Notes under the pieces: generated by a model | Told to the model about the DNA's origin: nothing | Database searches by the model: none | The model's input: only the letters and a program-made list of their open reading frames with translations | Made by a program: the position numbers and the translations under genes | Sequence record: NC_028894.1 | Length of the DNA stretch: 64,000 bases | Direction: 5' to 3' (one strand) | Source of the DNA: Escherichia phage vB_EcoM_VR20 | Part shown: positions 1 to 64,000 of the stretch, piece after piece | How positions within the stretch are numbered: the first letter of the stretch is position 1 | How the letters are laid out: every line of letters begins with the position of its first letter

Positions 1-478
1 CTTCGACAAGTTTTCTTCTTGCAGGAGTGGATAGGCCCATAAAAGGGGTATATCCAGCTGTGCCGAGTACGACAATCTGTTTGAAGCTTGCATAGGACAT
101 TCCGATAAGCTGTTCAAATTCCGCTTGGAAGTCTTTACTGCTGGCAGATTCATCAAGACGTTCACCGCCACAAGAGATTTCAAAAACGTTGGGTTTTTGC
201 CCGCGCTTGATATAGTATTCTTTTCCATCATATTCCATCCACAATTCAACGAGCATATCTTTTTTGTTGCTCGAGTTAATCAGCTGACCTTTCTTTACAT
301 CACGGAAAGGCTTACCGAACATAGCAAAGGTAACCGCTTCAAGGAACGTAGATTTACCTGCGCCATTCTTGCCGGTGACCAGAGTTTTTTGGACTTTATC
401 CAGTTCAACAGTAATCGGTTGAGCACCAACCGACATAATATTTTTATAGATAACTTTCTTAAGCTTAAAAGTCTTCAC
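1..478 (-). CDS. 46: Recombination endonuclease subunit gp46 (SbcC/Rad50-like ATPase), N-terminal part; gene continues past window start
   Basis: Minus-strand translation VKTFKLKKVIYKNIMSVG...GKNGAGKST (Walker A) matches T4 gp46 N-terminus; GTG start at 478 overlaps stop of upstream ORF; not in ORF track. Confidence 0.8.
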   Translation of the reverse strand, partial: MKTFKLKKVIYKNIMSVGAQPITVELDKVQKTLVTGKNGAGKSTFLEAVTFAMFGKPFRDVKKGQLINSSNKKDMLVELWMEYDGKEYYIKRGQKPNVFEISCGGERLDESASSKDFQAEFEQLIGMSYASFKQIVVLGTAGYTPFMGLSTPARRKLVE

Positions 479-693
479 AAAAGATTCCTTTTAATGTATC
501 TTTTAGACCATTCTATCATATCATCATAATCTAAAAAGCATTCATCAAATTCAGCCATGCAAACCACCCCCTGCGCCGTTTTTGATGTGATATAAATTAT
601 TCCGACATATCTAGAATCTTCTTCGGTATAATCAATATTTGCTACAAATTCATCATCAAGATTAAATTCAAAAGTCTTCATCATAATAAGCAT
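475..693 (-). CDS. Hypothetical small protein (46.1-position)
   Basis: 72 aa ORF, stop overlaps gene 46 start (GTGA); same strand as flanking genes. Confidence 0.4.
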   Translation of the reverse strand: MLIMMKTFEFNLDDEFVANIDYTEEDSRYVGIIYITSKTAQGVVCMAEFDECFLDYDDMIEWSKRYIKRNLL

Positions 694-931
694 CCTTGAT
701 GCATGATTCAGCCATATGAATTAATGTCTCTGGAGTATCATCTTCCATTACATTAAAGCTAAATTCCACGGCCCAATCGGTGACTACATAGACTTTGATA
801 AGTTGACCAGTTTCCCGGTCAGTGATAGCTTCAAACCAATACTTAATAGTATTCGGTTGATTATCGTCGTCAACCACATCACATTCGCGGATATGCTCAA
901 GCCCCGCTTCATTAAAATCATAAAGTCTCAT
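668..931 (-). CDS. Hypothetical small acidic protein (46.2-position)
   Basis: 87 aa ORF between 47 and 46, overlapping neighbours by a few codons. Confidence 0.4.
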   Translation of the reverse strand: MRLYDFNEAGLEHIRECDVVDDDNQPNTIKYWFEAITDRETGQLIKVYVVTDWAVEFSFNVMEDDTPETLIHMAESCIKDAYYDEDF

Positions 932-1947
932 GGTTGCACCTCAAGATATAATTTATTGGCCAATGCTTTGAGAGCTTTTGATTCTTTCTCATTGGCGTCA
1001 GGTAATGCATCGATATATTCTGCCATCATATCAGTTAAGCGTTTTATATCTAACTCTTCATCAGAGTCAGTCGTATCAACACTGTTATCAACCTTATTGA
1101 CAACACGCAATTCATGTACACGCTTTTCTAATTCGGATTCGAACTTGGTCAGGTCTTTATCGACTTTTTCTACAATAACACGGACTGATAAGTCTTTGAA
1201 GTCGTCGTAGTTAATAGTTTCGTTTGGATAGAAAATCTTCCGATGCCAGGTGGTTTCATTCGGAATAAATTTCATCTCTTCGGTTTCGGTATCAAATTCC
1301 CAGAACCCACGCGGGTCGTTCTCATCACCCGCTGTTAATGTCCATGGTGTCCCGATGTACTTAACGTTTGCAGCTTCTGAAATGGTATGAAAGTGACCAG
1401 ACCAAACTTGTTTGTACTTCTTAAGGAAATCAGGTTCAAGTCCGTGGGATTTCAATCCTTTATAGAAATAAAACCCAGTTAATTCCCAGTGACCGATGCA
1501 ATATTCAGCCCCAGAAGTTTTGATGTGTTGATGAATGTCAGTTGCGTTCTCGTCGCACATCCATGGAATCATATCAATCTGGCAACCGTCAAAATCAACA
1601 GTCGTTGGCTTATCGTAGATTTTAACATGGTCATACTTATTCAGGAGCTCAGTGATAGCATTAGGATGAATCTTATTCTTCAGATTCATGTCATGGTTCC
1701 CGACTATCGTGTGCATAGTAATTCCTGCTTCACGAAGGAGTTCCATAATCTCACGGCTGAATTCCATCGTCTTATGCGTTACGGCCTTACGGACGTCAAA
1801 AATATCACCATACTGAATCCAGACTTTAATTCCATTCGCTTTGGAATATGCAATCGCCTGTAAAATACCATCACGTTGAATGTTTTGAGCCCATGGGTCG
1901 TCAGCTTTGACACCTAAGTGCCAATCACCTAAATTTAAAATTTTCAT
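928..1947 (-). CDS. 47: Recombination endonuclease subunit gp47 (Mre11/SbcD-like phosphoesterase)
   Basis: MKILNLGDWHLGVKADD...GNHD...GHFH phosphoesterase motifs; start taken at internal Met (1947), ATGA overlap with upstream small ORF. Confidence 0.85.
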   Translation of the reverse strand: MKILNLGDWHLGVKADDPWAQNIQRDGILQAIAYSKANGIKVWIQYGDIFDVRKAVTHKTMEFSREIMELLREAGITMHTIVGNHDMNLKNKIHPNAITELLNKYDHVKIYDKPTTVDFDGCQIDMIPWMCDENATDIHQHIKTSGAEYCIGHWELTGFYFYKGLKSHGLEPDFLKKYKQVWSGHFHTISEAANVKYIGTPWTLTAGDENDPRGFWEFDTETEEMKFIPNETTWHRKIFYPNETINYDDFKDLSVRVIVEKVDKDLTKFESELEKRVHELRVVNKVDNSVDTTDSDEELDIKRLTDMMAEYIDALPDANEKESKALKALANKLYLEVQP

Positions 1948-2087
1948 AAGCCAAGCACCGTTATCGCAATGCAAAATAAAATTACTGAAATGAACCCGTC
2001 AGGAGTAGAAAAGAATCCTATCCAACAAGCTCTTGTGAATGTGTAGAATGCCATGAATAGCACGACATATCCTAAAAATAATTCCAT
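1944..2087 (-). CDS. Small hydrophobic protein (47 aa, 47.1-position)
   Basis: ORF MELFLGYVVLFMAFYTF..., GAGGAG SD upstream, stop overlaps gp47 start; below ORF-track size cutoff. Confidence 0.4.
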   Translation of the reverse strand: MELFLGYVVLFMAFYTFTRACWIGFFSTPDGFISVILFCIAITVLGL

Positions 2088-2107
2088 ATACTCTCCTCAG
2101 TTGGTTC

Positions 2108-2134
2108 ATTTTATCATCCCGAATATAAAGCAAA
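2108..2134 (-). promoter_or_regulatory. Candidate MotA-dependent middle promoter (MotA box TTTGCTTTA, 12 bp, TAAAAT)
   Basis: Minus-strand TTTGCTTTA at 2134-2126 and TAAAAT at 2113-2108, just downstream of a hairpin+T-tract, upstream of 47.1/47. Confidence 0.4.
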
Positions 2135-2152
2135 AAGGAAGCACTAGGCTTC
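2130..2152 (-). terminator. Rho-independent terminator-like hairpin (GGAAGC..GCTTCC) plus T-tract
   Basis: Inverted repeat GGAAGCctagtGCTTCC followed on minus strand by TTTTTG. Confidence 0.4.
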
Positions 2153-2317
2153 CTTTCCAATTAATACACCGTACAGAGGTTCGTGAGAAGACCTGAACTT
2201 GATAGGCTTATAGGTAATAGTACCTTCATTTTCTGCTTTAATACGAGCAGCTTCAAATTGAAGAATCATCTCGTTTTTGTCAGATTTAATCTTATCAAAA
2301 TCCGTCGAATTCGTCAT
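2144..2317 (-). CDS. Hypothetical small protein (57 aa)
   Basis: ORF MTNSTDFDKIKSDK... in the 47-55 interval. Confidence 0.3.
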   Translation of the reverse strand: MTNSTDFDKIKSDKNEMILQFEAARIKAENEGTITYKPIKFRSSHEPLYGVLIGKEA

Positions 2318-2375
2318 TCATATGACCTCTTAAAAATCTGGATGTTCGTCGTTCATTAGCCACCTGTCCATGTTA

Positions 2376-2576
2376 TCATCGTTGCCACCATTTCTTAAGT
2401 TGATGAGAATCGACCCAAACCTTGGCTACAGGCTCAATCTGAAAAATACCATCAGAATATTGGCCCATCATTTTGTATTCGGTTTCGGTTTGCTTGATAC
2501 AGATATTACCATATGAGCGAAGTCTGAAAGCGGCTCCAACAAGAAGCCGTTTAAAAGGTTTATTTACTAATGCCAT
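2376..2576 (-). CDS. Hypothetical protein
   Basis: 66 aa ORF, same strand, in 47-55 interval. Confidence 0.3.
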   Translation of the reverse strand: MALVNKPFKRLLVGAAFRLRSYGNICIKQTETEYKMMGQYSDGIFQIEPVAKVWVDSHQLKKWWQR

Positions 2577-2871
2577 TTACGATTTCCCAAATTTGTTTGC
2601 GAGTAGAATCCCACATCAACTTAATCAGGTCTTCCGTAACGGGTTGGCGGTAAATCCCACGCAGTTTAACAAGAGCATATTTGTATGCTTCAAAATTGTT
2701 TTCCAGCACTGCGCCTTGAGCATGCTTATTCAGTCGTGCAATTTCACGAGCATTCTTTTTCAGAATCTTCGCTGCTTGACTGGTTGCTTCGAGTGCGTTC
2801 GCTTCTTCGAGACGTTCCTGTGCTTCTTCAATCTGCTTATCGGTCAGTTGAGAAATATCTGGAGCTTGCAT
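2560..2871 (-). CDS. Hypothetical helical protein
   Basis: 103 aa ORF, charged/helical composition. Confidence 0.4.
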   Translation of the reverse strand: MQAPDISQLTDKQIEEAQERLEEANALEATSQAAKILKKNAREIARLNKHAQGAVLENNFEAYKYALVKLRGIYRQPVTEDLIKLMWDSTRKQIWEIVNGISK

Positions 2872-2872
2872 A

Positions 2873-3124
2873 TTAATCCTTGGGAGTTAACTCAATTGTA
2901 AAATATAGATTAGCATTATCCACATGATAACGGTAATCAACGTTATTGTCCGGAGAAGTAAATTCCAGATTCCGGACGTTTAAAGGGTCGATATCAATTG
3001 GAAGACCTTTTATGTCTCGCAGATAAAGTTTAATGAAATATGGGAGAGCCGTAAAGTCTTCCTCGATTTTATCTAAAAAATCGGTAATATCAAATTGATG
3101 TTCCATATAAAAAATCCAAATCAC
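2873..3124 (-). CDS. Hypothetical protein
   Basis: 83 aa ORF immediately downstream of gene 55. Confidence 0.4.
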
Positions 3125-3647
3125 CCTCTTTATCTTTGGCGCTCTTATCAGACCCTGGCGCTTTAACTAAAGAGGATTCGTACTGTGTCATTTTGTCATA
3201 GATGTCCTGGATAAATGTTTCATCAGCCAGAGCCACCATATCGTCGTCACGTGAATCATATACGTTATGGACGAAGTAGCTATATTTCTTTGCCATTTCT
3301 TTACGTTCTTTTTTGATACGCTGAACGAAAGCATTGAAGCAAGCCATTGTTATGTAAGCATGTGGATTATCGTATTTTGTTTCGTCGAAGTTGTGAAGAC
3401 CTTTTATTGCGGCCTCAATTCCGTCTGCTATCATTTCTTGCTTCCAGGATTGGGTATATCCGGAGAAGTTGAAACGTTTGCTAAGACCTTCGGCTATAAG
3501 CATAATCGCCAGACCAATAACATCGTTCTGGCGAATAATTTTGTTCGGGTCGGTGTTCGCATTCAGCTTCTGTTTCCACTCCGAAATAGCTTTCAAAAGC
3601 TCTTTATTATTTACATAGTTATTCTTGGTTAATTTAATTTCGTTCAT
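3090..3647 (-). CDS. 55: Late-transcription sigma factor gp55
   Basis: 185 aa; YVNNKELL...[39 protein letters not shown] nearly identical to T4 gp55. Confidence 0.9.
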
Positions 3648-3695
3648 ATCGCCTCACTTAGTATATGAATATTATATCATCCTTTATACAAAGCA

Positions 3696-3962
3696 TTAGC
3701 GAAGTAAACAGTAAGCCTGGAAGACCTTCTCCATAATTGCCTTAAATTCATGGATGTCAATATAAGGGATAACCTCGGCATCACTAATGAATTCCATCAG
3801 ACGGTCATGCTCGTTGCGGTATTGTCCTTCATTCAACATACTGATATGGGACTCCCAAGAGCCATACCCTTCTGCGTGTGGGAAGAATGTTATTTTCATG
3901 AATTCATCCACCCAAAACGTTCCCAGGTCCTGGATGGATATCATTGTATGATTGATGTGCAT
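3696..3962 (-). CDS. Hypothetical protein (55.x)
   Basis: 88 aa ORF in tight same-strand array. Confidence 0.4.
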   Translation of the reverse strand: MHINHTMISIQDLGTFWVDEFMKITFFPHAEGYGSWESHISMLNEGQYRNEHDRLMEFISDAEVIPYIDIHEFKAIMEKVFQAYCLLR

Positions 3963-4228
3963 CAGTACACCAATTGGGCAGCTTCTAAAACATCATCAAG
4001 CTTATCAAACTGGTCAATATAATCAATCCCACCAACTTCATCTTTAGCATACAACCAATATTGGTGAAATTCATATTCAATAATAAAGTGGTCACCTTCA
4101 ATCTGGAGAACGCCAGCATTATTAAATTGAACTGCATAACCCGTAAAGCGAACATCATTCAGGAGTTCTTCTTTCATAGTAATCATTTCCAAGTTTTTAT
4201 CGTAATTAGAGAGTTTTATTTTAATCAT
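3962..4228 (-). CDS. Hypothetical protein (55.x)
   Basis: 88 aa ORF, abutting neighbours. Confidence 0.4.
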   Translation of the reverse strand: MIKIKLSNYDKNLEMITMKEELLNDVRFTGYAVQFNNAGVLQIEGDHFIIEYEFHQYWLYAKDEVGGIDYIDQFDKLDDVLEAAQLVY

Positions 4229-4484
4229 TTAAGTAGTCCAGGAATTCGTCTAATGTCATGCCTTCCGCCCAAGCTTCCCAGGCATCGATTTTAGTGTACT
4301 TGGTTTTAGTACACATAGGATAGATTCTGAATTCATATCCCATTGAAATGAAATAATTTAAAGTCCTTTGTAAATAGTAACCTTGACTAATTTTATGAGC
4401 TCGGCGAATTCCATTAGCATACGTATGTTTGTATGATACTATTACCGCAACACCTTCAGGTAATTCAATAGCAGGACACATCAT
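4221..4484 (-). CDS. Hypothetical protein (55.x)
   Basis: 87 aa ORF, overlapping stop/start with neighbours. Confidence 0.4.
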   Translation of the reverse strand: MMCPAIELPEGVAVIVSYKHTYANGIRRAHKISQGYYLQRTLNYFISMGYEFRIYPMCTKTKYTKIDAWEAWAEGMTLDEFLDYLND

Positions 4485-4831
4485 TTCGCACCCTTAATAA
4501 TTTTCAGGTCAACAAAACCTTTCTTGCGCTGGGACTTCATACGCTTGATAGCTTTATCAGAAACTTCTTTGTTTTCGCGCAGAAGCGGCAGACCAAACGC
4601 TACTACATCGAATTCATTCAGGATATACTGGACAAGGCTTTCACGAATACGTGCTTTACCCATTGTCTGACCTTCTGCAATAATCAGCTTCTGTACATCG
4701 CCTTCCCACTGGTCCAGAATCTCAGGGGTAACGAAACCAGATTTCATCAGAGTGTTAACTTTAGCAAATGCGAAATTAGCGATGGTGTTAGTGATAGATG
4801 CAGTCATGATATATTCCTCAGTCTCATTCAA
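4481..4831 (-). CDS. Hypothetical protein (55.x)
   Basis: 116 aa ORF, coupled to downstream ORF. Confidence 0.45.
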   Translation of the reverse strand: MNETEEYIMTASITNTIANFAFAKVNTLMKSGFVTPEILDQWEGDVQKLIIAEGQTMGKARIRESLVQYILNEFDVVAFGLPLLRENKEVSDKAIKRMKSQRKKGFVDLKIIKGAK

Positions 4832-4879
4832 TTAAAATTTTATTATCCTAGGGTCATTATACCATGACCCCGTTGGTTT

Positions 4880-5077
4880 TTACTGCGCTTTAGCGCCTTT
4901 CCAACCTTCATACATCATTGCGGCGGAAATTAACAAAGCACCCGAGCAACTTGAATATTTGTGATTCCAAAACCAGTTTAGAAAAACTTCGTCATCAATA
5001 CCTTGAGCTATCATATTTTCAAAGAACTGACGGCGCGATTCAGCAATTCGCTGTGATAATTTAGATTCAGGATTCAT
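4880..5077 (-). CDS. Hypothetical protein
   Basis: 65 aa ORF. Confidence 0.3.
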   Translation of the reverse strand: MNPESKLSQRIAESRRQFFENMIAQGIDDEVFLNWFWNHKYSSCSGALLISAAMMYEGWKGAKAQ

Positions 5078-5302
5078 TTAAATTTTCCAGTTACCGTTTT
5101 CATCAATAAATTTAATCCAGTCATTTACTGACCACTTAGTTGTATCGCCTTTTGGAGCAGGATTTAAAGTGTATAATCCTTGTTTAAAAAGCATTCGTTT
5201 GATATTCATGTTTTCCTCAGCTGTAACGATAACACTCGTTTGATTTACGTTTTGCGACACGATGAGAAGTATTATAATCCAAATCATCCTCAACGTATAC
5301 AT
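5078..5302 (-). CDS. Hypothetical protein with N-terminal hydrophobic segment
   Basis: 74 aa; MIWIIILLIVS signal/anchor-like; overlaps alternative-frame ORF 5217..5510. Confidence 0.3.
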   Translation of the reverse strand: MYTLRMIWIIILLIVSQNVNQTSVIVTAEENMNIKRMLFKQGLYTLNPAPKGDTTKWSVNDWIKFIDENGNWKI

Positions 5303-5512
5303 CTTTTTTCAACTGACGAACTTCTTTACGCAGTTGACGATTCATCTCATTCTTGACTTCTGAATCAACGCCACGCATACGCTTCCATTTGTCTGAACGG
5401 AAGATATTTTCTTCAACTTGTTCCTGACTTACACCATCAGGCGCCTGACGACGCCCTGAATAATAAAAATCTTTTACAGACAATTCTTTGCGACGAATAG
5501 TTTTACCCATAG

Positions 5513-5767
5513 TTACCTCAGCAGTTTGTATCCAATAAGATTTTTAATGTACTGGATATCTTTGACATCCAAATCCAACTTAAGGTCTTTCAGACGGTCA
5601 CCCAGGGTCAAAAAGGTTACATGTTTCCAATTCTTCACTGGGCAACAATAAGTCTTAGGACCATTTGCAATTTCAATATTCTTATCAGTGACGGTGATAA
5701 AAATCAAACGTTCATCATCAAGATTAAGGGTGGCGACATTTTTCATTGAATGCAATTTCAGGCTCAT
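5513..5767 (-). CDS. Hypothetical protein
   Basis: 84 aa ORF. Confidence 0.35.
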   Translation of the reverse strand: MSLKLHSMKNVATLNLDDERLIFITVTDKNIEIANGPKTYCCPVKNWKHVTFLTLGDRLKDLKLDLDVKDIQYIKNLIGYKLLR

Positions 5768-5950
5768 AATTTAATTTCCTTAGCTATCGAACAAAATACA
5801 CCACGGTCACAAATCATTTTAATATTAAGGTCAATTATGGTATACCACACATCCAGGCTAGATATTTCAGTTACTAGAACAGCTTTGCCGTTGATTGAAT
5901 AATACTGGTTGACTTTAATTTCTTTATCTTGGATAGTCATAATGTTTTCC

Positions 5951-6000
5951 TCATCAGTAGTTGATGGGATAATGATACACCATTCAAAGGGGCTTGTACA
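5951..6000 (-). promoter_or_regulatory. Class I early-promoter/leader cassette
   Basis: TGTACA, ~17 bp, TGTATCATTATCCCATCAACTA...GAGGAAAA-ATG. Confidence 0.45.
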
Positions 6001-6008
6001 CCCCTTTT

Positions 6009-6326
6009 TTAATCTTCAATTAAGTCCTGGTCATACCCCAGGGATATCAGTTTTGTTTTAAAGGCAGGAATATTGGTCATTTTTTCATCATTGACAAAAA
6101 TCACCGGGTAACGAATGTTAAGGGTAGGATATCCAGCACGCTTAGCCAGAGACACGATTAAAGGCCTGTCATAAGCGATTTCAGAGCCTTGTTTGTTAAG
6201 GACTGAATAGAATGTATAAGGAAGGTTTAAGGAGCCCAGAAGGCTCCTGACGTGCATACAACCAGGGCATCGACCGACTTCTTCGGGGATACCATAGATT
6301 TCAATCTTAGTCGAGTTTTGGCCCAC
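6009..6326 (-). CDS. nrdH: Thioredoxin/glutaredoxin-fold redox protein (NrdH-like)
   Basis: 105 aa with CPGC redox motif near N-terminus; position just upstream of nrdG/nrdD as in T4. Confidence 0.55.
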   Translation of the reverse strand: MGQNSTKIEIYGIPEEVGRCPGCMHVRSLLGSLNLPYTFYSVLNKQGSEIAYDRPLIVSLAKRAGYPTLNIRYPVIFVNDEKMTNIPAFKTKLISLGYDQDLIED

Positions 6327-6618
6327 AGGAAATCACTCCTTGGTAGTCCCAGGTTTTTAGAACTTCTTCACAAACAGCTTCGTCATCAACAGTTTCATAA
6401 GGAACATAAATCTGAATAAGAAATCCGGTATCGTCGAAGCTGAAATAAACCGTCGGTTTGATTCCGTGAATCTCTGATAGAGCATAGATGTCTTTAAGGT
6501 CTTCTTCCTTATCGACAAAGAATTCCGGGTTCAGGTCACAGTCGTGGAAGTACCATTCATCACCGAACTTGTCCCACGCGGTCCAATTAGTAGTTACATA
6601 TTCTTCAAAACGTTTCAT
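6307..6618 (-). CDS. Hypothetical acidic protein
   Basis: 103 aa ORF. Confidence 0.4.
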   Translation of the reverse strand: MKRFEEYVTTNWTAWDKFGDEWYFHDCDLNPEFFVDKEEDLKDIYALSEIHGIKPTVYFSFDDTGFLIQIYVPYETVDDEAVCEEVLKTWDYQGVISCGPKLD

Positions 6619-6854
6619 TCTTTCACCTTCATCATTTTTGCGATGGTACTATGGATAGCCTGGATTCGTTTGTTGAATTCAGAGCTTTCGAGGCCAGGAT
6701 TGGTGCTTAACCAACCGATGATAACAAACAGCAAACCAAACGGGATGGCCAGAATAAGCAGACAAACGATGAACAAAACAAGCGTTATGTTTGCCAGAAT
6801 ATCTGCTGCAGCATTACGAAATTTATCCATATTTACCCTTAATTGATTAACCAA
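6615..6854 (-). CDS. Small membrane protein
   Basis: 79 aa with long hydrophobic stretch LVLFIVCLLILAIPFGLLFVIIGWL. Confidence 0.4.
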   Translation of the reverse strand: MVNQLRVNMDKFRNAAADILANITLVLFIVCLLILAIPFGLLFVIIGWLSTNPGLESSEFNKRIQAIHSTIAKMMKVKE

Positions 6855-6944
6855 GCATTGATAAGCACTAAACTATACTGCGAATAAAATTCTGGACCAA
6901 AATGAAAAATCATATCATTTATAGTACCCATAATGTAATTCAAT

Positions 6945-7415
6945 TTAATCATGTTTCCACACCCCATCGGTATTTGACCAAAGTCGCTGATTATCTGACC
7001 CTCGCCACAGTTTTTTGGTCGGAAGATTTTTCTCATACTTCCCATCAATAATAACATCAACATATTTAAGCATTTCTAGTTGTTTAATATCTTCAAACTT
7101 ATATCCTGTCCACATCCAAATGCTTTTATTGGGATAAAGATTTTTAATAGTTTGAACCACAGAGTGAATAACATCTCGGTTATCAGGATAGAGAGGGTCT
7201 CCTCCAGTTATAGTTAATCCTTCTATATAATCATTATTCAAACATTCAATTAATTGTTCTAGTGTTTCACCAGTGAATGGAACGCCATTTCTAGCATTCC
7301 ATGTTGATTTATTATAACACCCTTCGCATTTATGCAAACAACCTGTAACGAAAAGAACGACCCTACATCCAGGGCCATTCACAAAATCGCAAGGATAAAT
7401 TCTATCATAATTCAT
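6945..7415 (-). CDS. nrdG: Anaerobic ribonucleotide reductase activating protein NrdG (radical SAM)
   Basis: 156 aa; CDFVNGPGCRVVLFVTGCLHKCEGCYN cysteine cluster typical of NrdG. Confidence 0.85.
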   Translation of the reverse strand: MNYDRIYPCDFVNGPGCRVVLFVTGCLHKCEGCYNKSTWNARNGVPFTGETLEQLIECLNNDYIEGLTITGGDPLYPDNRDVIHSVVQTIKNLYPNKSIWMWTGYKFEDIKQLEMLKYVDVIIDGKYEKNLPTKKLWRGSDNQRLWSNTDGVWKHD

Positions 7416-9229
7416 TGATGTTTAACCCTATGCATGATTTCTTTATTTTTGCCGAGATTAAATCCACGTTCGTTCGGATTCCCTAAATAGCCGCATGTTC
7501 TTCTTATTGTGTTCATCTTTTTAGGGTCAGTTTCTCCACAAATAGAACAAACAAATCCGTTTTCAGTAGGAGTCATTTCATGGGTACTTCCACACGTAAA
7601 ACATTTATCTACTGGCATATTAACACCAAAATAATCTAAATGTTGTGCAGCATAATCCCATACAGCCTCAAGACCTTTTAAGTTATTTTTCATATCAGGA
7701 AGTTCAACATAAGAAATGTGACCGCCTGTCGCAATGAAATGATATGGGGCTTCACGAGAAATCTTTTCAAACGGGGTAATATTTTCTTCTACTGAAACAT
7801 GGAAACTGTTAGTGTACCAGCCTTTATCGGTAACATCTTTTACACTTCCGTATTTTTCGGTATCAAGTTTACAGAAGCGATAGCACAGGTTTTCAGCAGG
7901 AGTAGAATACAAACTAAAAGCAAATCCGGTTCTTTCAGTCCACTGCTTAAGACGAGCATTCATTTTAGTTAAAATTTCTTGTCCAATATCACGACCGACA
8001 AGAATATTCAATTCGTGAATACCAATGTATCCCAAAGACACTGAACTTCTACCGTTTTTAAATAACTCAATTATATCGTCATCAGGTTTAAGACGAACCC
8101 CGAATGCACCTTCTTGGTAAAGAATAGGAGCAACAGTCGCTTTAACTCCTTTTAAGGAACTAATTCTACACATCAAAGCTTCAAAACATAAATCCATTCG
8201 CTCATTGAACAATTCAGTAAATTTCTGTTCATTGAACTGTGTTCCAATATAAGAATCTAACGCAATACGAGGAAGATTTAATGTTACAACACCAAGATTA
8301 TTACGTCCATCAAGAATTTCATTACCAGTCGAATCTTTCCATACGCCCAAGAAACTACGACAACCCATTGGAGAAACAGGAATAGATGAACCAGTGATAG
8401 CTTTGTTATTCTTAGCTGAAATGATATCAGGATACATTCTTTTGCTTGCACACTCTAAAGCAAGCTGCTTAATATCATAGTTTGGGTCGTCTTTATAAAG
8501 ATTAACACCTTCTTCAACGAACATAACAAGTTTAGGGAAAATAGGAGTTATCCCATCACGACCAAGACCTTTAATACGATTTTTCAGAATTGCTTTCTGA
8601 ATCATTCGTTCAGTCCAGTCAGTTCCAGTACCAAATGTAATTGTCACAAAAGGAGTCTGACCATTTGAACTAAAGAGAGTATTTACTTCATATTCATAAG
8701 CTTGGAATGCATCATATACGTCTTTTTCTGTTTTAGATTGAGCATAATTCAACGCATCAGTGATTTGCCATTTTTCCGCGTCCTCAATATGTTTCGCATA
8801 GGTACGTTTAACATAAGGAGAAAGTACTTTATCTACATTCGCAAAAGTCGTTCCGCCATATTGATGGGAAGCAACCTGTGCAGTAATTTGTGCCATAATT
8901 GCAGTAGCAACACTGATTGATTTAGGAGTTTCAATCTGTGCATTACCGAGCTTAAACCCGTTCTCAAGCATTCCTTTTAAATCTACTAAACAGCAATTAG
9001 TAAATGGAAGAGCAGGGGAATAATCAATATCATGGAAATGAATAATTCCGCTTTCATGTGCTTTCATAATAAAAGACGCGACCATATTTTTGGCAATGTG
9101 TTTAGATACAATACCAGCCATAAGGTCACGTTGGGTTGGAAAAACACGAGAATCTTTATTAGCATTCTCGTTTAAAAGGTCTTTATTAGTTTTATGAATC
9201 AATCCTTCAATTTCGTTTTCAATTGTCAT
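7412..9229 (-). CDS. nrdD: Anaerobic ribonucleoside-triphosphate reductase NrdD (uninterrupted)
   Basis: 605 aa; C-terminal glycyl-radical/zinc ribbon region CFTCGS...CSICGE; no intron or inserted ORF. Confidence 0.9.
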   Translation of the reverse strand: MTIENEIEGLIHKTNKDLLNENANKDSRVFPTQRDLMAGIVSKHIAKNMVASFIMKAHESGIIHFHDIDYSPALPFTNCCLVDLKGMLENGFKLGNAQIETPKSISVATAIMAQITAQVASHQYGGTTFANVDKVLSPYVKRTYAKHIEDAEKWQITDALNYAQSKTEKDVYDAFQAYEYEVNTLFSSNGQTPFVTITFGTGTDWTERMIQKAILKNRIKGLGRDGITPIFPKLVMFVEEGVNLYKDDPNYDIKQLALECASKRMYPDIISAKNNKAITGSSIPVSPMGCRSFLGVWKDSTGNEILDGRNNLGVVTLNLPRIALDSYIGTQFNEQKFTELFNERMDLCFEALMCRISSLKGVKATVAPILYQEGAFGVRLKPDDDIIELFKNGRSSVSLGYIGIHELNILVGRDIGQEILTKMNARLKQWTERTGFAFSLYSTPAENLCYRFCKLDTEKYGSVKDVTDKGWYTNSFHVSVEENITPFEKISREAPYHFIATGGHISYVELPDMKNNLKGLEAVWDYAAQHLDYFGVNMPVDKCFTCGSTHEMTPTENGFVCSICGETDPKKMNTIRRTCGYLGNPNERGFNLGKNKEIMHRVKHQ

Positions 9230-9699
9230 TTTAAACTCTTTCTAAGCTGCTTCTTAAATGAAGCCATTAATTGTGTTTTTGTGTCAGATTCATTATAAGT
9301 CATACCGTTCAAAAGCATTTCCCGAATCATTTCTTCTTTCCCCAGACGGCCAAACTCTTTGGCTTTGTCTGTTACAAAATTGGGGTGAATATTGTTTTCG
9401 GTATAATCAGATTTCAGATAGACAAGCAAACTCTCCAACCATTCCAGGTAGTCAACATTGCGACCTTTCAGACCCGAACGGCTGAACTTATGCTTCATTT
9501 GCCCTTCTGTTCCATTGCACAGATTGCATAGTAACCCGCGAACCTTACCAGCTTTTGGCCCGTTCAATTCGTGGTCATGGTCAAGATGGTTGGCCTGAAC
9601 ATCAGAGTCCAAATCACGGTGGCAAATTGGACACTTACCAGCTTGTGCATCATAAAGTTTTTGTTTTTCTTCTTTGTATAATTTGCCAGTCAACAACAT
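9226..9699 (-). CDS. 49: Endonuclease VII (Holliday junction resolvase) gp49
   Basis: 157 aa; MLLTGKLYKEEKQK...HLDHDHELNGPKAGKVRGLLCNLCN matches T4 EndoVII. Confidence 0.85.
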   Translation of the reverse strand: MLLTGKLYKEEKQKLYDAQAGKCPICHRDLDSDVQANHLDHDHELNGPKAGKVRGLLCNLCNGTEGQMKHKFSRSGLKGRNVDYLEWLESLLVYLKSDYTENNIHPNFVTDKAKEFGRLGKEEMIREMLLNGMTYNESDTKTQLMASFKKQLRKSLK

Positions 9700-9734
9700 A
9701 ATAAACCCTTACCATTATTAGATAAGGGTATTTA

Positions 9735-9920
9735 TTATTTTTCAAATGTGCTATAGAACGAACGATGCAACCGTTTAAATTGACGAATCATCTTTTTGGT
9801 AGGACGAGTATACAATCCCACACAGGTGGCCATAAACTGGTCAGTAGGACTTCCTTTGATAAGAAGTTTCCAGACCTTGTCACCGTTTAACTTTTCAGTA
9901 TAGACTAATTTAGTTTTCAT
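9735..9920 (-). CDS. Hypothetical basic protein
   Basis: 61 aa ORF. Confidence 0.3.
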   Translation of the reverse strand: MKTKLVYTEKLNGDKVWKLLIKGSPTDQFMATCVGLYTRPTKKMIRQFKRLHRSFYSTFEK

Positions 9921-10189
9921 TAAACAATCCTAAAACAAGGATAATGGCAGTCAACGTTACCATTATCAATTATCATATACTCAGTGATACAGGTCCATGA
10001 CCCTTCAATTTCTATGGTATCAAAAAGGTATTCATCTGTTTCAACAACGTCCCAAACATTACATTTAACATCAGGGTCAAAACGTTGTCTTAACGCCTGG
10101 ATAACATCGCCATTTTTAAATCCTGCGTCTTTAAGCTCTTTCATAAAACCTGATTGAGCAGCATGAATATTAACAATTTCTAAAAACAT
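9920..10189 (-). CDS. Hypothetical protein
   Basis: 89 aa ORF. Confidence 0.35.
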   Translation of the reverse strand: MFLEIVNIHAAQSGFMKELKDAGFKNGDVIQALRQRFDPDVKCNVWDVVETDEYLFDTIEIEGSWTCITEYMIIDNGNVDCHYPCFRIV

Positions 10190-10479
10190 TAAAAGACCTC
10201 ATCAGAAAAGCGGAGTTGAGCTTCAAGCCAATGAATATAGTCAGCTGCAGCAAAAATTAAAGCAGATTCTTCATCGGGTAACTTACGAGAATCCGACAAT
10301 TCGTAAAGCGAATGTTCAATCAGACGGCCTTTATGACGGCCAACTTCAATTTTGGTACTCATATCCAAACTCCATATCGATTAAATCATTGTTTGAAGGT
10401 TCATTATAATCTATTTCGGAATCGTTGTAAACAGGTTCCTCTGGCTCGACAGTTTCCCATCGAGCGGTATACCATGGTT

Positions 10480-10812
10480 TTATAGCGTAATCCATTCTCT
10501 GATAGTTTGGGTTACGACACGTTCTTGGAGCTTAACCAGCTCAACAGTCGGGACCATATGGTCCCAGTCAGTATGATAAGAGCCGGTACGAGTTTCGTTT
10601 ACAGCCACATGCACATTATGTTTTTTACTGAAATAAATTGCCTGGCGATATTGGTATTTGCCGGTTTGTGTCCATTCGCCTAATTCAACCGGAACCAGGT
10701 AGTCCGAAAATTCAAACTCGTATGATTCAGTAAACGCATCATGGTCTTCAATGATTTCGCTTAAAACAGCATCAACATCTAATTCATTTTCAATAGTCAT
10801 TGGTCGCTCCAA
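10480..10812 (-). CDS. Hypothetical acidic protein
   Basis: 110 aa ORF. Confidence 0.4.
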   Translation of the reverse strand: MERPMTIENELDVDAVLSEIIEDHDAFTESYEFEFSDYLVPVELGEWTQTGKYQYRQAIYFSKKHNVHVAVNETRTGSYHTDWDHMVPTVELVKLQERVVTQTIREWITL

Positions 10813-11105
10813 TAGCTTGATACTTCAAAATCAGGCTCGCCGTTGTCCCAGTACCAAGGACCAACCGGATGCCAATCGCCATGCTTATCTTCTTCGTATA
10901 TTTCAGATTCAAGTCCAACATATTGCCATTGGACTTCATAAGCAGTGCCACCAATTACAACAGTGTTCTCACCGTACGGGTTAGCCACAGCAAAGTCAAT
11001 ACCTTCTTCTTTCGCCAGAGCTACCATGTATTCATAGAGTTTATATTCCAGGTCGTCTTCTTTACCGTCACCCAGATAAATTGTTTGTCCACTTAATTCA
11101 CTCAT
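10797..11105 (-). CDS. Hypothetical acidic, Trp/Tyr-rich protein
   Basis: 102 aa ORF. Confidence 0.4.
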   Translation of the reverse strand: MSELSGQTIYLGDGKEDDLEYKLYEYMVALAKEEGIDFAVANPYGENTVVIGGTAYEVQWQYVGLESEIYEEDKHGDWHPVGPWYWDNGEPDFEVSSYWSDQ

Positions 11106-11123
11106 AATTCCACCATAAATTCG

Positions 11124-11291
11124 TCAATCATTTAAAGTTCCAGAATGAAGCACCAACCAGAAATAAAGGCCAACAAATCATTGACGTCAGCCACCAACAA
11201 AAATCACCTGCACCGAAATCATCTAATTTAGCTAGGGTCTTAGCATACCCAATACCAATGATAATATACAAAACACCCAACATTAATTCAA
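11124..11291 (-). CDS. Small membrane protein (55 aa)
   Basis: ORF MIELMLGVLYIIIGIGYAK... read from reverse complement; below ORF-track cutoff. Confidence 0.3.
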
Positions 11292-11555
11292 TCATTTGAA
11301 ATATTCTCGCAGTTCATTGAACCCACCAATATGACTTCCGTCCGGAGCAAACACTTGGGGCATAGTCAAGCCAATTTGAGATTCGCGACCAAGTGCAGCC
11401 AGGAGTTGAGCAATCTTCTCATCAGCAAACACACCTTTTTCTGGCATAACGTTGATGAATTCGTAAGGTTGTTTTTTAACATCCAAAAAACGTTTTGCAT
11501 TATCGCAGAATACACAGCGATGAATAGATGAATCATAACCATATACTTTAAACAT
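11292..11555 (-). CDS. nrdC: Thioredoxin (glutaredoxin-like) NrdC
   Basis: 87 aa; MFKVYGYDSSIHRCVFCDNAKRFL...MPQVFAPDGSHIGGF matches T4 NrdC. Confidence 0.85.
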   Translation of the reverse strand: MFKVYGYDSSIHRCVFCDNAKRFLDVKKQPYEFINVMPEKGVFADEKIAQLLAALGRESQIGLTMPQVFAPDGSHIGGFNELREYFK

Positions 11556-11556
11556 A

Positions 11557-11814
11557 TTATTCCTTAATTCCTAATACTTGTTTGAAGGTCTCAGTATAAT
11601 CGGAGTATTGACCGGTTTGTTCTTTATGTTTGACCATAATACCATAAACATCTGAACGCATATTATTATATGAACGAGTTAAAGCAGATTTCAATACTGA
11701 ATAACTATCCGGAAGTTTACCGTGTTCTTTATAATAGGCCAGAGTTAATTCACGGACCGCCTTATCAGCAGTCTCAAGATATTCTTTACGCTTTGCCATT
11801 TTCTTCTCGCTCAA
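11557..11814 (-). CDS. Hypothetical protein (nrdC.1-position)
   Basis: 85 aa ORF. Confidence 0.4.
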
Positions 11815-12010
11815 ATCGGTGTTTACAATGTCTGCATTTATATTGAAGCGGAGAGCTACGCCAATAAGTCAATTGGACCTGTTCAGTTCCACATTCAGGG
11901 CAGTTCGGAACGTTTTTAGAAGCGCGTTCACGTCGTTCGACAATTTTAATAATCGCATTCCAATCAGGAATCCCGTATTCTGCAATGTCTTCTCTTAAAC
12001 GTTGTTTCAT
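11786..12010 (-). CDS. Small zinc-ribbon protein
   Basis: 74 aa with CPEC...CRHC two CxxC pairs. Confidence 0.4.
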
Positions 12011-12999
12011 TTCAGCAGCTCCAGAGCCTGCTCCAGTTTATCCAGACGATTGGTTGATTCTTCCCAAAGTCGCTTGACTTTTGTATAGTCTTCCGTTGCC
12101 TTTTTATTAACAGCAAGAGCTTCATTATACGCTGTTTCCAGGGCAACAATTTCAGGCGCTTTTTGTTTCACTGGTTCATTATTCAGATTATCAATCAGGT
12201 CTTCAAGGGTGGTAACTTCTTGCGGTGTATTCATAATTTCCTCATTTTTCTTTTTATAGATTTCTGCAATAGTTGGTTGTTTTGCGCATTTAACTTCGCG
12301 TAATGTCACCGCAATTTTCCAACCTTTCCAACCATGAGCACTGGTGATAGGGTCTACTTTAATTTTTTCAACAGTGCGCATATAATTAAGGGCACACTGT
12401 ACCTGATGAGTAAGAACACATGCAATATCAAGATACTTTTTAACATTTTCTGGGGTAGCTTGTGGAGTAAAGAACTCATACTTAACTGTAATAATTACCT
12501 GGTTTTCACCAGACTCTTTAACATTTATCATGTGCTCAGCCAGATGGGAGATAGTGCGAAAATCACCACCCATCAATTTTGTCGCTGATTTGATGATAGA
12601 CATTTTGTTATCTCTGAATTCACGTGCCCAGCAATTTGCGAATTCAGAAGCAGTATAGCCTTGTTTATCGAGATAGTATTTTTCAACATCACCAAACCAA
12701 TGATATCCAATTGTACCTTTACCGCGTCTGGATTCAACACCAAACTTATTAAGAAGGTCTTTATTAACCAGGTATGCCAGGACTCGGGAACCTTTAAAAG
12801 TTTTCTTGATATCATCGTTACCAGCACGACTCGCAATAGTTGCAATGTCTTTCTTGAAGCGGCCAGATGCAACAATCGTCGAGTCAATCTGATTTAACCA
12901 GAAATTGATAATTGAAAGGATAGCCGATTCACCTATTAATGGTTTTACTTTTGAATCGATAGTGGTGTTAAAGGCCTGGATATATTCATTACGTGTCAT
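12007..12999 (-). CDS. Hypothetical protein with C-terminal coiled coil
   Basis: 330 aa; C-terminal ~60 aa heptad-like KxxE-rich helix ending [12 protein letters not shown]. Confidence 0.5.
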   Translation of the reverse strand: MTRNEYIQAFNTTIDSKVKPLIGESAILSIINFWLNQIDSTIVASGRFKKDIATIASRAGNDDIKKTFKGSRVLAYLVNKDLLNKFGVESRRGKGTIGYHWFGDVEKYYLDKQGYTASEFANCWAREFRDNKMSIIKSATKLMGGDFRTISHLAEHMINVKESGENQVIITVKYEFFTPQATPENVKKYLDIACVLTHQVQCALNYMRTVEKIKVDPITSAHGWKGWKIAVTLREVKCAKQPTIAEIYKKKNEEIMNTPQEVTTLEDLIDNLNNEPVKQKAPEIVALETAYNEALAVNKKATEDYTKVKRLWEESTNRLDKLEQALELLK

Positions 13000-13057
13000 A
13001 GTGTTCTCCTCATAAAGTAGGAATTCATTATACTCCCTCCATCCTTGGAAGTAAACA

Positions 13058-13990
13058 TTATTTTAATGCTTTGATTGCAGCTTGCAATTTATTGCGTTGT
13101 TTTTCCATGTTCTTGATGCGATTCAGAACATCCTGGATACCCTTTTTCTCATCTTCAATCAGACCATTTAAACGGTTGACTGATTCCTGGATAGTATCAG
13201 CATGATAGCTCTCAATAGGCTTCATCGTAGGGTTAGTAACCACTATAGAATTATAAGGTTTAATTTTCCACTGATACTGTTTGGAATCGAATGGACCAGG
13301 CACCGCGGTGGTTTTGAATTTGTCATAGGCTGCATACTGGCCTACGCTGTCACATGATACTGTAGAGGTAGCGATAGAGATACGTTCCATTTCTGGTTCC
13401 TTTTTCTCTTGATAAGGAGCATAAGACAAAAGATATTCTTTAGTTAATTTAATATCAATGGCTATAGTTTTAAGGAATTTTTCCGTTTGGTGGATATAAT
13501 TTGTATCTTCATCAAACGTGTACGATTCAACAGCATGGCGCATATAAAACAGCGCAATACCCATAACCTCTTTAAAGTTATGACAAAGAGCAACATCGCC
13601 CTTGGTGGTTGGTTTGAACTTAATCTGTACACCATCATTCTTGATATTGATAATCAAGTTGTCAGAGTTAAAATTATAGTTCTTGATGTTAACCGGAGCT
13701 TTGCGAATACGAAATCCGCCGGCCAGAATTTCCTTGATACTCTTACGAACCGTGGCACCAAACAAAAACGCTGGGCGGCGGCAGTAATCATTCAGAGAGT
13801 TAATTCTTACAATACGTTGGCCATACCCCTGGGTAGCAGAACCTGATTTGATTTTGCCAAAGTTAACCAAAGAATTCATTGCGATAAGACGAGTCACACG
13901 ACCGTCATGTGGTTCATAACTACTAGCATATTCAGCGCGAGTTTTAATTTTCATATCATAGTCCAAATAATTTTTCATAAAATTTAGCAA
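13058..13990 (-). CDS. Hypothetical protein with C-terminal coiled coil
   Basis: 310 aa; C-terminus ...LIEDEKKGIQDVLNRIKNMEKQRNKLQAAIKALK. Confidence 0.5.
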   Translation of the reverse strand: MLNFMKNYLDYDMKIKTRAEYASSYEPHDGRVTRLIAMNSLVNFGKIKSGSATQGYGQRIVRINSLNDYCRRPAFLFGATVRKSIKEILAGGFRIRKAPVNIKNYNFNSDNLIINIKNDGVQIKFKPTTKGDVALCHNFKEVMGIALFYMRHAVESYTFDEDTNYIHQTEKFLKTIAIDIKLTKEYLLSYAPYQEKKEPEMERISIATSTVSCDSVGQYAAYDKFKTTAVPGPFDSKQYQWKIKPYNSIVVTNPTMKPIESYHADTIQESVNRLNGLIEDEKKGIQDVLNRIKNMEKQRNKLQAAIKALK

Positions 13991-14171
13991 TAGGCCAAAA
14001 CACCATCATAATTGCCCAAACAAACCAAAGCAGAGGCCATACTAGTGTAATGAATACTGCGTCATAGCTTGATTCAATTTCGATTGGATTCCAATCACCC
14101 GATTTATGAATGATAATGGTCGTTATGAATCCTAGCACAAAGTAAAGGAGAATAAAACCTACTATTTCCAT
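13956..14171 (-). CDS. Small membrane protein
   Basis: 71 aa, two hydrophobic segments. Confidence 0.4.
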   Translation of the reverse strand: MEIVGFILLYFVLGFITTIIIHKSGDWNPIEIESSYDAVFITLVWPLLWFVWAIMMVFWPIAKFYEKLFGL

Positions 14172-14257
14172 ATTAACCTACACGATATTTGAGAATATAA
14201 GCCACAGAATACCTGTGGCGACAATTACATAACCAAGAACAGCAAGCCATTCCATCA

Positions 14258-15106
14258 TTAATCCTTAAGCAATTCAATAACGTTCATCAGTTTTTGACGT
14301 TCAGCTTTTGCTGCACTGTTCAGTCCTGACAGGCGGAAAATTTCATCATCTTGTTGCTGGATGGTGATGTTAAGTTCTTCAATCTGTTTAGTGAAAAGCT
14401 CAATTTGCTCTGAATATTTTTCATTGCTTCGCACTGGAACAGGTTCCATTTTAGGAGCTTGCTCTGAAGGACTATCAACTACAACTCGGTCTTTAATTTG
14501 ACATAATTTAATACGCTGGACGCCTCCAGTTTTAACATCATAAAATACAAGAATTCCATGGGTCTCTAGTTCAGACAAAGCCAAACGGAGGTGGAATTTC
14601 CAGTTTTCGTATTGACATCCGCTAAAAGAAGAAATACTGTATTCGCCTTCATTTTGACCTTTAATAACATTAAATAGTTTGTAATCTAAAGAATTATTGG
14701 TTTTAAAGGTCATTTGTTTATCTTGACCGCTTGCCAGACGAGCACCAAGAGCTAATAAACGTCGTTGGTTAGTATGAAGGTCTTTGACCACTTCATCAAA
14801 TGTCATGGTGCTAATCGCACGACCATAAAGGTCATAACCTTTATTATAATTTTTAAGTAAAATTTTGGCATTAGCACGAGACAACATACCCGAACGTTGA
14901 AGAGATTTCATGACTCGGTCTTCTAATGTAAGCAAGCCCGTTGTTTTATTAAAGATTTTAGTGAATTCAGCAGAATTAGTACAAACATTGAACTTATTCC
15001 ACATCATATATAAAACATTTAAAACCACATCTTTAGTGCTCGGAATACTGTTAAATTTAACAACTTTTTTAACTTCAGAACGAATTTCATTAATTGCTTG
15101 TGACAT
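14258..15106 (-). CDS. Hypothetical protein with C-terminal coiled coil
   Basis: 282 aa; C-terminus ...EQIELFTKQIEELNITIQQQDDEIFRL...RQKLMNVIELLKD. Confidence 0.5.
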   Translation of the reverse strand: MSQAINEIRSEVKKVVKFNSIPSTKDVVLNVLYMMWNKFNVCTNSAEFTKIFNKTTGLLTLEDRVMKSLQRSGMLSRANAKILLKNYNKGYDLYGRAISTMTFDEVVKDLHTNQRRLLALGARLASGQDKQMTFKTNNSLDYKLFNVIKGQNEGEYSISSFSGCQYENWKFHLRLALSELETHGILVFYDVKTGGVQRIKLCQIKDRVVVDSPSEQAPKMEPVPVRSNEKYSEQIELFTKQIEELNITIQQQDDEIFRLSGLNSAAKAERQKLMNVIELLKD

Positions 15107-15169
15107 ATTATTTTCCTCAATAGATTAATCAAAGGTCAGAACCATTATACCATCCTTGGTATAAAGCGT

Positions 15170-15694
15170 TTATGCGAGAACCGTCTTTAAACGCTCTTCA
15201 AACTTCTGAAGGAGTACATGGCGCTCTGCTCTTTGTTTGATATAGGTTTCAATACGCTCTGAAGTGAGATTGTATTGTTCATTAACTGATTCCCTCATGA
15301 ATTCAGGAATCTCTTTACATGCTTTGATTTCATTGAACTTATCAAGCACCGCTTGTTGTTCAGCAATCAGACCATCATAATATTGGATATCTGATTTGAT
15401 GTTTTGTACATCAGATTCAGTAGGCATATTTTTCTTTGCTCTTGCCGCTTGATATTCTGCATTAGTCTCTCTTGACCAGAACAAAGAGCGGTTTTTGTTG
15501 GTGTTTTTATATACATCAACAATACCAACTGAATCAACAGTCACAATCCAGTTCCAGGCGTTTTTATAAGTTTGACCACCTGATACTGTAATCTCACCCG
15601 CACAAGCAACATCATTAAAGAACTTGCTTTGCGCTTCTGATTTAAAATTACCATTATTGTAATTAATCAGATTAAAGATTGATTTAGCTTCCAT
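15170..15694 (-). CDS. Hypothetical protein
   Basis: 174 aa ORF preceded by class II leader cassette. Confidence 0.45.
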   Translation of the reverse strand: MEAKSIFNLINYNNGNFKSEAQSKFFNDVACAGEITVSGGQTYKNAWNWIVTVDSVGIVDVYKNTNKNRSLFWSRETNAEYQAARAKKNMPTESDVQNIKSDIQYYDGLIAEQQAVLDKFNEIKACKEIPEFMRESVNEQYNLTSERIETYIKQRAERHVLLQKFEERLKTVLA

Positions 15695-15699
15695 TTTAT

Positions 15700-15760
15700 T
15701 CTCCAGTATTTGGTAACTCAGTATGGGAACATTATACGTCTATCCCCATACTATGTACAC
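15700..15760 (-). promoter_or_regulatory. Class II promoter/leader cassette
   Basis: GTGTACA...CGTATAATGTTCCCATACTGAGTTACCAAATACTGGAGAATAAA-ATG. Confidence 0.45.
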
Positions 15761-15762
15761 CT

Positions 15763-16065
15763 TTAATTAAAAGTTCTTTCAGTATTTTCACCACTGAACC
15801 AGACGCTCTTAACAGCTTGCTGGGCACGATGAAGCTGCTCTGCCATATAAACACCAAGGGCCTCAGCTTTACGTGTCCTGTGGGCTTCTGCGGCGACCAT
15901 TTGCAGCTTATCCATCATGATAAGAGCTTTACATTTCTCCTTCAGAGCATATCGCTTTTTCTCTTCTGGAGTTTTGACCATTCCTCTTAACTTGTGCATT
16001 TTCAACTTAAAATGGTCAGCAGATTTCAGACATGCCTCAATCATGTCAAGTTCATACTTTTTCAT
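15763..16065 (-). CDS. Hypothetical basic helical protein
   Basis: 100 aa ORF. Confidence 0.4.
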   Translation of the reverse strand: MKKYELDMIEACLKSADHFKLKMHKLRGMVKTPEEKKRYALKEKCKALIMMDKLQMVAAEAHRTRKAEALGVYMAEQLHRAQQAVKSVWFSGENTERTFN

Positions 16066-16071
16066 AATTCC

Positions 16072-16290
16072 TCACTTGCGACGACGTTTTGGTAATGGTT
16101 TAGGGAAGAACATTGCTTTACCTGCAGGGGTCAAAGTCACACGCAAAGCATTACCAATACCAAGGGATGCTTTAACCAGACCTTTGGCTTTTAACTCGCC
16201 AAATGCTTGACGTTGTTCAGGGTCACGAGTGTTAACCATCAGACCTTTTTCACCAGCAGCTTTGATTAATTCTAACATTTTATTCTCCAT
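16072..16290 (-). CDS. Hypothetical small basic protein
   Basis: 72 aa; preceded by class II leader cassette and terminator. Confidence 0.4.
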   Translation of the reverse strand: MENKMLELIKAAGEKGLMVNTRDPEQRQAFGELKAKGLVKASLGIGNALRVTLTPAGKAMFFPKPLPKRRRK

Positions 16291-16291
16291 T

Positions 16292-16350
16292 TGTTTATTT
16301 GGTAACTCAGTATGGAATCATTATGCATCATGACCATCTGGTTGTACACT
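16292..16350 (-). promoter_or_regulatory. Class II promoter/leader cassette
   Basis: GTGTACA-17bp-GCATAATGATTCCATACTGAGTTACCAAATAAACAAATGGAGAATAAA-ATG. Confidence 0.5.
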
Positions 16351-16356
16351 ACTTTT

Positions 16357-16386
16357 TAAAATAAAAAAGGACCCCGAAGGGTCCTT
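16357..16386 (-). terminator. Rho-independent terminator
   Basis: GGACCCcgaaGGGTCC hairpin followed on minus strand by TTTTTTATTTT; immediately downstream of 16392..17402. Confidence 0.6.
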
Positions 16387-16391
16387 AGAAT

Positions 16392-17402
16392 TTAACGATA
16401 ATAGGAATTGTGGTTGTCAAGATATACCTCTTCAACAAACTTGTCCCAGAACTTCATGTCTACCTTATCAGGCATACCATTCTTAGCGGCCCAGATGGCA
16501 TTAGTTTCGACTTCATCAATGATAGCTTCAAGTTCGGCCTGTACATCTTTAAAAGCATGAAGCCCTTGTTTGATTTCAAGGATAAATGGTGCTGTACGTA
16601 AAGGATATTGGAGGTCACCAGTTTGATAGATTTCCTTCAACTGGTATCCAGCACGATAAGCATGGCTCAGAGCTTTCCAGTCAATACCTTCATTGGCTTC
16701 TGCCTTACGAGCACGTTCACCATATTCGGCATCGAGTTTATTCAGAGATTGCTTGAGCTCGATTAAAGACAAGGTGGTTTGGTACTTACGTCCAAGAACA
16801 GTATAGAACGTTTGAGGGCCTGTTTTCTCGTGGTTATGGAATACCCATTCACAGAACTCATTTTCAGGGAGTCGATGTTTGATATCTTCTACCTTAGTGC
16901 GACGTTGCTTAGTCGAACCATCTTCTTGATAGTCGACCCACTGTTCAGGAATCTGGTTAACGATTGCCAGTACACCACGTAGAGCGGCCAATCGAGAACC
17001 TTTAACACCATACTTAGAAGCTTGCTTGCGGACATAACCCAAATAGGCTTTCATGTTAGTTGTATAGAACCGTGAACGGTTATCCTGGATAAACTTCCAT
17101 ACATCTGGTAAATCGGATTTGACAACCAGGTCAGCCGGGGTGTGAATCATATCCAGGGCAACGGTTTCGCCTTCGGCCGCCAGTTTAAAGAAATATTTCA
17201 GACTATAAAGTTCATGGTCAACATCATCTTTTGTATTTTTGGTAGCCGTGTTATTCGTGTTCAGGTTGGTATGGTTCATCGCCGTCCCAAGTAGAATATC
17301 ACGAGGATGTGGAACAAAGATTTCTTTAAAATCGACATCAGATTCTGGGGTACTTGTTCCATAAAGGTGGCTACCGAAGTAGCCTTTCATAACTGTTCTC
17401 AT
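16392..17402 (-). CDS. Predicted nucleotidyltransferase-fold protein (Pol-beta superfamily-like)
   Basis: 336 aa; N-terminal GSHLYGTSTPESDVDFK fits G[SG]x9-13[DE]h[DE]h signature; start at internal Met with GAGGA SD; ATGA overlap with upstream membrane ORF. Confidence 0.5.
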   Translation of the reverse strand: MRTVMKGYFGSHLYGTSTPESDVDFKEIFVPHPRDILLGTAMNHTNLNTNNTATKNTKDDVDHELYSLKYFFKLAAEGETVALDMIHTPADLVVKSDLPDVWKFIQDNRSRFYTTNMKAYLGYVRKQASKYGVKGSRLAALRGVLAIVNQIPEQWVDYQEDGSTKQRRTKVEDIKHRLPENEFCEWVFHNHEKTGPQTFYTVLGRKYQTTLSLIELKQSLNKLDAEYGERARKAEANEGIDWKALSHAYRAGYQLKEIYQTGDLQYPLRTAPFILEIKQGLHAFKDVQAELEAIIDEVETNAIWAAKNGMPDKVDMKFWDKFVEEVYLDNHNSYYR

Positions 17403-17851
17403 TTTTTGTCCTCGAAGTGGATTACAGGACACATCTTAGATTTACGAGCTTTAATGTATTGAATAACGATGTTTTCTTTAGTTTCCTTTCCTTCACGTTT
17501 GGCTAGAATACGTTGCCATTCCTTTTCTTCTTTATGTAAATCATACCAGGACCATAAATTCATTAGACCATACATTAAACCAAATGCTACCGCCAGAATA
17601 AGAGCCAGTGTAGCTAGTCCTAAAATAAACCCTAAGCCTAAACCGACCGGGGTACTTAATACAAAGAAATGCTCTAATACACCGGCCCCCGCGACAGTTA
17701 ATCCAAAAACCATACTACCGATAAAAATGGCACAAACAAAACAAGCCCAAACCATTTTCCAAAAGTAAGCACACAATGAGTGTGGACGAGAATGGCGGTC
17801 ATAAAAACGGTCATGGAAGCGAGCGTGCCAAGAGTTTGCATTGATAATCAT
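17399..17851 (-). CDS. Integral membrane protein
   Basis: 150 aa; hydrophobic segments FVCAIFIGSMVFGLTVAGAGVL and LGLGFILGLATLALILAVAFGLMYGL. Confidence 0.5.
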   Translation of the reverse strand: MIINANSWHARFHDRFYDRHSRPHSLCAYFWKMVWACFVCAIFIGSMVFGLTVAGAGVLEHFFVLSTPVGLGLGFILGLATLALILAVAFGLMYGLMNLWSWYDLHKEEKEWQRILAKREGKETKENIVIQYIKARKSKMCPVIHFEDKK

Positions 17852-17861
17852 AATATTTTCC

Positions 17862-18419
17862 TTAAGAGTTCATAGTTGGGATAACAGAGTTCAGATAAGA
17901 GACTAAAACTTTTAGCTCGTCCTTAGTAAATACCACTTCACTTTCACCGTCGTGGGTCTGAACGATGGATAATAAGTCACGACCCTCGTGTTGATGAACC
18001 GTAAGCTCTGTATTATAATCGCCTTCTTCGTCACCTTCAAACGTTTCACTAGAACGAATCAGTGCATCTTGACCAGGGACTTTCCATTCAACTTCTGGCT
18101 TGCATTCTTCCTGGAAGAGTTTGAAAATACAATCAAAGAATTTATCAGAATCGCTGATGCTCAGACATTCAATACCATTTTCCAGATTAAACCCGTTTTC
18201 GTTTTTATAGATATAGGCATACATATCATCATTGATATCAATAGGAGCACTAGCACGACCATTAAGATAATCGTGTCTATCCAAAACCATTAAATCATAA
18301 AGCGGTTTAATATCAGCGATAGTCAGCACGATTTTATCGTCTTCTTGTGAAAGCTCAATTGCGTTATTAACTACTTCAGCGGTCAGTTCGCCAAACAATT
18401 CAGTTGTTTCAATAATCAT
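17862..18419 (-). CDS. Hypothetical acidic protein
   Basis: 185 aa ORF. Confidence 0.45.
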   Translation of the reverse strand: MIIETTELFGELTAEVVNNAIELSQEDDKIVLTIADIKPLYDLMVLDRHDYLNGRASAPIDINDDMYAYIYKNENGFNLENGIECLSISDSDKFFDCIFKLFQEECKPEVEWKVPGQDALIRSSETFEGDEEGDYNTELTVHQHEGRDLLSIVQTHDGESEVVFTKDELKVLVSYLNSVIPTMNS

Positions 18420-18429
18420 TTTCTGTTCC

Positions 18430-18720
18430 TCAACGGTTATGTTTTAAAATACTATAAAGAGCTTCTACTTGGCTTGCATCCAGGTAAATAACATCATCAT
18501 CTTGCTCAATGGAAATCCCACCAGTATTGCCTTCAACGAAATTACATTCGCACACTTCAACGGGGCGGTATACGTCACCAACTGGATGTTCAGGCTCCAG
18601 AACAATCACACCATTTTCAGAATTACCACTTGGGTCGTATAACATTACAGTTTCCTCGCTAACCATGAAAAGAATAAACCAATTAAAACAGGCCCTACAG
18701 CCATTATTAACCAAGCCCAA
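18430..18720 (-). CDS. Hypothetical protein
   Basis: 96 aa ORF. Confidence 0.35.
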   Translation of the reverse strand: MGLVNNGCRACFNWFILFMVSEETVMLYDPSGNSENGVIVLEPEHPVGDVYRPVEVCECNFVEGNTGGISIEQDDDVIYLDASQVEALYSILKHNR

Positions 18721-18736
18721 GGTTCAAGATAGTAAA

Positions 18737-18994
18737 TCATCTCATGCTCCTATGCCAACAGTTACGTGGCTCACGTTTAAAAATTTCATCATGCATTGAT
18801 TGACAACCAACACAATATATCACACCTTTAATCGCTTGTCTCCGCGCTTCAGGAATTTTTTCGTCGCAGTCAAAACAGAATTCAGCAGACTCCCTTTCAA
18901 CTGCAACCTGTGCTCTCGCATAGGTGATAGCGGCTTGTACAACCGCTTCCATCTCTAACTGTTCAGCGCCATCTTTTGCAAATCCAACAGCCAT
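18737..18994 (-). CDS. TraR/DksA-type C4 zinc-finger protein
   Basis: 85 aa; CFDCDEKIPEARRQAIKGVIYCVGCQ (CxxC-x17-CxxC) after an N-terminal helix. Confidence 0.5.
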   Translation of the reverse strand: MAVGFAKDGAEQLEMEAVVQAAITYARAQVAVERESAEFCFDCDEKIPEARRQAIKGVIYCVGCQSMHDEIFKREPRNCWHRSMR

Positions 18995-19176
18995 TATTCT
19001 TTCAACCCATTCAGATATTCAACCAAATTAGCTTTAGAGTTATTCAAATCACGCTTACACTGTTCTATTCCAGAATATGAATATCCTTCACATAATTCCA
19101 CTGCCAGGTCATTAGATGCGTTTTCAATATGCCAGGCAAGTTTAATAATTTTTTCAATTTGTTCAGTAGTTAACAT
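18994..19176 (-). CDS. Hypothetical protein
   Basis: 60 aa ORF. Confidence 0.3.
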   Translation of the reverse strand: MLTTEQIEKIIKLAWHIENASNDLAVELCEGYSYSGIEQCKRDLNNSKANLVEYLNGLKE

Positions 19177-19180
19177 AATA

Positions 19181-19417
19181 TCACCAGTATTTGTTGATGG
19201 TAGAAATTAATTCTTGGACTTGAGTATTTTTCAGTTTACACCCGCAACTTTTTAATGTTTCTTTAAAAAGCTCAACCTCTTTAAGCTGTTCCTTTTCCAG
19301 GCGGATTCTGTACCCCCTGTAATCAGCAAATATGCTTCTGTCATCAAATATCTTAATTTCAAGAATATGATTGTTGGTTTCATATTCCAATGAAACCATA
19401 GTATTTGTAAGTTTCAT
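19181..19417 (-). CDS. Hypothetical protein
   Basis: 78 aa ORF. Confidence 0.35.
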   Translation of the reverse strand: MKLTNTMVSLEYETNNHILEIKIFDDRSIFADYRGYRIRLEKEQLKEVELFKETLKSCGCKLKNTQVQELISTINKYW

Positions 19418-19701
19418 TATTCCACCACATATGATAATGAGAAAATTGCTGATGAAAGATGAGTAGCATCTTCTTCACACAGTTCAAATGGAGCTTTCTG
19501 CAAGAGTTCAACCACTTCTTCATCAGTGGCACTGTCCATAAAGATTGCATAATCGTTAAGATAGATAACAACCTCATCACCAGTATTAACTGCATCAATC
19601 TTGATGTTCTTAATTCTCATTGTATTCTCCTCAGTAGTTGATGGGATAATAGTACACCCTTTTGATGAGGATGTAAACCCCCTAAATGAAAAAAGGTCCA
19701 C
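19417..19701 (-). CDS. Hypothetical protein
   Basis: 94 aa ORF preceded by class I promoter cassette. Confidence 0.4.
   Translation of the reverse strand: MDLFSFRGFTSSSKGCTIIPSTTEENTMRIKNIKIDAVNTGDEVVIYLNDYAIFMDSATDEEVVELLQKAPFELCEEDATHLSSAIFSLSYVVE
19630..19680 (-). promoter_or_regulatory. Class I early-promoter/leader cassette
   Basis: GTTTAC...GTGTACTATTATCCCATCAACTACTGAGGAGAA. Confidence 0.4.
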
Positions 19702-19721
19702 CCGAAGGCAGACCTTTTGAA

Positions 19722-20105
19722 TTACTCTAATGTTAACAGGTACTTGGTTTGAAAGAAAACGCCAACGATATCGTCCAGAGTCGATTGAATAGCCTTGGGT
19801 ACAACTTTATAGACTCTTTCAGAGCTTTTAATCATTTCATCTAAAAACAAAATTGTATCTTTCGGCAAGTCCGAGGCGGACGGTAATGCAGCTTTGTATT
19901 GTTTCCCGCTGTAACCTAACCATTGCTCACTGAACTGGTCGAGTGGACCTTGGATTTCTGTGAAGTAGAAATCATAAGCTTTATGGCGGGCGTAACTTTT
20001 GGTTTCAAGATGGGCGGATTTAAAATAAGCCAAAGAGACTAACAACCACCCAATATATGAATCCACCTCAGACCCACGACCTGTTACGAAATCATCGAAT
20101 TTCAT
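19722..20105 (-). CDS. Hypothetical protein (rI.-1 position)
   Basis: 127 aa ORF directly downstream of rI. Confidence 0.45.
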   Translation of the reverse strand: MKFDDFVTGRGSEVDSYIGWLLVSLAYFKSAHLETKSYARHKAYDFYFTEIQGPLDQFSEQWLGYSGKQYKAALPSASDLPKDTILFLDEMIKSSERVYKVVPKAIQSTLDDIVGVFFQTKYLLTLE

Positions 20106-20388
20106 CTTCCAATTTTACCTTCATTAATTTAGCGTATTCGACTGCAGCAGCCCGGCCATCAATTTGACATGTGATTTCATTTACACATTGACTCTTATTG
20201 TTCCATTCAGTTTTAATAAAAGCCCAAAATTGTTCGGACTGCTCGACGCTGGGTTCTTTGAATTGCGAATAGATTTGCATCGCACTATCTGCATATTGTG
20301 TAAATTTACCATCTGTAGCAGAGGACAGATTTGGGCCTAAACAGCCCATTAGTAATAGACTTAGAGAAAGTCCTCGAATAAGGTCCAT
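20092..20388 (-). CDS. rI: Lysis inhibition regulator rI (membrane-anchored periplasmic)
   Basis: 98 aa from internal Met: N-terminal anchor LSLSLLLMGCLG; SVEQSEQFWAFIKTEWNN...AVEYAKLMKVKLEDE resembles T4 RI; AAGGAG SD; late promoter upstream. Confidence 0.65.
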   Translation of the reverse strand: MDLIRGLSLSLLLMGCLGPNLSSATDGKFTQYADSAMQIYSQFKEPSVEQSEQFWAFIKTEWNNKSQCVNEITCQIDGRAAAVEYAKLMKVKLEDEIR

Positions 20389-20459
20389 AAAGGACTCCTT
20401 ATTGTTGGTCATGATTACGCTTTGCAGCCTTAACATAGCGGAATACTAGTTAGTAACTG

Positions 20460-20467
20460 TATTTATA
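20460..20467 (-). promoter_or_regulatory. T4-type late promoter TATAAATA
   Basis: Exact TATAAATA on minus strand ~70 nt upstream of rI start. Confidence 0.5.
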
Positions 20468-20738
20468 ATCTTTTAAACTTGAAACAATATATTGCAAATA
20501 AATCAGAAAAATGTCTATCAACCCATATTCTTTGCACTGGACTAGTAACAGTCAGCATATAATGTGCTTTTTGTAAATTTATTCCATTTTTATTCGGGCA
20601 TTCTTTATTAACAGAATGGTACGTGCTTGCTACTATTTCAATTTCCCTTTCATATCTCTCGCTATCTGTTTGTGTGGGGATAAATGCAATTCCAGCAATA
20701 ACAAAAATAGAGATATACGTCCAAATCTTATATATCAT
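20463..20738 (-). CDS. Small secreted/membrane protein
   Basis: 91 aa; N-terminal hydrophobic IWTYISIFVIAGIAFIP. Confidence 0.4.
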   Translation of the reverse strand: MIYKIWTYISIFVIAGIAFIPTQTDSERYEREIEIVASTYHSVNKECPNKNGINLQKAHYMLTVTSPVQRIWVDRHFSDLFAIYCFKFKRL

Positions 20739-20745
20739 AAGGACC

Positions 20746-21318
20746 TCAGCTTGTCAATTCGAGCCAATGTTTCCTGCATAAAGATACGTACGATTCATTC
20801 CCACCGACTAACACTTGCTCGCCGTCCTTTACAGCAGCACCGTCGATTACTCGAGCGGTCATGGTTGCTTTCCGGCCGCAATGGCAGACGCCCTTTAATT
20901 CAACCAGTTTATCCGAAATAGCCAGAAGTCTGGCTGAACCGGGAAATAACTGACCCCGAAAATCTGTTCTTAGCCCGTAACACATAACGGGGATATTATA
21001 ATTATCAACCACTCGTGCTAACTGGTCAATTTGCTCTGGTAACAAAAATTGAGCTTCATCAACCAGGACACAATGGATATCCTTTTGAGACTCGGCCCAT
21101 TTATAGAATTCAAACAGGTTCATGTCGGCCGTTACCAGGTTTGCTTCCTGGCTAATACCAATACGTGATTTAATTTCAGATTCCGAGTCCCGATTATCAA
21201 TAACAGGTTTTAGCAAAAGCACACTCATTCCACGCTCTTTATAGGAATAAGCTGCAGTCAGCAATGAAGCTGTTTTGCCTGCATTCATTGCTGCGTAATG
21301 ATAAATTAAACTCGCCAT
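20746..21318 (-). CDS. tk: Thymidine kinase
   Basis: 190 aa; P-loop AMNAGKTASLL, VDEAQF, C-terminal zinc cysteines CHCG...C typical of TK. Confidence 0.9.
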   Translation of the reverse strand: MASLIYHYAAMNAGKTASLLTAAYSYKERGMSVLLLKPVIDNRDSESEIKSRIGISQEANLVTADMNLFEFYKWAESQKDIHCVLVDEAQFLLPEQIDQLARVVDNYNIPVMCYGLRTDFRGQLFPGSARLLAISDKLVELKGVCHCGRKATMTARVIDGAAVKDGEQVLVGGNESYVSLCRKHWLELTS

Positions 21319-21327
21319 ATCACCTTC

Positions 21328-21513
21328 TTAAAGAGTATTCACATAAGCAATTAATTCGTTTTCTTTCTCATCAAACCGATTAGCAAATTCTTCCTGATGT
21401 TCGGCATCTATCGGGCCGTGTTCATCATAAAAAGCGTTCGCTTCCGTATGCTCGTCCAAAAGCTCATGGATAAGCTCAAACAATCTACTTTTCTGACTAA
21501 TACTTAAACTCAT
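21328..21513 (-). CDS. Hypothetical acidic protein
   Basis: 61 aa ORF. Confidence 0.3.
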   Translation of the reverse strand: MSLSISQKSRLFELIHELLDEHTEANAFYDEHGPIDAEHQEEFANRFDEKENELIAYVNTL

Positions 21514-21716
21514 TTCGGTTCACCTTGTTTTACAAAGTCTGGATACGGTTGAAACCCGGAATAGAAACCAGCGCCTGCATGATTCACACACCCTTTATTA
21601 GAACAATAGCACCAATAATCAAAATCACATATCATTTCATCGTTGCATAAAGCAAAAACAACTGGCCATTTACACTTTTCACAGTGAGCATTTTTAAGAA
21701 TACTAGTTTGACTCAT
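21510..21716 (-). CDS. Small Cys-rich protein
   Basis: 68 aa with 7 Cys (CEKC...CNDEMICDFDYWCYCSNKGC). Confidence 0.4.
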   Translation of the reverse strand: MSQTSILKNAHCEKCKWPVVFALCNDEMICDFDYWCYCSNKGCVNHAGAGFYSGFQPYPDFVKQGEPK

Positions 21717-22167
21717 AATCCACCACTATCAAATCAATGTCAGGAGTAAACATATCAATTAACCGGGAAACCTTATCCCAATCACCACCTGCAATACCAC
21801 AGCCAATCCTGGGAATATAAATCACGGGCTTGAACAAAAGTGATTCTGCTTGTCGATTTAATTCTATCATGCAATTTAATAAAGCACCATAATCCAGATT
21901 TGGACCCGGTTCATACTGGGTATAAAGGTTATAGCACATACCAAATCCAGTTGGCTTATGTTTAAAAACGATAGACATATCACCGAGTTTTTCTCGGGAA
22001 CCGTATTCAGTTGATGTTTTATCCATTTCTAAAATTTTTGGGTAAGCCTTTGCCAGTTGGCCAGCAACGCCTGACCCCATTGTATGGAAGCAGTTACAGC
22101 CATGAGCTATGATGTTTCCTTCGAGAAAGAGGGCGACGATATCGCCCTTAATATAGTTAACAATCAT
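21703..22167 (-). CDS. Macro-domain protein (ADP-ribose binding/processing)
   Basis: 154 aa; GDIVALFLEGNIIAHGCNCFHTMGSGVAGQLAKAYP and later GCGIAGGDW match macro-domain glycine-rich motifs. Confidence 0.6.
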   Translation of the reverse strand: MIVNYIKGDIVALFLEGNIIAHGCNCFHTMGSGVAGQLAKAYPKILEMDKTSTEYGSREKLGDMSIVFKHKPTGFGMCYNLYTQYEPGPNLDYGALLNCMIELNRQAESLLFKPVIYIPRIGCGIAGGDWDKVSRLIDMFTPDIDLIVVDYESN

Positions 22168-22523
22168 TTAGAGTTCAATCCTCTGTTATAGGAATCGACT
22201 AACCTGTCAACCATACTGGTACAGGCCGCTTTATATTTGGCACTCGACAGAATACAATCCATTTCAAATAGTTTCTTTTCATATTTGTTAGATAAAGTAC
22301 TCTTTTTCATAAGAGTGTGTTCAACATCATTTTGACCGTCTTTATAGGCAGCAGTGAGTTTGGCACTGAACTGGATTATACAATCCACATTGCTTGATGC
22401 GCAATAATCTTTGGCCGTCCTCGTTGCATATTCTACGATGCTGTTGTTGTCGACGCTCTGTACTGAAGCTATTCCTCCCGTGCTGAATACTAACCCCATG
22501 GCTAAAGTTATGACTCTTACCAT
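22164..22523 (-). CDS. Small secreted protein (vs-position)
   Basis: 119 aa; signal-peptide-like MVRVITLAMGLVFSTGGIASVQS; identity with T4 vs not verified. Confidence 0.4.
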   Translation of the reverse strand: MVRVITLAMGLVFSTGGIASVQSVDNNSIVEYATRTAKDYCASSNVDCIIQFSAKLTAAYKDGQNDVEHTLMKKSTLSNKYEKKLFEMDCILSSAKYKAACTSMVDRLVDSYNRGLNSK

Positions 22524-23066
22524 TTAATCCACCATTTTTAATAGGCCTCGTGATTTTAAGTAGTTAGCTTTTTCTAGGACCTGCGAAGCATATGTATTTC
22601 CAGCTTTCACATTCCACCCTGCATTATATGATGATAGTGTTTTTCTTATGTCCCCCTTGTGAATGTTCAACCAATATGAAAGCTCAATATAGGCCCAGCG
22701 CGCGCTGTTTTCTCTCTTGCTTATCATCTTGATTATTTCTTTATCTGTCATTGTCCACCCAACCTGTTTTACACGCTCGCGTACGGTTGGAAGATAATTT
22801 TGGAATATACCATATGCATGATGCTTATCTTTATTTAATCCTGTATTAACACCAGCAGATGATTCCTGCCAGGTTAAACCAGCCATGATATATCCCAAAC
22901 CATTATGTTGGTGCGGATTTTCTTTGTACTTACCATTTTTCTGGAACTGTTCTCCAAACGCATAAGCATATTGAAGATTTTCCATCTGTTCATTACTGAA
23001 AGTAGGCTCTACGCTATGGGCAGACATACTAACTGTCAATAGTAAGGTGGCGATTACTTTTTTCAT
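22524..23066 (-). CDS. Secreted protein, possible lytic transglycosylase-like (vs.1-position)
   Basis: 180 aa; signal peptide MKKVIATLLLTVSMSAHS; E-S containing TWQESS segment; functional call weak. Confidence 0.4.
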   Translation of the reverse strand: MKKVIATLLLTVSMSAHSVEPTFSNEQMENLQYAYAFGEQFQKNGKYKENPHQHNGLGYIMAGLTWQESSAGVNTGLNKDKHHAYGIFQNYLPTVRERVKQVGWTMTDKEIIKMISKRENSARWAYIELSYWLNIHKGDIRKTLSSYNAGWNVKAGNTYASQVLEKANYLKSRGLLKMVD

Positions 23067-23076
23067 GAATTCCTCA

Positions 23077-23535
23077 CTAGATATAAATCACTTTTGTGCT
23101 AATTTTTCCTTCCAGACGATTAGAGTTAACAAACGCCATACGACAACACATGGTTGGAGACTTCCCAGGTAATGCCGGGTTAACTGTCATTCCTAACCAT
23201 AGGTTCTTGTCTGTGATTTCCAGACGAAGTGGACGGTAGTTCACATTCGGGTCAATTTGTGCTTCAACTTCTGGAAGCGGTTCCATTTTTAAGAATTCAA
23301 CAATTTCTTTTACATGTGGTGTGATTTTTCCAAACAAGTCAAAAACATATTGTTCGTCAATTTCACGTTGGATTGCACGGTCCAACAGGTGTGGACTGTA
23401 CTTAATGAAGAATGCTTCAAGGCCTGCTTCTTTACAAGCCTTGTTGATAGCATTATTAATTTTGAGGAACTCCGTTTCAAAAATACGACGAAGTTTATTG
23501 CGGCGAATGTAAACACTTGAATCAATAGTAGTCAT
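23077..23535 (-). CDS. regB: Endoribonuclease RegB
   Basis: 152 aa from internal Met; VYIRRNKLRR...YSPHLLDRAIQREIDEQYVFDLF...LEITDKNLWLG...CRMAFVNSNRL matches T4 RegB. Confidence 0.8.
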   Translation of the reverse strand: MTTIDSSVYIRRNKLRRIFETEFLKINNAINKACKEAGLEAFFIKYSPHLLDRAIQREIDEQYVFDLFGKITPHVKEIVEFLKMEPLPEVEAQIDPNVNYRPLRLEITDKNLWLGMTVNPALPGKSPTMCCRMAFVNSNRLEGKISTKVIYI

Positions 23536-23554
23536 GATTATCTCCTTTTGTTTG

Positions 23555-24171
<617 letters not shown>

Positions 24172-24175
<4 letters not shown>

Positions 24176-24405
24176 TTCACTTCCTCGCCAGTTGCGATAT
24201 CATATTCTACCAAACGAAGGCCATCAGTCCAACCTTGCACGGAGATATAGGTAGTCGGGTAAACAATTTCTTTACCATTCCATTGGCCACCGTCCCAGCA
24301 TTCCATAAAGCCTTGTTCGCCCTGTTCGTGGAACCAGTCAACAAACATCTTCAGAGCTTCATCAGAGCCTTCAATTGTCAATTTAGACATATTTTTTCCA
24401 GTCAC
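24172..24405 (-). CDS. Hypothetical protein
   Basis: 77 aa ORF. Confidence 0.35.
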
Positions 24406-24682
24406 TAATTAATCGCACATCCTGGTCATAGGTCAGGAGGCTACGAGTGATAATACCCTTACAAGGTCCAGAAATAAATTCCAGAGTAAAGTAAGGAACC
24501 AACTTCATCAAGCGAATACTCGGAGCAGTGCAACGAAATCTGGACCCAACAAAAGGTCCAGACAAAAACACATACTCAAAGAAATTTGCTTTATTAAAGA
24601 TTTCAAAATTCTTTACGAAATCTTCAGACCTAACTTTTGGAATAAAATAGATTTGGTCAAAAAGCTCTTCATGGGTCATCAT
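24383..24682 (-). CDS. Hypothetical protein
   Basis: 99 aa ORF. Confidence 0.35.
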   Translation of the reverse strand: MMTHEELFDQIYFIPKVRSEDFVKNFEIFNKANFFEYVFLSGPFVGSRFRCTAPSIRLMKLVPYFTLEFISGPCKGIITRSLLTYDQDVRLISDWKKYV

Positions 24683-25206
24683 TGCATTCCTATCACAAAG
24701 AATAACGGCAAAGGCTTATCACCTTGACACATAAATTTATTCATCATTACCTGATAAGCTTCATAGAACTTATCCATTGCAGGGAGGCGAATAGGTTCTT
24801 CAATAATGATTAAAAGACGCGTAAAACGCAATCCACGGTACTTATGGAAATTATCTTCATCAAGGAAACTGCGTACAGTATCATAGACAACGAATCCAGG
24901 TCGCTCAACATTAAGATGTGGTTGTGCCTTAGAAACCCGCTTTATTATATTACAGATTTCTCGTGAGCGATGCGAAGAACTCGACATAACAATCACATCA
25001 TTACCTTTGGAAACCCAATCCGCAGCAAACTGCGCAATGGCACTTGTTTTACCTGTTTGTCGTCCACCGTCAAGTCTAAGGGTACCAAACTCTTGCATTC
25101 TTGAAGCTGGTTCATACCAGGTGTATTGGTCTGAATCTAAACGTTCAATGGCGCGTTCAGCGAAGGCGTGCATTAAGGTTAGATAAATGGGAGTTAAAAA
25201 TTTCAT
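24679..25206 (-). CDS. Small P-loop NTPase
   Basis: 175 aa; Walker A GGRQTGKTSA and Walker-B-like LLIIIEEP. Confidence 0.5.
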   Translation of the reverse strand: MKFLTPIYLTLMHAFAERAIERLDSDQYTWYEPASRMQEFGTLRLDGGRQTGKTSAIAQFAADWVSKGNDVIVMSSSSHRSREICNIIKRVSKAQPHLNVERPGFVVYDTVRSFLDEDNFHKYRGLRFTRLLIIIEEPIRLPAMDKFYEAYQVMMNKFMCQGDKPLPLFFVIGMQ

Positions 25207-25366
25207 AGTTGTCTCTTAGTTGTGGGGCCATTCCTTGGCACATAATTCGTCCATGTATCCGTATGTAAACCCTTTACCGCACTTGGGCTCGACCTTATTA
25301 CAGGTAGGGAAAGGCCCATCACTCAGAGGACGCGACGTTCATGAGGAGAGGGTCGGCTTGCCTTTA

Positions 25367-25666
25367 TTAGAAAGAACCAGAGCCTTTAATTGTGTTCTGG
25401 CGACCTTTATTTTCTAATTCAGAATGGTCAATTTCATATGCTTGTGCTACGCCAAAGGCCTTTTTAACTTTAGCTAAAGAACCTTTAGATGTAACAATAT
25501 TAAAAGTATTACCTTTAGTAAAATCAACCAAATCCACTTGTACACCTTGTTTACCGAGGCTTGCGACAATAGCATCAACATATTGTTGGTCTAAATTGCC
25601 CTGGACTCCGATTTGAAATGCTTTAGGAGCTTTAGCTTCTGTGATAAATTCTTGATAAGTTTTCAT
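25367..25666 (-). CDS. Internal-protein-like ORF with capsid targeting sequence
   Basis: 99 aa; N-terminus MKTYQEFITE (CTS-like) with I-x-E site. Confidence 0.55.
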   Translation of the reverse strand: MKTYQEFITEAKAPKAFQIGVQGNLDQQYVDAIVASLGKQGVQVDLVDFTKGNTFNIVTSKGSLAKVKKAFGVAQAYEIDHSELENKGRQNTIKGSGSF

Positions 25667-25674
25667 TTATTCTC

Positions 25675-25725
25675 TCCAAGTTGATGGGATAATTATGCAC
25701 TATCCCATCAAAAAGTAAACAGTTA
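25675..25725 (-). promoter_or_regulatory. Class I early-promoter/leader cassette
   Basis: GTTTAC-17bp-TGCATAATTATCCCATCAACTTGGAGAGAA; inverted repeat GATGGGATA..TATCCCATC around -10. Confidence 0.5.
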
Positions 25726-25986
25726 TGCTTTACCGCCAGAAACAATACCAAAGGTCTCAAAGTCCCATTCAATATCGTCAACATCAACTTTCTTACCAGC
25801 AACCACGAATGCGATTTCGCGACGTTTTGCATAGGTGACAATTTCTTTACCATCACCGCCAAAGAAAGAATAACCATTGCGCTTCATGGTGCCAAAGTCT
25901 TCAGCATCACCAGCAAACGCGCGGACTTTAAAGGAACCAGCAGGAGCTTTAGCAGATTCAGTAATAAATTCTTGATAAGTTTTCAT
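25723..25986 (-). CDS. Internal-protein-like ORF with capsid targeting sequence
   Basis: 87 aa; N-terminus MKTYQEFITES. Confidence 0.55.
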   Translation of the reverse strand: MKTYQEFITESAKAPAGSFKVRAFAGDAEDFGTMKRNGYSFFGGDGKEIVTYAKRREIAFVVAGKKVDVDDIEWDFETFGIVSGGKA

Positions 25987-25999
25987 AATGTCTCTTTAA

Positions 26000-26314
26000 T
26001 TAAGCTTTAGGGAAATCGCGCAAAAACGCATCATAAAGTTTATTACCAATACGACGGAATGCTTTTGCTGCATGAACGTTATCCGGGTTTGCAATTTTAA
26101 TCTGCATTACATGACTACCCGCCCATGATTTAGCTTCGTCATAATAACCTTTAATTTCTTTAATAGTCTTGCGTTTGCCGCCAGGACCATCAACAGTAAT
26201 TTTCCACGAACCCGTGCTTGTTTCACTTGGTGGGGTTAATTGTTCAATCCAGACATAACCGCCTTCAACACGTTTTTGGGTGGATTCAGTAATAAATTCT
26301 TGATAAGTTTTCAT
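26000..26314 (-). CDS. Internal-protein-like ORF with capsid targeting sequence
   Basis: Start taken at internal Met giving MKTYQEFITEST...; 104 aa. Confidence 0.5.
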   Translation of the reverse strand: MKTYQEFITESTQKRVEGGYVWIEQLTPPSETSTGSWKITVDGPGGKRKTIKEIKGYYDEAKSWAGSHVMQIKIANPDNVHAAKAFRRIGNKLYDAFLRDFPKA

Positions 26315-26362
26315 TTTATATTCCATTGTTTGGTTGATAAAATCATTATACAACCTTTTTAG

Positions 26363-26779
26363 TTAAGCGTACACAGCTTTCCCATAGTATTTGTACCAGG
26401 TAGGCTTTTGAGAAATTTTCTCATTCAATCTGGCTTGACTGATTTCAATTGACCAGATTGATGGTTGATAATCATTCTTCCATTCATCAGGAATATCATT
26501 TAAATCTTGGGTAGAAATATCTTTTATGTTAAACCCTCGCTTTAAACATTCCGCAATAAGTTCTTGATGACGGTTTTTAAGGAACAAAAGTTTATCATAA
26601 AAGAAGGTGACATGACCAGTCCCTAAAAGAAAAGATGATGGGATTTTAAAGTCAGAAACCTTTTTACCATTTTGTACATGTTTGCGAACCGCACCAAACA
26701 CGCGAGGAAGCTCACGATATTCAGCCATAAGATGTTGGTCAGCAAGTTCAGATACCAGGGTTAAATTAATGCGAGTCAT
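26363..26779 (-). CDS. denV: Endonuclease V (pyrimidine-dimer DNA glycosylase) DenV
   Basis: 138 aa; [35 protein letters not shown]... nearly identical to T4 DenV. Confidence 0.9.
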
Positions 26780-26789
26780 GTTTGTTCCT

Positions 26790-26830
26790 CCAAGTAGTTG
26801 ATGGGATAATAATACATCAATACGAGGAGG
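26790..26830 (-). promoter_or_regulatory. Class I early-promoter/leader cassette
   Basis: TATTATTATCCCATCAACTACTTGGAGGAA upstream of denV. Confidence 0.45.
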
Positions 26831-26838
26831 TTGTAAAC

Positions 26839-27120
26839 TTATTTTGTGGAAGCAGCCGAGATATATTTTTCAAGACGCTGTTTCATCAGCGAGCCGTTCT
26901 TAGCGATTTCTTCCGGTTTATCGCACATACGCAATAGAGCTTCAAGCTTAGTGATATCAGATGTCCGCTCAAATTTGCGAGTATCTACCTTACTAGCAAG
27001 TTCGGAAATACGCGCTAACAGACTTTCGGCTTCTACCAAAGCTGTGCCCAGCTTAGTTGCAAATGTGTCAGTAGCTTCATTAAGAGTGGTCACGGTCAAA
27101 AATTCATTATAGGTTTTCAT
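26839..27120 (-). CDS. Internal-protein-like ORF with capsid targeting sequence
   Basis: 93 aa; N-terminus [15 protein letters not shown]. Confidence 0.5.
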
Positions 27121-27601
27121 ATGCTTTCCAAGTTCCTGTTTTAAATGTTGAGATTACACGTTTCGCTCGATTAGGTGTTTGTTTGTACCATTTGGATTGA
27201 GCCAGGTTAACAGCAGCTTCGTCCCAACGTTTCTGTTGAAGCAACCGAAGGGAGTTAGTAAACCCAGCAACGCCGGCTTCACCCATTTGGAAGACCATAT
27301 TAATCAGGGCACAGCGACGAACTTCGTCAAGACTATCATACACTGGTTTTAATTTAGCATTACGCATAACACTCGCACGTGCTTTTTCCACTGAACGGTT
27401 AAACAAGGTTTCAGCTTCAACCTGGGTTATGCGACCATTGCAGACGCGACCCATGAGCTTGTCGAGCTCGGCACGAGCAACATCTTTAGACGGGTTCTTA
27501 GTTATCAGTTGCCCGATACCGATGGTCCAAAAGCCTTCGGTATCTTTATACAAATCCAACTTACAACCTTCATCTATGCGTAACATTTCGAATATATTCA
27601 T
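27107..27601 (-). CDS. e: Endolysin (T4 lysozyme, gene e)
   Basis: 164 aa; [12 protein letters not shown]...[11 protein letters not shown]...[33 protein letters not shown] matches T4 lysozyme incl. E11/D20/T26. Confidence 0.9.
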
Positions 27602-27640
27602 AATACCCCCTTATATAGGGGTATTTATTATCCGAAAATT
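27602..27640 (-). promoter_or_regulatory. SD-sequestering hairpin with late-promoter-like AATAAATA upstream of e
   Basis: Minus-strand AATAAATACCCCTATATAAGGGGGTATT-ATG; inverted repeat pairs the GGGGG SD with CCCC. Confidence 0.45.
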
Positions 27641-28080
27641 TGGGTCAGTACCTTGTACATCGATTTGCCCATCACGTATTGCCATTGGCTCGGTTTAATC
27701 AGAGCAAAAGCATCGAACTCTGGGACTGTACTACCATCCGGGAAGGTATGATAGGCAGAGCATTTACTATGTCTGAATTGTTCATGCTCAACCGGAACCG
27801 TATACAAAAACAGGTGAAGGTTTTTGTTATCTGAATAACGGAACTCACCGAGGTCTTTTAAGAATGCTGGGTCGTATTGGGTAAATCCGGTTTCTTCTTC
27901 GGTTTCACGAATAGCGGCTTCAATCGGGGATTCACCAGCTTCAACATGACCCTTAGGGATGTCCCATTTGTGCGCAGACATACCTGGTTTACGAGAACCG
28001 GTCACACGACCCATGAATAACTCTTTATCTTCAGTCATGAAAATAATGCCAGCAGATAATTCCTTCACTTTCTTACTCAT
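27628..28080 (-). CDS. nudE: Nudix hydrolase NudE (e.1)
   Basis: 150 aa from MSKKVKELSAGIIFMTED; Nudix box GHVEAGESPIEAAIRETEEETG. Confidence 0.8.
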   Translation of the reverse strand: MSKKVKELSAGIIFMTEDKELFMGRVTGSRKPGMSAHKWDIPKGHVEAGESPIEAAIRETEEETGFTQYDPAFLKDLGEFRYSDNKNLHLFLYTVPVEHEQFRHSKCSAYHTFPDGSTVPEFDAFALIKPSQWQYVMGKSMYKVLTQIFG

Positions 28081-28309
28081 CATCACGTTCCCAAGATTTT
28101 TTAAAGATTTCGGCCACAATAATTTCAACGCATGTTTCTGTTGACGGGCTTTCACTATCAGATATTTGGACCATATAATCGGAAATTGGGCGGAACATAT
28201 CTAAGTCAGTTTCTAAATCATCTTTGATTTTCTCTTCTGATGTACCTGTATCATAGGAATACAGATAAGAATCACATGACTCGGATTTAATATAAATTGC
28301 AATACTCAT
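28073..28309 (-). CDS. Hypothetical acidic protein
   Basis: 78 aa ORF. Confidence 0.35.
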   Translation of the reverse strand: MSIAIYIKSESCDSYLYSYDTGTSEEKIKDDLETDLDMFRPISDYMVQISDSESPSTETCVEIIVAEIFKKSWERDDE

Positions 28310-28896
28310 TTACGGCATTCCTCAATAAAAGAGTTCAATGTATTTTTCTTATTGATATCGTCATATAGCTTTTTAACTTTAGAAATACGAAAAGGTACTT
28401 CAATAGCCATAGTCCATAAAAATGATGCAATAAGTCCAATAGCAGCAGAAGAAACACACGCGCCCATTACAGCTACAGGTGCTTCATTTTTACCTGTCAA
28501 GAAAAACAACAGGATTGGTAAAAATAAGATTCCAGCCCACGCATAAAACCTGGAACAAATTAACTTATCAAATTCATCTTTCCAGGTACGAAATCCATAT
28601 TTCTTGCTATAAGAAATTAATGGGTCAGGTGTCTGTTCTTTGAGTGGTTCTGGTTGATGTCCATTAATGATGTATCCCATTTTATATTCCTTAATTAAAA
28701 GCTCTTTCACATGACGATTGCATCGCGACCAATCAACATTTTCCACCTTGATTCCTTCATCACCATCATCAAGGTTCGCCCAATATTTTTTGGTAATCAT
28801 AAATTCGTCTCTTGATACAATTATACCTGCATTTTCTGCCCGGCGGATGAAGTTTACATCAACACCCATGCACCCAGGTTCATACAGCATTACCAT
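28306..28896 (-). CDS. Membrane protein with C-terminal FIEECRK tail
   Basis: 196 aa; soluble N-domain, two hydrophobic segments, C-terminus ...LNSFIEECRK. Confidence 0.5.
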   Translation of the reverse strand: MVMLYEPGCMGVDVNFIRRAENAGIIVSRDEFMITKKYWANLDDGDEGIKVENVDWSRCNRHVKELLIKEYKMGYIINGHQPEPLKEQTPDPLISYSKKYGFRTWKDEFDKLICSRFYAWAGILFLPILLFFLTGKNEAPVAVMGACVSSAAIGLIASFLWTMAIEVPFRISKVKKLYDDINKKNTLNSFIEECRK

Positions 28897-29576
28897 CCCT
28901 CCATAGGGAATTCCAGATATACTTGAGCATTAACGCGGATTTCATTTGTAATCTTTTTAACACGGTCGGTATTACGAGACACACGACCAAACCAGCGCCA
29001 CCCGTTACTTACTGCACGAGAACCTGTATGCCATGTCTGCCAATCAAACTGGAGCAACGTGCGGTCAGGAGCATCCCACTTGGTTAATTCATTGGACTCA
29101 ATTTTTTCCAGAACTTCTTTATGCCACTGGCGATAGATAAGTTCACCTTCAGGAATCTGACTAAATTGGGCAGTTCCGGTTGCAAAATAAGTAGGACACA
29201 CATCAGCGTTAACAAGACCAAGAATATGTTCAGAATGGTAACGAGGATTATCATAATCAGGTTGCCCTGCAGTAATAAAGTGTTGACCAACCGGAATATC
29301 CGGACGCGGTACATCATCATGGTGATAACCTGGGATAGCAGGATACCAACCAGGCATTAACATATGTACACGAGAATCGAATACGACATTTTCATTAGTC
29401 CAATCAATCGGAAGATTGGTAATAAAACTACGAGTGATTGGGCCGCCTTTATCCCAAGCAAAACTCAAATCACAGTTAAAGAACATCGGTTCATTTTTGA
29501 TTTGATCGTTTTGAACATCGTGAGCAAAACCACTTACGGCACGAGCTCGGCTATTAAACACTTTAGAACTATTCAT
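28890..29576 (-). CDS. Hypothetical protein (possible enzyme, His/Asp-rich)
   Basis: 228 aa ORF; GYHHDD and YHSEH segments; no confident family. Confidence 0.45.
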   Translation of the reverse strand: MNSSKVFNSRARAVSGFAHDVQNDQIKNEPMFFNCDLSFAWDKGGPITRSFITNLPIDWTNENVVFDSRVHMLMPGWYPAIPGYHHDDVPRPDIPVGQHFITAGQPDYDNPRYHSEHILGLVNADVCPTYFATGTAQFSQIPEGELIYRQWHKEVLEKIESNELTKWDAPDRTLLQFDWQTWHTGSRAVSNGWRWFGRVSRNTDRVKKITNEIRVNAQVYLEFPMEGW

Positions 29577-29584
29577 AATATTTT

Positions 29585-29635
29585 CCTCATTGATTGTGGG
29601 ACCATTGTGTCATGGTCCCACTTGGATGTACACAC
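29585..29635 (-). promoter_or_regulatory. Promoter-like element with inverted repeat around -10
   Basis: GTGTACA...GTGGGACCAtgacacaaTGGTCCCAC...GAGGAAAATATT-ATG. Confidence 0.4.
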
Positions 29636-30595
29636 TTATTTTGTGAAAGGGCGAATTAAATGTTGGTTAGCCTTGAAGCGTTTAACATAGTCTTCGCGAC
29701 CCAGGGTGTTGTACATATTAACCACTTCCTGGTAATGTTCCCAGGCATACTCACGGAACCATCCAGAAGTAATGGAGGTACAGACTTTTTCCAGTGCAAT
29801 ATGGAAGCTCACGGATGGAGAAATATTGAACTCATTAGGAACCTGCGAACGCTCCAGAGCGAGCACACATGCTTCTTCATAAACCCCTGCCAGTTTAATA
29901 ACATCAGGGAGTGCTTCAAATTTTTCACGTGAGGTCATGACTTCTGAATCATCCTTCATATAGAACTTATATGCAGGCTTATCAGCAAGCGCCACGGCCT
30001 CGTGGATGGAGTCATGGTCAAGGGTATAGATTGTATCATTAAAGAAAGTTTTCTTGCCCACGTCTAGTTTAGGGTGACTGTATGACAGTGTTTCTGCCTG
30101 ACGCTGCAGCATGATTTTCTGCAGCTCATCATTAAGAACAATACCCTTATTGCGAAGGTAATTAATATGACTCATGGTCTTCAGGAAGAATGGATTGTTC
30201 TTCAGGTAACGATGAGATAATTTAATTGCCAGACAAATATCAGGAGTCGCCCAGTAAAAACCTGTAAGACGGTCCTTTTTAATATGATTTTCAGCATATT
30301 TCAGGAGACGATAACTTGAGGTGAAATCTTCGTCTTGAAGCTCGCCAGTAATTTCTCGTACGTTGGTCAGGGCACGGACAATATAAGCTTCAAAATAGGT
30401 TTCTTTGCCATTGTACATACATTTAAAAGCTTGGACATCAGGGTTATCCACAGGAATATGAGCACCGAACATACGTGCTTTAAAGTGGTTCCATGAGCCT
30501 TGGTCGGCAATGAAATCCCAATCAGAGTTTTCAATTTTCTGACTTTCAATCAGACCAGCGTTATGTAATGCACGAGAACCAATAACTAACATCAT
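29636..30595 (-). CDS. Hypothetical protein
   Basis: 319 aa ORF preceded by promoter-like inverted repeat. Confidence 0.5.
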   Translation of the reverse strand: MMLVIGSRALHNAGLIESQKIENSDWDFIADQGSWNHFKARMFGAHIPVDNPDVQAFKCMYNGKETYFEAYIVRALTNVREITGELQDEDFTSSYRLLKYAENHIKKDRLTGFYWATPDICLAIKLSHRYLKNNPFFLKTMSHINYLRNKGIVLNDELQKIMLQRQAETLSYSHPKLDVGKKTFFNDTIYTLDHDSIHEAVALADKPAYKFYMKDDSEVMTSREKFEALPDVIKLAGVYEEACVLALERSQVPNEFNISPSVSFHIALEKVCTSITSGWFREYAWEHYQEVVNMYNTLGREDYVKRFKANQHLIRPFTK

Positions 30596-30609
30596 AATAT
30601 TTTCCTCAT

Positions 30610-30777
30610 TAGTAAAGACGAGTTACTTCATATTTTCCAAGTGCCGATTTTTTCGCTTCAATTCGTGAGGCAGCAAGATTGGCGGCCTCTAGTGAAGAAA
30701 ATTGAACCACTTGAGAAGTATTCTGTCTTACTCCACCTTGCGGGTGAGTGACAAAAACAATAAGAACATTATACATA
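30610..30777 (-). CDS. Hypothetical small protein (55 aa)
   Basis: ORF MYNVLIVFVTHPQGGVRQ... with conserved GAGGAAAATATT-ATG initiation region; below track cutoff. Confidence 0.3.
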
Positions 30778-30784
30778 ATATTTT

Positions 30785-30830
30785 CCTCATTAGTTGACGA
30801 GATAATGATACTACGTTTCTTTAGGCTTGT
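30785..30830 (-). promoter_or_regulatory. Class I early-promoter/leader cassette (variant)
   Basis: GTGTACA...TATCATTATCTCGTCAACTAATGAGGAAAATATT. Confidence 0.4.
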
Positions 30831-30879
30831 ACACTAAATTTCTGCACATAAGTCCTCCTATCACATCCTTGTGATAATT

Positions 30880-31113
30880 TTAGCAGCTACTCGGATACCA
30901 GATTTTACCATCGGCACGAGCAACGAAGGTACGACCAGCTTCTTCACCATAACAAGAGCTGTTCAACCAGTCTTCAAGACGGACTTCGCCGTCATAATCA
31001 TCAAGCTCAACACCAAAATCTTGAGCAGAAGCCATATCTTTTACTTTCTTATACAGTGCAGCCAGTTCAAGGGCGGCTTTTTCTAATTCAGCATGTTCAA
31101 CAGCAGTAGTCAT
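30880..31113 (-). CDS. Small protein, member 1 of C-terminal WxSSxxC paralog array
   Basis: 77 aa; N-terminal helix, internal WLNSSC and C-terminal ...GKIWYPSSC. Confidence 0.5.
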   Translation of the reverse strand: MTTAVEHAELEKAALELAALYKKVKDMASAQDFGVELDDYDGEVRLEDWLNSSCYGEEAGRTFVARADGKIWYPSSC

Positions 31114-31122
31114 TTTATCACC

Positions 31123-31350
31123 TTAGCAAGACATAGAGGAGTTGTACCAGAAACCTTTACCTTCTGGGATACCATAATCACCGTGAATCCAGTCATATTT
31201 TTTATATTCTGGGCAACCCGCGGGAATATATCGCTGAAGACTGTCAGCATATACATGAAAGTATTCACCAGTTTTATCGGCCAGCTGTTCACCTTCACAG
31301 ATTAGTGCACGGATTTGGTCTTCAATTTCTTTAACAGTTTTAGTAGTCAT
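31123..31350 (-). CDS. Small protein, member 2 of C-terminal WxSSxxC paralog array
   Basis: 75 aa; ends ...GKGFWYNSSMSC. Confidence 0.5.
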   Translation of the reverse strand: MTTKTVKEIEDQIRALICEGEQLADKTGEYFHVYADSLQRYIPAGCPEYKKYDWIHGDYGIPEGKGFWYNSSMSC

Positions 31351-31358
31351 TTATTTCC

Positions 31359-31571
31359 TTAGCATTCGTAAGAGGAGGACACCCAGGAGTTACCGCTAAT
31401 AGTAATACAACCATTATAAAGCGTGATATGTTGTTCCAGATTACGCTGACCATCGATATAGATATCAGCTTCTTCACGTTCTTCTTTACAAATCTGGATA
31501 ACATTTTCAATAGCTGCCGCGGCAGTACGGATTGCACAATCTAATTCACGAGACATAACATTCCTTAACAT
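31359..31571 (-). CDS. Small protein, member 3 of C-terminal WxSSxxC paralog array
   Basis: 70 aa; ends ...SGNSWVSSSYEC. Confidence 0.45.
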   Translation of the reverse strand: MLRNVMSRELDCAIRTAAAAIENVIQICKEEREEADIYIDGQRNLEQHITLYNGCITISGNSWVSSSYEC

Positions 31572-31846
31572 TCAGCAGAAGAGGACACCCAACCACCATT
31601 TTCCAGGTCAGTTGTATAGTCATGAGTATTAACAATAGCCCATTCAGGATGACCATGTTCTTCCCAATGAGCAAGGTCAGCTTTCAGGGCGCCAGGAGAA
31701 TAATAGTCACCGCCCATACCGCGAGCAGGGTATATATTAAAATGAGTCTCATATTTGTCTGCAATTTCCTCGGCACGACGAATAGCTTTATGGATGTCAT
31801 TTACTGCGTTAGCCAGTTCTTTATTTTTACGGTAATCATTCATCAT
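31565..31846 (-). CDS. Small protein, member 4 of C-terminal WxSSxxC paralog array
   Basis: 93 aa; EEIADKYETHFNIYP...GGWVSSSAEC. Confidence 0.5.
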   Translation of the reverse strand: MMNDYRKNKELANAVNDIHKAIRRAEEIADKYETHFNIYPARGMGGDYYSPGALKADLAHWEEHGHPEWAIVNTHDYTTDLENGGWVSSSAEC

Positions 31847-31855
31847 AGCGTTTCC

Positions 31856-32146
31856 TTAGCACATTGCCGAAGAGGAGACCCAAGCACCAACTGTAACGAC
31901 ACCGTTTTCAACTTCACCGCCGTTGTTTTCAATTTCATCTTTAAACCACTGGGAGCATTCATAACCGACAGGATAATATGTACGGCCCGAACCATAATCA
32001 CCGGTACCAAATTGGATACCATATTCATCTGCGATTTCTTCACAGTGTTTTTCAATTTCAGAGGTCTTATTTAGAAGAGAATAGATAGCTTTTTCTGCAG
32101 ATTTCTCATCATAATACTTGGGGATAGCAATTTCAATTTTATTCAT
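31856..32146 (-). CDS. Small protein, member 5 of C-terminal WxSSxxC paralog array
   Basis: 96 aa; EEIADEYGIQFGTGDYGSGRTYYP...GAWVSSSAMC. Confidence 0.5.
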   Translation of the reverse strand: MNKIEIAIPKYYDEKSAEKAIYSLLNKTSEIEKHCEEIADEYGIQFGTGDYGSGRTYYPVGYECSQWFKDEIENNGGEVENGVVTVGAWVSSSAMC

Positions 32147-32496
32147 GATTTACATTCCTTAATAAAGGTTTCAAGGTCATTACGTTTTGTTTTGTCTAGG
32201 AACTTATTATACTCAGCCATTGCTGAAGCATATCTCTTCCGACTAGGAGCATTCACGGCGTTTGTGTGACAGATATCATACACAACAGGTATAAAATAAG
32301 ACACAACAGCCGGAGCGATTATCATAAAGAAGCCCATCTCAATAGGCATCACTCCCTCGATTGCAGCCATAACCGTGGTCATTACCAGACCAACCAAACC
32401 ACCAAGCATGGCGGTGACAATCCCTAATAATAAATTGGCACCAATATCATATTCAGCCAATTGATAAACATGTGATGCAAGATTAGGCCGTTCCAT
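32143..32496 (-). CDS. Two-TM membrane protein with C-terminal FIKECKS tail
   Basis: Start at internal Met (MERPNLASHV); hydrophobic segments; C-terminus ...LETFIKECKS. Confidence 0.45.
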   Translation of the reverse strand: MERPNLASHVYQLAEYDIGANLLLGIVTAMLGGLVGLVMTTVMAAIEGVMPIEMGFFMIIAPAVVSYFIPVVYDICHTNAVNAPSRKRYASAMAEYNKFLDKTKRNDLETFIKECKS

Positions 32497-32842
32497 TACG
32501 AACCTCCTTAATAAATTCTTCGGCACATTTAATTTTGTGCTCTTCTTGCAGGGAAACACATTTTTGTTCCCACTCTTTAACTCGTCCCCGATAACCTTTA
32601 TTCATATGATTTTGATGCCACACATTTATCAATACCATACACAGGACTGTAATAAAAGGAGCTGCAATTACTAGCGTCCAGGCGACTCCAACACTAATGA
32701 TATTCATATCCCCACAAAGCACCATCATTATAACCCCAACGATGCACATGGACAGAGCTCCAAATGGAGGCATAAGGTCTTTATCAATCTTGTCTGCGTA
32801 CACAAATTTTTCTGGTTTACTTGGCAGATATAACGTTCGCAT
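32483..32842 (-). CDS. Two-TM membrane protein, paralog of 32143..32496
   Basis: Start at internal Met MRTLYLPSK with AAAGGGG SD; C-terminus ...EEFIKEVRNGTA. Confidence 0.45.
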   Translation of the reverse strand: MRTLYLPSKPEKFVYADKIDKDLMPPFGALSMCIVGVIMMVLCGDMNIISVGVAWTLVIAAPFITVLCMVLINVWHQNHMNKGYRGRVKEWEQKCVSLQEEHKIKCAEEFIKEVRNGTA

Positions 32843-33371
32843 TTTGAACCCCTTTAGCATATTCACGACATTCAGCAATAAAACGATTAAGCTTTCGTTT
32901 TTGTTTATGACTTTCTAATGTGTACTCAGACGTCAAATCAAGAAGCTCAGCTTTATCATAATTTTTAATATCAGTATAAGCTGGCCGGCGGTCAACCATT
33001 CCAAATACATCACCATTTTCTAGCGCCACATAACATACTAAATGGTAATCATCATCTGCCATATTAAGAAGTATACAATCATCGCTCTCGTTTAAAGCAT
33101 ATACTGAATAACGTAGTCCAGCGAATTCCACTCGTTGAATACCCAGATTTACATCAATAATTTCCAAGGCATCTGCGAAAGAAAGGTCTTCAGCTAAAGC
33201 AAAAATAAAAGGCAATTTTGTAGTATCGCCACGGCTAGTTGTTCTTCTTAAGAAATCATTGGAATAACCCAAGTCACCGCGGATTCTATAAAGAACTGTA
33301 TTAGTTTCAGTAGCAAGGCCACTACCGCCAAACCAGTCTACATTTGATATAAGGTCAGTATATAAGCTCAT
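32817..33371 (-). CDS. Hypothetical acidic protein with C-terminal FIAECRE motif
   Basis: 184 aa from MSLYTDLIS (GGAGAGGAG SD); C-terminal ...KLNRFIAECREYAKG. Confidence 0.45.
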   Translation of the reverse strand: MSLYTDLISNVDWFGGSGLATETNTVLYRIRGDLGYSNDFLRRTTSRGDTTKLPFIFALAEDLSFADALEIIDVNLGIQRVEFAGLRYSVYALNESDDCILLNMADDDYHLVCYVALENGDVFGMVDRRPAYTDIKNYDKAELLDLTSEYTLESHKQKRKLNRFIAECREYAKGVQNANVISAK

Positions 33372-33414
33372 AATTTTCTCCTCTCCCAATTAGGGGGCTT
33401 TGCCCCCCTTTATC

Positions 33415-34008
33415 TTACTTAAGTGAATTGATGTATTCTTCAATGTCAGCGGATGTGGTATCCACACCAACCTGTGGACCTTTGAAGGTTTCAACACGCA
33501 TCAGAGTGTCTTCAATATCAATCTTAGTCAATGCAGCGATTTCAACAACATCATCTGCGGTTGCAATACCTAGGGCAGACACCTTACGGGTTTCGCGGAT
33601 GTATTCCAGTTTAACAGCTAGTTCCTGACGAGAGTCATCCAGCTCTTTAACTTTCAATTTAATTTCATTACGCATTTCAACATAATCATCTGCCTTCTTA
33701 CGAAGTTGTTTAGCAGTGCGACGATACAGGAGACCCAGTTTAGCATGGACCTGGACATCAGCACCATCAGCAATCAGTTTACGAATTTCACGCTCTTTTG
33801 AAGCGGCGAGCTGGTCTTTTTCATTCGCTAGCTCGCGGATGCGTTTTTCTTCATTAACAGACTTAACGTGGGCAGTCTGGAGCTCAGTAATCTTATCAAT
33901 CAGGGTAGAAGCAGCTTTAGTATACTGGTCTTCAATAGACAGGTTTTGCGCCATTGCAGTACCCAGTTTGGAGCGGATAAATTCAACAAGTTTCTTTAAA
34001 GTATTCAT
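33415..34008 (-). CDS. Coiled-coil protein (possibly PspA/IM30-like)
   Basis: 197 aa, largely predicted helical with heptad-like charged repeats; family assignment unverified. Confidence 0.4.
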
Positions 34009-34083
34009 GGTATTTCCTTCAGATGGTTAAAGTTTTATTATCCAGGGAACATACTATCATGTTCCCAGAGGTATGTAAACATT

Positions 34084-34482
34084 TTATTTCATTTTTGCGA
34101 GGCAGATTTCATTGGCTTCCCATTGAGCTTGCTTAATAATAGCTTTGGATACAGGAACCTTTTGACCATAAGTTTTTGACGTTGAGAGAACAATATATTT
34201 GTTTGCCTCATTATGCCAGCCCCATGATTTTTCACCATGAGTACCTTTAACTACAGCTGACACCTCAACAGAACAACCATCAGCGCCAATCTTGGTATCA
34301 ACAATCCATTCATTTCGCTTAATTGCTTCTTCCAATGCTGCTGCTTCCGCCATCCAGTGTGTTTCAGGGTCTATTTGTTCAATCTCACGAGTTAACGCAG
34401 CTCCCAGGTCTTTTGCATATTTTTGTTGCTCTGGGGTTAATGAGTCATATAACTTTTTCATTTCTTTATCTTCAATATTCAT
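34084..34482 (-). CDS. Hypothetical protein
   Basis: 132 aa from MNIEDKEMKK with GAGGAAAATATT SD. Confidence 0.45.
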   Translation of the reverse strand: MNIEDKEMKKLYDSLTPEQQKYAKDLGAALTREIEQIDPETHWMAEAAALEEAIKRNEWIVDTKIGADGCSVEVSAVVKGTHGEKSWGWHNEANKYIVLSTSKTYGQKVPVSKAIIKQAQWEANEICLAKMK

Positions 34483-34516
34483 AATATTTTCCTCAAGGGG
34501 CTTTCGCCCCAATCAT

Positions 34517-34822
34517 TTAAATTTTGTTTTCCTGCACACCATAATAAAGTTCATCAGACACAATATCCAGGATGCGGCGAACATATTCATCATGGTATTG
34601 GCAGTCAAAATCAAATGCAACAGTAGTTTCCGCTTCACGAGTGAATTTAACTTGCACATTCAGGTGATTAACAACGTTAGTTAATTTATCAGTAAAGAAC
34701 TCTTTTGCTACCGCCTGTTGGACTTGCACTTTGAACTTGGTGTTACGAATCATATTTTCAGCAGATGTGAAATTACCAGTTTTATCAAAGTCAACAAGCG
34801 CCAGGTTGATGATGAATTTCAT
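34517..34822 (-). CDS. Hypothetical protein
   Basis: 101 aa ORF preceded by class II leader cassette. Confidence 0.45.
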   Translation of the reverse strand: MKFIINLALVDFDKTGNFTSAENMIRNTKFKVQVQQAVAKEFFTDKLTNVVNHLNVQVKFTREAETTVAFDFDCQYHDEYVRRILDIVSDELYYGVQENKI

Positions 34823-34824
34823 TT

Positions 34825-34900
34825 TATTCTCCAGTGTTTTATTTGGTAACTCAGTATGGAATCATTATGCCTTAAAGCAGGGGGCTTGTATACCCCCTTT
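34825..34900 (-). promoter_or_regulatory. Class II promoter/leader cassette with upstream GC hairpin
   Basis: GGGGGtatacaagCCCCC hairpin, then GCATAATGATTCCATACTGAGTTACCAAATAAAACACTGGAGAATAAA-ATG. Confidence 0.5.
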
Positions 34901-34904
34901 TTAA

Positions 34905-35348
34905 TTAAATTTCAAATTCTTTGCGGAAGTTGGAAGCATAAGACTGAACTGATGCTTTGTTGAATCCAAACTCACGCACAATCATATCAATAACAGCTCT
35001 GCGAGCAGCACCGTTAGACATATTAACAGTTCTGAACATATCATAGCATAAATCTTTGTTGCTCATACCGGAGCGTTTAGGTGCCTTACGTTCAGCTTTT
35101 GGTTCAGCTTTAGGAGTAGGTTTAACTTCTGGTTTAACCTGTCCATCATTCAGACCTTTAAAAATTTTACCTGCCAGAGTTGCCAGTTTAGCAGCTTCGC
35201 CACGAGTGATACCAAATACTGCCGGGTTAAATGAAATACCTTCAGCTGTCAGACGTTTGAAGAACATACGTGCTGCGGATTGTGCTTCAGCTTCAGAAGA
35301 GTTGTTTAATGCCAGTTTAACATACTTAACCAGTTTTGAAGTTTTCAT
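34905..35348 (-). CDS. Hypothetical protein, paralog family with conserved C-terminal domain
   Basis: 147 aa; C-terminus ...NGAARRAVIDMIVREFGFNKASVQSYASNFRK shared with 35801..36226; class II leader upstream. Confidence 0.5.
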   Translation of the reverse strand: MKTSKLVKYVKLALNNSSEAEAQSAARMFFKRLTAEGISFNPAVFGITRGEAAKLATLAGKIFKGLNDGQVKPEVKPTPKAEPKAERKAPKRSGMSNKDLCYDMFRTVNMSNGAARRAVIDMIVREFGFNKASVQSYASNFRKEFEI

Positions 35349-35349
35349 T

Positions 35350-35420
35350 TTATTATCCCGTTTGTTTATTTGGTAACTCAGTATGGAATCATTATGCCTT
35401 AGTTAAATTCCAAAGTACAT
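35350..35420 (-). promoter_or_regulatory. Class II promoter/leader cassette
   Basis: GCATAATGATTCCATACTGAGTTACCAAATAAACAAACGGGATAATAAA-ATG. Confidence 0.5.
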
Positions 35421-35421
35421 A

Positions 35422-35718
35422 TTAATTTTCAGAAGTTGGGAAATAAACTTCAAAGTCATACATGTTTACTACTGCAGTCGCGATTGCTTGGTACTGCATA
35501 CCCAAGAAAGTTTTCTTGTTCTTACGCCACAAGTTAACCATTTCTGTTTTGATGCATGCCAGGGAGTAGTTGGATGCAGGATACTGTTTGATGATTGCAA
35601 CAACTTCTTCAGAAGCAGTTTCGCACAATTCATTCAGTTGAGCTTCAATTTTAGCAGAAATGATTGCTTTGTTTTCTTCTTGAGCTTGGGTAGCGTGCCA
35701 TGCAGGTGCGTTGAACAT
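35422..35718 (-). CDS. Hypothetical protein
   Basis: 98 aa ORF, class II leader upstream. Confidence 0.45.
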   Translation of the reverse strand: MFNAPAWHATQAQEENKAIISAKIEAQLNELCETASEEVVAIIKQYPASNYSLACIKTEMVNLWRKNKKTFLGMQYQAIATAVVNMYDFEVYFPTSEN

Positions 35719-35719
35719 T

Positions 35720-35790
35720 TTATTCTCCAGTGTTTTATTTGTTAACTCAGTATGGGATAATTATACACTATCCCACCTGGAAGTAAAACA
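35720..35790 (-). promoter_or_regulatory. Hybrid class I/II promoter/leader cassette
   Basis: GTGTATAATTATCCCATACTGAGTTAACAAATAAAACACTGGAGAATAAA-ATG. Confidence 0.5.
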
Positions 35791-35800
35791 CTTTTCTCAA

Positions 35801-36226
35801 TTATTTTTGAGCTTTGCGGAAGTTGGATGCATATGACTGAACAACAGTCTTTTTGATATCATGGGTGGTAACCAGAACATCAATCAGAGCGCGACGAGCT
35901 GCATTATCATTCATATCAATTTCTGCAAATGCCTGGAAGCAAATGTCACGAGCATTACCAGATTTGGACTGGATTTTTTCTTCTTTAACTTCTTCAATTG
36001 GGAATTCAATCATTTCAGCTTGGATTAATTCAATGATAGATTCTTTTGACTGTTTGGTGTTTACCTTCAGTTCAGAATTAAGGGACTTGGCGATGGCAAC
36101 AATCTGGGTTGAAGTCAGATGAATAAGTGCATCTTCACGAATGCAGATTTCACATACTTCGTCAGCAACCATTTTGTTGGTGATGCGGGTAACAGAAAAT
36201 GCAGAGGTCAGGGTCAGAAAGTTCAT
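35801..36226 (-). CDS. Hypothetical protein, paralog of 34905..35348
   Basis: 141 aa from internal Met MNFLTL; C-terminus ...DNAARRALIDVLVTTHDIKKTVVQSYASNFRK. Confidence 0.5.
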   Translation of the reverse strand: MNFLTLTSAFSVTRITNKMVADEVCEICIREDALIHLTSTQIVAIAKSLNSELKVNTKQSKESIIELIQAEMIEFPIEEVKEEKIQSKSGNARDICFQAFAEIDMNDNAARRALIDVLVTTHDIKKTVVQSYASNFRKAQK

Positions 36227-36227
36227 T

Positions 36228-36320
36228 TTATTTCTCCAAAGTTTTGTTTGATTCAGTGTGTAACTCAGTATGGAATCATTATGCGCCGGGTCAATTCGGA
36301 TGTACACTACTTTTTGAAGA
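36228..36320 (-). promoter_or_regulatory. Class II promoter/leader cassette
   Basis: GTGTACA...GCATAATGATTCCATACTGAGTTACACACTGAATCAAACAAAACTTTGGAGAAATAAA-ATG. Confidence 0.5.
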
Positions 36321-36344
36321 AAATTTCAAATTTATTCGGGGTAT

Positions 36345-36365
36345 AAAAAAGCCCGCAATGCGGGC
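36345..36365 (-). terminator. Rho-independent terminator
   Basis: GCCCGCaatGCGGGC hairpin followed on minus strand by TTTTTT, 3 nt after stop of 36368..36922. Confidence 0.6.
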
Positions 36366-36367
36366 TG

Positions 36368-36922
36368 TTAGTTCTTATAAAAGCGGAACGGATTTATATG
36401 AAAGGCGAGCATAGCCTTAGGGATGGGTCGGGACAGAAGGCTCTTGAGCTTCCAGCCACAATAAACACGCAGATAAAAGGTGATTCCACCGACCTTAAGA
36501 TAAGGAACAGAAGCAAAAACACCCCAGGCGTTGTCCGTCCACATCCAGAGCCATCCATGATGAGCTTTATCCGGGGAACCAGATTCGACATCAGGATTAC
36601 CTTTATAATGGAATTCTGAATTGCAATCACGACCGAGCTTGTGGTAAGCAAAATTGTATGCTTTGTTTCGCCAGAGCCAGGCTACTCGTTGGAAGTAAAC
36701 ACCTAACGGCCATTTTCTGATTTTTTCCCAGCGTTTAACATGACCACGGTCACCATCAATTGGATTATCGTATGTCATCATCCAGTCAAATCCGAACGGA
36801 AGCTTACCAGTCTTTTTGTTATGGAACGGCACTACAAATGGTGCAAGGATAACAGCCAGAATCATTGAAATGAAATCCAGTGGCACTAACAGAATCCAGC
36901 TTAGATATTTTAAAAGTTTCAT
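36368..36922 (-). CDS. Membrane-anchored protein, apparently late-expressed
   Basis: 184 aa; N-terminal TM LSWILLVPLDFISMILAVILAPFVV then Trp-rich soluble domain; TATAAATA ~27 nt upstream. Confidence 0.5.
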   Translation of the reverse strand: MKLLKYLSWILLVPLDFISMILAVILAPFVVPFHNKKTGKLPFGFDWMMTYDNPIDGDRGHVKRWEKIRKWPLGVYFQRVAWLWRNKAYNFAYHKLGRDCNSEFHYKGNPDVESGSPDKAHHGWLWMWTDNAWGVFASVPYLKVGGITFYLRVYCGWKLKSLLSRPIPKAMLAFHINPFRFYKN

Positions 36923-36948
36923 AAATTTCCTTAGTTATGGGTACGTTA

Positions 36949-36956
36949 TATTTATA
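36949..36956 (-). promoter_or_regulatory. T4-type late promoter TATAAATA
   Basis: Exact TATAAATA on minus strand upstream of 36368..36922. Confidence 0.5.
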
Positions 36957-36984
36957 AAAAAGCCCCAACCTTTCGGAAGGGGCT
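36954..36984 (-). terminator. Terminator-like hairpin
   Basis: AGCCCC..GGGGCT imperfect hairpin followed on minus strand by TTTTTAT; downstream of 37033..37416. Confidence 0.4.
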
Positions 36985-37032
36985 AAGCCTTGCGGCAACC
37001 TTGTCGGGGTTCCACCTGCTAGGCAAGTGTTC

Positions 37033-37416
37033 TTATCCGCGTGCGAATGCCATTGCAGCGCGTTCGTTGGCACGGTCAGTGATGTTCAAGAATTTATCAC
37101 GAGCGATTTCGATTGGAGCACCAACCCAGTCAGCAGCACCATTACCTGGGGACTGTTTAGGACGAACCATATAAGTTGAAACTTTGGAACCAGCTAGTTT
37201 AGCACCAGGTGCAGCGGCATTCTTAACGTCTTTAGCTTTGATACCAAAACCAGTTACGATGCCCCAAGAAACACCATTAACTGGTTTCTTGAACATAACA
37301 CGGTCGCCAATTGAAACACCCGCTTTTTCTGGAGCTACTAAAGAAAATTTACCGGCTTCAGTCAGCACGGATTCGGTGATGGTATTGCGATTTAAAAATT
37401 CTGCATATGTAAGCAT
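37033..37416 (-). CDS. Hypothetical protein with CTS-like N-terminus
   Basis: 127 aa; MLTYAEFLNRNTITE resembles capsid targeting sequences. Confidence 0.45.
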   Translation of the reverse strand: MLTYAEFLNRNTITESVLTEAGKFSLVAPEKAGVSIGDRVMFKKPVNGVSWGIVTGFGIKAKDVKNAAAPGAKLAGSKVSTYMVRPKQSPGNGAADWVGAPIEIARDKFLNITDRANERAAMAFARG

Positions 37417-37653
37417 TTTGTTTTTCCATTATTAGGGTTGTTGTTAATATTTATATTCCATAGTACCGGATGCACCATCCGCTCGGATTTCTCATACTAC
37501 CGGGCGCACCGCCCGCTCTGGAAAAACTCCATAAAAAGGTGCGCCGTTTCTGCTGTGATATAAGGGGACATCAACAAATCGTAAAGATTTATTAATGTCA
37601 GTCCTTAAACAGGGAACATCAGTCCGACGACTTACCGGTAGCGACCCGGTTTC
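37417..37653 (-). other. GC-rich structured intergenic segment (candidate small stable RNA)
   Basis: Hairpins CGGGCGgtgCGCCCG, CGGATGgtgCATCCG, ACCGGgtcgctaCCGGT within 240 bp lacking an ORF, adjacent to the tRNA genes. Confidence 0.3.
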
Positions 37654-37893
37654 TCATTCAATTGTAATAGCTAATTTGACTTTAACAACCTTATAATTGG
37701 AATCAAGGTCATTGAATTCCATAAAATTTGTTGCTAATCTGCGAGTCGGGAAACTTAGATATTTATTATGAGCCGGAGGAGCGGTTAATGCAAACCATGG
37801 GACTTGTTTATCATTTGCATCGAACTCGTCAAAACTATAAACCAGCTCGTTGTTGGTTATATCCATAACCGCATAGGATTCGTTAATAACCAT
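37654..37893 (-). CDS. Hypothetical protein
   Basis: 79 aa ORF downstream of tRNA-Arg. Confidence 0.4.
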   Translation of the reverse strand: MVINESYAVMDITNNELVYSFDEFDANDKQVPWFALTAPPAHNKYLSFPTRRLATNFMEFNDLDSNYKVVKVKLAITIE

Positions 37894-37910
37894 ATAATAT
37901 CCTCAGTAAT

Positions 37911-37987
37911 TGGTCGGGGTGGTGGGATTCTAACCCACAACCTACGGTTTAGAAGACCGTTGCTCTATACAATTGAGCTACACCCCG
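37911..37987 (-). tRNA. tRNA-Arg (anticodon UCU), CCA encoded
   Basis: Manual cloverleaf: acceptor CGGGGTG/CACCCCG, D-stem GCTC/GAGC, anticodon stem ACGGT/ACCGT, loop CTTCTAA, T-arm GTGGG-TTAGAAT-CCCAC. Confidence 0.8.
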
Positions 37988-37989
37988 AG

Positions 37990-38062
37990 TGGCCCCATCC
38001 GGACTTGAACCGGAAACCTGCCAGTTATGAGCCGGATGCTCTAACCAATTGAGCTACAGGGC
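37990..38062 (-). tRNA. tRNA with CAU anticodon (Met or Ile)
   Basis: Manual cloverleaf: acceptor GGCCCTG/TGGGGCC, D-arm GCTC-AATTGGTTA-GAGC, loop CTCATAA, T-arm TCCGG-TTCAAGT-CCGGA; one mismatch in anticodon stem. Confidence 0.7.
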
Positions 38063-38068
38063 CTAAAA

Positions 38069-38341
38069 TTAAATTACAAATCCAGCGGGAGCATTATCAT
38101 CTTTTGCCATGTGCTGAATTGTATGATAAGTCATTTCTTCAGGAGCAACCAGATAAGCCGCAACGTTAACTAGTGGAATTATTTTTGGTTTAGCGAATGT
38201 GCTATCGGCAATTGCCATAAAGGACTCGCCGTCGGTCTCAACTTCGCCAAATTGACATTCATATGAAATAGAACAACGTTTGGTAGTTGTTGTCTTGGTT
38301 TCCGGGTCATAAAAAGCTAATTTTAATACTAACATAAACAC
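38069..38341 (-). CDS. Hypothetical protein
   Basis: 90 aa ORF immediately upstream of tRNAs. Confidence 0.4.
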   Translation of the reverse strand: MFMLVLKLAFYDPETKTTTTKRCSISYECQFGEVETDGESFMAIADSTFAKPKIIPLVNVAAYLVAPEEMTYHTIQHMAKDDNAPAGFVI

Positions 38342-38456
38342 CTCAAATAAAATTAAGTAAAGTAAGTTTGATTAATAGCACATGCTATTATGAAAGATTC
38401 TTTGAGGGAAGAACCTTTGGTAATAGAGGGTACTTATTAATAATAACGCGTTTTTG

Positions 38457-38939
38457 TTAAAGCATATCAAGCGCTTTAACAGATGGGATTCGGATTTCTT
38501 CTTCGATTATATATAGCTTAACATAAGAAATTACACGCATGAAATCGCCATCATATTCGCAAGCCATACCTAAAAGTTCAGTCAGAGCTTCATTCAGGTA
38601 GTATTCTTCATCATCGTCATTCAACAAGGCTTCCAAATCTGCAATACCAAGAACTTTATTCAAAAATTCATAAGTCAACTGCCCAGATTTTACACCAGAT
38701 GCAATGTGGGCGATAACCAAGTGTTTAACCACATCCCATTCTGAATTACCACATTTATTGCGGTTGTTACAATGCGAACCATGGAAAAGTTCCAGGATAT
38801 ATTTGTACTGTTGGATTTCTTGTTCTTCTACGCCAAATACCATTTGGGTTTTATAGTTGTCACCATCATTTTCCCAGGTTTCAATTTCAATCGCATAACC
38901 TTTAGGGATGGTCTGACCAAATTTGATATTCATTCGCAT
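38457..38939 (-). CDS. Hypothetical acidic protein
   Basis: 160 aa ORF. Confidence 0.45.
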   Translation of the reverse strand: MRMNIKFGQTIPKGYAIEIETWENDGDNYKTQMVFGVEEQEIQQYKYILELFHGSHCNNRNKCGNSEWDVVKHLVIAHIASGVKSGQLTYEFLNKVLGIADLEALLNDDDEEYYLNEALTELLGMACEYDGDFMRVISYVKLYIIEEEIRIPSVKALDML

Positions 38940-39319
38940 GTTCCTTCATCAACAATAGTATGCGTATTGGCATTAACAATCTGCCACCAGTCAAAACGGT
39001 TGGAACCATAACAAGGCTTTTTCTCGTTTTCTTTAATGATATCGCGCAGTTCATCTTCAGTCGCAGCTTTTGCAATTAAGTCAGCATAACCGCCACGAGG
39101 ATAATAACTATCACCAGCAAAGAGCAAAAAGTTTGTTTTGATATTCTTGAATTCTTCAAGAGTAATAACTGTTCCAGATGGTTGAACAATATCTACGTAA
39201 CTATATCCTAATTTCTGGGCATTATCTACCGCTTCAAGCAGGGTGTCATGTGCCCACCCAATTTGGCACTCTGGCTTTTCAGATGGATTGGCCTGATAAT
39301 CCGCATACACTTTATACAT
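38930..39319 (-). CDS. Hypothetical protein
   Basis: 129 aa from internal Met MYKVYADYQ with AAGGTGAG SD. Confidence 0.45.
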   Translation of the reverse strand: MYKVYADYQANPSEKPECQIGWAHDTLLEAVDNAQKLGYSYVDIVQPSGTVITLEEFKNIKTNFLLFAGDSYYPRGGYADLIAKAATEDELRDIIKENEKKPCYGSNRFDWWQIVNANTHTIVDEGTCE

Positions 39320-39320
39320 T

Positions 39321-39506
39321 TTACTCACCTTTAGACATTTTATCCATAACGAAAGAGATTGAACCAATTAAGAATGCAACTACTAAAGAGATTATATTCT
39401 CAGAAGTTGAAAGCATATTCAACATAAAGCCAGCGAACATGCTAAAACCAAAAGCGGTAACAGCAACAAAGGCAGTAACATTTCTAATTAATTCGCAACG
39501 TTTCAT
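39321..39506 (-). CDS. Small membrane protein
   Basis: 61 aa; two hydrophobic segments; class I promoter cassette upstream. Confidence 0.4.
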   Translation of the reverse strand: MKRCELIRNVTAFVAVTAFGFSMFAGFMLNMLSTSENIISLVVAFLIGSISFVMDKMSKGE

Positions 39507-39514
39507 TTTATTCT

Positions 39515-39570
39515 CCTCATTAGTTGATGGGATAATTATACACTATCCCATATCTAAAAGTACACTTATT
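39515..39570 (-). promoter_or_regulatory. Class I early-promoter/leader cassette
   Basis: GTGTAC-~18bp-TGTATAATTATCCCATCAACTAATGAGGAGAA; IR TGGGATAG..TATCCCA. Confidence 0.5.
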
Positions 39571-39799
39571 TTTTACGGAAAATTGATTTATACTGTTTAG
39601 CCCATTTCTCGATAACTTCTGCTGGACCCTGGATAACAAAATAGTCCCCAAACTCTTCACCGCCGAGCTGACCGTAATTATCTAAGGCGTCGCGGAGAGT
39701 TCCATAAGGCATTTCGCCCATTTTATCTTTCTTGCCGGTGTAAATGAATTGCACTTTAACATCAGCAGTTTCATTAATAAATTCTTGATAAGTTTTCAT
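39566..39799 (-). CDS. Internal-protein-like ORF with capsid targeting sequence
   Basis: 77 aa; MKTYQEFINETADV. Confidence 0.55.
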   Translation of the reverse strand: MKTYQEFINETADVKVQFIYTGKKDKMGEMPYGTLRDALDNYGQLGGEEFGDYFVIQGPAEVIEKWAKQYKSIFRKK

Positions 39800-39804
39800 G
39801 TTGT

Positions 39805-39860
39805 CTCCAGTAGTTGATGGGATAATTATACTGCAGTTATCCCATCACGTACACTAAATT
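39805..39860 (-). promoter_or_regulatory. Class I early-promoter/leader cassette
   Basis: GTGTAC...GATGGGATAACTGCAGTATAATTATCCCATCAACTACTGGAGACAAC-ATG. Confidence 0.5.
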
Positions 39861-40132
39861 TTTGTATATTGTCCAGCTTTAACTTTTTTCAGTTCACGAG
39901 GGCTTACCGCGTAAGTGAATGGAGCATTCCAGGAAGAACTGACTTTGTAACCTTTAGTCAACATCATTGCTGAAACTTTCTTGTTATCAGGACCGTTTTC
40001 GCCTTTAACAAGAAACAACTCAAATGCGCCACCATCAACCGGTTTGGCCTTAACCATCAGATGTCCTTTCAGGTCTTCCAGCATATCCGGGTGACTAATT
40101 GATTCGTTAATAAATTCTTGATAAGTTTTCAT
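39854..40132 (-). CDS. Internal-protein-like ORF with capsid targeting sequence
   Basis: 92 aa; MKTYQEFINESISHPDMLE. Confidence 0.55.
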   Translation of the reverse strand: MKTYQEFINESISHPDMLEDLKGHLMVKAKPVDGGAFELFLVKGENGPDNKKVSAMMLTKGYKVSSSWNAPFTYAVSPRELKKVKAGQYTKI

Positions 40133-40144
40133 TAGTAGCTCCAG

Positions 40145-40195
40145 TAGTTGATGGGATAATTATACTGCATTTATCCCATCGTGTACATTACATTT
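40145..40195 (-). promoter_or_regulatory. Class I early-promoter/leader cassette
   Basis: TGTACA...GATGGGATAAATGCAGTATAATTATCCCATCAACTACTGGAG. Confidence 0.5.
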
Positions 40196-40487
40196 TTGAA
40201 CCGCGAATCACGCCATAAGCTGCGAAGTCGTCAGTGATGTTCTTAGGGGTGTTTTTACCAGTTTCAATATATGCGATGCTGGATTTCTGACCAAATGAGG
40301 TAATTTTATTATAGTTAGAGTCAAGGAAAGTATAACCATTTTTACGCAGCTGGTCAAAGTCTTCAGCGTCGCCTTTACCTTTGAAGTCAACCCATTTGTA
40401 TGTGTTTTTCTTCTGAAGGCCCAGAGGCCAGGTTTTTGCTTCTGCCAGGTAATTATTTTCTACCAAAAATTCGTGGAGCGTTTGCAT
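40188..40487 (-). CDS. Internal-protein-like ORF with CTS-like N-terminus
   Basis: 99 aa; MQTLHEFLVENNYLAE. Confidence 0.45.
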   Translation of the reverse strand: MQTLHEFLVENNYLAEAKTWPLGLQKKNTYKWVDFKGKGDAEDFDQLRKNGYTFLDSNYNKITSFGQKSSIAYIETGKNTPKNITDDFAAYGVIRGSKM

Positions 40488-40495
40488 TTGAAATC

Positions 40496-40768
40496 CTATT
40501 TTAGATAAATTGCATATTTTTTATAACCAGCTGTCTCATGGCGGAGACCCTTGTCATTGGCAAAACGCTCAATGTTGTTGATTTGGTTCTGGTCAAGTTC
40601 AGAGATGTCAAACGCGAAAAAGTTGCGTTTGTTACCAATTGTTATATGGTCAGTTAAGTCAATGCTATACAAGTGATTGATATTGTCAATCATAGCTTTG
40701 ACTGCTTTACTAATTTTTACTTCTTCATTCAGTTGGGACTCGTTGAAAAGTTCATTAAAAGTTTTCAT
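40496..40768 (-). CDS. Internal-protein-like ORF with CTS-like N-terminus
   Basis: 90 aa; MKTFNELFNESQLNE. Confidence 0.45.
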   Translation of the reverse strand: MKTFNELFNESQLNEEVKISKAVKAMIDNINHLYSIDLTDHITIGNKRNFFAFDISELDQNQINNIERFANDKGLRHETAGYKKYAIYLK

Positions 40769-40776
40769 AAGAAACC

Positions 40777-41109
40777 TTATTTATACAGTTTAGCTAGTTC
40801 TTTACGTCCGCGAGCAGACATAATGAATTGTTCATCACCAATTTTGAAATAAGCCATACCGCCGTCAACAGCGATGCCAATTTCTTTAGTACCTTCTTTG
40901 CCTTTCCACTTACCACCAGATTTCAGGACAGCTTCAACTGCAGCTTTGGAATATTTGGACGTTTGAAAACGTTCATTACCAATCTGAAAGAAAACACCAT
41001 CTGCATTTTTGGATAAACCAAATTTCAGAGAGCCTTCACTATCATCAATTGATTTGGTCTCATTGATGGCGGATTCGGCTAAAAACTCGTTGTAAGTTTT
41101 GATGTTCAT
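40777..41109 (-). CDS. Internal-protein-like ORF with CTS-like N-terminus (ipI position)
   Basis: 110 aa; MNIKTYNEFLAESAINE; directly upstream of 57B. Confidence 0.5.
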   Translation of the reverse strand: MNIKTYNEFLAESAINETKSIDDSEGSLKFGLSKNADGVFFQIGNERFQTSKYSKAAVEAVLKSGGKWKGKEGTKEIGIAVDGGMAYFKIGDEQFIMSARGRKELAKLYK

Positions 41110-41165
41110 TTTAACTCCGTTTGTTCATTGGTGTAGGAACATAATACTGCACCTACACTCATTTG
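41110..41165 (-). promoter_or_regulatory. Promoter-like element with inverted repeat around -10
   Basis: TGTACA...GTGTAGGtgcagtattatgttCCTACAC upstream of the ipI-position gene. Confidence 0.4.
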
Positions 41166-41169
41166 TACA

Positions 41170-41854
<685 letters not shown>

Positions 41855-41855
<1 letters not shown>

Positions 41856-42532
41856 TATAGTACCTTATTAATTTTATCAAAAAGTTCATCGAGTGTGCCA
41901 TCGTTTTTAATAACAATGTCACTAGCTAGTGGTGGAAGTCCAGCTTCCGTAATGTGTGTATCAGTAGAATGATTTGCTTCATCGCGTTCTACAAAGATTA
42001 TTGTAGCACCCATCGCCCGAAGCGAATCAAGTTCGTTCTTTTGGCGAACATCCGGGACAACGTAATATTTATATCCAGAATAGAGGTTGTCAAGATAGTC
42101 GCATGCAAAAGTTTTAATCCAAAACATGCTGTCGAACTCTGTACAAACGATGTCAGTTCCAAGGGTCTGCATGAAACGTCTAACTGTCCAGGGCTCAACA
42201 TTATTTAGTGTGTGAAATTCAATAATTTTACGAACCATATCTGGATTCGGAAGGTCAAGATTGTATTGTTGTTTCAACCATTCAAGAGCATCAACCAGAA
42301 GAATATAAGCTTCGGTGTTGTTCATTATCAAGGTTTTTTCACGGTCATAACCTTGTCCATCAAAATTTTCCAGGGTCAAATTGTGTGGTAGGTCTTGACG
42401 AATCCACGCTTTATAAAGCGCTTCTTTAATCGGACCCGCAAGCTGCCACTTTGTTCCGTTTTGACTAATAACATAATCAGCAGTCGTATCTTTACCACTG
42501 CGTTTTTTACCCACAATCGCAATTAATTTCAT
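41855..42532 (-). CDS. 1: Deoxynucleoside monophosphate kinase gp1
   Basis: 225 aa; P-loop IAIVGKKRSGKDTTADYV. Confidence 0.8.
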
Positions 42533-43128
42533 ACGTTTCTCATAGATGGATGCATTGACTTAGACCTGATTTCCTGTTGCATTGCTGCATTACTATCAAT
42601 CTGTGGTCTACCTTCTATTATTATACCATCAATTTCTACAGCAAAAGACTTAAAGTTAAAAGTTGCTGTTGCATTGATAGCCGGGTCAGAATCTTCTTTA
42701 TATGAATACTGAATCTCTGACAGGTCGGACGGCCATGCTCCATAGTAATGGATTGACATGACAATTTTGTCCTTGTTGTTATCTAAGATATGAAGCGTGA
42801 CCGCTTCGGGACGACCCTTTGGATGCCATGCTTTTGATTCGTGTGTGATGTAGTTGTTGAGCGAGAGCATCCATTTATAGATATCAAGCCATGCTCTTAG
42901 GTCTTTGTCACACAGAAAGTTAACAATCAGCGGGTCGAATTCTATTGTACTACCAGGAAGACTGGAGCGATTTATACCTTGTGTCCCCCCGGGGACATCC
43001 GTCACAGGAATGTGAACTCCTGGGAGGGTAACATCTTGAACGTTGAGTTTAAAGGTCTGTGTGAGGTTTGAATCGCTTACCTCTAATATAAAGTTAGTCG
43101 TGTTAGTTTGATTATATAAACCTGACAT
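42529..43128 (-). CDS. 3: Tail completion / sheath stabiliser protein gp3
   Basis: 199 aa from internal Met MSGLYNQ; synteny 1-3-2-4. Confidence 0.65.
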   Translation of the reverse strand: MSGLYNQTNTTNFILEVSDSNLTQTFKLNVQDVTLPGVHIPVTDVPGGTQGINRSSLPGSTIEFDPLIVNFLCDKDLRAWLDIYKWMLSLNNYITHESKAWHPKGRPEAVTLHILDNNKDKIVMSIHYYGAWPSDLSEIQYSYKEDSDPAINATATFNFKSFAVEIDGIIIEGRPQIDSNAAMQQEIRSKSMHPSMRNV

Positions 43129-43213
43129 AGTGCACCTTGTTTGCTTTAAAACAATCAGTGTTATAATGGTTCTAGACCTTTTGTCCTTACCAATAACACT
43201 GACCGATAATAGA

Positions 43214-44047
43214 TTATGAATTTCTCCATACTTTCTGAGAAGAGAATCTTTTGCCTTTCGACATAAATTGTTGCAACGGAAGCATAACAACATTTGCCCA
43301 GTCGCTGGGCTTGATTTCAGTAATAGTACCTTTTATATTGCCAGGTATATATGCTTTAATCATCTGGTCAGCCCCTTTAAATCCCTTCACCTTTGACCAA
43401 TCAATTTTCAGATGAGTCTTGTTCGTAATCGTAGGAGTATTAGCATATTGCTTAAGAAGTTCCTCAAGGAACTCTTGACGCGCCTTCGGTGGAATATAGT
43501 GCAAGTTCAAACCATACATCAAATTGTGCTTACCTAGCCCAAGATAAATGATTAACGGATATTTGTCCCAGTACGGAAGAGTATCCTTATGCTTTGCATC
43601 ATAGATATAAGCATAAATCTTACCTGGTTGAGGTTTAGCCGTTACGTGACCGCGAACTGATTTCTTAATTGTCTCGGCGAACCATCTGGCAGATTTGGTG
43701 TTGCTTGCTGCACCTTCGTTAGCAATCTTATCTCTTATGCTCTTCCTAAAGCTATTCACCATTATCAGCTGGCGTTCAGCCTTCGTAAGTTTACCAGCAG
43801 GTTTCTTTTTGAGCTTGGATACTTTATAAGCAGTCTGAATTCTCGAATGGTATCTTGACATGCTTTTGGTAAAGGTCGAATAGTTGATTCCTTTCTCTTC
43901 AGCAAACTTCTTCGAGGTCATTCCCTTTTCTTTTGCTGTATAAAATTCAACCCCTATCTCAACCCATTGTTGTTCGGATTTACTGGGTTTCGGACCTGGT
44001 TTATCTGCAGATTCATTGATAAATGTAAAAATACTCATCCTTTCCAT
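43214..44047 (-). CDS. 2: DNA end protector protein gp2
   Basis: 277 aa basic protein; synteny and size as T4 gp2. Confidence 0.7.
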
Positions 44048-44484
44048 CCTAATTTTTTCAGTGAGTTTTCAGTGATTATCCTGAACGTTATACCCATCTT
44101 ATCCGCGGTAGCTTGCGCAGCTTTCCATTTGTCAGAGTTAACGCTCCAGGTGTACATCTCATTAATAAATCTCTTTTTACTCGCAGTGGTATTATTAACC
44201 GGTTTGGTTGGGGGTCTTGTTTCTTTTAATGGTTTAACTTCGAAAAAGAACTGTTGCCCCGTATCGAACTTAACCCAGAAATCCATATAATATCTGCGTT
44301 TTTTCCCTTCAGCGTTGCAGAAGTATGGAATAATCACAGTCTCAGAGCCCCATTGAACAACGTTCGGATGGTTGTCGAGCCATCTCATCAACCACGCCTC
44401 CCAGCTTGACCGGTATTGTATTTTCTTCCAGTCGCCCTTATATTTTTCTATATTGGTGGGCTTAAATTTCCCGGAGTATGCCAT
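44035..44484 (-). CDS. 4: Head completion protein gp4
   Basis: 149 aa; synteny and size as T4 gp4; late promoter upstream. Confidence 0.7.
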
Positions 44485-44512
44485 ATAGCCTCCTAATAAA
44501 TATTGATATACT

Positions 44513-44520
44513 TATTTATA
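44513..44520 (-). promoter_or_regulatory. T4-type late promoter TATAAATA for gene 4
   Basis: Palindromic TATTTATAAATG in the divergent 4/53 intergenic region; minus-strand TATAAATA ~28 nt upstream of gene 4 ATG. Confidence 0.5.
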
Positions 44521-44532
44521 AATGGAGGCTTT

Positions 44533-45135
44533 ATGCTTTTTTCATTTTTTAACCCAATTGATTATGATGCGAAAACAATCAGAAAAAACTCGGCATCATT
44601 GACGAAAGAAGACGTCTTAAGCATTCCAATGACTGACATCTTCAGAAACTACCGCGCTTATTTCGATAAGGTCGCTGCTAATTATACACCCAAAACCTAT
44701 TACATTGCAGGAGCTCCGAGACCCGAAGAATTGTCATATCAGCTCTATGGGAACACGCAGCTCTATTGGGTTCTCCTGATGATTAATGACATCTATGACC
44801 CTTATTATGGTTGGCTTGGTTCTCAGGAATCATCCTATCAGGCATCTATTCAGAAATATTCGAATGTCGGTGGTAACCAGGTCCTTTATCATGTGAATGA
44901 AGATGGTGAAAAGTTCTGGAACCTTGTATCTTACCCTGATAATCCATACACCTGGTACGATAAAGGTGACCGCAACAGATTATATCCGCAATACGAAGGC
45001 CCATTGGCTGCAGTGGATATCTATGAAGATGCTATCCGTAAAAATGAATACAAACGCGAAATAAAAATAATTGACCCAGAAGATATTGAGTCATTTATTT
45101 CTGCGCTTATCCGTGAAATGGAGAAGGCTCTATGA
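44533..45135 (+). CDS. 53: Baseplate wedge protein gp53
   Basis: 200 aa from MLFSFFNPIDYD with GGAGG SD; synteny upstream of gene 5. Confidence 0.75.
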   Translation: MLFSFFNPIDYDAKTIRKNSASLTKEDVLSIPMTDIFRNYRAYFDKVAANYTPKTYYIAGAPRPEELSYQLYGNTQLYWVLLMINDIYDPYYGWLGSQESSYQASIQKYSNVGGNQVLYHVNEDGEKFWNLVSYPDNPYTWYDKGDRNRLYPQYEGPLAAVDIYEDAIRKNEYKREIKIIDPEDIESFISALIREMEKAL

Positions 45136-46874
45136 TTAATATGTCAGATAATGTAAGTTGGTTCGTCGGGGTTGTCGAAGACCGAATGGACCCACTTCAG
45201 CAAGGTCGTGTTCGTGTTCGTGTATGGGGTATGCATCCATATGAGAAAGCACAAGGGCCTGTTAAAGGTATCAGAACCGAAGACCTTCCTTGGATGTCTG
45301 TATTGATGCCGACATCATCTGCATCAGTTTCTGGGATTCAAACTGCCATGACTGGTATGGTCCCAGGTACTCAAGTATATGGTCACTTTTTAGACAAGTG
45401 GAAGCTCAACGGTCTTGTTATTGGTACGTATGGTTCAGCCTCAAGACAAAAAGCAAATCCTAACGAAGGTTTCTCTGACCCCACAGGGCAATACCCACTT
45501 TATGTTGGTAATGATGCGGCGGCGCTTAACCGTGGCGGTGAAGTCGGTTATGATGCAACTTCGAACGTAATTCAGGATGCAAACCTTGACCTTGGTATTA
45601 ACCCCGATGGCCTTGATCTGAGTCAGGTTAAACCGGATGATAATCCTAATTTCACAATTGAAAATATGCTCCACCGTGATGAAGGTCTTCGACTGAAGGT
45701 ATATTGGGACACCGAAGGTTATCCTACTATAGGTATAGGGCACTTAATTGCACCACAACCTATTAGAGATATGAATCAGATAAACAAAATATTATCTAAT
45801 CAAATAGGCCGTGAAGTTAAAGGTAACCCTGGTGCAATATCAATGGACGAGGCTTCTAAGTTATTTCAAGAAGACCTTAAAAAAGTTCAAAACGATATAG
45901 GTAGGCATAGCGTTGTGGGCCCGGTTTATAATAAAGAAAACCGTTCGAGACAAATGGCTCTTGAAAACATGGCTTTCCAAATGGGATTAGGCGGATTGGC
46001 TAAATTCCGTGGAATGCTTAGCGCAATGTTAGTAGGTGATTATAAAAAGGCATTTGAGGAAGCTCGTAATTCAGTATGGTTTAACCAAACTAAAGGGCGT
46101 GCATCAAGGGTATCAATGATTATCCTTACGGGTAATATGGAATCATACGGTATTATGGCCCCAAAAGAAAGAGAATTTAAAGGGCGTTCGTATAGGATGA
46201 TTCAAACCTTTGCGGCTCCTACAAATTCTGACCCAGCCGACCCGTGGACTCCAGAAGATACAAGGATTCTATTTAAAGAGCCAGAATCAAGTTACAAGGG
46301 CGAATATCCTTATGTGCAGACAATGCAAACCGAAGGCGGGCATGTACAGGAATTCGATAACACCCCAGGGCAAGAACGTTATCGACTGATTCATCCGACC
46401 GGTTCCTATGAGGAAGTTGCACCAGATGGTCGTAAGACTTCGAAGACAGTGGCTGATGGTTATTATATGACCCAGGGCGATTCGAGTACTTACGTTGGTG
46501 GTAATAATAAAGTCAACGTTGGTGGTGATGAAACCTATTATAATATGGCTAATGTTCGTCGTCAGACCGATGGAAACGAAACCATCCATATTCGTGGTAA
46601 CGAAGAGAAAACTGTAGAAGGTAATGGGACTCTTCGTGTTAAAGGCAACGTTACTGTTATTGTTGAAGGAAATGCTGACGTTACTGTTAAGGGGGATGCG
46701 ACTACAATGGTAGAAGGCAACGAAACTCGCACAACTAATGGTAATTTAAATTGGACTGTAAATGGTACCGTATCGTGGACTTGTGCAGGTGCTTGGTCCG
46801 AGACTATGGCTTCAATGAGTTCTATTGCATCAGGTCAATATACTATTGATGGTTCGAGGATTGACATTGGCTAA
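45132..46874 (+). CDS. 5: Baseplate hub subunit and tail lysozyme gp5
   Basis: 580 aa; lysozyme motif DTEGYPTIGIGHL; C-terminal VxGxxxxx beta-helix repeats. Confidence 0.9.
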   Translation: MINMSDNVSWFVGVVEDRMDPLQQGRVRVRVWGMHPYEKAQGPVKGIRTEDLPWMSVLMPTSSASVSGIQTAMTGMVPGTQVYGHFLDKWKLNGLVIGTYGSASRQKANPNEGFSDPTGQYPLYVGNDAAALNRGGEVGYDATSNVIQDANLDLGINPDGLDLSQVKPDDNPNFTIENMLHRDEGLRLKVYWDTEGYPTIGIGHLIAPQPIRDMNQINKILSNQIGREVKGNPGAISMDEASKLFQEDLKKVQNDIGRHSVVGPVYNKENRSRQMALENMAFQMGLGGLAKFRGMLSAMLVGDYKKAFEEARNSVWFNQTKGRASRVSMIILTGNMESYGIMAPKEREFKGRSYRMIQTFAAPTNSDPADPWTPEDTRILFKEPESSYKGEYPYVQTMQTEGGHVQEFDNTPGQERYRLIHPTGSYEEVAPDGRKTSKTVADGYYMTQGDSSTYVGGNNKVNVGGDETYYNMANVRRQTDGNETIHIRGNEEKTVEGNGTLRVKGNVTVIVEGNADVTVKGDATTMVEGNETRTTNGNLNWTVNGTVSWTCAGAWSETMASMSSIASGQYTIDGSRIDIG

Positions 46875-46908
46875 TATACTTCCAATGAGCACTGACTTAG
46901 GAGACTCC

Positions 46909-47406
46909 ATGGAAGGAGCTTCAATCGATGTTACGTTTACAGCTCAATTAGAAACAAACGAAACATTAGTCGAAATAAATATAACTGAATATGAGGCCAC
47001 CCCTGGCGTTAATGTTGAGGGTAATCATCTTTATGGTGTTTATGAATCCGTGTTCGGATTTGCAGATGATGCGCTTAAATACCGACTTAACGATGAATTC
47101 AAAACTGCCGGTTCATGGGAAGACCTTCCTGCAGATAAGAGTACTCAATTGTATCTCTGGAGGGCCCCAGCGAGCCTCCAGAAGGTCTTTTCATACACGG
47201 TAACCCTAACCTATGACTTTCAAGAAGAGAGCTCTGGTGGAGACACAGGGAGCTCTGGCGGCAGTAATAGCCGTGCAGGTAATGAGACCGACCCACCTCC
47301 TGCTCCAGTAAGAAAGACAATGACAAAAGTTTACACAAAAACTATTGTCGGTAACTGGTCAAGATGGGCAGATAAATTGCGTTCATACGTATACGCGAGG
47401 GATTAA
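46909..47406 (+). CDS. 5.1: Baseplate-associated protein gp5.1
   Basis: 165 aa from MEGASIDV with AGGAGA SD; position between 5 and 5.4. Confidence 0.5.
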
Positions 47407-47699
47407 TGGCTGGATTAAGTTTTAATCAATGTGTTACAGCAGGTCACGAAGCATGGCCGCCGACTGTAATCAATGCAACTCAAGGTAAAGTATTCACCGG
47501 GGGAATTCCGGTATTAGTTGCCGGAGACCCTATTACCGAGCATACCGAAATTAAAAAACCATATGAAACCCATGGTGGAGTAACACAACCGAGAACTCCG
47601 AAGGTATTCGTTACCGGTAAGAAAGCTGTTCAAATGGCAGACCCGATTTCATGTGGTGATACTGTGGCTCAAGCCTCATCAAAAGTCTTTATAAAATAG
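47406..47699 (+). CDS. 5.4: PAAR-repeat spike tip protein gp5.4
   Basis: 97 aa, same length as T4 gp5.4, PAAR-like. Confidence 0.75.
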
Positions 47700-47707
47700 G
47701 AAATAAA

Positions 47708-49666
47708 ATGGCTACTCCTACGAATTACCAATTAACAAGAACCGTTAACGCTATCCCAAAAGTATTTGTGGGAGCTACGTTTGAAGAAATTAAAAAGAAT
47801 ATCATTGACTGGCTATCAAGCCAGGATGAATTTAAGGATTATGATTTCGTAGGTTCGCGAATGAATATCCTGATTGATATGCTTGCATACAATACATTGT
47901 ATATGCAACAGTTTGCTAACACGGCAGTTTATGAATCATTTATCGGAACTGCAAACCTAAGGTCTTCGGTTGTTCAGGCTGCACAGGATAATGGTTATCT
48001 TCCATCTTCACGTTCGGCCGCAAAGACTTCGGTTATGTTAACATGTTCTCACGCTCTCCAACCATCGAATATTGAAATCCCGCGCGGGACTAAGTTCCTG
48101 GCTTATGCTCGTGATACATCAGCTGACCCTTATATGTTTGTCACAACGGATAATGTAATCGCGGTAAAAGACATTAACAACCAATATCTGCCGATTGTAT
48201 CCCTTGCACAAGGTCGTATTATTCGTACTGAACTTTTGTATGACCCGAAACAACCTATTCTTATTCGTGACCCGGATATTGACCGAAAAGAAGTTAAGCT
48301 TTTTGTGAACGGTATCGAGTGGACCGACTGGACAAACAAATCAATGGTTCATGCTGGCTCAACGTCCACCATTTTCTATATGCGCGAAACTGTTGATGGT
48401 AATACTGAATTCTTCTTCGGTGAAGGCGAATCGACCAAATCTGTTGCCGGTGGCGTATTGGAAGCCAACTATATTGGTGGATTGAAACCCGTACAGGATT
48501 CGACAATTGTTATCGAATATCTTCGCACATCAGGGGCTGATGCAAATGGTGCAGTTGATTTCAGCTATGCAGACTCCTTGACTTATATCACTGTTGACAA
48601 GATTACCGAAAACTACAATAACGATAAAGATTACGTTGGAGCTGATGGCGGTGGTGACCCGGAAGATATTGAACGAATCCGTGAACTGGCTGTAGTTAAA
48701 CGTGAAGCGCAGATGCGTGCTGTCACCGGGACCGATTATGATACCTTCGTATCAGAAAGATTCGGCTCAATCGTACAAGCCGTACAGACGTTTACAGACG
48801 CAAATAAACCTGGGTATGCGTTTATATCAGTTAAGCCTAAATCGGGCTTGTATCTTACCGCAGTGCAGCGTGAGGACATCAAAAACTACCTTAGTGAGTT
48901 CAACGTATCGACAATTACACCATCAGTTATTTCTCCTGATTATTTGTTCCTTAAACACAATATCAAAGTGTCTTATGCGCTGAATAAATTACAGGAATCT
49001 GAACAGTGGTTGCAAGCACAAATCATTAACCAGATTGACCGCTATTATATTGATGAAGTTGAATTGTTTAACCACAGTTTTGCTAAATCGAAAATGCTCA
49101 CTTATGTGGATAATACTGACCATAGTATTTTGGGTTCGTCTGCAACGGTGACAATGGTTCGCGAGGTCTTGAACTTCTTTAAGACTCCAGAATCCGGCAT
49201 TAAATATTATAATCAATATACTAATAGGTCGGTGGAATCAAGCGAATTCGAATTCGTTCCAACAAACCAAAGCGATACCGTTACCTCCTATAACGTCCGT
49301 ATTGTAGCGACTGACCGCAACTCTTCTGGCGATGGTAAAATGGTCATTGGTCCGTTCCGTCCAGGTGATGTTCAGCTTAATGCGAATATTCAACCTTATA
49401 CAGGTAATGACTTTAATAAGATGGTTGCACCTGCTGACCAGACTCAATACTTTGTAATCGGTGAAATCGATTATTGGTCTGATTATATCTTCTGGGATAT
49501 CGCCGCGATTGGTTTGACTTCAGACCGTTTTGAAGTGCAAACAATCGAACTATATGCGGGTCCAGACCAGGACAACATCTATACAAAAGACGGTTCGCTT
49601 ATCGTATTCGAAAATGACCTTCGTCCACATTATACGACTATTAATTTAGAACCAATTACATTATAA
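47708..49666 (+). CDS. 6: Baseplate wedge protein gp6
   Basis: 652 aa; synteny and size. Confidence 0.85.
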   Translation: MATPTNYQLTRTVNAIPKVFVGATFEEIKKNIIDWLSSQDEFKDYDFVGSRMNILIDMLAYNTLYMQQFANTAVYESFIGTANLRSSVVQAAQDNGYLPSSRSAAKTSVMLTCSHALQPSNIEIPRGTKFLAYARDTSADPYMFVTTDNVIAVKDINNQYLPIVSLAQGRIIRTELLYDPKQPILIRDPDIDRKEVKLFVNGIEWTDWTNKSMVHAGSTSTIFYMRETVDGNTEFFFGEGESTKSVAGGVLEANYIGGLKPVQDSTIVIEYLRTSGADANGAVDFSYADSLTYITVDKITENYNNDKDYVGADGGGDPEDIERIRELAVVKREAQMRAVTGTDYDTFVSERFGSIVQAVQTFTDANKPGYAFISVKPKSGLYLTAVQREDIKNYLSEFNVSTITPSVISPDYLFLKHNIKVSYALNKLQESEQWLQAQIINQIDRYYIDEVELFNHSFAKSKMLTYVDNTDHSILGSSATVTMVREVLNFFKTPESGIKYYNQYTNRSVESSEFEFVPTNQSDTVTSYNVRIVATDRNSSGDGKMVIGPFRPGDVQLNANIQPYTGNDFNKMVAPADQTQYFVIGEIDYWSDYIFWDIAAIGLTSDRFEVQTIELYAGPDQDNIYTKDGSLIVFENDLRPHYTTINLEPITL

Positions 49667-49694
49667 GCCTCTTCGGAGGCTTTAAGGAATCTTA

Positions 49695-52600
49695 ATGACT
49701 GTTAAAGCCCCTTCTGTTACTAGCTTGCGGATTGATAAACTATCTGCCAACCAGGTTAGTATTAAATGGGATGATGTAGGCTCCAACTTTTACTATTTTG
49801 TGGAGATTGCACAAATCACAGAAAATGGAGTACGCATCCCAACTAGAGATTTAATTTGGCGCGACCTTGGTTATACCGCAGACAATGAATGGTTCGAGCA
49901 GGAATATATTCGTCCGTTGACAAGTTATCAGATGCGTGTGTCTGTTGCGGCAATGGGCTTCGAACGGTCTGATTGGGAATACACCGAAGAATTTGAAACC
50001 TTTGCAACGAACGCATATACTTTTGAACATATGCGCGAATTTAGTTTGGCCAATAAATTCATTGAAGAAAAATTCACCAATAACAATCAGAGCTATATCA
50101 ACTTTAACAATGATGCTATTATGGCTTCATTGATGTCCGAAGACTTTACATGGACTTCTGCTTATTCTCATTTGTCTTCAATTTCGAACTATGTTTTGCA
50201 AGAAGACCAATATCATGAAATCCAGGGACCGATTCAAGCAGTTTGTGTTGACCAAAACCGTACGATGCTTGCTGAACTTGGTGGTGTGCTTTATCTGTTC
50301 GAACGCTTTCAGCCGATGGTTAAAGTCTCCAATGACAAAGGTCAAAACTGGTATTACATAAGACTCTTTAATGAGCGTATCGGTAACCCTGTGTCAAGGA
50401 CTGTATATTATCAGACTGATACCACAACTTACGTTCTGGGCTATGACCGCATATTCTATGGCCGACAATCAAGCGATATAAGATGGTCTGCGGATGATGT
50501 TCGATTCAGTTCTGAAGACATTACATTTGCTAAAGTCGGTTCGGATATTAACCTTGGATTTGATATTGAAATCTTCGGGAACTATGCAAGACTTCCGGCC
50601 TATATTTCACAAATAGCTGAAGCTATCACGGTTTCGGATGAATTCATTTATGTTGCGGCTCGTGGTCGTGTGTATAAAGCAAAAACCTCTGATGCACCGA
50701 TTGATACAACTCCAGGGTCTCCAACCTTCGGTGAAAAACTATTTGAAACTGGTTACAGTACAATTACGGCGAACCCTAAAGCAGTTTGCTATAAAATGGA
50801 TTCGGTCCAAGGTCATACGTTTGCATTAATTACGGGTGAAGTTAAAGAAGAAAGACAAGACCCAACTAAACCTGAAAACGTTGTTGACTCTCTGGATAAA
50901 GGTGTTTATAAATTAGACCCTGATACTGATACATGGACGAGAGTTTTTGGTAATACAGAAGAAGAACGTCGTCGAATCGAACACGGTTATGCAAGCATGT
51001 CAACTGATGGCATCGAAGTGTTCTTTAGCTCCAGTAACTTCAAATATTCGGTTGAGCCTGATACTGAACTACCTCTTAAATATCCTGATGAAGTTAACGA
51101 AGCAGTCAAATACGTTTACGATGAGCAATGGATACATAATAAGCATTACCTGATGATGAGCTTCAGAGCTGGCGAAGATTCTGGCTTCGAAGAGTTCAAA
51201 CCAGGTCGTATGACTTACTATGCAGAGCCGTTCTTTAACTGGTCAAGACGTGACGATACTCGTTGTTGGATTACGACTTCAGACCGAGCAATGGTCGTCT
51301 ATAACGATATTCTTTATCAGTACATCATCGATACATTTGGTGGAACTTCCCCGGAACGTATCGTGCATGAATATTGGAACAAAGGTCGAGTAACGATTAC
51401 TGCACCTAACATCGAATTCAATGGCTTTAAAAAATATGCGTCCGGGATTATGCTTCATAAAAATACCGGGGAATTAATTGGCTATTTTGAATTTGACTAT
51501 CGCGTGCGTGATGAAGTGCGTATCATCTGGAAGCCAAAAGAAATTATGCTTATGGCTGAACTACAAAATCAGGAACATGATATTCCGTGGACTCCGGAAA
51601 ATGAGAATAAGGAAAAAGACCCTGACTTGCAACCACTGTTAACGAAGATGGTTCCGGATAGTTATCTTTTACAGGATAGTAAATTTGAAAAATTCTGTGA
51701 ATACTATTTGCAGTTCATCAGTGATGGCTCCGGTACATACTATAACAACCTTTTGAATCTTATTCGCAACCAATATCCGCGCGAGGAAGATGCATGGGAA
51801 TACCTCTGGAGCGAAATGTACAAACGTAACATTTACCTCTCCAAGGAAAAACGTGACGAAGCTGTTCGATTCTTCCAGGCCCGACAGTCTGATTTTTGGG
51901 CAACAAAAGGCACAGAAGCGTCTTATAAATTCTTGTTCAAATTGCTGTATAATGAAGATGTTGAAATTGACATCGAATCCAAGAACGGAACCGAGTATGA
52001 TATTGTAGTTGAATCTGATAATATCAGTGAAGACATTGTAGGCCAAACCATTTATACCGCAACTGGTCGCAGTAATGTGACTTATATGGAGCGCGATTAT
52101 AAAGATGGTAAATTAAGATGGCGCATTACTATTCATAACCTCCTGGGACGTTTTATTGTTGGGCAAGAAATTAAATCAGAAAGAACCTCATTCGAGGGGA
52201 TGATTGTACAAGGTGTTCGTGGTAAAGAGTTGTTGAGTAACAACATAGATTATATTAACCGTAATCGCTCTTATTACGTAATGACAATTAAGTCAAACCT
52301 TCCAACCTCCCGTTATCGTAATGACGTTTTGAGATTCGTTCACCCGGTTGGATTTGGATTCATCGGTATCACGTTGCTGACAATGTTTGTTAACGTTGGT
52401 TTGACTCTTAAACACACCGAGACAATCATTAATAAATTAAGTAACTATAGATGGTCTTCTGGTATTCCGTCAGAATGGAATGACCGAGTTGCAGTGATTG
52501 GTGTTGATGGTACTATTGAGAAAAACCCTACCACAGGTGAAGCAATATATAACATCGCTCCTAATGCTGGCCAACCATTCCCGTTACCAGCTGATTATGA

Positions 52601-52790
52601 TGCCGAGAACGATTTCTCTATGTTCTATGGATTGTTACCGTCACAACGTCGTGGAAAATATAGTCCACTGTTTGACCAGTCAGCTGTTACATTCTCGAAC
52701 TGGAGAGCATTAGTTGACCAACGTCTTAAAGATGATATTGGTAATCCAAGAGACCCGGTTAATCCTACACAGGTAAATGTAAATGAATAA
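49695..52790 (+). CDS. 7: Baseplate wedge protein gp7
   Basis: 1031 aa; synteny and size. Confidence 0.85.
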   Translation: MTVKAPSVTSLRIDKLSANQVSIKWDDVGSNFYYFVEIAQITENGVRIPTRDLIWRDLGYTADNEWFEQEYIRPLTSYQMRVSVAAMGFERSDWEYTEEFETFATNAYTFEHMREFSLANKFIEEKFTNNNQSYINFNNDAIMASLMSEDFTWTSAYSHLSSISNYVLQEDQYHEIQGPIQAVCVDQNRTMLAELGGVLYLFERFQPMVKVSNDKGQNWYYIRLFNERIGNPVSRTVYYQTDTTTYVLGYDRIFYGRQSSDIRWSADDVRFSSEDITFAKVGSDINLGFDIEIFGNYARLPAYISQIAEAITVSDEFIYVAARGRVYKAKTSDAPIDTTPGSPTFGEKLFETGYSTITANPKAVCYKMDSVQGHTFALITGEVKEERQDPTKPENVVDSLDKGVYKLDPDTDTWTRVFGNTEEERRRIEHGYASMSTDGIEVFFSSSNFKYSVEPDTELPLKYPDEVNEAVKYVYDEQWIHNKHYLMMSFRAGEDSGFEEFKPGRMTYYAEPFFNWSRRDDTRCWITTSDRAMVVYNDILYQYIIDTFGGTSPERIVHEYWNKGRVTITAPNIEFNGFKKYASGIMLHKNTGELIGYFEFDYRVRDEVRIIWKPKEIMLMAELQNQEHDIPWTPENENKEKDPDLQPLLTKMVPDSYLLQDSKFEKFCEYYLQFISDGSGTYYNNLLNLIRNQYPREEDAWEYLWSEMYKRNIYLSKEKRDEAVRFFQARQSDFWATKGTEASYKFLFKLLYNEDVEIDIESKNGTEYDIVVESDNISEDIVGQTIYTATGRSNVTYMERDYKDGKLRWRITIHNLLGRFIVGQEIKSERTSFEGMIVQGVRGKELLSNNIDYINRNRSYYVMTIKSNLPTSRYRNDVLRFVHPVGFGFIGITLLTMFVNVGLTLKHTETIINKLSNYRWSSGIPSEWNDRVAVIGVDGTIEKNPTTGEAIYNIAPNAGQPFPLPADYDAENDFSMFYGLLPSQRRGKYSPLFDQSAVTFSNWRALVDQRLKDDIGNPRDPVNPTQVNVNE

Positions 52791-53787
52791 CTCTACAGTA
52801 GTTTACCGTTCGATTGTTACATCAAAATTCAGAACGGAAAAAATGTATAACTTCTACAGCGTCATCGGGGATGGCGCCACTGAAAATACAATGTATGTCA
52901 CGTTCGGTCGTGCAGAACCATGGGCTGCAAACGAGAACGACCCGGGCTTTGCTCCACCTTATCCGGTTGATGATGCCCAAGGTGTTGAAGATGTTTGGAC
53001 TAATATGATGGGCGCGGTCAAGGTATATAAATCCATGCTTGACTGCGTGGTTCCTCGTAAGGATTGGGGTGATGTTCGTTATCCTAACCCGTTGAACTTC
53101 CAGATTGGCGAAATTGTCGTAAGTAATACCGCACCATATAACCGAACTGATGTTGGTAAAGGTTGGATGGTTTATCGTTGTGTGGATGTTCCTGAATCTG
53201 GGACTTGTTCGATTTATTCCATCACTAATAAGCAAGAATGTCTTAAGCTTGGTGGTAAATGGACTTCGGACTATGCTTCCAGCCGTGCACCATCAGGGAC
53301 TGGTGATACTGAAGGACGTGTTGATATGGGTGATGGTTATCTCTGGGAATATCTCTATGAGATTCCACCTGACGTATCCATTAACCGTTGTACAAACGAA
53401 TATATCGTTGTCCCATGGCCAGAAGAAATTGCAGAAGACCCTGAACGTTGGGGATACAAAGATAACCTGACATGGCAGCAAGATGATTATGGTTTAATCT
53501 ATCGTATCAAAGGAAATACAATTCGATTCAAGGCTTTCATGGATTCGATTTATTTCCCTCAGTTCAGTCTTCCAGGTAACAAAGGTTTTAGACAGATTTC
53601 AATTGTCGCTAACCCTCTGGAAATCAAAGCTGCACCTAATGACCCGAATATCAAAGCAACAAAAGAATATTACGATGCTATTGATTTGAGTCGACATTCT
53701 GGTGAAATGATTTACATGGAAAACAGACCACCTGTTTATCGTGCAATGGACCAAACCGAAGAAGTAAATATTATTTTTGAATTCTAA
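52783..53787 (+). CDS. 8: Baseplate wedge protein gp8
   Basis: 334 aa (identical length to T4 gp8); overlaps gp7 stop. Confidence 0.85.
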   Translation: MNNSTVVYRSIVTSKFRTEKMYNFYSVIGDGATENTMYVTFGRAEPWAANENDPGFAPPYPVDDAQGVEDVWTNMMGAVKVYKSMLDCVVPRKDWGDVRYPNPLNFQIGEIVVSNTAPYNRTDVGKGWMVYRCVDVPESGTCSIYSITNKQECLKLGGKWTSDYASSRAPSGTGDTEGRVDMGDGYLWEYLYEIPPDVSINRCTNEYIVVPWPEEIAEDPERWGYKDNLTWQQDDYGLIYRIKGNTIRFKAFMDSIYFPQFSLPGNKGFRQISIVANPLEIKAAPNDPNIKATKEYYDAIDLSRHSGEMIYMENRPPVYRAMDQTEEVNIIFEF

Positions 53788-53790
53788 CTA

Positions 53791-53812
53791 GGGACCTTCG
53801 GGTCCCTTTTTT
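53791..53812 (+). terminator. Rho-independent terminator
   Basis: GGGACCttcgGGTCCC hairpin followed by TTTTTT, 4 nt after gp8 stop. Confidence 0.7.
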
Positions 53813-53816
53813 ATTT

Positions 53817-53824
53817 TATAAATA
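53817..53824 (+). promoter_or_regulatory. T4-type late promoter TATAAATA for gene 9
   Basis: Exact TATAAATA 27 nt upstream of gp9 ATG. Confidence 0.6.
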
Positions 53825-53851
53825 TAGCTATATCAATAATGAGGCTTACCT

Positions 53852-54721
53852 ATGATTAATCAAACCCCAAAACTTTTAATAGATGTCGGCGAAATTGGTA
53901 ACGCCAGCACCGGCGATATCTTATATGATGGTGGTCGTAAAATTAACGAAGATTTTAATAACGTCTATAATACCTTTGGTGACCAACGTCTTTATTCAAT
54001 CGATAGTGGCCAGAACTCTCAGGTCTTACATGCTACAGGTTATTATCAAAAAGCAACAAACATAATCGAATGGAACACTCCTGTTGCGCTTGGTTCTCTC
54101 CGTGATGTCGATACCTCCAAGGGTGTTGTTACTGCCAGGATTGCCCGCGGTAAAATGGGTGAAGGTATTATCTTCATTAACTCTAACGGGACTTTATCAC
54201 CAACTCAATCTCTGGAAATCGAACTTCAAGGCACAGATACTTTCGTTTCGGCTCCGACCAACAAAATTCGCTTCACAAGCCCTTATACAAAGATTACTCT
54301 TTGGTGTATCGATGATGCAAACGGCGTTGGCACCTGGGATTATTCAATCGAAAATATGTTTGGTGTAAAACATATTCCTTTAGACCGAACTTATAATATC
54401 GGTCTGAACGCAAGAGATATTCCGATTGCATTGCGCGGTGATTTCAAAACAATGAAACTTTTGTTAACCGCTATATCTACTGATGAAACTAAATACAAAG
54501 CATCAGAGGTCATGCTCTTTGTAGACACTCAAGCTAACCAAGTGTATAGCACAGAATACGGTGTATTGCGTCGTGGTCACGTGGATGACGATGATGAGTT
54601 ATATACCATTAACTTTAAAATAGGCGCTGACAACTTCGTTACGGCGACCGTAAGCGCACCAGTCTCCATGAAGCTCGCCATTAAGGTAGCCGAGACACAA
54701 ACCATTGGGGTAGCAATCTAA
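53852..54721 (+). CDS. 9: Baseplate wedge / long-tail-fiber socket protein gp9
   Basis: 289 aa; synteny and size. Confidence 0.85.
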   Translation: MINQTPKLLIDVGEIGNASTGDILYDGGRKINEDFNNVYNTFGDQRLYSIDSGQNSQVLHATGYYQKATNIIEWNTPVALGSLRDVDTSKGVVTARIARGKMGEGIIFINSNGTLSPTQSLEIELQGTDTFVSAPTNKIRFTSPYTKITLWCIDDANGVGTWDYSIENMFGVKHIPLDRTYNIGLNARDIPIALRGDFKTMKLLLTAISTDETKYKASEVMLFVDTQANQVYSTEYGVLRRGHVDDDDELYTINFKIGADNFVTATVSAPVSMKLAIKVAETQTIGVAI

Positions 54722-56532
54722 TGAAACAAAATTTAAAAATAGGCGTGATGGTCGATGATGGTACCGGCGATTATCTTCGTCTCGGCGGCCAAAAAATTAA
54801 TAACAACTTTGATGACCTTTACTACCAGCTTGGCGATGGAGAAAATCCTCATGCTGCGGGTGCATGGAAAACATGGACCGTGGCCGACGGCACAACTCTG
54901 GAAGCCGTTATGGGTCGTAGTTATGCAGTGAATACCTCAAATGGTATGATTACTGTTAAGCTTCCTAAAGGAACTCCGTCCGAATATAATTACGTTATTC
55001 GTTTGCGTGATGTGTTTGCAACCTGGCAAGTCTCCCCGGTGACGATTGTTCCGGCTGTTGGCGACACAATGAAAGGCTCTCCTGACCCTGTTGTTATCCG
55101 TCGTAACCTGGCAGATATCGAACTGGTTTATTGCTCTCCTGGTCGTTGGGAATACATTGACAACAAACAGATTGACAAGATTTCGAATAATGACGTGGCA
55201 ACTGTTGAGACCCAGCAATTCATCGCGACAGAAGGTCAAACGGACTTCCTGGATGTGTTTAATGGTCGTCCTTATAACATCGCAAGCCTCGAAGTTAAAC
55301 ATCGTGGTAACGACCTGTTTTATGGCAAAGATGATATTTTCGACCCGGTGAATGCTGAATTCGGTTCGCCTGGTGCAGCGCCTGGTGAAATTGTAACCCT
55401 TGACGGTCGCAATATTCGTTTACGTATGCCTTGTGCAGCTGGTGACACGGTTATTGTCAGAACATTCAACGATGGTATTGCTCAGTATCGTAGTTCTTAT
55501 AACCGTCGAGATGTTCAAATCCGTGATTCGAAATTTACTCTTGAAACCCCGGTCGAAGGCTCTTTGGTTGTAGCTGATTTATCCACTAAACACACATTTA
55601 TGGTTACTGAACTTGCGGTATCGCCTAGCAGTCCAATTAACCCGAATGCCTGTGAAGTTTATATTAACAGCATATTACAACACGAAGCAGGAACTGCAAA
55701 CTATCCAGCTTATACCTGCGAAGGTGCTGATGGTGAAACTGCAGAAGAGTGTACAGATAATGGTGGTCAATGGTCTAAATCAAAAGAAGACTATATAACA
55801 GCCTTTGATGAAGACAACCGTATTGAATCTTTTGAGTTTGCTCGCACATTTGAAGATGGTGATATTCTGTCTATCGTTTGGTATAATAACGATATCGGCA
55901 CCACAATGACTCTTGACGAAATTACAGATGAAACAAATAACATCTATGTTTCCCAGGGTCCAGAAGTTTCAATCACCGGCGATATAAGAATTACGGATTA
56001 CGATAATCCGTTTGCTCCTAACCTGGAACCGGTGGACCCGAGCGAAATTAAACCATCTGCTGTTTCTATTCTCTTTAATATGTTCCATCCAATTGGCACA
56101 ATTTACGAGAACACGACTAACCCAAATAACCCTGCAACATATATGGGTATGGGAACATGGAAGCGCCTTGAAGAGCGTGTTTTGATTGGTTGGTCTTCTG
56201 ACCCGGCCTCAAACTTCCATACAAACAATAACGACCTGGATTCTTCTGGTGTTCCACAGGCGACTGCAGGTGGTACCGGGGGTAATGTACAGATTCATAT
56301 TAAATCAAACAATATTCCTAAAATTCGGACCGATGAAAAAGTATTGGTAGCTGATGCAACTGGTCCAATTATTGTTGGTGGTTGTCAGGTTGACCCAGAT
56401 GCTCAAGGTCCTGCTTATACAAACTATCGCGAAGATTATGCGACTATTAACGAAGCTCTTGACCCACTGGCACAGCCAATAGATACGCTTCCTCCATATT
56501 TGATTGTTTACCGTTGGGTAAGGATTGCATAA
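54721..56532 (+). CDS. 10: Baseplate wedge subunit and tail pin gp10
   Basis: 603 aa; synteny and size. Confidence 0.85.
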   Translation: MKQNLKIGVMVDDGTGDYLRLGGQKINNNFDDLYYQLGDGENPHAAGAWKTWTVADGTTLEAVMGRSYAVNTSNGMITVKLPKGTPSEYNYVIRLRDVFATWQVSPVTIVPAVGDTMKGSPDPVVIRRNLADIELVYCSPGRWEYIDNKQIDKISNNDVATVETQQFIATEGQTDFLDVFNGRPYNIASLEVKHRGNDLFYGKDDIFDPVNAEFGSPGAAPGEIVTLDGRNIRLRMPCAAGDTVIVRTFNDGIAQYRSSYNRRDVQIRDSKFTLETPVEGSLVVADLSTKHTFMVTELAVSPSSPINPNACEVYINSILQHEAGTANYPAYTCEGADGETAEECTDNGGQWSKSKEDYITAFDEDNRIESFEFARTFEDGDILSIVWYNNDIGTTMTLDEITDETNNIYVSQGPEVSITGDIRITDYDNPFAPNLEPVDPSEIKPSAVSILFNMFHPIGTIYENTTNPNNPATYMGMGTWKRLEERVLIGWSSDPASNFHTNNNDLDSSGVPQATAGGTGGNVQIHIKSNNIPKIRTDEKVLVADATGPIIVGGCQVDPDAQGPAYTNYREDYATINEALDPLAQPIDTLPPYLIVYRWVRIA

Positions 56533-57197
56533 TGACTACTTTGACAAATAAAAAGGCGGGTGTAATATCCCGCCATGCTGGTTACCTCCAGTTTGATTAT
56601 ACCACTACCGATTCCACTGCTGTAGCGGGTAACCGCTATATCGGTGGTCCATCTGCTAACCAGACAAATGACGGTGTATTCTATCCGACAGTCCAGAGCG
56701 CAATTGATGATATTGCATTTCGTGCAGAACTTCCTGTCGGGTCGATAATTACTCGTCATGAGAATACCGCTCCTGGGTTTATTAGCCAGTCAGATAAGAT
56801 TAAGTTCACTGGGTCTATTTCTGGCGAAAACCTTGGCGAAACGGTTCTTATTAAAGTATTCGGTTTCCCGGTAGAAGTTATTGTCGGTGACTCGAGCGTG
56901 CTGGTTGCATCGAAAGTCAATGACGTTCTTTTGACTGCAATTTCCCAGGGAATGATTATTTCTGCGACTGCTATCGATGCACTGGACCAGTCTATATTAA
57001 ATATTACATATAACGACTATCAGAATCACATCTTTGCCCCCACGACTCAATATGGTTGTGTTATGGAACAGACTATTGTTCAGCAACCTCGCTCTGGCTA
57101 TGGTCAATGGGAATATCTTGGCGCACAAGATGTAGTATTGCAAGGTGGTTCGGTTAATGGTCCAACATCTCTTTATCACTATAAGCGAGTCTACTAA
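56532..57197 (+). CDS. 11: Baseplate wedge subunit and tail pin gp11
   Basis: 221 aa from MTTLTNKKAGVISR, ATG overlapping gp10 stop. Confidence 0.8.
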   Translation: MTTLTNKKAGVISRHAGYLQFDYTTTDSTAVAGNRYIGGPSANQTNDGVFYPTVQSAIDDIAFRAELPVGSIITRHENTAPGFISQSDKIKFTGSISGENLGETVLIKVFGFPVEVIVGDSSVLVASKVNDVLLTAISQGMIISATAIDALDQSILNITYNDYQNHIFAPTTQYGCVMEQTIVQQPRSGYGQWEYLGAQDVVLQGGSVNGPTSLYHYKRVY

Positions 57198-58732
57198 TGA
57201 CAACGACTAACACGCTAAAACATATTAGCGATAAATCCGAATATAAAACATTTGACCCGGCGGGGACTTCATTCCCGCCAGAAGTAACAAACGTTCAAGA
57301 AGCATTAGGGGCTTTGGCTCCTATTGCTATCGATGGATTTATCCCAGAATCAACTGTTACGGTCCCAGGTATTATTCGTCTGGCAACTGAACAAGAAGTT
57401 ATTGATGGTCTCGGTAATAATACCGCAGTAACTCCAGAAACTCTTAAAGCTCGTTTGGCTATTCCAACTCAGGCCACCGAAACATATATTGGTATTACCC
57501 GTTATGCAACCGATGCAGAAGCTATTGCCGGAACTGTTTCGACTGCTGCAATTGTTCCATCAAGCCTCAAGGCTTCTATCGATGATACATTTAATACTCG
57601 TACGTCTACAGAAGACCGCAACGGTGTAATTAAAATTTCAACACAACCGGCTGCACTAGCAGGAACAGACGATACAACAGCTATGACTCCTCTGAAGGTT
57701 TCATTAGCAATCGGTGCAGCAACTGCAGCTCTTCCAACTTATAGCACCGCAACAACCACCGTTCAGGGGATTGTTAAAATTGCAACTCCAGCTGAAGTCC
57801 AACAGGGAACAATGAATGATGGCGTTGCTGTTTCTCCATTGGGCTTGAAACAACTCGTTTCTACTCAGGGTCAAAATGGTCTTATTCGTCTGGCCACTCC
57901 GACCGAAGCCGCTGCAGGCAGTAACTCGAATATTGCATTATCTCCGTCCACTCTTTTATCGAGAACAGGTACAACTGGGCGCCTCGGGGTTGTTAAATTA
58001 ACAACTACTGTTGGTTCTGGTGATGGTAATACAGCTCTTGCGTATAATGCAAATGTCATTTCAACTGGTGGTGGTACGATTAACGGAACTCTTAACGTTA
58101 ACGGAACTTTACGCAGAAATGGTCAGGATGTCGTAACCCGCAACGAACTAAAAGATAGTGTACCAATCGGAACTATTATCATGTGGGGCGGTCAAACTGG
58201 TAATATTCCTTCTGGCTGGGAAATCTGTGATGGTGGCAACGTTGGTGATGCTGGTTTCCGAAATGTCGTTGGTGGTAAATGGGGTGCAACTGGTAACAAA
58301 CCAGATTTTCGTGGCTTATTCCCGCGTGGTTCCAACAGCTCTAACGATGGTGCTATGAAGGAATGGGAAACAAACATTAATATAAGAAACGCCAAGGGAA
58401 ATGATTCCAAACAAAAACCTAAATTGGGTCAAGGTGTTGGTTCATATGGTCACGGTACAGTACAGGCACAACAACTCCGTTTCCACAAGCACGCTGGTGG
58501 TTTTGGTGAACATGATAACGCTGGTGCATTTGGTAACACAGTTCGTTCAAACTATGCAGGCACTCGTAAAGGTTTGGACTGGGATAACCGTTCTTATTTT
58601 ACGAACGAAGGCTATGAAATTGATGGTGCAGGTAACCGTGATTCCCGGACTACATTGAACAGCGAAGGTCTGATAGGTAATGAAAGCCGTCCGTGGTCCA
58701 TGTCCATTCTTTTTATTATTAAGGTCAGATAA
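57197..58732 (+). CDS. 12: Short tail fiber gp12
   Basis: 511 aa; Thr/Ala/Gly-rich repeats, C-terminal His-rich head (HKHAGGFGEHD). Confidence 0.85.
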   Translation: MTTTNTLKHISDKSEYKTFDPAGTSFPPEVTNVQEALGALAPIAIDGFIPESTVTVPGIIRLATEQEVIDGLGNNTAVTPETLKARLAIPTQATETYIGITRYATDAEAIAGTVSTAAIVPSSLKASIDDTFNTRTSTEDRNGVIKISTQPAALAGTDDTTAMTPLKVSLAIGAATAALPTYSTATTTVQGIVKIATPAEVQQGTMNDGVAVSPLGLKQLVSTQGQNGLIRLATPTEAAAGSNSNIALSPSTLLSRTGTTGRLGVVKLTTTVGSGDGNTALAYNANVISTGGGTINGTLNVNGTLRRNGQDVVTRNELKDSVPIGTIIMWGGQTGNIPSGWEICDGGNVGDAGFRNVVGGKWGATGNKPDFRGLFPRGSNSSNDGAMKEWETNINIRNAKGNDSKQKPKLGQGVGSYGHGTVQAQQLRFHKHAGGFGEHDNAGAFGNTVRSNYAGTRKGLDWDNRSYFTNEGYEIDGAGNRDSRTTLNSEGLIGNESRPWSMSILFIIKVR

Positions 58733-58741
58733 GGAATAAAA

Positions 58742-60319
58742 ATGATTAACAAATTAGAATTAGCAAATCTTCCGTTTGTCGATGGTGTGCCAGAAGCTGA
58801 CCAAAAACGAATTGAATGGATTCGCAATGGTGATTGCTTAACTGCAGCCACTACCAAATATGGGCACGATGGTGCCCTTAACGCCGCAGCTTTTGGTGTA
58901 CAGACCAACGTTGAAACTCTGGAAAAGAATGACACGACCACTAAGGACAAAGTAAACGAAATTGTCGATAGTGTTAACCAGATTAAAGAAGCCCTGGATA
59001 TTTCCACTGATGCAAGCGTTATCCAACAGATTGAAACCAACCGTCTTAATATTGTAAGTCTCCAGACGGATTTAGCCGAAACTGATATTGCTTTACTTGA
59101 TACCAGCACAAATCTCGGTGAATTACAGGAAGATGTTGGTTATTATAACCCACTGGAAGATGGACCATATTTGACCGTTCGTGCTAATATTAACCGTATT
59201 AAGCGTGAAATGGGCCATTATGCAAACCAAGATATCAATGGTGACCCATTGCCTGAAGGCGAAACCAATGATGCCACCGGGATGAAACGTATTATCATCG
59301 ATAATAGTACAGCAATTGCAACCACGCAACGTCGTCTTACTATTCTCGAAGAAAATTACAATGATTCTGATGTAGGTGGTCTCACGATTAAATTAAATGA
59401 GATGCGTGAAGAATTAGGTCCGCGTACAGAAGGTATTGGTAAATCTCCCGTTTATACTCGTTTAACTGTGGTTGAAGCTAAAGCTGAAACTAATGAAACT
59501 GATATAGAGAATATCAAAACTGCAATTGGTTACGGTCAAGGTCAAAGTATCGCAAACCGCGTCGGGACTCTGGAAACCAAGGCAACAAATTTAGAAAATA
59601 CCACTTCTGGTATGAATACAAGATTGTCGAAAGTTGAAACAGATATTGGTACTGATGCTGAACCGACTTCCATTAATGGCCGTCTAAAAACGTTGCGTGA
59701 TGACATGACAGGTGTTCGTGTTGTTATCGGGGAAAATACAAGCAGTGGCTTACAGGGACAAGTTGTTGCCCTTAACGTTGCAGTAGGTATTAGTGATAGC
59801 CCGGCACCGACTTCCTTAATTCCTCGTATGCGTGAAGTCGAAACTTCTAGTCGTGCGAACGCTGCAGCTATTCAGGATATTCAAGCCGAAATCGGTAACA
59901 ATCAGTCAGGCATCAAAGGTTCTATCCTGACGATTAAATCACAAATCGATGGGACCAACCCAAACGGTTCGACTGTTGCTGAAAAAGGTATTCTCCCGAC
60001 TGTTGAAGGTCTGGTCAATGAAATGCCGACTAAGCTCAGTGATGCACCATCTGATACGAAGATTTACGGTCGCCAAGACGGTGCTTGGGCCGAAATCGTT
60101 GGCGGTGATATTCCTGCTTTAGTATCACGTGTGGATGGTATCGAATCGCGCACCAGTGGAGCCGAGATACTGATAACCGAACTTGAAGGTAAAGTATCAG
60201 CCTTAGAAACAGAGCTCGCCAAAAGGCCTCCTGTTGCTCCTACGGCTGACGGACTCCCTTATGTGCTCGTTGATAATGCATGGGTTCTTTTGTCAACATT
60301 CGTGACTGTTGGACCATAA
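58742..60319 (+). CDS. wac: Fibritin (whisker) Wac
   Basis: 525 aa coiled coil; C-terminal foldon-like ...YVLVDNAWVLLSTFV. Confidence 0.85.
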   Translation: MINKLELANLPFVDGVPEADQKRIEWIRNGDCLTAATTKYGHDGALNAAAFGVQTNVETLEKNDTTTKDKVNEIVDSVNQIKEALDISTDASVIQQIETNRLNIVSLQTDLAETDIALLDTSTNLGELQEDVGYYNPLEDGPYLTVRANINRIKREMGHYANQDINGDPLPEGETNDATGMKRIIIDNSTAIATTQRRLTILEENYNDSDVGGLTIKLNEMREELGPRTEGIGKSPVYTRLTVVEAKAETNETDIENIKTAIGYGQGQSIANRVGTLETKATNLENTTSGMNTRLSKVETDIGTDAEPTSINGRLKTLRDDMTGVRVVIGENTSSGLQGQVVALNVAVGISDSPAPTSLIPRMREVETSSRANAAAIQDIQAEIGNNQSGIKGSILTIKSQIDGTNPNGSTVAEKGILPTVEGLVNEMPTKLSDAPSDTKIYGRQDGAWAEIVGGDIPALVSRVDGIESRTSGAEILITELEGKVSALETELAKRPPVAPTADGLPYVLVDNAWVLLSTFVTVGP

Positions 60320-60323
60320 CAAA

Positions 60324-60342
60324 AGGGCTTCGGCCCTTTTTT
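60324..60342 (+). terminator. Rho-independent terminator
   Basis: GGGCttcgGCCC hairpin followed by TTTTTT just after wac stop. Confidence 0.65.
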
Positions 60343-60344
60343 CG

Positions 60345-60352
60345 TATAAATA
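60345..60352 (+). promoter_or_regulatory. T4-type late promoter TATAAATA for gene 13
   Basis: Exact TATAAATA 18 nt upstream of gp13 ATG. Confidence 0.6.
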
Positions 60353-60370
60353 CAGTAAAGAGGAAAACAT

Positions 60371-61309
60371 ATGGCAACTGAATCATACAACCCAAAACAA
60401 TTAAAAGATGCAATCCTTCGTCGTCTTGGTGCTCCAATCACGAATATCGAAGTCACAACCGAACAGGTTTATGATTGTATCCAGCGCGCATTAGAATTAT
60501 ATGGTGAATATCATTATAATGGATATAACAAAGGTTATCAGGCTTTTTATATTGGTCATGACGAAGTTTCACAACAGAAATTCCGTGACGGTGTTTTCGA
60601 TTTAAAAGGACGTAATATTTTTGCAGTAACGCAGATTATTCGTACTAACGTCGGTTCATTAACTTCGATGGATGGCCAAGCAACATATCCATGGTTCACA
60701 GATTTCGTTCTGGGACTGGCTGGTATTAATGGCGGAATGGGTAGTTCGTGTAATAGTTTTGGTCCAAATGCTTTTGGTGCAGACCTTGGTTATTTTACAC
60801 AGCTTATGCAATATCGTTCGATGATGCAAGACCTGATGGTTCCACTTCCAGATTACTGGTATAATGACGATACTGAACAACTTAAAATTATGGGCAACTT
60901 CCGTCAGGGAGATGTTATTGTAATTGAAGTTTACACCAAATCCTTTAATGGTGTTGATGCAATGGCCAGCAATACGGCAGGTTATGGTTATGCTTCTGGT
61001 GATTGTTCAAATCCATGGAATGCTGGTGCACAGTGGGATAACCCGGCTCGCAGAATAAGCGGTATGAGAGCCGGTGAGGACCTTGGACTTCAAGATGGTG
61101 CATACAACAACCGTTGGGTGAAAGACTATGCCACGGCGCTCGTTAAGGAAGTTAACGGCAACGTATTGGCTAAACACCAGGGAATGATGATGCCAGGTGG
61201 CGTCACAGTTGATGGTGTTCGTTTAATCGAAGAAGCTCGTATGGAAAAAGAACGTCTCCGCGAAGAACTTGACTTGCTGGATGCACCGACTCCTATATTG
61301 GTGGGCTAA
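60371..61309 (+). CDS. 13: Neck protein gp13
   Basis: 312 aa; synteny and size. Confidence 0.85.
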
Positions 61310-62094
61310 TGGCTACTTATGACTCAAGATTATTCGCCCGGCTCGAAGACGGGACCGGGTATGACAATACCAATGCTACAGAGATATTGAACCCTTATGT
61401 AAACTTTATGCATCATGAAAATACACAGACTTTAGCTGATGCTATCGTTGCTGAAAGTATTCAGATGCGTGGGATGTCTCTCTATTATATCCCAAGACAA
61501 TTCGTTAAACCTGATTTGTTATTCGGTGAAGACCTCCAGAGTAAATTTGATAAAGCATGGAAATTTGCTGGCTATCTGGATACGTTCGATGCTTATCAGG
61601 GTGATGGTTCTATCTTTAGTAAATTCGGTATGTCTGTGAACGATGAAATCACAATATCGATTAACCCTAATCTGTTTAAACACCAATGCAATGGCACTGA
61701 ACCTATCGCCGGGGATTTGATTTATTTCCCTCTTGACAACAGCCTGTTCGAAATAACCTGGGTGCAACCTTATGACCCGTTCTATCAGGTAGGTCAAAAC
61801 GCCATTCGTAAAATTACCGCGAGCAAATACATTTACTCCGGGGAAGAGCTTAAACCTGAATTGCAACGGAATGAAGGTATTAATATTCCAGAATTCAGTG
61901 AGCTCGATTTACAACCAATCCACAATATTGATGGTCTTACAGATATCAGCGATATCCCTTATGCAGAATCCGATGAGATTAACGCAGAAGCGGCTGAATA
62001 TGTTAAACCATATTTTGTGCAGAATGGTCGTGGACTTGAGTCTCCTCCTAAGGCAAAACAGGATAGCTTTGACGATAGTTTCTTTGACGAATAA
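61309..62094 (+). CDS. 14: Neck protein gp14
   Basis: 261 aa; ATG overlaps gp13 stop. Confidence 0.85.
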
Positions 62095-62137
62095 ATACAT
62101 TTATTAATGCGCCCGGACTGGGCGCCTGGAGGTTACT

Positions 62138-63009
62138 TTGTTTGGGCATTTTTATAATTCGTCTCTGCGTCGCTATATCGTTTTAATGGGCGATTTATTT
62201 TCCCATGTACAAGTGGCCAGAACCAGAGAAGATACTGGACTTAAATATATTAAGGTCCCTATTTCTTATGCATCAAAAGAAAAATTCATGATGCAGCTTG
62301 GAAAATGGACCGCTATTCAGAATACACCAACTCCTGACATGTCACCACAAGAACGTGCTGCCCAGAAGGCTAAAATCGAGACCGTATTGCCCCGTATGAA
62401 CCTACATATGGTTGACTTGATGTATAACGGGCAATATAAAACGGCTCTCCAGAATCACACACAGGCGCGATTTGCCAATAACGACCCACGTAAGCAGATA
62501 TCTCAATATTCTCCAGTGCCGGTCAAAATGATTTTCGAGCTTGGAATATATACAAGACATCAAGATGATATGTTCCAGATTATCGAACAAATCATGCCTT
62601 ACTTCCAGCCACATTTTAATACAACTATCACCGAACTTTATACGAATGAAATTACATTCGAACGTGATATAAGAATTGTACTCCAGTCCATAGCTATGGA
62701 TGAGCAAATTGAAGGTGATGCAATGACTCGCCGTAGACTCGAATGGTCAATTATGTTCGAAGTTAACGGTTGGTTATATCCACCGGTTAAGGAAGTGGCC
62801 GGGGAAATCCGTACTATCTATCTTGACTTCTTTGCAAATTCTAGAGAGCTTGCACCGGAAGGTAATTTCGAATCTGTTGACTCAGAAGCCGTTCCACGAG
62901 ACGTCGACCAAGAAGACTGGCAAGGTGAATCCGTTCAAACTTACTCGCAAGATATTCCTGTACCGGTTGACCCAGCACCTCCAGCACCAAGAAAAAATAG
63001 GGTACCATT

Positions 63010-63013
<4 letters not shown>
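62138..63013 (+). CDS. 15: Tail sheath stabiliser / tail terminator gp15
   Basis: 291 aa; [13 protein letters not shown]...[14 protein letters not shown] matches T4 gp15; apparent TTG start after GGAGG SD. Confidence 0.8.

Positions 63014-64000
<987 letters not shown>

Follow-up and report, generated by a model that had tools for sequence, protein, structure and literature searches.

Genes of the e.2–e.5 block

The window, i.e., the whole 64 kb stretch of DNA analysed, comes from an SP18/Gaprivervirus-like T4 relative (Escherichia phage vB_EcoM_VR20, NC_028894.1) and shares 92% DNA identity with Shigella phage SP18. Four of its genes, designated A to D, are considered here together with their constant neighbour e.6; transmembrane (TM) segments were located by a Kyte-Doolittle scan.

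28306..28896, minus strand: protein A, e.2 ortholog, 196 aa, ending ...LNSFIEECRK*
28492-28548 and 28420-28476, minus strand: TM segments of A
32143..32496, minus strand: protein B, e.3 ortholog, 117 aa, ending ...LETFIKECKS*
32377-32433 and 32299-32355, minus strand: TM segments of B
32483..32842, minus strand: protein C, e.4 ortholog, 119 aa, ending ...EEFIKEVRNGTA*
32711-32767 and 32627-32683, minus strand: TM segments of C
32817..33371, minus strand: protein D, very diverged e.5 ortholog, 184 aa, soluble, directly downstream of e.6
33415..34008, minus strand: e.6, conserved coiled-coil protein

The four open reading frames (ORFs) and their translations were recovered on the minus strand as an earlier sequence-only reading had quoted them, and the annotation of SP18 places the same gene boundaries; translation of the C-terminal tails is supported. 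An in-frame ATG at 32860 provides an alternative start for C, which would extend it to 125 aa. Judged by synteny and similarity, A, B, C and D are the orthologs of T4 e.2, e.3, e.4 and e.5, which are part of a run of tandem genes with tight overlaps, located in T4-like phages between e.6 and nudE/e. Protein A matches the PHROG family phrog_2203 (E 1e-64) and T4 e.2 (BLASTP E 2e-15), B matches phrog_2330 (E 7e-46) and T4 e.3 with the tails in register (E 1e-10), and C matches phrog_2604 (E 2e-45) and T4 e.4 (E 4e-17). The best family for D is phrog_8788 (E 2e-112), followed by weak matches to phrog_2607, the family of T4 e.5 (E 0.005), and to phrog_13418 (E 0.02); BLASTP aligns D with T4 e.5 over the tail alone (E 2e-4), while its body aligns colinearly with a Klebsiella e.5-type protein (E 0.004).

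The T4 counterparts belong to PHROG families 2203, 2330, 2604 and 2607/8788, e.4 relatives carrying the precomputed label PF26873, and follow the same order as in the window (e.6 - e.5 - e.4 - e.3 - ... - e.2 - nudE - e), with comparable tails in e.3, e.4 and e.5 (FVIDCRK, FVKESRC and FVKECRE). However, the five WxSSxxC genes and three others lying between e.3 and e.2 are particular to the window, the body of its e.5 cannot be aligned by BLASTP with that of T4, and T4 e.2 is split, its tail surviving solely in a 36-aa ORF. T4 genes in this orientation are expressed early. A to D are neighbouring early genes, and no function is recorded for T4 e.2-e.5. The product of e.6 is 75% identical to T4 e.6 and gave no Pfam or PDB match. 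Its gene lies directly upstream of a tail-bearing gene in 11/11 genera checked.

A C-terminal motif shared by four proteins

The motif common to the four proteins is located as follows.

28312..28338, minus strand: tail motif of A, LNSFIEECR, followed by a Lys codon and the stop
32149..32175, minus strand: tail motif of B, LETFIKECK
32498..32524, minus strand: tail motif of C, AEEFIKEVR
32865..32891, minus strand: tail motif of D, LNRFIAECR, 15 residues from the C-terminus

Among 290 six-frame ORFs of the window, the pattern FI.E[CV][RK] occurs four times, all in A to D and each time near the C-terminus. When the residues of all 290 ORFs were shuffled 5000 times, 0.048 matches were expected anywhere and 0.009 in the last 16 residues, although this comparison is partly circular because the pattern was derived from A to D themselves. 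A chance likeness of four short C-termini might be suspected, since the motif has only six defined positions, which were defined after the sequences had been inspected. However, a 13-column hidden Markov model (HMM) built only from tails of T4, HX01 and Klebsiella phages ranks A to D 1st to 4th (10.9-14.9 bits), while the best score in each of 200 shuffles was 4.5 +/- 1.6 on average and never above 10.5, and 0.02 matches per shuffle reached at least 9 bits. In the whole T4 genome the tail score is confined to the e-cluster, and orthologs and further paralogs carry the motif in 11 genera. Shuffles, outside profile and recurrence together refute chance resemblance, whose remaining probability is negligible.

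The motif was originally described as closing all four proteins. This holds for A, B and C, whereas D does not end at ...EYAKG but continues to ...VQNANVISAK*. No match to the shared tail was found in Pfam, NCBIfam or PADLOC, nor any description in the literature searched, which covered little older T4 work.

Topology and predicted structure

The claim that three of the four proteins have two TM segments agrees with the scan, which finds a pair in each of A, B and C and none in D. Protein A consists of an N-terminal soluble part, the two TM segments and the tail, and in B the TM segments are followed by a 51-residue basic cytoplasmic segment with the tail at its end. The inter-TM loops of A, B and C contain 0-1 Lys/Arg and their C-terminal segments 8-9; by the positive-inside rule, therefore, the tails are cytoplasmic, in line with the location first proposed.

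In the AlphaFold model of C (e.4; pLDDT 65, moderate confidence) a single helix spans residues 51-115, taking in TM2 together with the cytoplasmic segment and stopping at the motif Arg, which suggests with moderate confidence that the e.4 tail is the tip of a cytoplasmic helix running on from TM2. The model of D (pLDDT 48) is unusable.

Common descent and the spread of the motif

The sequence-only reading had treated B and C as adjacent paralogs, and BLASTP aligns them over 84 colinear residues (E 5e-6). A and B also align, over TM2 and the tail (E 5e-4). A, B and C are thus distant paralogs over TM hairpin and tail, so that part of what they share is due to common descent. The same data could be taken further, to inheritance only: the proteins would all go back, by tandem duplication, to a single small membrane protein, with no partner common to the families, and the tail might persist by capping the cytoplasmic helix, fixing a C-in topology or mediating homo-oligomers. 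PHROG cross-matches that connect the e.2, e.3 and e.4 families, the tandem gene order in every genome, and the placement of the tail at the end of a single long helix in the AlphaFold model would fit such a history. Moreover, the flavour of the tail differs from one ortholog group to the next, e.g., F[IV]KE[VSI]R in e.4, FI[RKQ]G[IV]R in the MIKT family and x-Y-C-R in several e.5 types.

However, the motif also closes soluble proteins without TM segments, whose bodies do not align with those of the membrane members (e.5 types and Klebsiella 102-aa, Enterobacter 131-aa and Providencia 158-aa proteins), and an Aeromonas phage locus has a single copy, which is soluble. Between the e.5 proteins of T4 and VR20 the motif is the only recognisable part, and an element internal to a fold is not expected to stay constant while every surrounding fold changes. 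Inheritance as the whole explanation is accordingly considered rather unlikely. The description of the four proteins as otherwise divergent can be kept insofar as the tail is far better conserved than the bodies, but has to be qualified by the distant paralogy of A, B and C and by the standing of D as a diverged e.5 ortholog.

A search of other T4-like genomes, proposed with the original observation, found the motif in Tequatrovirus, Mosigvirus, Jiaodavirus, Winklervirus, Karamvirus, Gualtarvirus, Biquartavirus, Ishigurovirus and Pseudotevenvirus, and in a roughly 179-kb Klebsiella phage taken to be Slopekvirus-like. Each locus holds 1-6 copies, and in all genera checked the gene that follows directly on the conserved e.6 has one of them. 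The proteins in the e.5 position are one very diverged superfamily that always adjoins e.6 and of which the motif is the best-kept piece. In its wider form, hydrophobic-x-x-[F/Y/W]-[I/V]-x-x-[C/V/I/M/S]-[R/K], the consensus is found on at least 20 BLAST-distinct bodies in the 11 genera, mostly two-TM hairpins together with several soluble types. Once stripped of their tails, 66 tail-bearing ORFs split into at least 20 BLASTP clusters, which for the most part hhalign does not link, and an alignment of 21 TM-type members leaves FIKECR as the sole consensus.

The tail is an amphipathic stretch of 9-13 residues near the C-terminus, with hydrophobics at i, i+3, i+4 and i+7, and its fuller consensus reads acidic, hydrophobic, x, x, F/Y/W, I/V, basic, x, C (or V/I/M/S), R/K, basic. 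At position -3, which lies outside every pattern used in the searches, 88% of 67 distinct tails have a hydrophobic residue. Beyond the Escherichia-phage lineages Glu at +3 disappears, while F, I/V, C and R are retained. The motif lies 0 to 25 residues from the C-terminus and, therefore, the free carboxyl end is not the thing recognised. Furthermore, members of one family may have another residue in place of Cys (FIKQMK, FINGIR, FIRGVR, FIKDCR), and no claim of Cys chemistry is therefore made.

Dual coding in the tail DNA

In several tails, the DNA also serves the initiation of the next gene or contains a short repeat.

28319-28323, minus strand: Shine-Dalgarno sequence GAGGA in the A tail, inside the Glu-Glu codons
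32156-32160, minus strand: Shine-Dalgarno sequence AAGGA in the B tail, Lys-Glu codons
32503-32509, minus strand: Shine-Dalgarno sequence AAGGAGG in the C tail, Lys-Glu-Val codons
32841..32864, minus strand: stretch after the D motif, EYAKGVQN, with DNA resembling the e.4 tail (EFIKEVRN)

The gene after A starts at an ATG (28307-28309) overlapping the A stop (ATGA); the site in B serves the first WxSSxxC gene (ATG at 32144-32146, again an ATGA overlap), and that in C serves e.3, whose ATG starts at 32496. There is no Shine-Dalgarno sequence inside the D motif, and the stretch after it holds the e.4 initiation region (AAAGGGG at 32849-32855, ATG starting at 32842). Ribosome-binding sites fall within the motif codons in 36/58 distinct tails, and the Lys codon AAG at +2 reaches 56% against a background of 25%. 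Positions +2/+3, and in some lineages +5/+6, are thus shaped by the ribosome-binding site, and both the 'x-E' of the motif as first defined and its exact C-terminal position partly reflect how the next gene begins, with its Shine-Dalgarno sequence and ATGA overlap.

It could accordingly be argued that the constraint acts on the nucleic acid and that the peptide is a by-product of the next gene's initiation region (an A/U-rich stretch, Shine-Dalgarno sequence, spacer and ATGA) and of a short recombination repeat. In A, B and C, indeed, I-[E/K]-E is encoded by ATT RAG GAR, codons that are themselves the ribosome-binding site and stand 6-9 nt ahead of the following ATG, and the Providencia flavour CRG[EK] is written AGA/CGA GGA, itself a ribosome-binding site. 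Moreover, the stretch 32841..32864 holds one arm of a 16-nt near-repeat, the other arm being AAGGAGGTTCGTAATG at 32494-32509, and in JS98-type phages e.4 is precisely missing between these two near-repeats in the tails. The tail DNA thus provides the microhomology for a precise e.4 deletion in these phages.

However, the conserved residues switch among synonymous codons, which demonstrates that selection on the tail acts at the protein level. The invariant Arg swaps between the CGN and AGR codon families (CGT, CGC, CGG, CGA, AGA, AGG), Ile/Val is encoded by ATT, ATC, ATA, GTT, GTG and GTA and Cys by TGT and TGC, and Phe also varies synonymously. The motif persists whether the ribosome-binding site lies in the Lys-Glu codons, in Arg and the next codon, or downstream. 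The position of the site relative to the motif is not fixed: three offsets occur, and in other tails it falls beyond the motif. The motifs of D and of several other e.5-type tails contain no such site, while T4 e.5 has AAGGA inside. In Klebsiella L012, the ORF 7663-7971 keeps its tail without a coupled gene, the next start lying 30 nt past the stop, and the residue that other lineages than those of the Escherichia phages have lost is Glu at +3, not F, I/V, C or R. As a sole cause, nucleic-acid constraint is largely refuted by these codon data and is regarded as very unlikely.

The precise e.4 indel also bears on the suggestion of domain shuffling, which it supports only in the form of recombination at the tails and not in that of a tail moving to an unrelated protein. 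Short conserved gene-border sequences mark ORF gain or loss in T4-type hyperplastic regions, and the near-repeat marks the e.4 indel in a similar manner; unlike those border elements, it is intragenic and encodes a conserved peptide rather than a promoter or stem-loop.

Comparison with known targeting and docking sequences

A sorting or turnover signal, either a relative of the capsid targeting sequence of T4 or a degradation tag limiting protein lifetime, was also weighed. The capsid targeting sequence (MKTYQEFIAE) is, like the tail, a short peptide on otherwise unrelated T4 proteins, which it directs to one destination, and it has a similar core (aromatic-x-x-F-I-x-E): Y-x-x-F-I-x-E is common to both, and RFIAEC of D can be set beside EFIAEA. 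Presented to the tail profiles as a short peptide it reaches 4-7 bits, more than any other known motif tried, and the window has genes for internal proteins a few kb away. However, capsid targeting sequences reach 1.5-3 bits in a proteome scan against 11-18 for the tails. They are N-terminal, are cut by the head protease, occur on soluble head proteins and lack the C-R pair, whereas the tails are C-terminal and mostly on membrane-embedded proteins, a poor fit with head packaging. Glu at +3, required for the I-x-E cleavage site, is not conserved, and a motif 0-25 residues from the end fits poorly with ClpX and Tsp, which read free C-termini. A sorting or turnover role is thus highly improbable.

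Short C-terminal docking peptides may serve as leads only. The clamp-binding ends of T4 gp43 (SLDFLFG), gp55 (SLDFLYEAND) and gp33 (TLDFLL) and the C-terminal peptide of FtsZ are terminal hydrophobic/aromatic helices or strands through which many proteins reach one hub, and the 'EALDFIRGIR' tail lineage resembles the clamp-binding LDFL. Unlike the tails, which have a basic instead of a hydrophobic residue at +2 and the C-R pair, these peptides score negative or zero with the tail profiles. The superinfection exclusion proteins Imm and SieB are similar in size, two-TM hairpin and early expression; the SieB match is sub-threshold (E 0.18, 11.8 bits against a cut-off of 26), and the C-terminal end of T4 Imm is quite different from the tails.

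Proposed role of the tail

The tail is translated, cytoplasmic and far better conserved than the bodies, and its conservation is at the amino-acid level, as would be expected if the motif served a shared interaction. Since the motif is kept across distant T4-like phages while the bodies change beyond recognition, the shared helix is probably a common docking or assembly handle. The fuller proposal, that the e.2-e.5 orthologs share this C-terminal helix as a common protein-protein interaction handle for a putative partner, is regarded as evenly poised. WxSSxxC proteins were rejected as obligate partners: T4 and Klebsiella Jiaodavirus have tails without such genes.

According to this proposal, the tail of e.2, e.3 and e.4 would be the tip of a cytoplasmic helix of about 35 residues that extends TM2, and in e.5 it would close a soluble domain. 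The fast-evolving 'heads', i.e., TM hairpins with variable loops and variable soluble domains, may dock through the helix on a single conserved partner in the cytoplasm or bundle together through it. The first candidate partner would be e.6, a place it owes only to adjacency and conservation, and a host protein would be the alternative. The tail DNA itself has a second and a third job, often as the ribosome-binding site of the next overlapping gene and as short repeats through which the block loses or gains genes.

The e.6–e.2 Block and Its Genes

All genes under discussion are carried by the minus strand, and the window ORF map matches both the annotation of Shigella phage SP18 and T4 in the order e.6, e.5, e.4, e.3, ..., e.2, nudE, e. 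In transcription order, the genes are the following:

33415-34008, minus strand: e.6, first in transcription order
32817-33371, minus strand: D, second, after e.6, in the place of e.5
32483-32842, minus strand: C, equivalent to e.4 (SP18 annotation and T4 comparison)
32143-32496, minus strand: B, equivalent to e.3 (T4 comparison)
30880-32146, minus strand: five small genes ending in W-x-S-S-x-x-C, after B
Between the W-x-S-S-x-x-C genes and A, minus strand: three further genes
28306-28896, minus strand: A, equivalent to e.2 (SP18 annotation and T4 comparison)
After A, minus strand: a 78-aa gene, then nudE, then the lysozyme gene e

The region 28000-33500 shares 93% identity with Escherichia phages TH44/TH57/P896 and 92% with SP18, a Gaprivervirus of the Tevenvirinae. 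B matches T4 e.3 with E 1e-10 and C matches T4 e.4 with E 4e-17; the match of A to T4 e.2 (E 2e-15) is confined to the N-terminal part because T4 e.2 is truncated. PHROG matches of the three proteins range in E from 1e-45 to 1e-64. Judged by similarity and synteny, A, B and C belong to the T4 e.2, e.3 and e.4 ortholog groups.

Several features of the gene borders were also observed. A carries 32 extra N-terminal residues (28801-28896, minus strand) absent from the e.2 PHROG profile and from T4-type e.2 proteins, whose similarity to A begins at Met33 (MITKKYW...), and GGAGGG sits just one base ahead of the ATG of the long start, so that the start codon of A is uncertain. In C, an in-frame ATG six codons upstream (32858-32860) would give a 125-aa e.4 (MLKGFKMRT...), a start that is used in some database entries, coincides in place with that of T4 e.4 and has no Shine-Dalgarno sequence; the 119-aa start has AAAGGGG. 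In T4, a 36-aa ORF ending ...KKYAQNLNNFITECRKLK (T4 genome 67472-67582; 73-183 of comparison locus L003, minus strand) corresponds to the tail of full-length Tequatrovirus e.2, and therefore the annotated T4 e.2 (103 aa) is a gene interrupted by a split or a frameshift, its tail surviving in a different frame. A perfect G+C-rich hairpin, GGGGGCAAAGCCCCC on the gene strand (33392-33410), occupies part of the 43 nt that separate e.6 from D, directly before the D ribosome-binding site. The W-x-S-S-x-x-C genes end on Cys as the last residue, and similar genes also lie between tail-bearing genes in HX01 (L013 6718-7512), Serratia (L023 8829-9394) and Enterobacter (L025 8299-8825) phages. Sites resembling promoters occur in the block at chance level (23 found, 23.5 expected).

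A Shared C-Terminal Tail

The sequence-only reading had proposed that A, B, C and D share a stretch, FI.E[CV][RK], near their C-termini. The four translations and ends are as it gave them, except that D runs ten residues further (...EYAKGVQNANVISAK), its motif lying 15 residues from the end. The pattern occurs four times in the 290 six-frame ORFs, always within the last 16 residues, against 0.048 occurrences expected by chance (5000 shuffles). Since this pattern had been written from the same four proteins, an independent test was added with a 13-column profile based solely on tails of T4, HX01 and Klebsiella phages, in which the four proteins rank 1-4 of the 290 ORFs with 10.9-14.9 bits, compared with a top score of 4.5 +/- 1.6 in shuffled proteomes. 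Chance resemblance of the four tails is excluded by these two tests, and the proposed common tail, which thus stands against shuffles, is confirmed and extended here. The sole near-match beyond the four proteins is a 48-aa ORF (34513-34659, minus strand; ending ...NFIMVCRKTKFK) that reaches 9.3 bits against the tail profile, lies inside a longer ORF (34517-34822) in a different frame and is probably a chance match.

Two hydrophobic segments are found in each of A, B and C and none in D, as had been anticipated for three of the four proteins. Lys and Arg residues number 0-1 in the inter-segment loops and 8-9 in the C-terminal segments, a distribution that places the tails on the cytoplasmic side of the membrane. 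B and C are indeed adjacent paralogs (E 5e-6 across 84 residues), and A aligns with B across the second transmembrane segment and the tail (E 5e-4). The AlphaFold model of e.4, from a 12-sequence alignment, is a plain helical hairpin with a helix at 16-43, a short loop and a continuous helix at 51-115 whose last residue is the motif Arg. The model has a mean pLDDT of 65, with 66-74 in the second helix. If the model is right, the tail would form the tip of a cytoplasmic stalk of about 35 residues. Taking the aromatic residue of the motif as position 0, the hydrophobic positions -3, 0, +1 and +4 share one helix face. The model of D is unusable (pLDDT 47.7, shallow alignment).

Distribution and Consensus of the Tail

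Tail-bearing proteins were defined by hydrophobic-x-x-[FYW]-[IV]-x-x-[CVIMS]-[RK] no more than about 25 residues from the C-terminus and a score above background with a profile from other genomes; A, B, C and D all fall within this definition (10.9-14.9 bits). The sample consisted of the surroundings of e.4 or e.6 in other T4-like phages, taken from an annotated phage collection, as searches of viral contigs yielded just 8 and 7 loci. Roughly 560-1100 phage records contain members of these families. In this sample, the presence of the motif in other T4-like genomes is borne out across 11 genera. In T4 itself, the tails are ...MKEFVIDCRKIK in e.3, ...IMKFVKESRCKSQS in e.4 and ...LEKFVKECREYVKAITIPSK in e.5, and scanning the entire T4 genome in six frames revealed no motif copy outside the e cluster.

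Tail-bearing genes per locus in other phages
HX01 (Mosigvirus): 5
Klebsiella Jiaodavirus: 5
Serratia Winklervirus: 4
Enterobacter Karamvirus: 6
Providencia Gualtarvirus: 6
Aeromonas Biquartavirus: 1
Aeromonas phage 65.2 (Emmerichvirinae): 2
Klebsiella phage of ~179 kb (probably Slopekvirus): 1
Citrobacter Pseudotevenvirus: 1

The gene directly after e.6, which is the e.5 position, carries the motif in 11 of 11 genera. Among 67 distinct tails, position -3, which lay outside every search pattern used, is hydrophobic in 88%. The aromatic residue at 0 is F, W or Y and is followed by I or V at +1; basic residues occupy +2 in 60% of the tails and acidic ones +3 in 64%. C stands at +4 in 44 tails, the rest having I, V, S or M, and R stands at +5 in 58, the rest having K, while +6 to +8 are frequently basic. 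Beyond the Escherichia-phage lineages, the Glu at +3 of the original pattern gives way to G, Y, M, D, H, R, K or Q.

Short profiles of this kind are insensitive: one built without T4-type sequences gives the T4 e.3 and e.4 tails just 1-2 bits, though these are in register with B and C, and therefore a missing profile match does not prove a missing tail. When 1.84 billion representative proteins were searched in full by HMMER with a mixed profile (two transmembrane segments plus tail), 16 clusters were returned, 15 of which are 75-130-aa proteins of the same kind; the remaining one, a 1780-aa repeat protein, was taken as spurious. No wider family was detectable in this search, and word-indexed protein searches returned close relatives only.

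Tails Outlasting Bodies and the Identity of D

Removal of the tails splits 66 tail-bearing ORFs into 20 or more BLASTP clusters with at least six soluble body types, and in body-only profile-profile comparison (hhalign) e.3 pairs with e.4 (P 7e-4), most comparisons among the other families being not significant. In an alignment of 21 membrane-type members, the sole consensus is FIKECR. The description of the proteins as otherwise divergent needs a reservation for the paralogs B and C and for A, which resembles B beyond the tail.

With BLASTP, only LNRFIAECREYAKGV / LEKFVKECREYVKAI align between D and T4 e.5, i.e., the tail and no body. D matches phrog_2607 with E 0.005 over residues 75-177, and body-only hhalign comparisons give P 0.15 and 0.01 with colinear alignments. 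The D body matches that of a Klebsiella e.5-type protein (E 0.004), which in turn matches phrog_2607 with E 6e-10. This chain of weak colinear matches and PHROG cross-matches, together with the position by e.6, makes it likely that D is a very diverged e.5 ortholog, and the motif would be the best-kept part of an old e.5 family.

Peptide or Ribosome-Binding Site

An alternative explanation is that the motif is conserved mainly because it provides the next gene's ribosome-binding site. The codons for I-[E/K]-E are ATT GAG GAA in A, ATT AAG GAA in B and ATT AAG GAG in C, and the Shine-Dalgarno sequence of the next gene lies inside them (GAGGA, AAGGA and AAGGAGG, respectively), followed 6-9 nt later by an ATG that overlaps or precedes the stop codon. 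In 36 of 58 distinct tail DNAs, the six motif codons contain the best Shine-Dalgarno-type site, at the +2/+3 codons or at the Arg codon plus the next; in 10 it falls beyond the motif, and no such site was found in 12. Lys at +2 is encoded by AAG in 14 of 25 cases, compared with 25% AAG across the same loci. The site position and this AAG bias indicate that translational coupling has partly shaped the motif, including its "x-E" and its nearness to the stop codon. However, the conserved Arg is encoded by CGT, CGC, CGG, CGA, AGA and AGG alike, the Phe, Ile/Val and Cys codons also vary synonymously, the offset of the ribosome-binding site differs among tails with none inside the D motif, and in one Klebsiella phage gene the tail is present with the next gene starting 30 nt past the stop codon. 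Thus, coupling cannot be the main cause of the conservation, and selection on the peptide is preferred.

Tail DNA as a Recombination Joint

The JS98-type phages are without e.4, and their junction joins the e.4 ATG exactly to the e.3 ATG. Around these start codons, the window contains a 16-nt near-repeat, AAAGGGGTTCAAAATG / AAGGAGGTTCGTAATG (32494-32509 and 32840-32855; JS98-type counterpart in comparison locus L004 at about 8520-8535). D of the JS98-type phages ends ...FIAECREYAKEVQNGTA, and this end (...EYAKEVQNGTA) is chimeric, part D tail and part e.4 tail. Given the near-repeat, the EYAKGVQN that follows the D motif is a degenerate second copy, at the DNA level, of the e.4 tail EFIKEVRN. 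By these sequence comparisons, the DNA of the tails also acts as a joint for recombination.

Known Families, Look-Alikes and the Constant Neighbour e.6

No match above threshold was obtained for A, B, C or D in Pfam, NCBIfam or PADLOC, with zero matches in PADLOC and sub-threshold ones in NCBIfam. The PHROG families of e.3, e.4 and D are labelled unknown function and that of e.2 only "membrane protein"; e.4 relatives carry a precomputed label, PF26873, missing from the Pfam copy searched. SieB (PF14163; B 11.8 bits, cut-off 26, E 0.18) and DUF3487 (sub-threshold in Pfam) were rejected. Some e.4 homologs are labelled "sulfurtransferase", a name given no support by domain searches; one comes from a 508-nt contig that is assigned to Xanthomonas pisi and looks like phage contamination. 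The literature searched, which covered little of the older T4 work, held no description of the e.2-e.5 genes or the motif.

The known motif nearest to the tails is the T4 capsid targeting sequence, yet it scores well below them. It is N-terminal (MKTYQEFIAE) with an I-x-E cleavage site, whereas the tails are C-terminal and their Glu at +3 is not conserved; genuine leaders in the window reach just 1.5-3 bits with the tail profile, and the resemblance therefore stands only as a weak lead. Such MKTYQEFITE-type leaders of internal head proteins open several paralogous ORFs at 25367-26353 and 26839-27120 (minus strand), and T4 gp61.1 likewise opens with MKTFKEFIKE. Mimicry of clamp-binding T4 ends, or of the FtsZ C-terminal peptide, was rejected (at most 0 bits with the tail profiles).

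The constant neighbour e.6 is conserved far better than the adjacent genes, with 75% identity to T4 and 30-33% in the Providencia, large Klebsiella and Pseudotevenvirus phages. Its conserved ends are M..LKK.VEFIR... and ...TSADV.EYI.SLK, the latter kept in 11 genera and loosely tail-like (at most 3.4 bits). No Pfam family or PDB relative was found for e.6. PspA/IM30, considered for its coiled-coil look, was discarded on these Pfam and PDB searches, in which the Pfam matches down to E 10 comprised coiled-coil families below threshold and no PspA_IM30; nothing in the analysis supports the name "host specificity protein" used in some records.

Interpretation and Implications

The idea of a common functional tail is partly supported, as a short motif kept by protein-level selection, with the reservation that its "x-E" is partly shaped by coupling. 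We infer, with confidence evenly divided, that the tail is a putative short amphipathic interaction helix maintained by such selection and attached to fast-changing membrane and soluble modules of one overlapping gene block. This helix could bind one outside partner, e.6 or a host protein, or it may bundle family members together; an Aeromonas phage locus with a single soluble copy is a mild argument for an outside partner or self-association and against obligatory pairing with membrane paralogs. The W-x-S-S-x-x-C proteins are not required, since T4 and Jiaodavirus are without them, and the motif lies at varying distances from the C-terminus, which speaks against readers that recognize a free carboxyl end.

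A bolder and rather improbable proposal is that the e.6–e.2 block is a modular system, in which e.6 would be the hub (or a host protein the target) and changing modules would plug in through the C-terminal helix, being gained and lost as the tail-coding repeats recombine. The tail would then mirror, in the cytoplasm and at the C-terminus, the capsid targeting sequence on T4 internal proteins, and the block would be organized like an arms-race toolkit, serving, e.g., counter-defence, the exclusion of competing phages or host-envelope control.

About half of the T4 genes are without known function, the e.2-e.8 block among them. The tail is apparently undescribed and belongs to a familiar class, a short motif common to a family of phage accessory proteins. 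It offers an experimental handle in the form of a 10-13-residue peptide, two point mutations (F and R) and one candidate partner. In a compact phage genome, the same DNA can thus serve as protein motif, as the next gene's ribosome-binding site and as recombination joint, a triple role for which selection estimates and the design of deletions must allow. Over a range that reaches from T4 to the distant phages of Aeromonas, one short motif marks one to six genes per locus, always by e.6, and outlasts all other parts of the proteins that carry it.

Follow-up and report, generated by a model that had tools for sequence, protein, structure and literature searches.

A tandem array of small cysteine-tailed proteins and a linked predicted nucleotidyltransferase point to an undescribed two-part system of large phages

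In the early region of Escherichia phage vB_EcoM_VR20 (NC_028894.1), a VR26/VR7-like T-even phage (Gaprivervirus), the interval between e.2 and e.3 is variable relative to T4 and contains five small genes in a row, whose products end in a tryptophan- and serine-bearing tail closed by a cysteine. What these proteins are and what such a tail would be used for are the questions raised by this locus, which we analyzed within a window of 64,000 nucleotides (the whole stretch of DNA under study). The five adjacent ORFs described at 30880-32146 in the initial annotation were all recovered, on the minus strand. Member 5 (31856..32146, minus strand, 96 aa, C terminus GAWVSSSAMC) has the full architecture of the family, with a long N-terminal helix up to EEIADEYGIQF followed by GDYGSGRTYYPVG and the tail. 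Member 4 (31565..31846, minus strand, 93 aa, C terminus GGWVSSSAEC), which tblastn found in 280 phage records, has a helix up to EEIADKYETHF followed by ARGMGGDYYSPG. The 70-aa ORF of member 3 (31359..31571, minus strand, C terminus NSWVSSSYEC) probably starts at its second ATG, giving 65 aa encoded at 31359-31556, because the orthologs in VR7, SP18, and RB69 (RB69ORF136c) are annotated as 65 aa. Member 2 (31123..31350, minus strand, 75 aa) ends in GFWYNSSMSC and member 1 (30880..31113, minus strand, 77 aa) in WYPSSC. The internal WLNSSC previously noticed in member 1 is indeed present, so that this protein carries two motif units (…EDWLNSSC-YGEEAGRTFVARADGKI-WYPSSC), and this double-motif subfamily is kept in other phages.

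All five products are acidic, measure 65-96 aa, and end in W-x-x-S-S-C or W-x-S-S-S-x-x-C. Their genes are separated by 8-9 nt, each TAA stop being followed by the GGA that serves as ribosome-binding site of the next gene, and the ATG of member 5 overlaps the stop codon of the upstream e.3-like gene (ATGA); the array genes appear to be translationally coupled. The late promoter TATAAATA was not found near the array, its nearest upstream copy on the coding strand being at 36949.

As had been proposed, all five genes belong to one family, in which they are paralogs with pairwise identities of 21-33%. Members 1, 2, 4, and 5 matched phrog_899 (E values of 8.6e-10, 5e-15, 2.3e-20, and 3.7e-23, respectively), while member 3 matched phrog_4882 (E 4e-36) and belongs to a diverged subfamily in which the YGMGG loop is lost (family HMM match, E 7e-06). 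The family is therefore already in the databases under these two PHROGs, both without assigned function. Two features originally attributed to all five proteins, a helix ending in EEIAD…F and a Tyr/Gly-rich middle, are evident in members 4, 5, and 2 but largely lost in members 1 and 3. The family had not been recognized from T4 and is in fact absent there, e.2 and e.3 being adjacent, although RB69 carries it. Many large phages that infect Gram-negative bacteria have it, mostly in tandem arrays, with 1-6 copies in phages unrelated to each other; tandem diversification is thus typical of the family. The host-interaction role suggested at first is plausible.

Searches of Pfam, NCBIfam, and PADLOC returned nothing for the small proteins, a profile search against the PDB matched nothing but the N-terminal helix, unspecifically, to designed helical proteins, and word-indexed homolog searches recovered only unnamed proteins, without domain fusions. 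Nor did a host origin of the module emerge from 5,426 complete E. coli genomes, where there was no match, with only three weak hits to plasmids. Literature searches with DUF7275, DUF7277, phrog_899, and the RB69 ORF names found no publication on either the small family or the enzyme family described below.

The TAAGGA junction formed by stop codon and next ribosome-binding site, repeated right behind the motif in this phage group, is what would be expected if the ORFs or the motif were a repeated nucleotide element (a ribosome-binding region or a recombination site) and not proteins. This reading can be practically dismissed. Among 152 distinct 3' ends from many phages, the invariant serine is encoded by both codon classes (TCN 122, AGY 30) and the cysteine by both of its codons (TGC 104, TGT 48), all three stop codons are used, and the sequence downstream is variable; it is thus at the protein level that the tail is conserved. 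The dN/dS ratios against relatives were 0.07-0.39 across all five members (member 1, 0.07-0.16; member 2, 0.16-0.32; member 4, 0.20-0.39; member 5, 0.09-0.24), showing that the array genes are under purifying selection, and a profile search matched about 50 distant cluster representatives to the last residue. Overlap with a conserved nucleotide element, which the initial annotation had named as an explanation that would undo its own, is refuted by these results. Within the window, the C-terminal pattern occurs in exactly 5 of the 452 ORFs of at least 40 aa, which are the five array members; 2000 trials with shuffled residues gave 0.09 on average and never more than 2.

Nothing in the small proteins is always conserved except the tail, W-x-x-S-S plus zero to three residues and the terminal cysteine. 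In the 271 distinct members, the last residue is Cys in 256, W-x-S-S-S-x-x-C is found in 188 and W-x-x-S-S-C in 59; the Trp and one Ser are invariant, and 0, 2, or 3 residues separate the serine pair from the cysteine. The proteins have conserved aromatic and Gly-rich loops and are strongly acidic (median pI 4.4, net charge -8), with lengths of 60-120 aa and motif-bearing long forms of 155-173 aa at some loci of the partner enzyme. The AF2 model of member 5 (pLDDT 86) consists of a long helix and a small sheet, and its last residues, after the strand that holds the Trp, are of lower confidence (block mean 63). This counts for an exposed tail, taken here to be flexible as well. Metal binding by the tail, one of the roles first suggested for it, is unlikely for a single protein, the terminal cysteine being the only one in 29 of 53 members. 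Ubiquitin-like or sulfur-carrier proteins (ThiS, MoaD) were also considered and rejected, given that the model has no beta-grasp match and that the chain ends in Cys, not in Gly-Gly.

The other initial suggestion, that the tail is a shared modification or recognition site, finds indirect support in the near-constant neighbor of the arrays. A gene for a protein of 319 aa (29636..30595, minus strand), one of a family of ~310 aa, lies downstream of the array in the window. Of the 41 loci picked by the small family, 40 have a relative of this gene within 5 kb and on the same strand, with the array just upstream. These loci were picked with the YGMGG-type subset of the alignment, the full family alignment being too poorly conserved. 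The next most common neighbor families each occur in at most 13 of the 41 loci, which argues that the linkage is not general synteny. Starting from the enzyme, small-family HMM matches lay directly upstream in 70 of 80 loci, and motif-bearing ORFs, including the long forms, in a further 5-6, for a total of about 75 of 79. Linked contigs range from 8 to 371 kb, with enzyme identities down to about 40%, and members of the enzyme family, spread over more than 2,000 protein clusters, occur in 730 of the 50,697 phage records. Reciprocal linkage in unrelated phages counts for a single enzyme-plus-tail module, and arrays with one conserved predicted nucleotidyltransferase point to an undescribed two-part phage system. 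The enzyme loci without a small-family gene (L066, L087, L088, and L099) and the actinophage homologs, which also have none, indicate that the enzyme may possess its own substrate.

The partner protein comprises the Pfam domains DUF7277 (residues 2-101) and DUF7275 (residues 120-305). Its predicted fold has an alpha/beta core of the Pol-beta nucleotidyltransferase type, and the closest structural neighbors of the model are the toxins MenT1, MenT3, and MenT4 and ANT(2''). Residues G6, S7, D25, D27, and E69 (GS…DxD…E) are invariant in 29 diverse sequences and fall in the model at helix 6-12, strand 26-31, and strand 64-73, so the protein is predicted to be a Pol-beta-fold nucleotidyltransferase with intact catalytic motifs. 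At the sequence level, neither phmmer nor a profile search against the PDB found a nucleotidyltransferase, and a Pfam scan up to E 10 returned DUF7275 and DUF7277 alone, with no DUF1814. The C-terminal domain is helical and very conserved, with 50-60% identity where the N-terminal domain can no longer be aligned. The many invariant polar residues of DUF7275 include H128, H174, D193, H194, D195, H198, C243, and C272; an HD-domain phosphohydrolase, suggested by the invariant H…DHD…H, was rejected because there was no match to HD profiles. The median pI of the family is 6.0, and this lack of basic character counts weakly against a nucleic-acid substrate.

Considering that a single enzyme is accompanied by many diverged small proteins, which is the pattern of a modifying enzyme with its substrates, our best explanation is that the exposed tail is what the enzyme recognizes, with modification of a serine as the most likely outcome, and that the five genes and the 319-aa gene make up one module. 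We hold this tentatively, as it falls somewhat short of being probable. The module would consist of one conserved Pol-beta-fold enzyme and small acidic proteins in varying number, whose Trp-anchored tail would dock on the conserved C-terminal domain of the enzyme; the matching conservation of this domain and of the tail counts for this explanation. The nucleotidyltransferase center would then move a nucleotidyl (or phosphoryl) group from an NTP onto the hydroxyl of the invariant serine, with the terminal Cys and the chain end as recognition handle. Once modified, the tail would be taken by the divergent bodies of the paralogs, early in infection, to targets that differ and probably belong to the host. 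Two observations count against a modified serine: the need for a terminal Cys is left unaccounted for, and the spacing between the serine pair and the Cys varies. A more specific version, in which a private nucleotidyltransferase covalently marks the Ser-Ser…Cys-COOH tail of diversifying acidic effectors in a dedicated system of large virulent phages, is more doubtful; as the mark, one can envisage a nucleotide, a short protein-primed oligonucleotide, or the product of dehydration and cross-linking. A modified tail would mean phage posttranslational chemistry of a new type, perhaps together with a new class of effectors directed at the host, and a private tail-marking enzyme would amount to a new, enzyme-plus-clients kind of system in phage-host conflict.

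Modification of protein hydroxyls by Pol-beta nucleotidyltransferases has precedents in GlnD, GlnE, MntA, and CitX/MdcG, and the substrate of the last is an acidic protein of roughly 100 aa modified on a serine. What MntA-HepT (HEPN/MNT), GlnD-PII, GlnE-GS, and CitX/MdcG have in common with the phage module is the pairing of a nucleotidyltransferase-fold enzyme with a protein substrate, putative in the phages. However, we detected no sequence relationship, the residues modified there are Tyr or Ser inside the chain and not in a C-terminal tail, and none of those systems has tandem substrate arrays. MntA is reported to add one to three AMP units to the partner encoded by the neighboring gene (PMC7641770). 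Another precedent is the MenT family, whose members can phosphorylate a Ser or Thr of their active site (PMC11375011).

An antitoxin-like regulator role for the small proteins is nearly as likely as tail modification. The order of the genes, with the small ones first, fits such a role equally well, and so does the closest structural relative, MenT1, which has MenA1 as a short antitoxin encoded upstream. In this model, patterned on the MenA1-MenT1 toxin-antitoxin pair and itself less likely than not, the substrate of the enzyme would be RNA (tRNA 3' ends) or nucleotides, and the small proteins would bind the enzyme as inhibitors, timers, or specificity adaptors, the tail acting as a pseudosubstrate in the active site. 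The top structural neighbors of the enzyme are tRNA-modifying toxins, and control of MenT1 is exerted by the short product of an upstream gene, through an N-terminal helix that acts on the active site (PMC10435456, PMC11375011); the phage small proteins are likewise encoded upstream, in apparent translational coupling, with a long N-terminal helix in the model. The enzymes that occur without the small family also favor regulation, and so do the tRNA genes near 12 of 60 loci and beside the Gordonia phage homolog, although tRNA proximity is a weak clue. On the other hand, up to six diverged paralogs per enzyme would be odd for an antitoxin, the enzyme is not basic, and addiction has no obvious use for virulent phages. 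The phospho-acceptor Ser or Thr of the MenT enzymes precedes the first catalytic Asp by two residues (T39 in MenT1, S78 in MenT3, and S67 in MenT4; PMC10435456/PMC11375011), but this position is N23 in the window enzyme and varies among its homologs (N, P, L, D, V…). Together with the missing DUF1814 match and PDB sequence match, this sets the enzyme apart from MenAT/AbiE DUF1814 proteins. MenA and AbiEi are moreover unrelated to the phage small proteins with their arrays and Cys-ended tail, and MenAT/AbiE systems reside in bacterial chromosomes and plasmids, whereas the phage module is found in virulent phages. Should the small proteins regulate a MenT-like enzyme, virulent phages would be using enzymes of the toxin type, for tRNA or nucleotides, and controlling them themselves. 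Either way, the tight pairing and the strictly C-terminal Ser/Cys tail turn five "hypothetical proteins" into a proposal of an enzyme with clients or with regulators, and the presence of the module in close relatives of model phages, RB69 included, makes genetics possible straight away.

The strong acidity of the small proteins, their conserved aromatic and Gly-rich loops, their tandem diversification, and their early location at a site variable relative to T4 would also suit stand-alone anti-defense or host-takeover proteins (acidic decoys or sponges of immune nucleotides), with the nucleotidyltransferase working separately in the same accessory island, for example, making competitor nucleotides. 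There is a parallel in the MNT-like nucleotidyltransferases of phages Av05 and BCP1, reported to make competitor cyclic dinucleotides and encoded among anti-defense genes (Ho et al. 2022 preprint, 10.1101/2022.06.09.495361). Like the window enzyme, those are phage Pol-beta nucleotidyltransferases with an SDWD-type catalytic motif in accessory regions. However, they belong to a different family (BLASTP of Av05_0062 against the window enzyme, E 0.28), their GS-to-SDxD spacing is 10 residues versus 17, they are without the NP-x-h-h-[DE] site, and no Cys-tailed small proteins have been reported alongside them. The motif of the window enzyme, GSRALHNAGLIESQKIENSDWD, has a longer spacer than their GS-x-AY[GAN]T-x4-SDxD, and identity with these enzymes was rejected. 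Independent action is improbable, since it leaves the universal tail without a reason and the strict reciprocal adjacency, in phages sharing no other neighbors, is far tighter than co-residence in an island.

The ends of the small proteins also recall ribosomally synthesized and posttranslationally modified peptides (RiPPs). In known peptides, AviCys or lanthionine rings form from an S-x-x-C at the chain end, and several precursor genes directly upstream of one enzyme, diverged small genes in the phage module, are the classic RiPP layout. ProcA/ProcM and epidermin with EpiD are examples of such precursor arrays and ring motifs. The tail could accordingly be converted (Ser activation, elimination, and Cys addition to a lanthionine/AviCys ring) or be the arm of a scaffold for a small molecule, with DUF7275, rich in invariant polar residues, as a second activity; the repetition of the motif within the protein in 35 of the 271 members would fit as well. 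We consider this quite improbable. The Ser 3-5 residues before the C-terminal Cys is a resemblance of motif only, and no dehydratase, cyclase, LanD-type decarboxylase, radical SAM enzyme, or protease is conserved nearby: no lanthipeptide or AviCys gene was matched with Pfam or PHROG among the neighbors, of which the nucleotidyltransferase, not of a known RiPP enzyme family, is the only one conserved across loci. The proteins are large and predicted to fold, the "core" is conserved and the rest variable, the reverse of most RiPPs, and to our knowledge no Pol-beta nucleotidyltransferase drives lanthionine- or AviCys-type chemistry.

Between the array and the partner gene, this phage group has an unrelated 55-aa ORF (30609..30776, minus strand, phrog_20278), and the gap between it and member 1 showed no significant fold (z -1.1). 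This ORF is probably not part of the system: most other phages lack it in the module, and their last small gene directly adjoins that of the enzyme.

The five Cys-tailed small genes of this T-even-like phage (Gaprivervirus, Straboviridae) all lie on the minus strand: member 1 (30880-31113; 77 aa, ending in WYPSSC, with an internal WLNSSC), member 2 (31123-31350; 75 aa, WYNSSMSC), member 3 (31359-31571; 70 aa, WVSSSYEC), member 4 (31565-31846; 93 aa, WVSSSAEC), and member 5 (31856-32146; 96 aa, WVSSSAMC). The initial annotation was exact in these coordinates, and every tail it listed is present, as is the internal motif of member 1. For member 3, the second ATG appears the more likely start (65 aa), matching the annotation of VR7, SP18, and RB69. 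The paralogs are 21 to 33% identical in pairwise comparisons; over 30600-32600, the window shares 97% identity with Escherichia phage VR26 and 96% with both VR7 and SP18. Only these 5 of the 452 ORFs in the window end in the Cys tail (shuffle control for the motif: mean, 0.09; maximum, 2). Judged by its sequence, the array looks like one translationally coupled operon: the genes are spaced 8 to 9 nt apart, the TAA stops continue directly into GGA from the ribosome-binding site of the following gene, and the start codon (ATG) of member 5 overlaps with the stop codon of an e.3-like gene upstream. We found no late promoter near the array.

The small proteins have no match in Pfam, NCBIfam, or PADLOC; in PHROGs, four of them fall into phrog_899 and member 3 into phrog_4882, neither with an assigned function. 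A family profile searched against 1.84 billion cluster representatives gave 53 matches, of which about 50 were genuine, being proteins of 70 to 119 aa aligned through their final residue. The consensus consists of an N-terminal helix ending in A-E-x-I-A-D-x-x-G-x-x-F, a Gly/Tyr loop [(A)YGMGGTYYP or GDYGSGRTYYPxG], a variable acidic insert, and the tail G-x-W-[VILY]-[SNPA]-S-S-x-x-C. At 60 aa, proteins of Acinetobacter T4-like phages are the shortest in the family. Among 271 distinct members, 256 end exactly at the Cys and 7 more extend one or two residues beyond it; the Trp-to-Cys spacing is six residues in 188 and four in 59, and two motif units, as in member 1, occur in 35. The proteins are acidic (median pI 4.4, net charge -8), and in most of them the terminal Cys is the only one. 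In GenBank the genes are all called "hypothetical" except for some plainly wrong automated names (matches H13, H14, H21, H26, and H31 and protein P0071), namely, tail completion protein, major capsid protein, CAZy GH13 protein, sulfurtransferase, and prohead assembly scaffold protein.

The tail motif could in principle reflect a conserved nucleotide element, as the initial annotation had considered. We compared 152 different gene ends drawn from many phages. The invariant Ser is encoded by TCN in 122 and AGY in 30, the next Ser by TCN in 104 and AGY in 37, and the Cys by TGC in 104 and TGT in 48; all three stop codons are in use, and no conserved sequence was found downstream. This variety of codons and stops, together with the unconserved downstream sequence, rules out such an element. 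The genes individually show dN/dS values of 0.07 to 0.39 against six related phages, which, with the codon variety and the profile matches reaching the last residue, excludes an artefact. A 150-aa antisense ORF (31622-32074, plus strand) overlapping members 4 and 5 looks spurious, given the purifying selection in the minus-strand frames.

We gathered 40 loci from viral contigs via the small family and clustered all same-strand neighbor genes into families. Tandem arrays of two to five paralogs were usual across very different phages. In addition, 40 of 41 loci had a gene of one further family, of about 310 aa, and the remaining locus is on a 3.6-kb contig that stops too soon; the copy of this family in the window is a 319-aa gene at 29636-30595 (minus strand). 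The next most common neighbor family was shared by just 13 loci, so that general synteny does not account for this linkage. Conversely, 70 of 80 loci gathered via the 319-aa protein have one to six small-family HMM matches directly upstream on the same strand, and 5 or 6 more have motif-bearing ORFs, including long forms of 155 to 173 aa ending in W-D-S-S-[ST]-C. A small gene is clearly absent only at four loci (L066, L087, L088, and L099), and L111 is truncated too near the enzyme gene to be scored. So tight a linkage speaks against small proteins that act as independent decoy or sponge effectors and simply share an island with the enzyme, a reading that seems to us quite improbable. The observation of the array stands, and its interpretation is supported in part. 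A conserved phage module with two components describes the finding better than five paralogs standing alone.

The partner carries DUF7277 and DUF7275 (Pfam) and belongs to phrog_2141, which has no assigned function; none of its more than 2,000 relatives is functionally named, and sequence searches against the PDB gave no match. Its structural neighbors are the MenT1 toxin (score, 10.2), TglT/MenT3 (8.7), ANT(2'') (8.6), MenT4 (7.9), and other nucleotidyltransferases (NTases), including LnuA (7.3 to 7.6). In an alignment of 29 diverse members, G6-S7, D25-x-D27, and E69 are invariant, as are K125, H128, R129, K139, T140, R165, Y172, H174, D193-H194-D195, H198, GVYEExCVLALER, and KVCTSITSGWFR in the highly conserved C-domain, which remains 50 to 60% identical even where the N-domain can no longer be aligned. 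These neighbors and motifs identify the partner, at the level of the structural model, as a Pol-beta-fold NTase with its catalytic motifs intact. It is not a DUF1814 member at the sequence level (no Pfam match even at E values up to 10), and no Ser/Thr is conserved at the position that is auto-phosphorylated in MenT. A MenA1/MenT1-like arrangement, in which the short upstream proteins regulate an RNA- or nucleotide-directed enzyme, is favored by the gene order, the long N-terminal helix, the occurrence of the enzyme at loci that lack small genes, and a weakly supported association with tRNA genes. Against it stand the arrays of paralogs, the absence of similarity to known antitoxins, and an enzyme that is not basic; we regard it as unlikely, if still worth weighing.

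In the module, a single conserved enzyme is accompanied by diverged small proteins, variable in number, whose tail is their only universally conserved part. Pol-beta NTases transfer NMP onto hydroxyl groups. The closest structural relatives of the partner are able to phosphorylate Ser or Thr within the active site as well (PMC11375011). On both grounds, the invariant Ser would be the most plausible acceptor. The C-domain of the partner may dock the tail, with the terminal Cys and chain end as recognition handle, the NTase center would act on the docked tail, and the diverged acidic bodies would carry it, once modified, to different targets. We put this mechanism forward tentatively, as somewhat short of probable; a role in host takeover or anti-defense fits the T4-variable, presumably early region. 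A modification of the Ser…Cys tail by RiPP-like or carrier chemistry agrees with the motif and gene layout, but known RiPP enzymes are absent, and we consider it very improbable.

We classify the module among NTases with small protein partners. The nearest known systems, MenAT/AbiE, HEPN-MNT, GlnD-PII, CitX with its carrier protein and, by layout only, RiPP clusters, each share the enzyme fold or the architecture, but the module differs from all five in sequence membership, the Cys-ended tail, the partner arrays, and its confinement to virulent phages. Some phage NTases are reported to make competitor cyclic dinucleotides (10.1101/2022.06.09.495361, a 2022 preprint), but Av05_0062, of that clade, has a GS-x-AYGT-x4-SDxD motif, and the window enzyme belongs elsewhere (BLASTP E value against Av05_0062, 0.28). 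A literature search on the small family, the partner family, and the RB69 orthologues found nothing relevant. There is an appreciable, though less than even, chance that the module represents a novel kind of system for modifying protein tails.

The enzyme family occurs in 730 of 50,697 phage records, with hosts including Escherichia, Acinetobacter, Aeromonas, Pseudomonas, Vibrio, and Klebsiella; the module is almost absent from plasmids and was not found in any of 5,426 complete E. coli genomes. More distant enzyme homologues (about 255 aa) occur in Gordonia and Streptomyces phages, such as JonJames (L124, 2818-3983) and Annadreamy (L125, 2878-3968). These two have no Cys-tailed gene upstream and share a homologous 112- to 127-aa ORF overlapping the enzyme stop codon; one adjoins a tRNA cluster, and the other lies about 1 kb from an RNA ligase. 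Of 60 diverse loci (L017 to L122), 12 have tRNA genes within 6 to 8 kb of the module, possibly a weak link to tRNA biology or merely a shared accessory region.

The module is inserted between e.2 and e.3, which abut in T4. RB69 carries it as ORF139c/138c, 137c, 136c, 135c, and then ORF134c; its member 5 orthologue (L123, NC_004928, 3179-3485) is broken in two by a frameshift within a run of A, giving RB69ORF139c (71 aa) and ORF138c (33 aa, ending in AWVSSPALC); the gene is either a pseudogene or wrongly sequenced. Between array and enzyme gene lies a 55-aa ORF (30609-30776, minus strand; phrog_20278) unrelated to the small family; the 103-nt gap ahead of this ORF shows no significant predicted RNA fold. 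Copy number varies between close relatives: SP18 (L002, 3188-4040) has three extra small genes adjoining the array, and one locus (L046) lacks member 3. Directly downstream of the enzyme gene, a 228-aa protein (28890-29576, minus strand; phrog_1843, RB69ORF132c-like, no Pfam match) is part of the same insertion relative to T4 and is common only to T-even-like loci.

Follow-up and report, generated by a model that had tools for sequence, protein, structure and literature searches.

A phage-confined domain with a predicted homeodomain-like helix-turn-helix, joined to two unrelated N-terminal domains in neighbouring putative early genes of Escherichia phage vB_EcoM_VR20

In Escherichia phage vB_EcoM_VR20, a T4-like phage of the genus Gaprivervirus, two neighbouring genes of a variable early region, flanked by the lysozyme gene on one side and tRNA genes on the other, encode proteins that resemble each other in their C-terminal halves. 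The locus raises the question of what the shared part does and why it is attached to two different N-termini. For most of the early genes that T4-like phages carry in such variable regions, no function is known; of the ones studied so far, many take control of transcription in the host, of its nucleoid or of its defences. The two genes, here called A and B, were analyzed within a 64,000-nucleotide stretch of record NC_028894.1 (the window). An earlier reading based on the letters of the DNA (the sequence-only reading) had described them as a paralogous pair of no assigned function next to the tRNA region, and both the location and the lack of an assigned function were confirmed. The features of the locus are listed in Table 1.

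Table 1. Features of the A/B locus (positions in the 64,000-nucleotide window; aa, residues of the encoded protein).
Feature	Position	Strand	Remarks
Stem-loop, then class II promoter and leader	34823..34904	-	GGGGG...CCCCC at 34879-34898; downstream of A, upstream of gene 34517-34822
Gene A	34905..35348	-	147 aa; phrog_18416; stop codon 34905-34907
Shared C-terminal domain, A copy	34908..35060	-	aa 97-147; net charge +3
A linker	35061..35141	-	aa 70-96; lysine-/proline-rich low-complexity PKAE repeats, copy number varies between phages
A N-terminal domain	35142..35348	-	aa 1-69; basic; motif KY[IV]xLALNNSSEGEAxxAARxFF (alignment)
Class II promoter and leader before A	35349..35421	-	Repeated cassette
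Middle ORF	35422..35718	-	98 aa; phrog_27242; passenger gene in the variable B-A slot, outside the pair
Class II promoter and leader before middle ORF	35719..35787	-	TTTACT, 16 nt, TATAAT
Gene B	35801..36226	-	141 aa; phrog_9997; stop codon 35801-35803, ATG at 36226
Shared C-terminal domain, B copy	35804..35956	-	aa 91-141; predicted helices 92-100, 108-122, 126-140; helices 2 and 3 form the predicted helix-turn-helix
B linker	35957..35992	-	aa 79-90; acidic, polar, predicted disordered; pLDDT <50 at residues 83-89
B N-terminal domain	35993..36226	-	aa 1-78; predicted three beta-strands, then helix, extended loop, helix; acidic net charge
Class II promoter and leader before B	36227..36307	-	-35 GTGTACA, -10 CATAAT, conserved GATTCCATACTGAGTTAC, A-rich unstructured leader, GGAG
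Intrinsic terminator of the upstream DUF7338 gene	36350..36366	-	7-bp stem, 6 GC pairs, T-run; directly before the B promoter

In the program-made list of open reading frames, gene B reaches further upstream, to a GTG at 36307. The ATG given in Table 1 was taken as its start, since it is preceded by a GGAG Shine-Dalgarno sequence, the longer frame contains the promoter cassette, and the homologues begin with MNF... and are 141 aa long. Nineteen full-length homologues of gene B were found (51–99% identity). A and B are both intact, with pN/pS ratios of 0.15–0.22, and of about 0.2 for B, against the orthologues of EAWsc9 and DK-13 (small counts); by this comparison both genes are evidently under purifying selection, and neither is a pseudogene. 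Scans of A, B and the middle ORF against Pfam, NCBIfam and PADLOC gave no meaningful match, and library matches such as PBP_like and the CT847 effector, all far under threshold, were set aside.

The similarity between A and B, as found by BLASTP, amounts to 31/73 identities (42%, E = 2e-17) and is confined to the C-terminal halves. When the whole window was searched in six frames with either C-terminus, the sole match was the other copy (E ~1e-13; next E > 1), and an HMM of the family likewise detected exactly two copies. The sequence-only reading was right about the common C-terminal domain, although its description of the C-termini as near-identical was overstated: within the 32-residue stretch that it quoted, 20 residues are identical, and identity is complete only in the ten residues VQSYASNFRK. 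Nor is the similarity a matter of low-complexity sequence, which is represented by the PKAE-rich linker of A and lies outside the conserved core.

Conservation across the family peaks in the third helix, where column entropy is ~0 for V-Q-S-Y-A-S-N-x-R; by helical periodicity, the exposed face of this helix carries Q, S, S, N, R and K. The domain is basic, with a net charge of 0 to +6. In the nucleotides that encode the shared helix, lineages are separated by synonymous differences, among them serine codons of the TCN versus AGY type, which means that what is constrained is the protein rather than the DNA. A DNA- or RNA-level element in this stretch, such as a recombination or binding site, was ruled out on the same grounds. 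The shared domain exists and is under protein-level constraint. It occurs in three contexts: fused to an A-type N-terminal domain, fused to a B-type N-terminal domain, and alone in proteins of 69–74 aa. The profile search showed that the family is tiny and confined to phages; it is compact and previously undescribed, with no entry in Pfam and with three PHROGs of no assigned function as its only coverage.

The N-terminal regions of A and B are unrelated (hhalign P = 0.77), as the sequence-only reading had stated, and represent different domains, not diverged versions of one sequence. In the model of B, the N-terminal domain may resemble HeH/SAP/LEM/Rho_N modules, with a helix at residues 39–49, an 11-residue loop and a second helix at 61–72; the corresponding motif is LxxxQ[IL]VxIAKSxNxxxKVNxKQSK, with the pattern LxxxQ[IL]VxIAKS...K..[IL]..[IL]. 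Weak fold matches to the Rho N-terminal domain, SAP and HeH/LEM proteins were obtained, and one GenBank record labels a B orthologue as "rho-N domain-containing". The Rho_N profile (PF07498) matched none of eight B-type N-terminal domains at E up to 10, and the PDB entry "ChlA" (9gm3/9gmc), considered as a relative of the motif, was dropped at E = 0.47. The linker that follows differs in length and sequence among homologues.

The N-terminal domain of A is predicted to be helical and DUF2786-like. DUF2786 (PF10979) matches VR20 A with 14.3 bits (E 0.04), which does not reach the gathering threshold of 23.9 bits, and in all 4/10 A-type members gave sub-threshold matches (E 0.025–0.04). We treat this possible relationship as a lead only; the literature on DUF2786 yielded nothing on function. 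In several lineages K, P and A abound in the linker of A, and the EAWsc9 orthologue has 8 extra linker residues, equal to two more PKAE units. The "H15" (linker histone H1/H5) label given to an A orthologue in record PQ341120 was rejected, as there is no Pfam linker-histone match; the label most likely stems from the PKAE-rich low-complexity linker.

Full-length orthologues of both A and B were found in other phage genera, at 45–62% identity. B and A are neighbours in Gaprivervirus, in Gualtarvirus MP1, in the metagenomic T4-like contig L005, in Erwinia phage RF1 and in two more RF1-like contigs; the RF1-like Erwinia phages are 45-kb phages that are not T4-like. The slot between B and A is empty or variable in gene content, with unrelated genes in other phages. 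B occurs without A in Acinetobacter phages, Rosemountvirus and Loughboroughvirus, while the A-type N-terminal domain is found in only 36 phage records, each time with B present; no intact A gene without B was seen in the records examined, and VR7 retains only a truncated A N-terminus beside B. In Gaprivervirus genomes a third copy, consisting of the domain only, is located 2 nt upstream of motA; it lies outside the VR20 window and brings the total to three paralogues per genome. Since B and A are neighbours in at least four lineages, the 45-kb non-T4-like phages included, the split between them is old. The pair is not a recent local duplication, and the "duplicated, N-terminally diversified module" of the sequence-only reading is not supported in that sense, given the cross-genus orthologues, the age of the pair, the unlike N-terminal domains and the third family member.

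The "class II leader cassette" that had been noticed before A, B and the middle ORF is present at all three places and in a fourth copy before gene 34517-34822. Six occurrences of its 22-mer core were counted in the window (0 expected by chance), its -35 and -10 elements are correctly spaced, and the cassette is of a known type, an early promoter with its leader. T4-type early promoter-leader cassettes precede all copies of the family, including the domain-only copy before motA, and judging from these sequences early expression of A, B and the domain-only copy is likely. No RNA structure was found in the leader, with folding energies of ~0 that are no better than those of shuffled sequences, and Rfam returned nothing beyond two tRNAs.

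The arrangement recalls PeSL and its T-even analogues; PeSL, the promoter-early stem-loop, is a mobile regulatory cassette of T4-type phages in which GGGG/CCCC stems are typical (PMC2839356). PeSL-type units flank small genes without known function in hyperplastic regions, and gene gain and loss occur exactly between cassettes (PMC2839356, PMC4122927). The VR20 locus similarly consists of repeated intergenic units with a strong early promoter, a terminator stands beside the promoter upstream of B, and the 98-aa ORF between cassettes is present in VR20 and DK-13 and absent from EAWsc9 and L005, where B and A are adjacent. However, a clear GC-rich stem-loop accompanies only two of the four VR20 copies, those upstream of B and downstream of A, while the two middle copies show no obvious one. 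The VR20 promoters are furthermore of the T4 early type (-35 GT[GT]TACA), and their cassettes contain a transcribed leader of conserved sequence (CCATACTGAGTTAC...GGAG), which the published definition of PeSL does not cover (PMC2839356).

The class II cassette is found with the family in Gaprivervirus and Gualtarvirus, and it stands before all three paralogues. That it serves as the DNA operator of the domain was not supported: its core CCATACTGAGTTA is missing from the RF1-like promoters and the cassette also precedes other genes, which leaves it a low-probability target. No candidate DNA target for the domain was found.

The shared domain of ~50 residues is predicted to form three helices with a homeodomain-like helix-turn-helix. 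The structure model of B was built on the alignment; single-sequence AlphaFold of B gave a pLDDT of 55. The closest folds were DNA-bound BEN domains and homeodomains, although nothing in a Foldseek search of the PDB had E < 0.4. With the family profile, the best PDB match was the homeodomain 2da3 (E = 0.058), in an alignment that spans helix 2, the turn and helix 3, and a comparison with 14 homeodomains by hhalign gave P = 0.0039 and a probability of 8.6% in a full-length register that sets the N and R of the family opposite homeodomain N51 and R53. A Pfam scan of 22 family members at E up to 10 yielded no match, homeodomain PF00046 included, and no statistically significant sequence link to DNA-binding families emerged from Pfam, NCBIfam or PADLOC.

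In the predicted structure the domain has in common with homeodomains the three-helix fold, the helix-turn-helix and a long recognition helix. At the WFxNRR positions W48, F49, N51 and R53, the core of the family has Y, A, N and R. In the B homologues of Rosemountvirus and Loughboroughvirus a Tyr stands opposite N51, and in the domain-only paralogue a Met stands opposite R53. The phage domain departs from homeodomains in the exchange of W48/F49 for Y/A, in a loop between helices 1 and 2 that is 4 residues longer, in an invariant Cys in helix 1 and in its restriction to phages. The likeness lies in the predicted fold, and possibly in the mode of action, and not in family membership. With the BEN domain, an animal and viral helical DNA-binding domain (Bsg25A/Insensitive, BEND6, BANP, NACC1), only the helical core is common: sequence identity is 4–13%, BEN chains are about twice as long (92–133 residues), and the Pfam BEN profile did not match the family. 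The predicted shape fits the nucleic-acid binding that the sequence-only reading had raised, and is no proof of it.

The reading that we favour, tentatively and at a little less than an even chance, is that A and B are early proteins that share a single target, most likely DNA, and bind it through their helix-turn-helix-like domain. Each gene would be transcribed from its own strong early promoter, and each protein consists of a distinct N-terminal domain, a presumably flexible linker and the same predicted three-helix domain. The third helix, VQSYASN[F/Y]RK, would be the recognition surface, most likely in the DNA major groove, and the basic residues just before helix 1, together with the lysine-rich linker in A, may add backbone or minor-groove contacts. 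Because the recognition helix is the same, we propose that A, B and the domain-only paralogue are sent to the same target, where the N-terminal domains would act differently, that of B as a second, HeH/SAP-like nucleic-acid-binding module and that of A as a helical DUF2786-like module. Since the pair is maintained in unrelated phages, A and B probably have a DNA or protein target in common, and their joint inheritance suggests that they may act as a unit. We infer a DNA ligand, a common target and a role in infection; likely roles early in infection are remodelling or silencing of host DNA, or tuning of phage early or middle transcription.

The shape of the domain admits another ligand. A helix-turn-helix-like shape is no guarantee of DNA binding: T4 AsiA has such a motif and binds sigma-70. 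The shared domain may accordingly be a protein-docking module, in which helix 3 would bind a conserved host protein (for instance RNA polymerase, sigma-70 or a protein of the nucleoid) or one of the phage, MotA being a candidate, and the N-terminal domains would be delivered there. We regard this as the less likely but serious alternative, since the closest folds are DNA-bound domains, the domain is basic and preceded in A by a lysine-rich linker, B has a second motif of a kind that usually binds nucleic acid, and in T4-like early regions the closeness of genes says little about a common function.

A dimerisation module, through which A, B and the domain-only protein would pair while the activity resides in the N-terminal domains, is in our view unlikely. 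The inheritance of B and A as neighbours in unrelated phages would suit it, as would the opposite charges of their N-terminal domains and the somewhat greater likeness of the C-terminal domains of A and B from the same RF1-like phage (55–57%, versus 47% for the average A-B pair); the 47-residue C-terminal domains are too short for clustering by type (A or B) to be resolved. However, the most conserved residues are polar and, judged from the helical periodicity, exposed, unlike a typical hydrophobic dimer interface, B stands alone in three groups of phages, and the domain also occurs by itself. Binding of RNA (tRNA, rRNA or early mRNA leaders) in place of DNA is quite improbable: the fold matches in its favour are not significant, the RF1-like, Rosemountvirus and Loughboroughvirus copies have no adjoining tRNA genes in the stretches examined, the tRNA adjacency is accounted for by conserved gene order in T4-like phages, and the common leader is unstructured. 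A recent tandem duplication with fast N-terminal divergence, or the decay of one copy, can be dismissed, since the 29 of 31 nucleotides identical between A and B in the shared helix of VR20 are outweighed by full-length orthologues of both types that extend over several genera and to unrelated phages of 45 kb, by unrelated N-terminal domains, by synonymous sites that vary between lineages and by two intact genes under purifying selection.

Returning to the DNA-binding reading, a precedent exists in T4 MotB, an early protein that binds DNA and whose conserved C-terminal domain is combined, across Tevenvirinae, with three alternative N-terminal domains; it is predicted to be all-beta with KOW and OB folds (PMC7827196). 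MotB, which is non-essential, binds DNA non-specifically and alters H-NS binding, is like A and B a small two-domain early protein from a dispensable T4-like region, and shows the same evolutionary pattern of one C-terminal domain with alternative N-terminal domains. A and B are set apart from it by their predicted helical, helix-turn-helix fold, and no sequence relationship is expected. A bolder version, which we consider a long shot, is a new phage regulatory system: A, B and the domain-only paralogue would all recognise a single DNA element by means of a homeodomain-like module, and B and A would be an obligate pair in which, for example, one partner bridges or recruits while the other competes; co-transcription with motA would connect the domain-only copy to the early-to-middle transcription switch, and the pair would have moved with its T4-type promoter into the unrelated 45-kb phages.

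The family offers a testable prediction, a homeodomain-like fold with a near-invariant putative recognition helix. Were the domain to prove an ordinary helix-turn-helix regulator, the gain would be a routine improvement of annotation. If the domain does bind DNA, the family would give phages a clear example of a homeodomain-type reading head and would supply the T4 field, after MotB, with a second instance in which one DNA-binding domain goes together with N-terminal domains that can be exchanged.

Genes A and B of vB_EcoM_VR20 (147 and 141 aa, respectively) proved to be real ORFs with the boundaries assigned in the sequence-only reading. The start of B was placed at the ATG at 36226, and not at the upstream GTG of the mechanical ORF list, because the longer ORF contains a promoter cassette and the homologues begin at MNF. 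BLASTP aligned the C-terminal halves only (31/73 identities, 42%, E=2e-17), and the N-terminal parts were found to be unrelated (hhalign P=0.77). Six-frame searches and a family HMM detected exactly two copies of the shared ~50-residue C-terminal domain (C-domain) in the 64-kb window. The two C-termini had been called near-identical, which holds for VQSYASNFRK and not for the whole stretch quoted (20/32 identical). Neither gene is a pseudogene: both reading frames are intact, and comparison with their orthologues in EAWsc9 and DK-13 gave pN/pS values of 0.15-0.22. Overall, the earlier observation was confirmed and its interpretation was partly right. In A the linker is a PKAE repeat, rich in lysine and proline and variable in length among phages; the EAWsc9 orthologue carries two extra units (155 aa vs 147 aa), and this low-complexity tract is probably the cause of the label "H15 domain-containing protein" in the EAWsc9 record.

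Every Gaprivervirus record also contains a gene of 69-71 aa comprising the C-domain alone, located about 75 kb from A/B and outside the window. This domain-only gene is flanked by gene 52 and motA and stops 2 nt short of motA, an adjacency to motA seen in an independent T4-like contig as well. The gene is preceded by the same terminator and class II cassette, with the longer leader variant, as B. The Arg of helix 3 is replaced by Met in this paralogue, and its name "thioredoxin" in the EAWsc9 record looks like a mis-annotation.

Coordinates of the features described (window positions unless another genome is named)
Feature	Position	Strand	Remark
A	34905-35348	-	147 aa
PKAE linker of A	35061-35141	-	
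B	35801-36226	-	141 aa
N-domain of B	35993-36226	-	
Middle ORF (slot between B and A)	35422-35718	-	98 aa
GGGGG/CCCCC stem-loop	34879-34898		3' of A
Terminator	36350-36366		ahead of B promoter
Early promoter starts	41170, 39565, 36307, 26838, 25720, 19678, 16349, 15760, 13056	-	
"Class I" early promoter	about 19600-19678	-	
DUF7338 gene	36368-36922	-	directly upstream of B
tRNA-Arg(TCT) and tRNA-Met(CAT)	37911-38063		
tRNA with anticodon CAT	37989-38063	-	
72-aa ORF	16072-16290	-	
Domain-only paralogue, EAWsc9 (L020)	3001-3216		
Domain-only paralogue, phage sequence L018	334-543		
B promoter, Erwinia phage RF1 (L003/L008)	about 41087-41170		GTGTACA, 17 nt, TACTAT

No family in Pfam, NCBIfam or PADLOC matched the shared domain. 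In PHROGs, A, B and the 71-aa domain-only protein fall into three families of unknown function that cross-match via the C-terminus. When 1.84 billion representative proteins were searched exhaustively with the profile, only 15 clusters were recovered; the family is therefore small and, to judge from the source records, restricted to phages and phage-like contigs. The structure of B was modelled using AlphaFold with a 24-sequence alignment (pLDDT 83; the single-sequence model was poor). The predicted N-domain has three strands followed by helices 31-36, 39-49 and 61-72, the linker 83-89 is predicted to be disordered, and the predicted C-domain comprises helices 92-100, 108-122 and 126-140 (helices 1-3), the last two joined by a three-residue turn. 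The HeH-like motif of the N-domain (LxxxQ[IL]VxIAKSLN...VN.K) gave a non-significant match (E=0.47) to ChlA, a 77-aa PDB protein (9gm3/9gmc).

Foldseek returned no significant match for the B model, with homeodomain proteins at the top of its list. The best PDB match of the family profile was the homeodomain 2da3 (E=0.058, over helix 2, turn and helix 3), and hhalign of the family against 14 homeodomain sequences gave P=0.0039 and a probability of 8.6%. In this full-length register VQSYASN[FY]RK aligns with [VI]K[IV]WFQNRRxK of homeodomains, and the loop between helices 1 and 2 is longer by 4 residues. We conclude that the predicted fold is homeodomain-like, homology to homeodomains not being established.

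Across 20 diverse members, column entropy was lowest in helix 3, at one Cys and one Phe of helix 1, and at a Met in the next loop. On the basis of helical periodicity, the core-facing residues of helix 3 would be V, Y/A and F/Y, and Q, S, S, N, R and K would be exposed. Lineages differ in the synonymous codons they use for the same residues (for serine, both TCN and AGY occur), so the constraint is one on the protein sequence rather than on an element in DNA or RNA. The net charge of the domain ranges from 0 to +6.

Full-length orthologues were found for both A-type and B-type proteins (45-62% identity), and the two genes lie side by side or one ORF apart in every lineage that has both; the pair is evidently old and linked. 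The slot between them is a hot spot of gene gain and loss (compared in L001, L003, L004, L005, L009 and L012, genomes or contigs of other phages). It holds the 98-aa ORF in the window and DK-13, is empty in EAWsc9 and the T4-like contig L005, where A comes immediately after B, and elsewhere contains unrelated ORFs: 89 aa in Morganella phage MP1 (Gualtarvirus; order A, ORF, B), an HNH-like endonuclease of 167 aa in the 46-kb phage RF1, which is not T4-like (B, ORF, A), and 44 or 127 aa in two more RF1-like 45-kb contigs (B, ORF, A). The middle ORF of the window behaves like a cassette-bounded insertion.

B is more widespread than A: its N-domain occurs in 98 phage records, that of A in only 36, all of which (36/36) also carry B. 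Single B genes are found in Acinetobacter phages 133 and ZZ1. In Rosemountvirus and Loughboroughvirus, B homologues of 187-188 aa have a divergent C-domain (HMM E about 2e-6). Those of the ~52-kb Salmonella phages birk (gp11, L014) and S144 (ORF79, L015) have helix 3 V[IV]QSYMSYYRN and an extra acidic C-terminal tail, and no A-type partner was detected nearby. Escherichia phage VR7 (HM563683) has retained both B (ORF147c) and ORF277c, the domain-only copy; its ORF145c matches A residues 1-62 only and the A C-domain was not detected, so A seems to have been truncated or replaced. Crude clustering of the short C-domains did not separate A-type from B-type.

The region 33400-38100 matched 750 phage records, the closest (~95% identity) being Escherichia phages DK-13, P479, MN01 and VR25, classified in their records as Straboviridae, Tevenvirinae, Gaprivervirus. 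All genes of the locus are encoded on the minus strand, between the lysozyme side of the variable early region, to which belong the proteins that record notes call "e-segB intergenic region", and two tRNA genes. ARAGORN assigned the CAT tRNA as tRNA-Met; its EAWsc9 orthologue is recorded as tRNA-Ile2 (CAT), a lysidine-modified isoleucine tRNA. The gene directly upstream of B, here and in L005, encodes a full-length DUF7338 protein (E=1.5e-62), labelled "amidase-6 domain-containing" in one GenBank record.

Copies of a ~50-nt unit precede four genes, namely B, the middle ORF, A and the gene that follows, and its 22-nt core occurs 6 times in the window vs 0 expected by chance. On the coding strand it comprises a T4-type early promoter (-35 GT[GT]TACA, 17 nt, -10 CATAAT/TATAAT), the invariant GATTCCATACTGAGTTAC, an A-rich leader and a GGAG site ahead of the ATG. 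The leader showed no structure when folded. Early promoter/leader cassettes of at least two families occur in the window, one with a short leader, TATTATCCCATCAACTAC...GGAG, the other with the longer "class II" leader, CATAATGATTCCATACTGAGTTACCAAATAAA...GGAG; the presence of the short-leader class beside the longer one makes the label "class II" reasonable. The class II 52-mer precedes all three paralogues, is present in 9-13 copies per Gaprivervirus genome and also occurs in Gualtarvirus (Morganella and Providencia phages). Two of the four copies at the locus have a clear GC-rich stem-loop or terminator beside the promoter, an architecture described for PeSL cassettes and for analogous units of T-even phages (PMC2839356, PMC4122927). 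Another class II cassette precedes a 72-aa ORF that ends in a strongly basic tail, KPLPKRRRK, and that by eye looks like a small winged-helix-type DNA-binding protein.

The class II cassette as an operator bound by the C-domain was not supported: the core is missing from RF1-like promoters and the cassette also precedes unrelated genes. The RF1 B promoter, the sole match to its promoter pattern in that genome, is of T4 early type and shares an identical 20-nt stretch, GGGTGTACTATTATCCCATC, with the "class I" promoter of the window. This suggests that B was transferred between phage groups along with its promoter.

The analyses show the shared domain with its predicted fold, one helix that is constrained at the protein level, the joint inheritance of B and A, and an early-promoter context. 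Our main explanation, held at slightly less than even confidence, is that the C-domain is a helix-turn-helix whose third helix would read a common target, most likely DNA, B and A working as a unit early in infection. Further contacts may come from basic residues ahead of helix 1 and, in A, from the linker, which is likewise basic; the two N-domains would confer different activities. That of B might possibly be a second nucleic-acid-binding, HeH/SAP-like module, for which Pfam gave no support; that of A may be a helical DUF2786-like module (match below threshold). T4 MotB, with a conserved DNA-binding C-terminal domain and alternative N-terminal domains, is a precedent for this layout among the early proteins of these phages (PMC7827196).

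The C-domain could instead be a protein-docking module, as its surface is invariant even between such different hosts as Acinetobacter and Escherichia, and as the domain-only paralogue adjoins motA; we consider this rather unlikely. A role as a dimerisation module appears improbable, and binding of RNA by A and B more doubtful still. A recent duplication or pseudogene is contradicted by the data and can practically be dismissed.

A, B and the domain-only copy make up a family of small early proteins that is undescribed and restricted to phages, with a three-helix domain of predicted homeodomain-like fold at its centre; they would belong among the modular phage early proteins of helix-turn-helix type.
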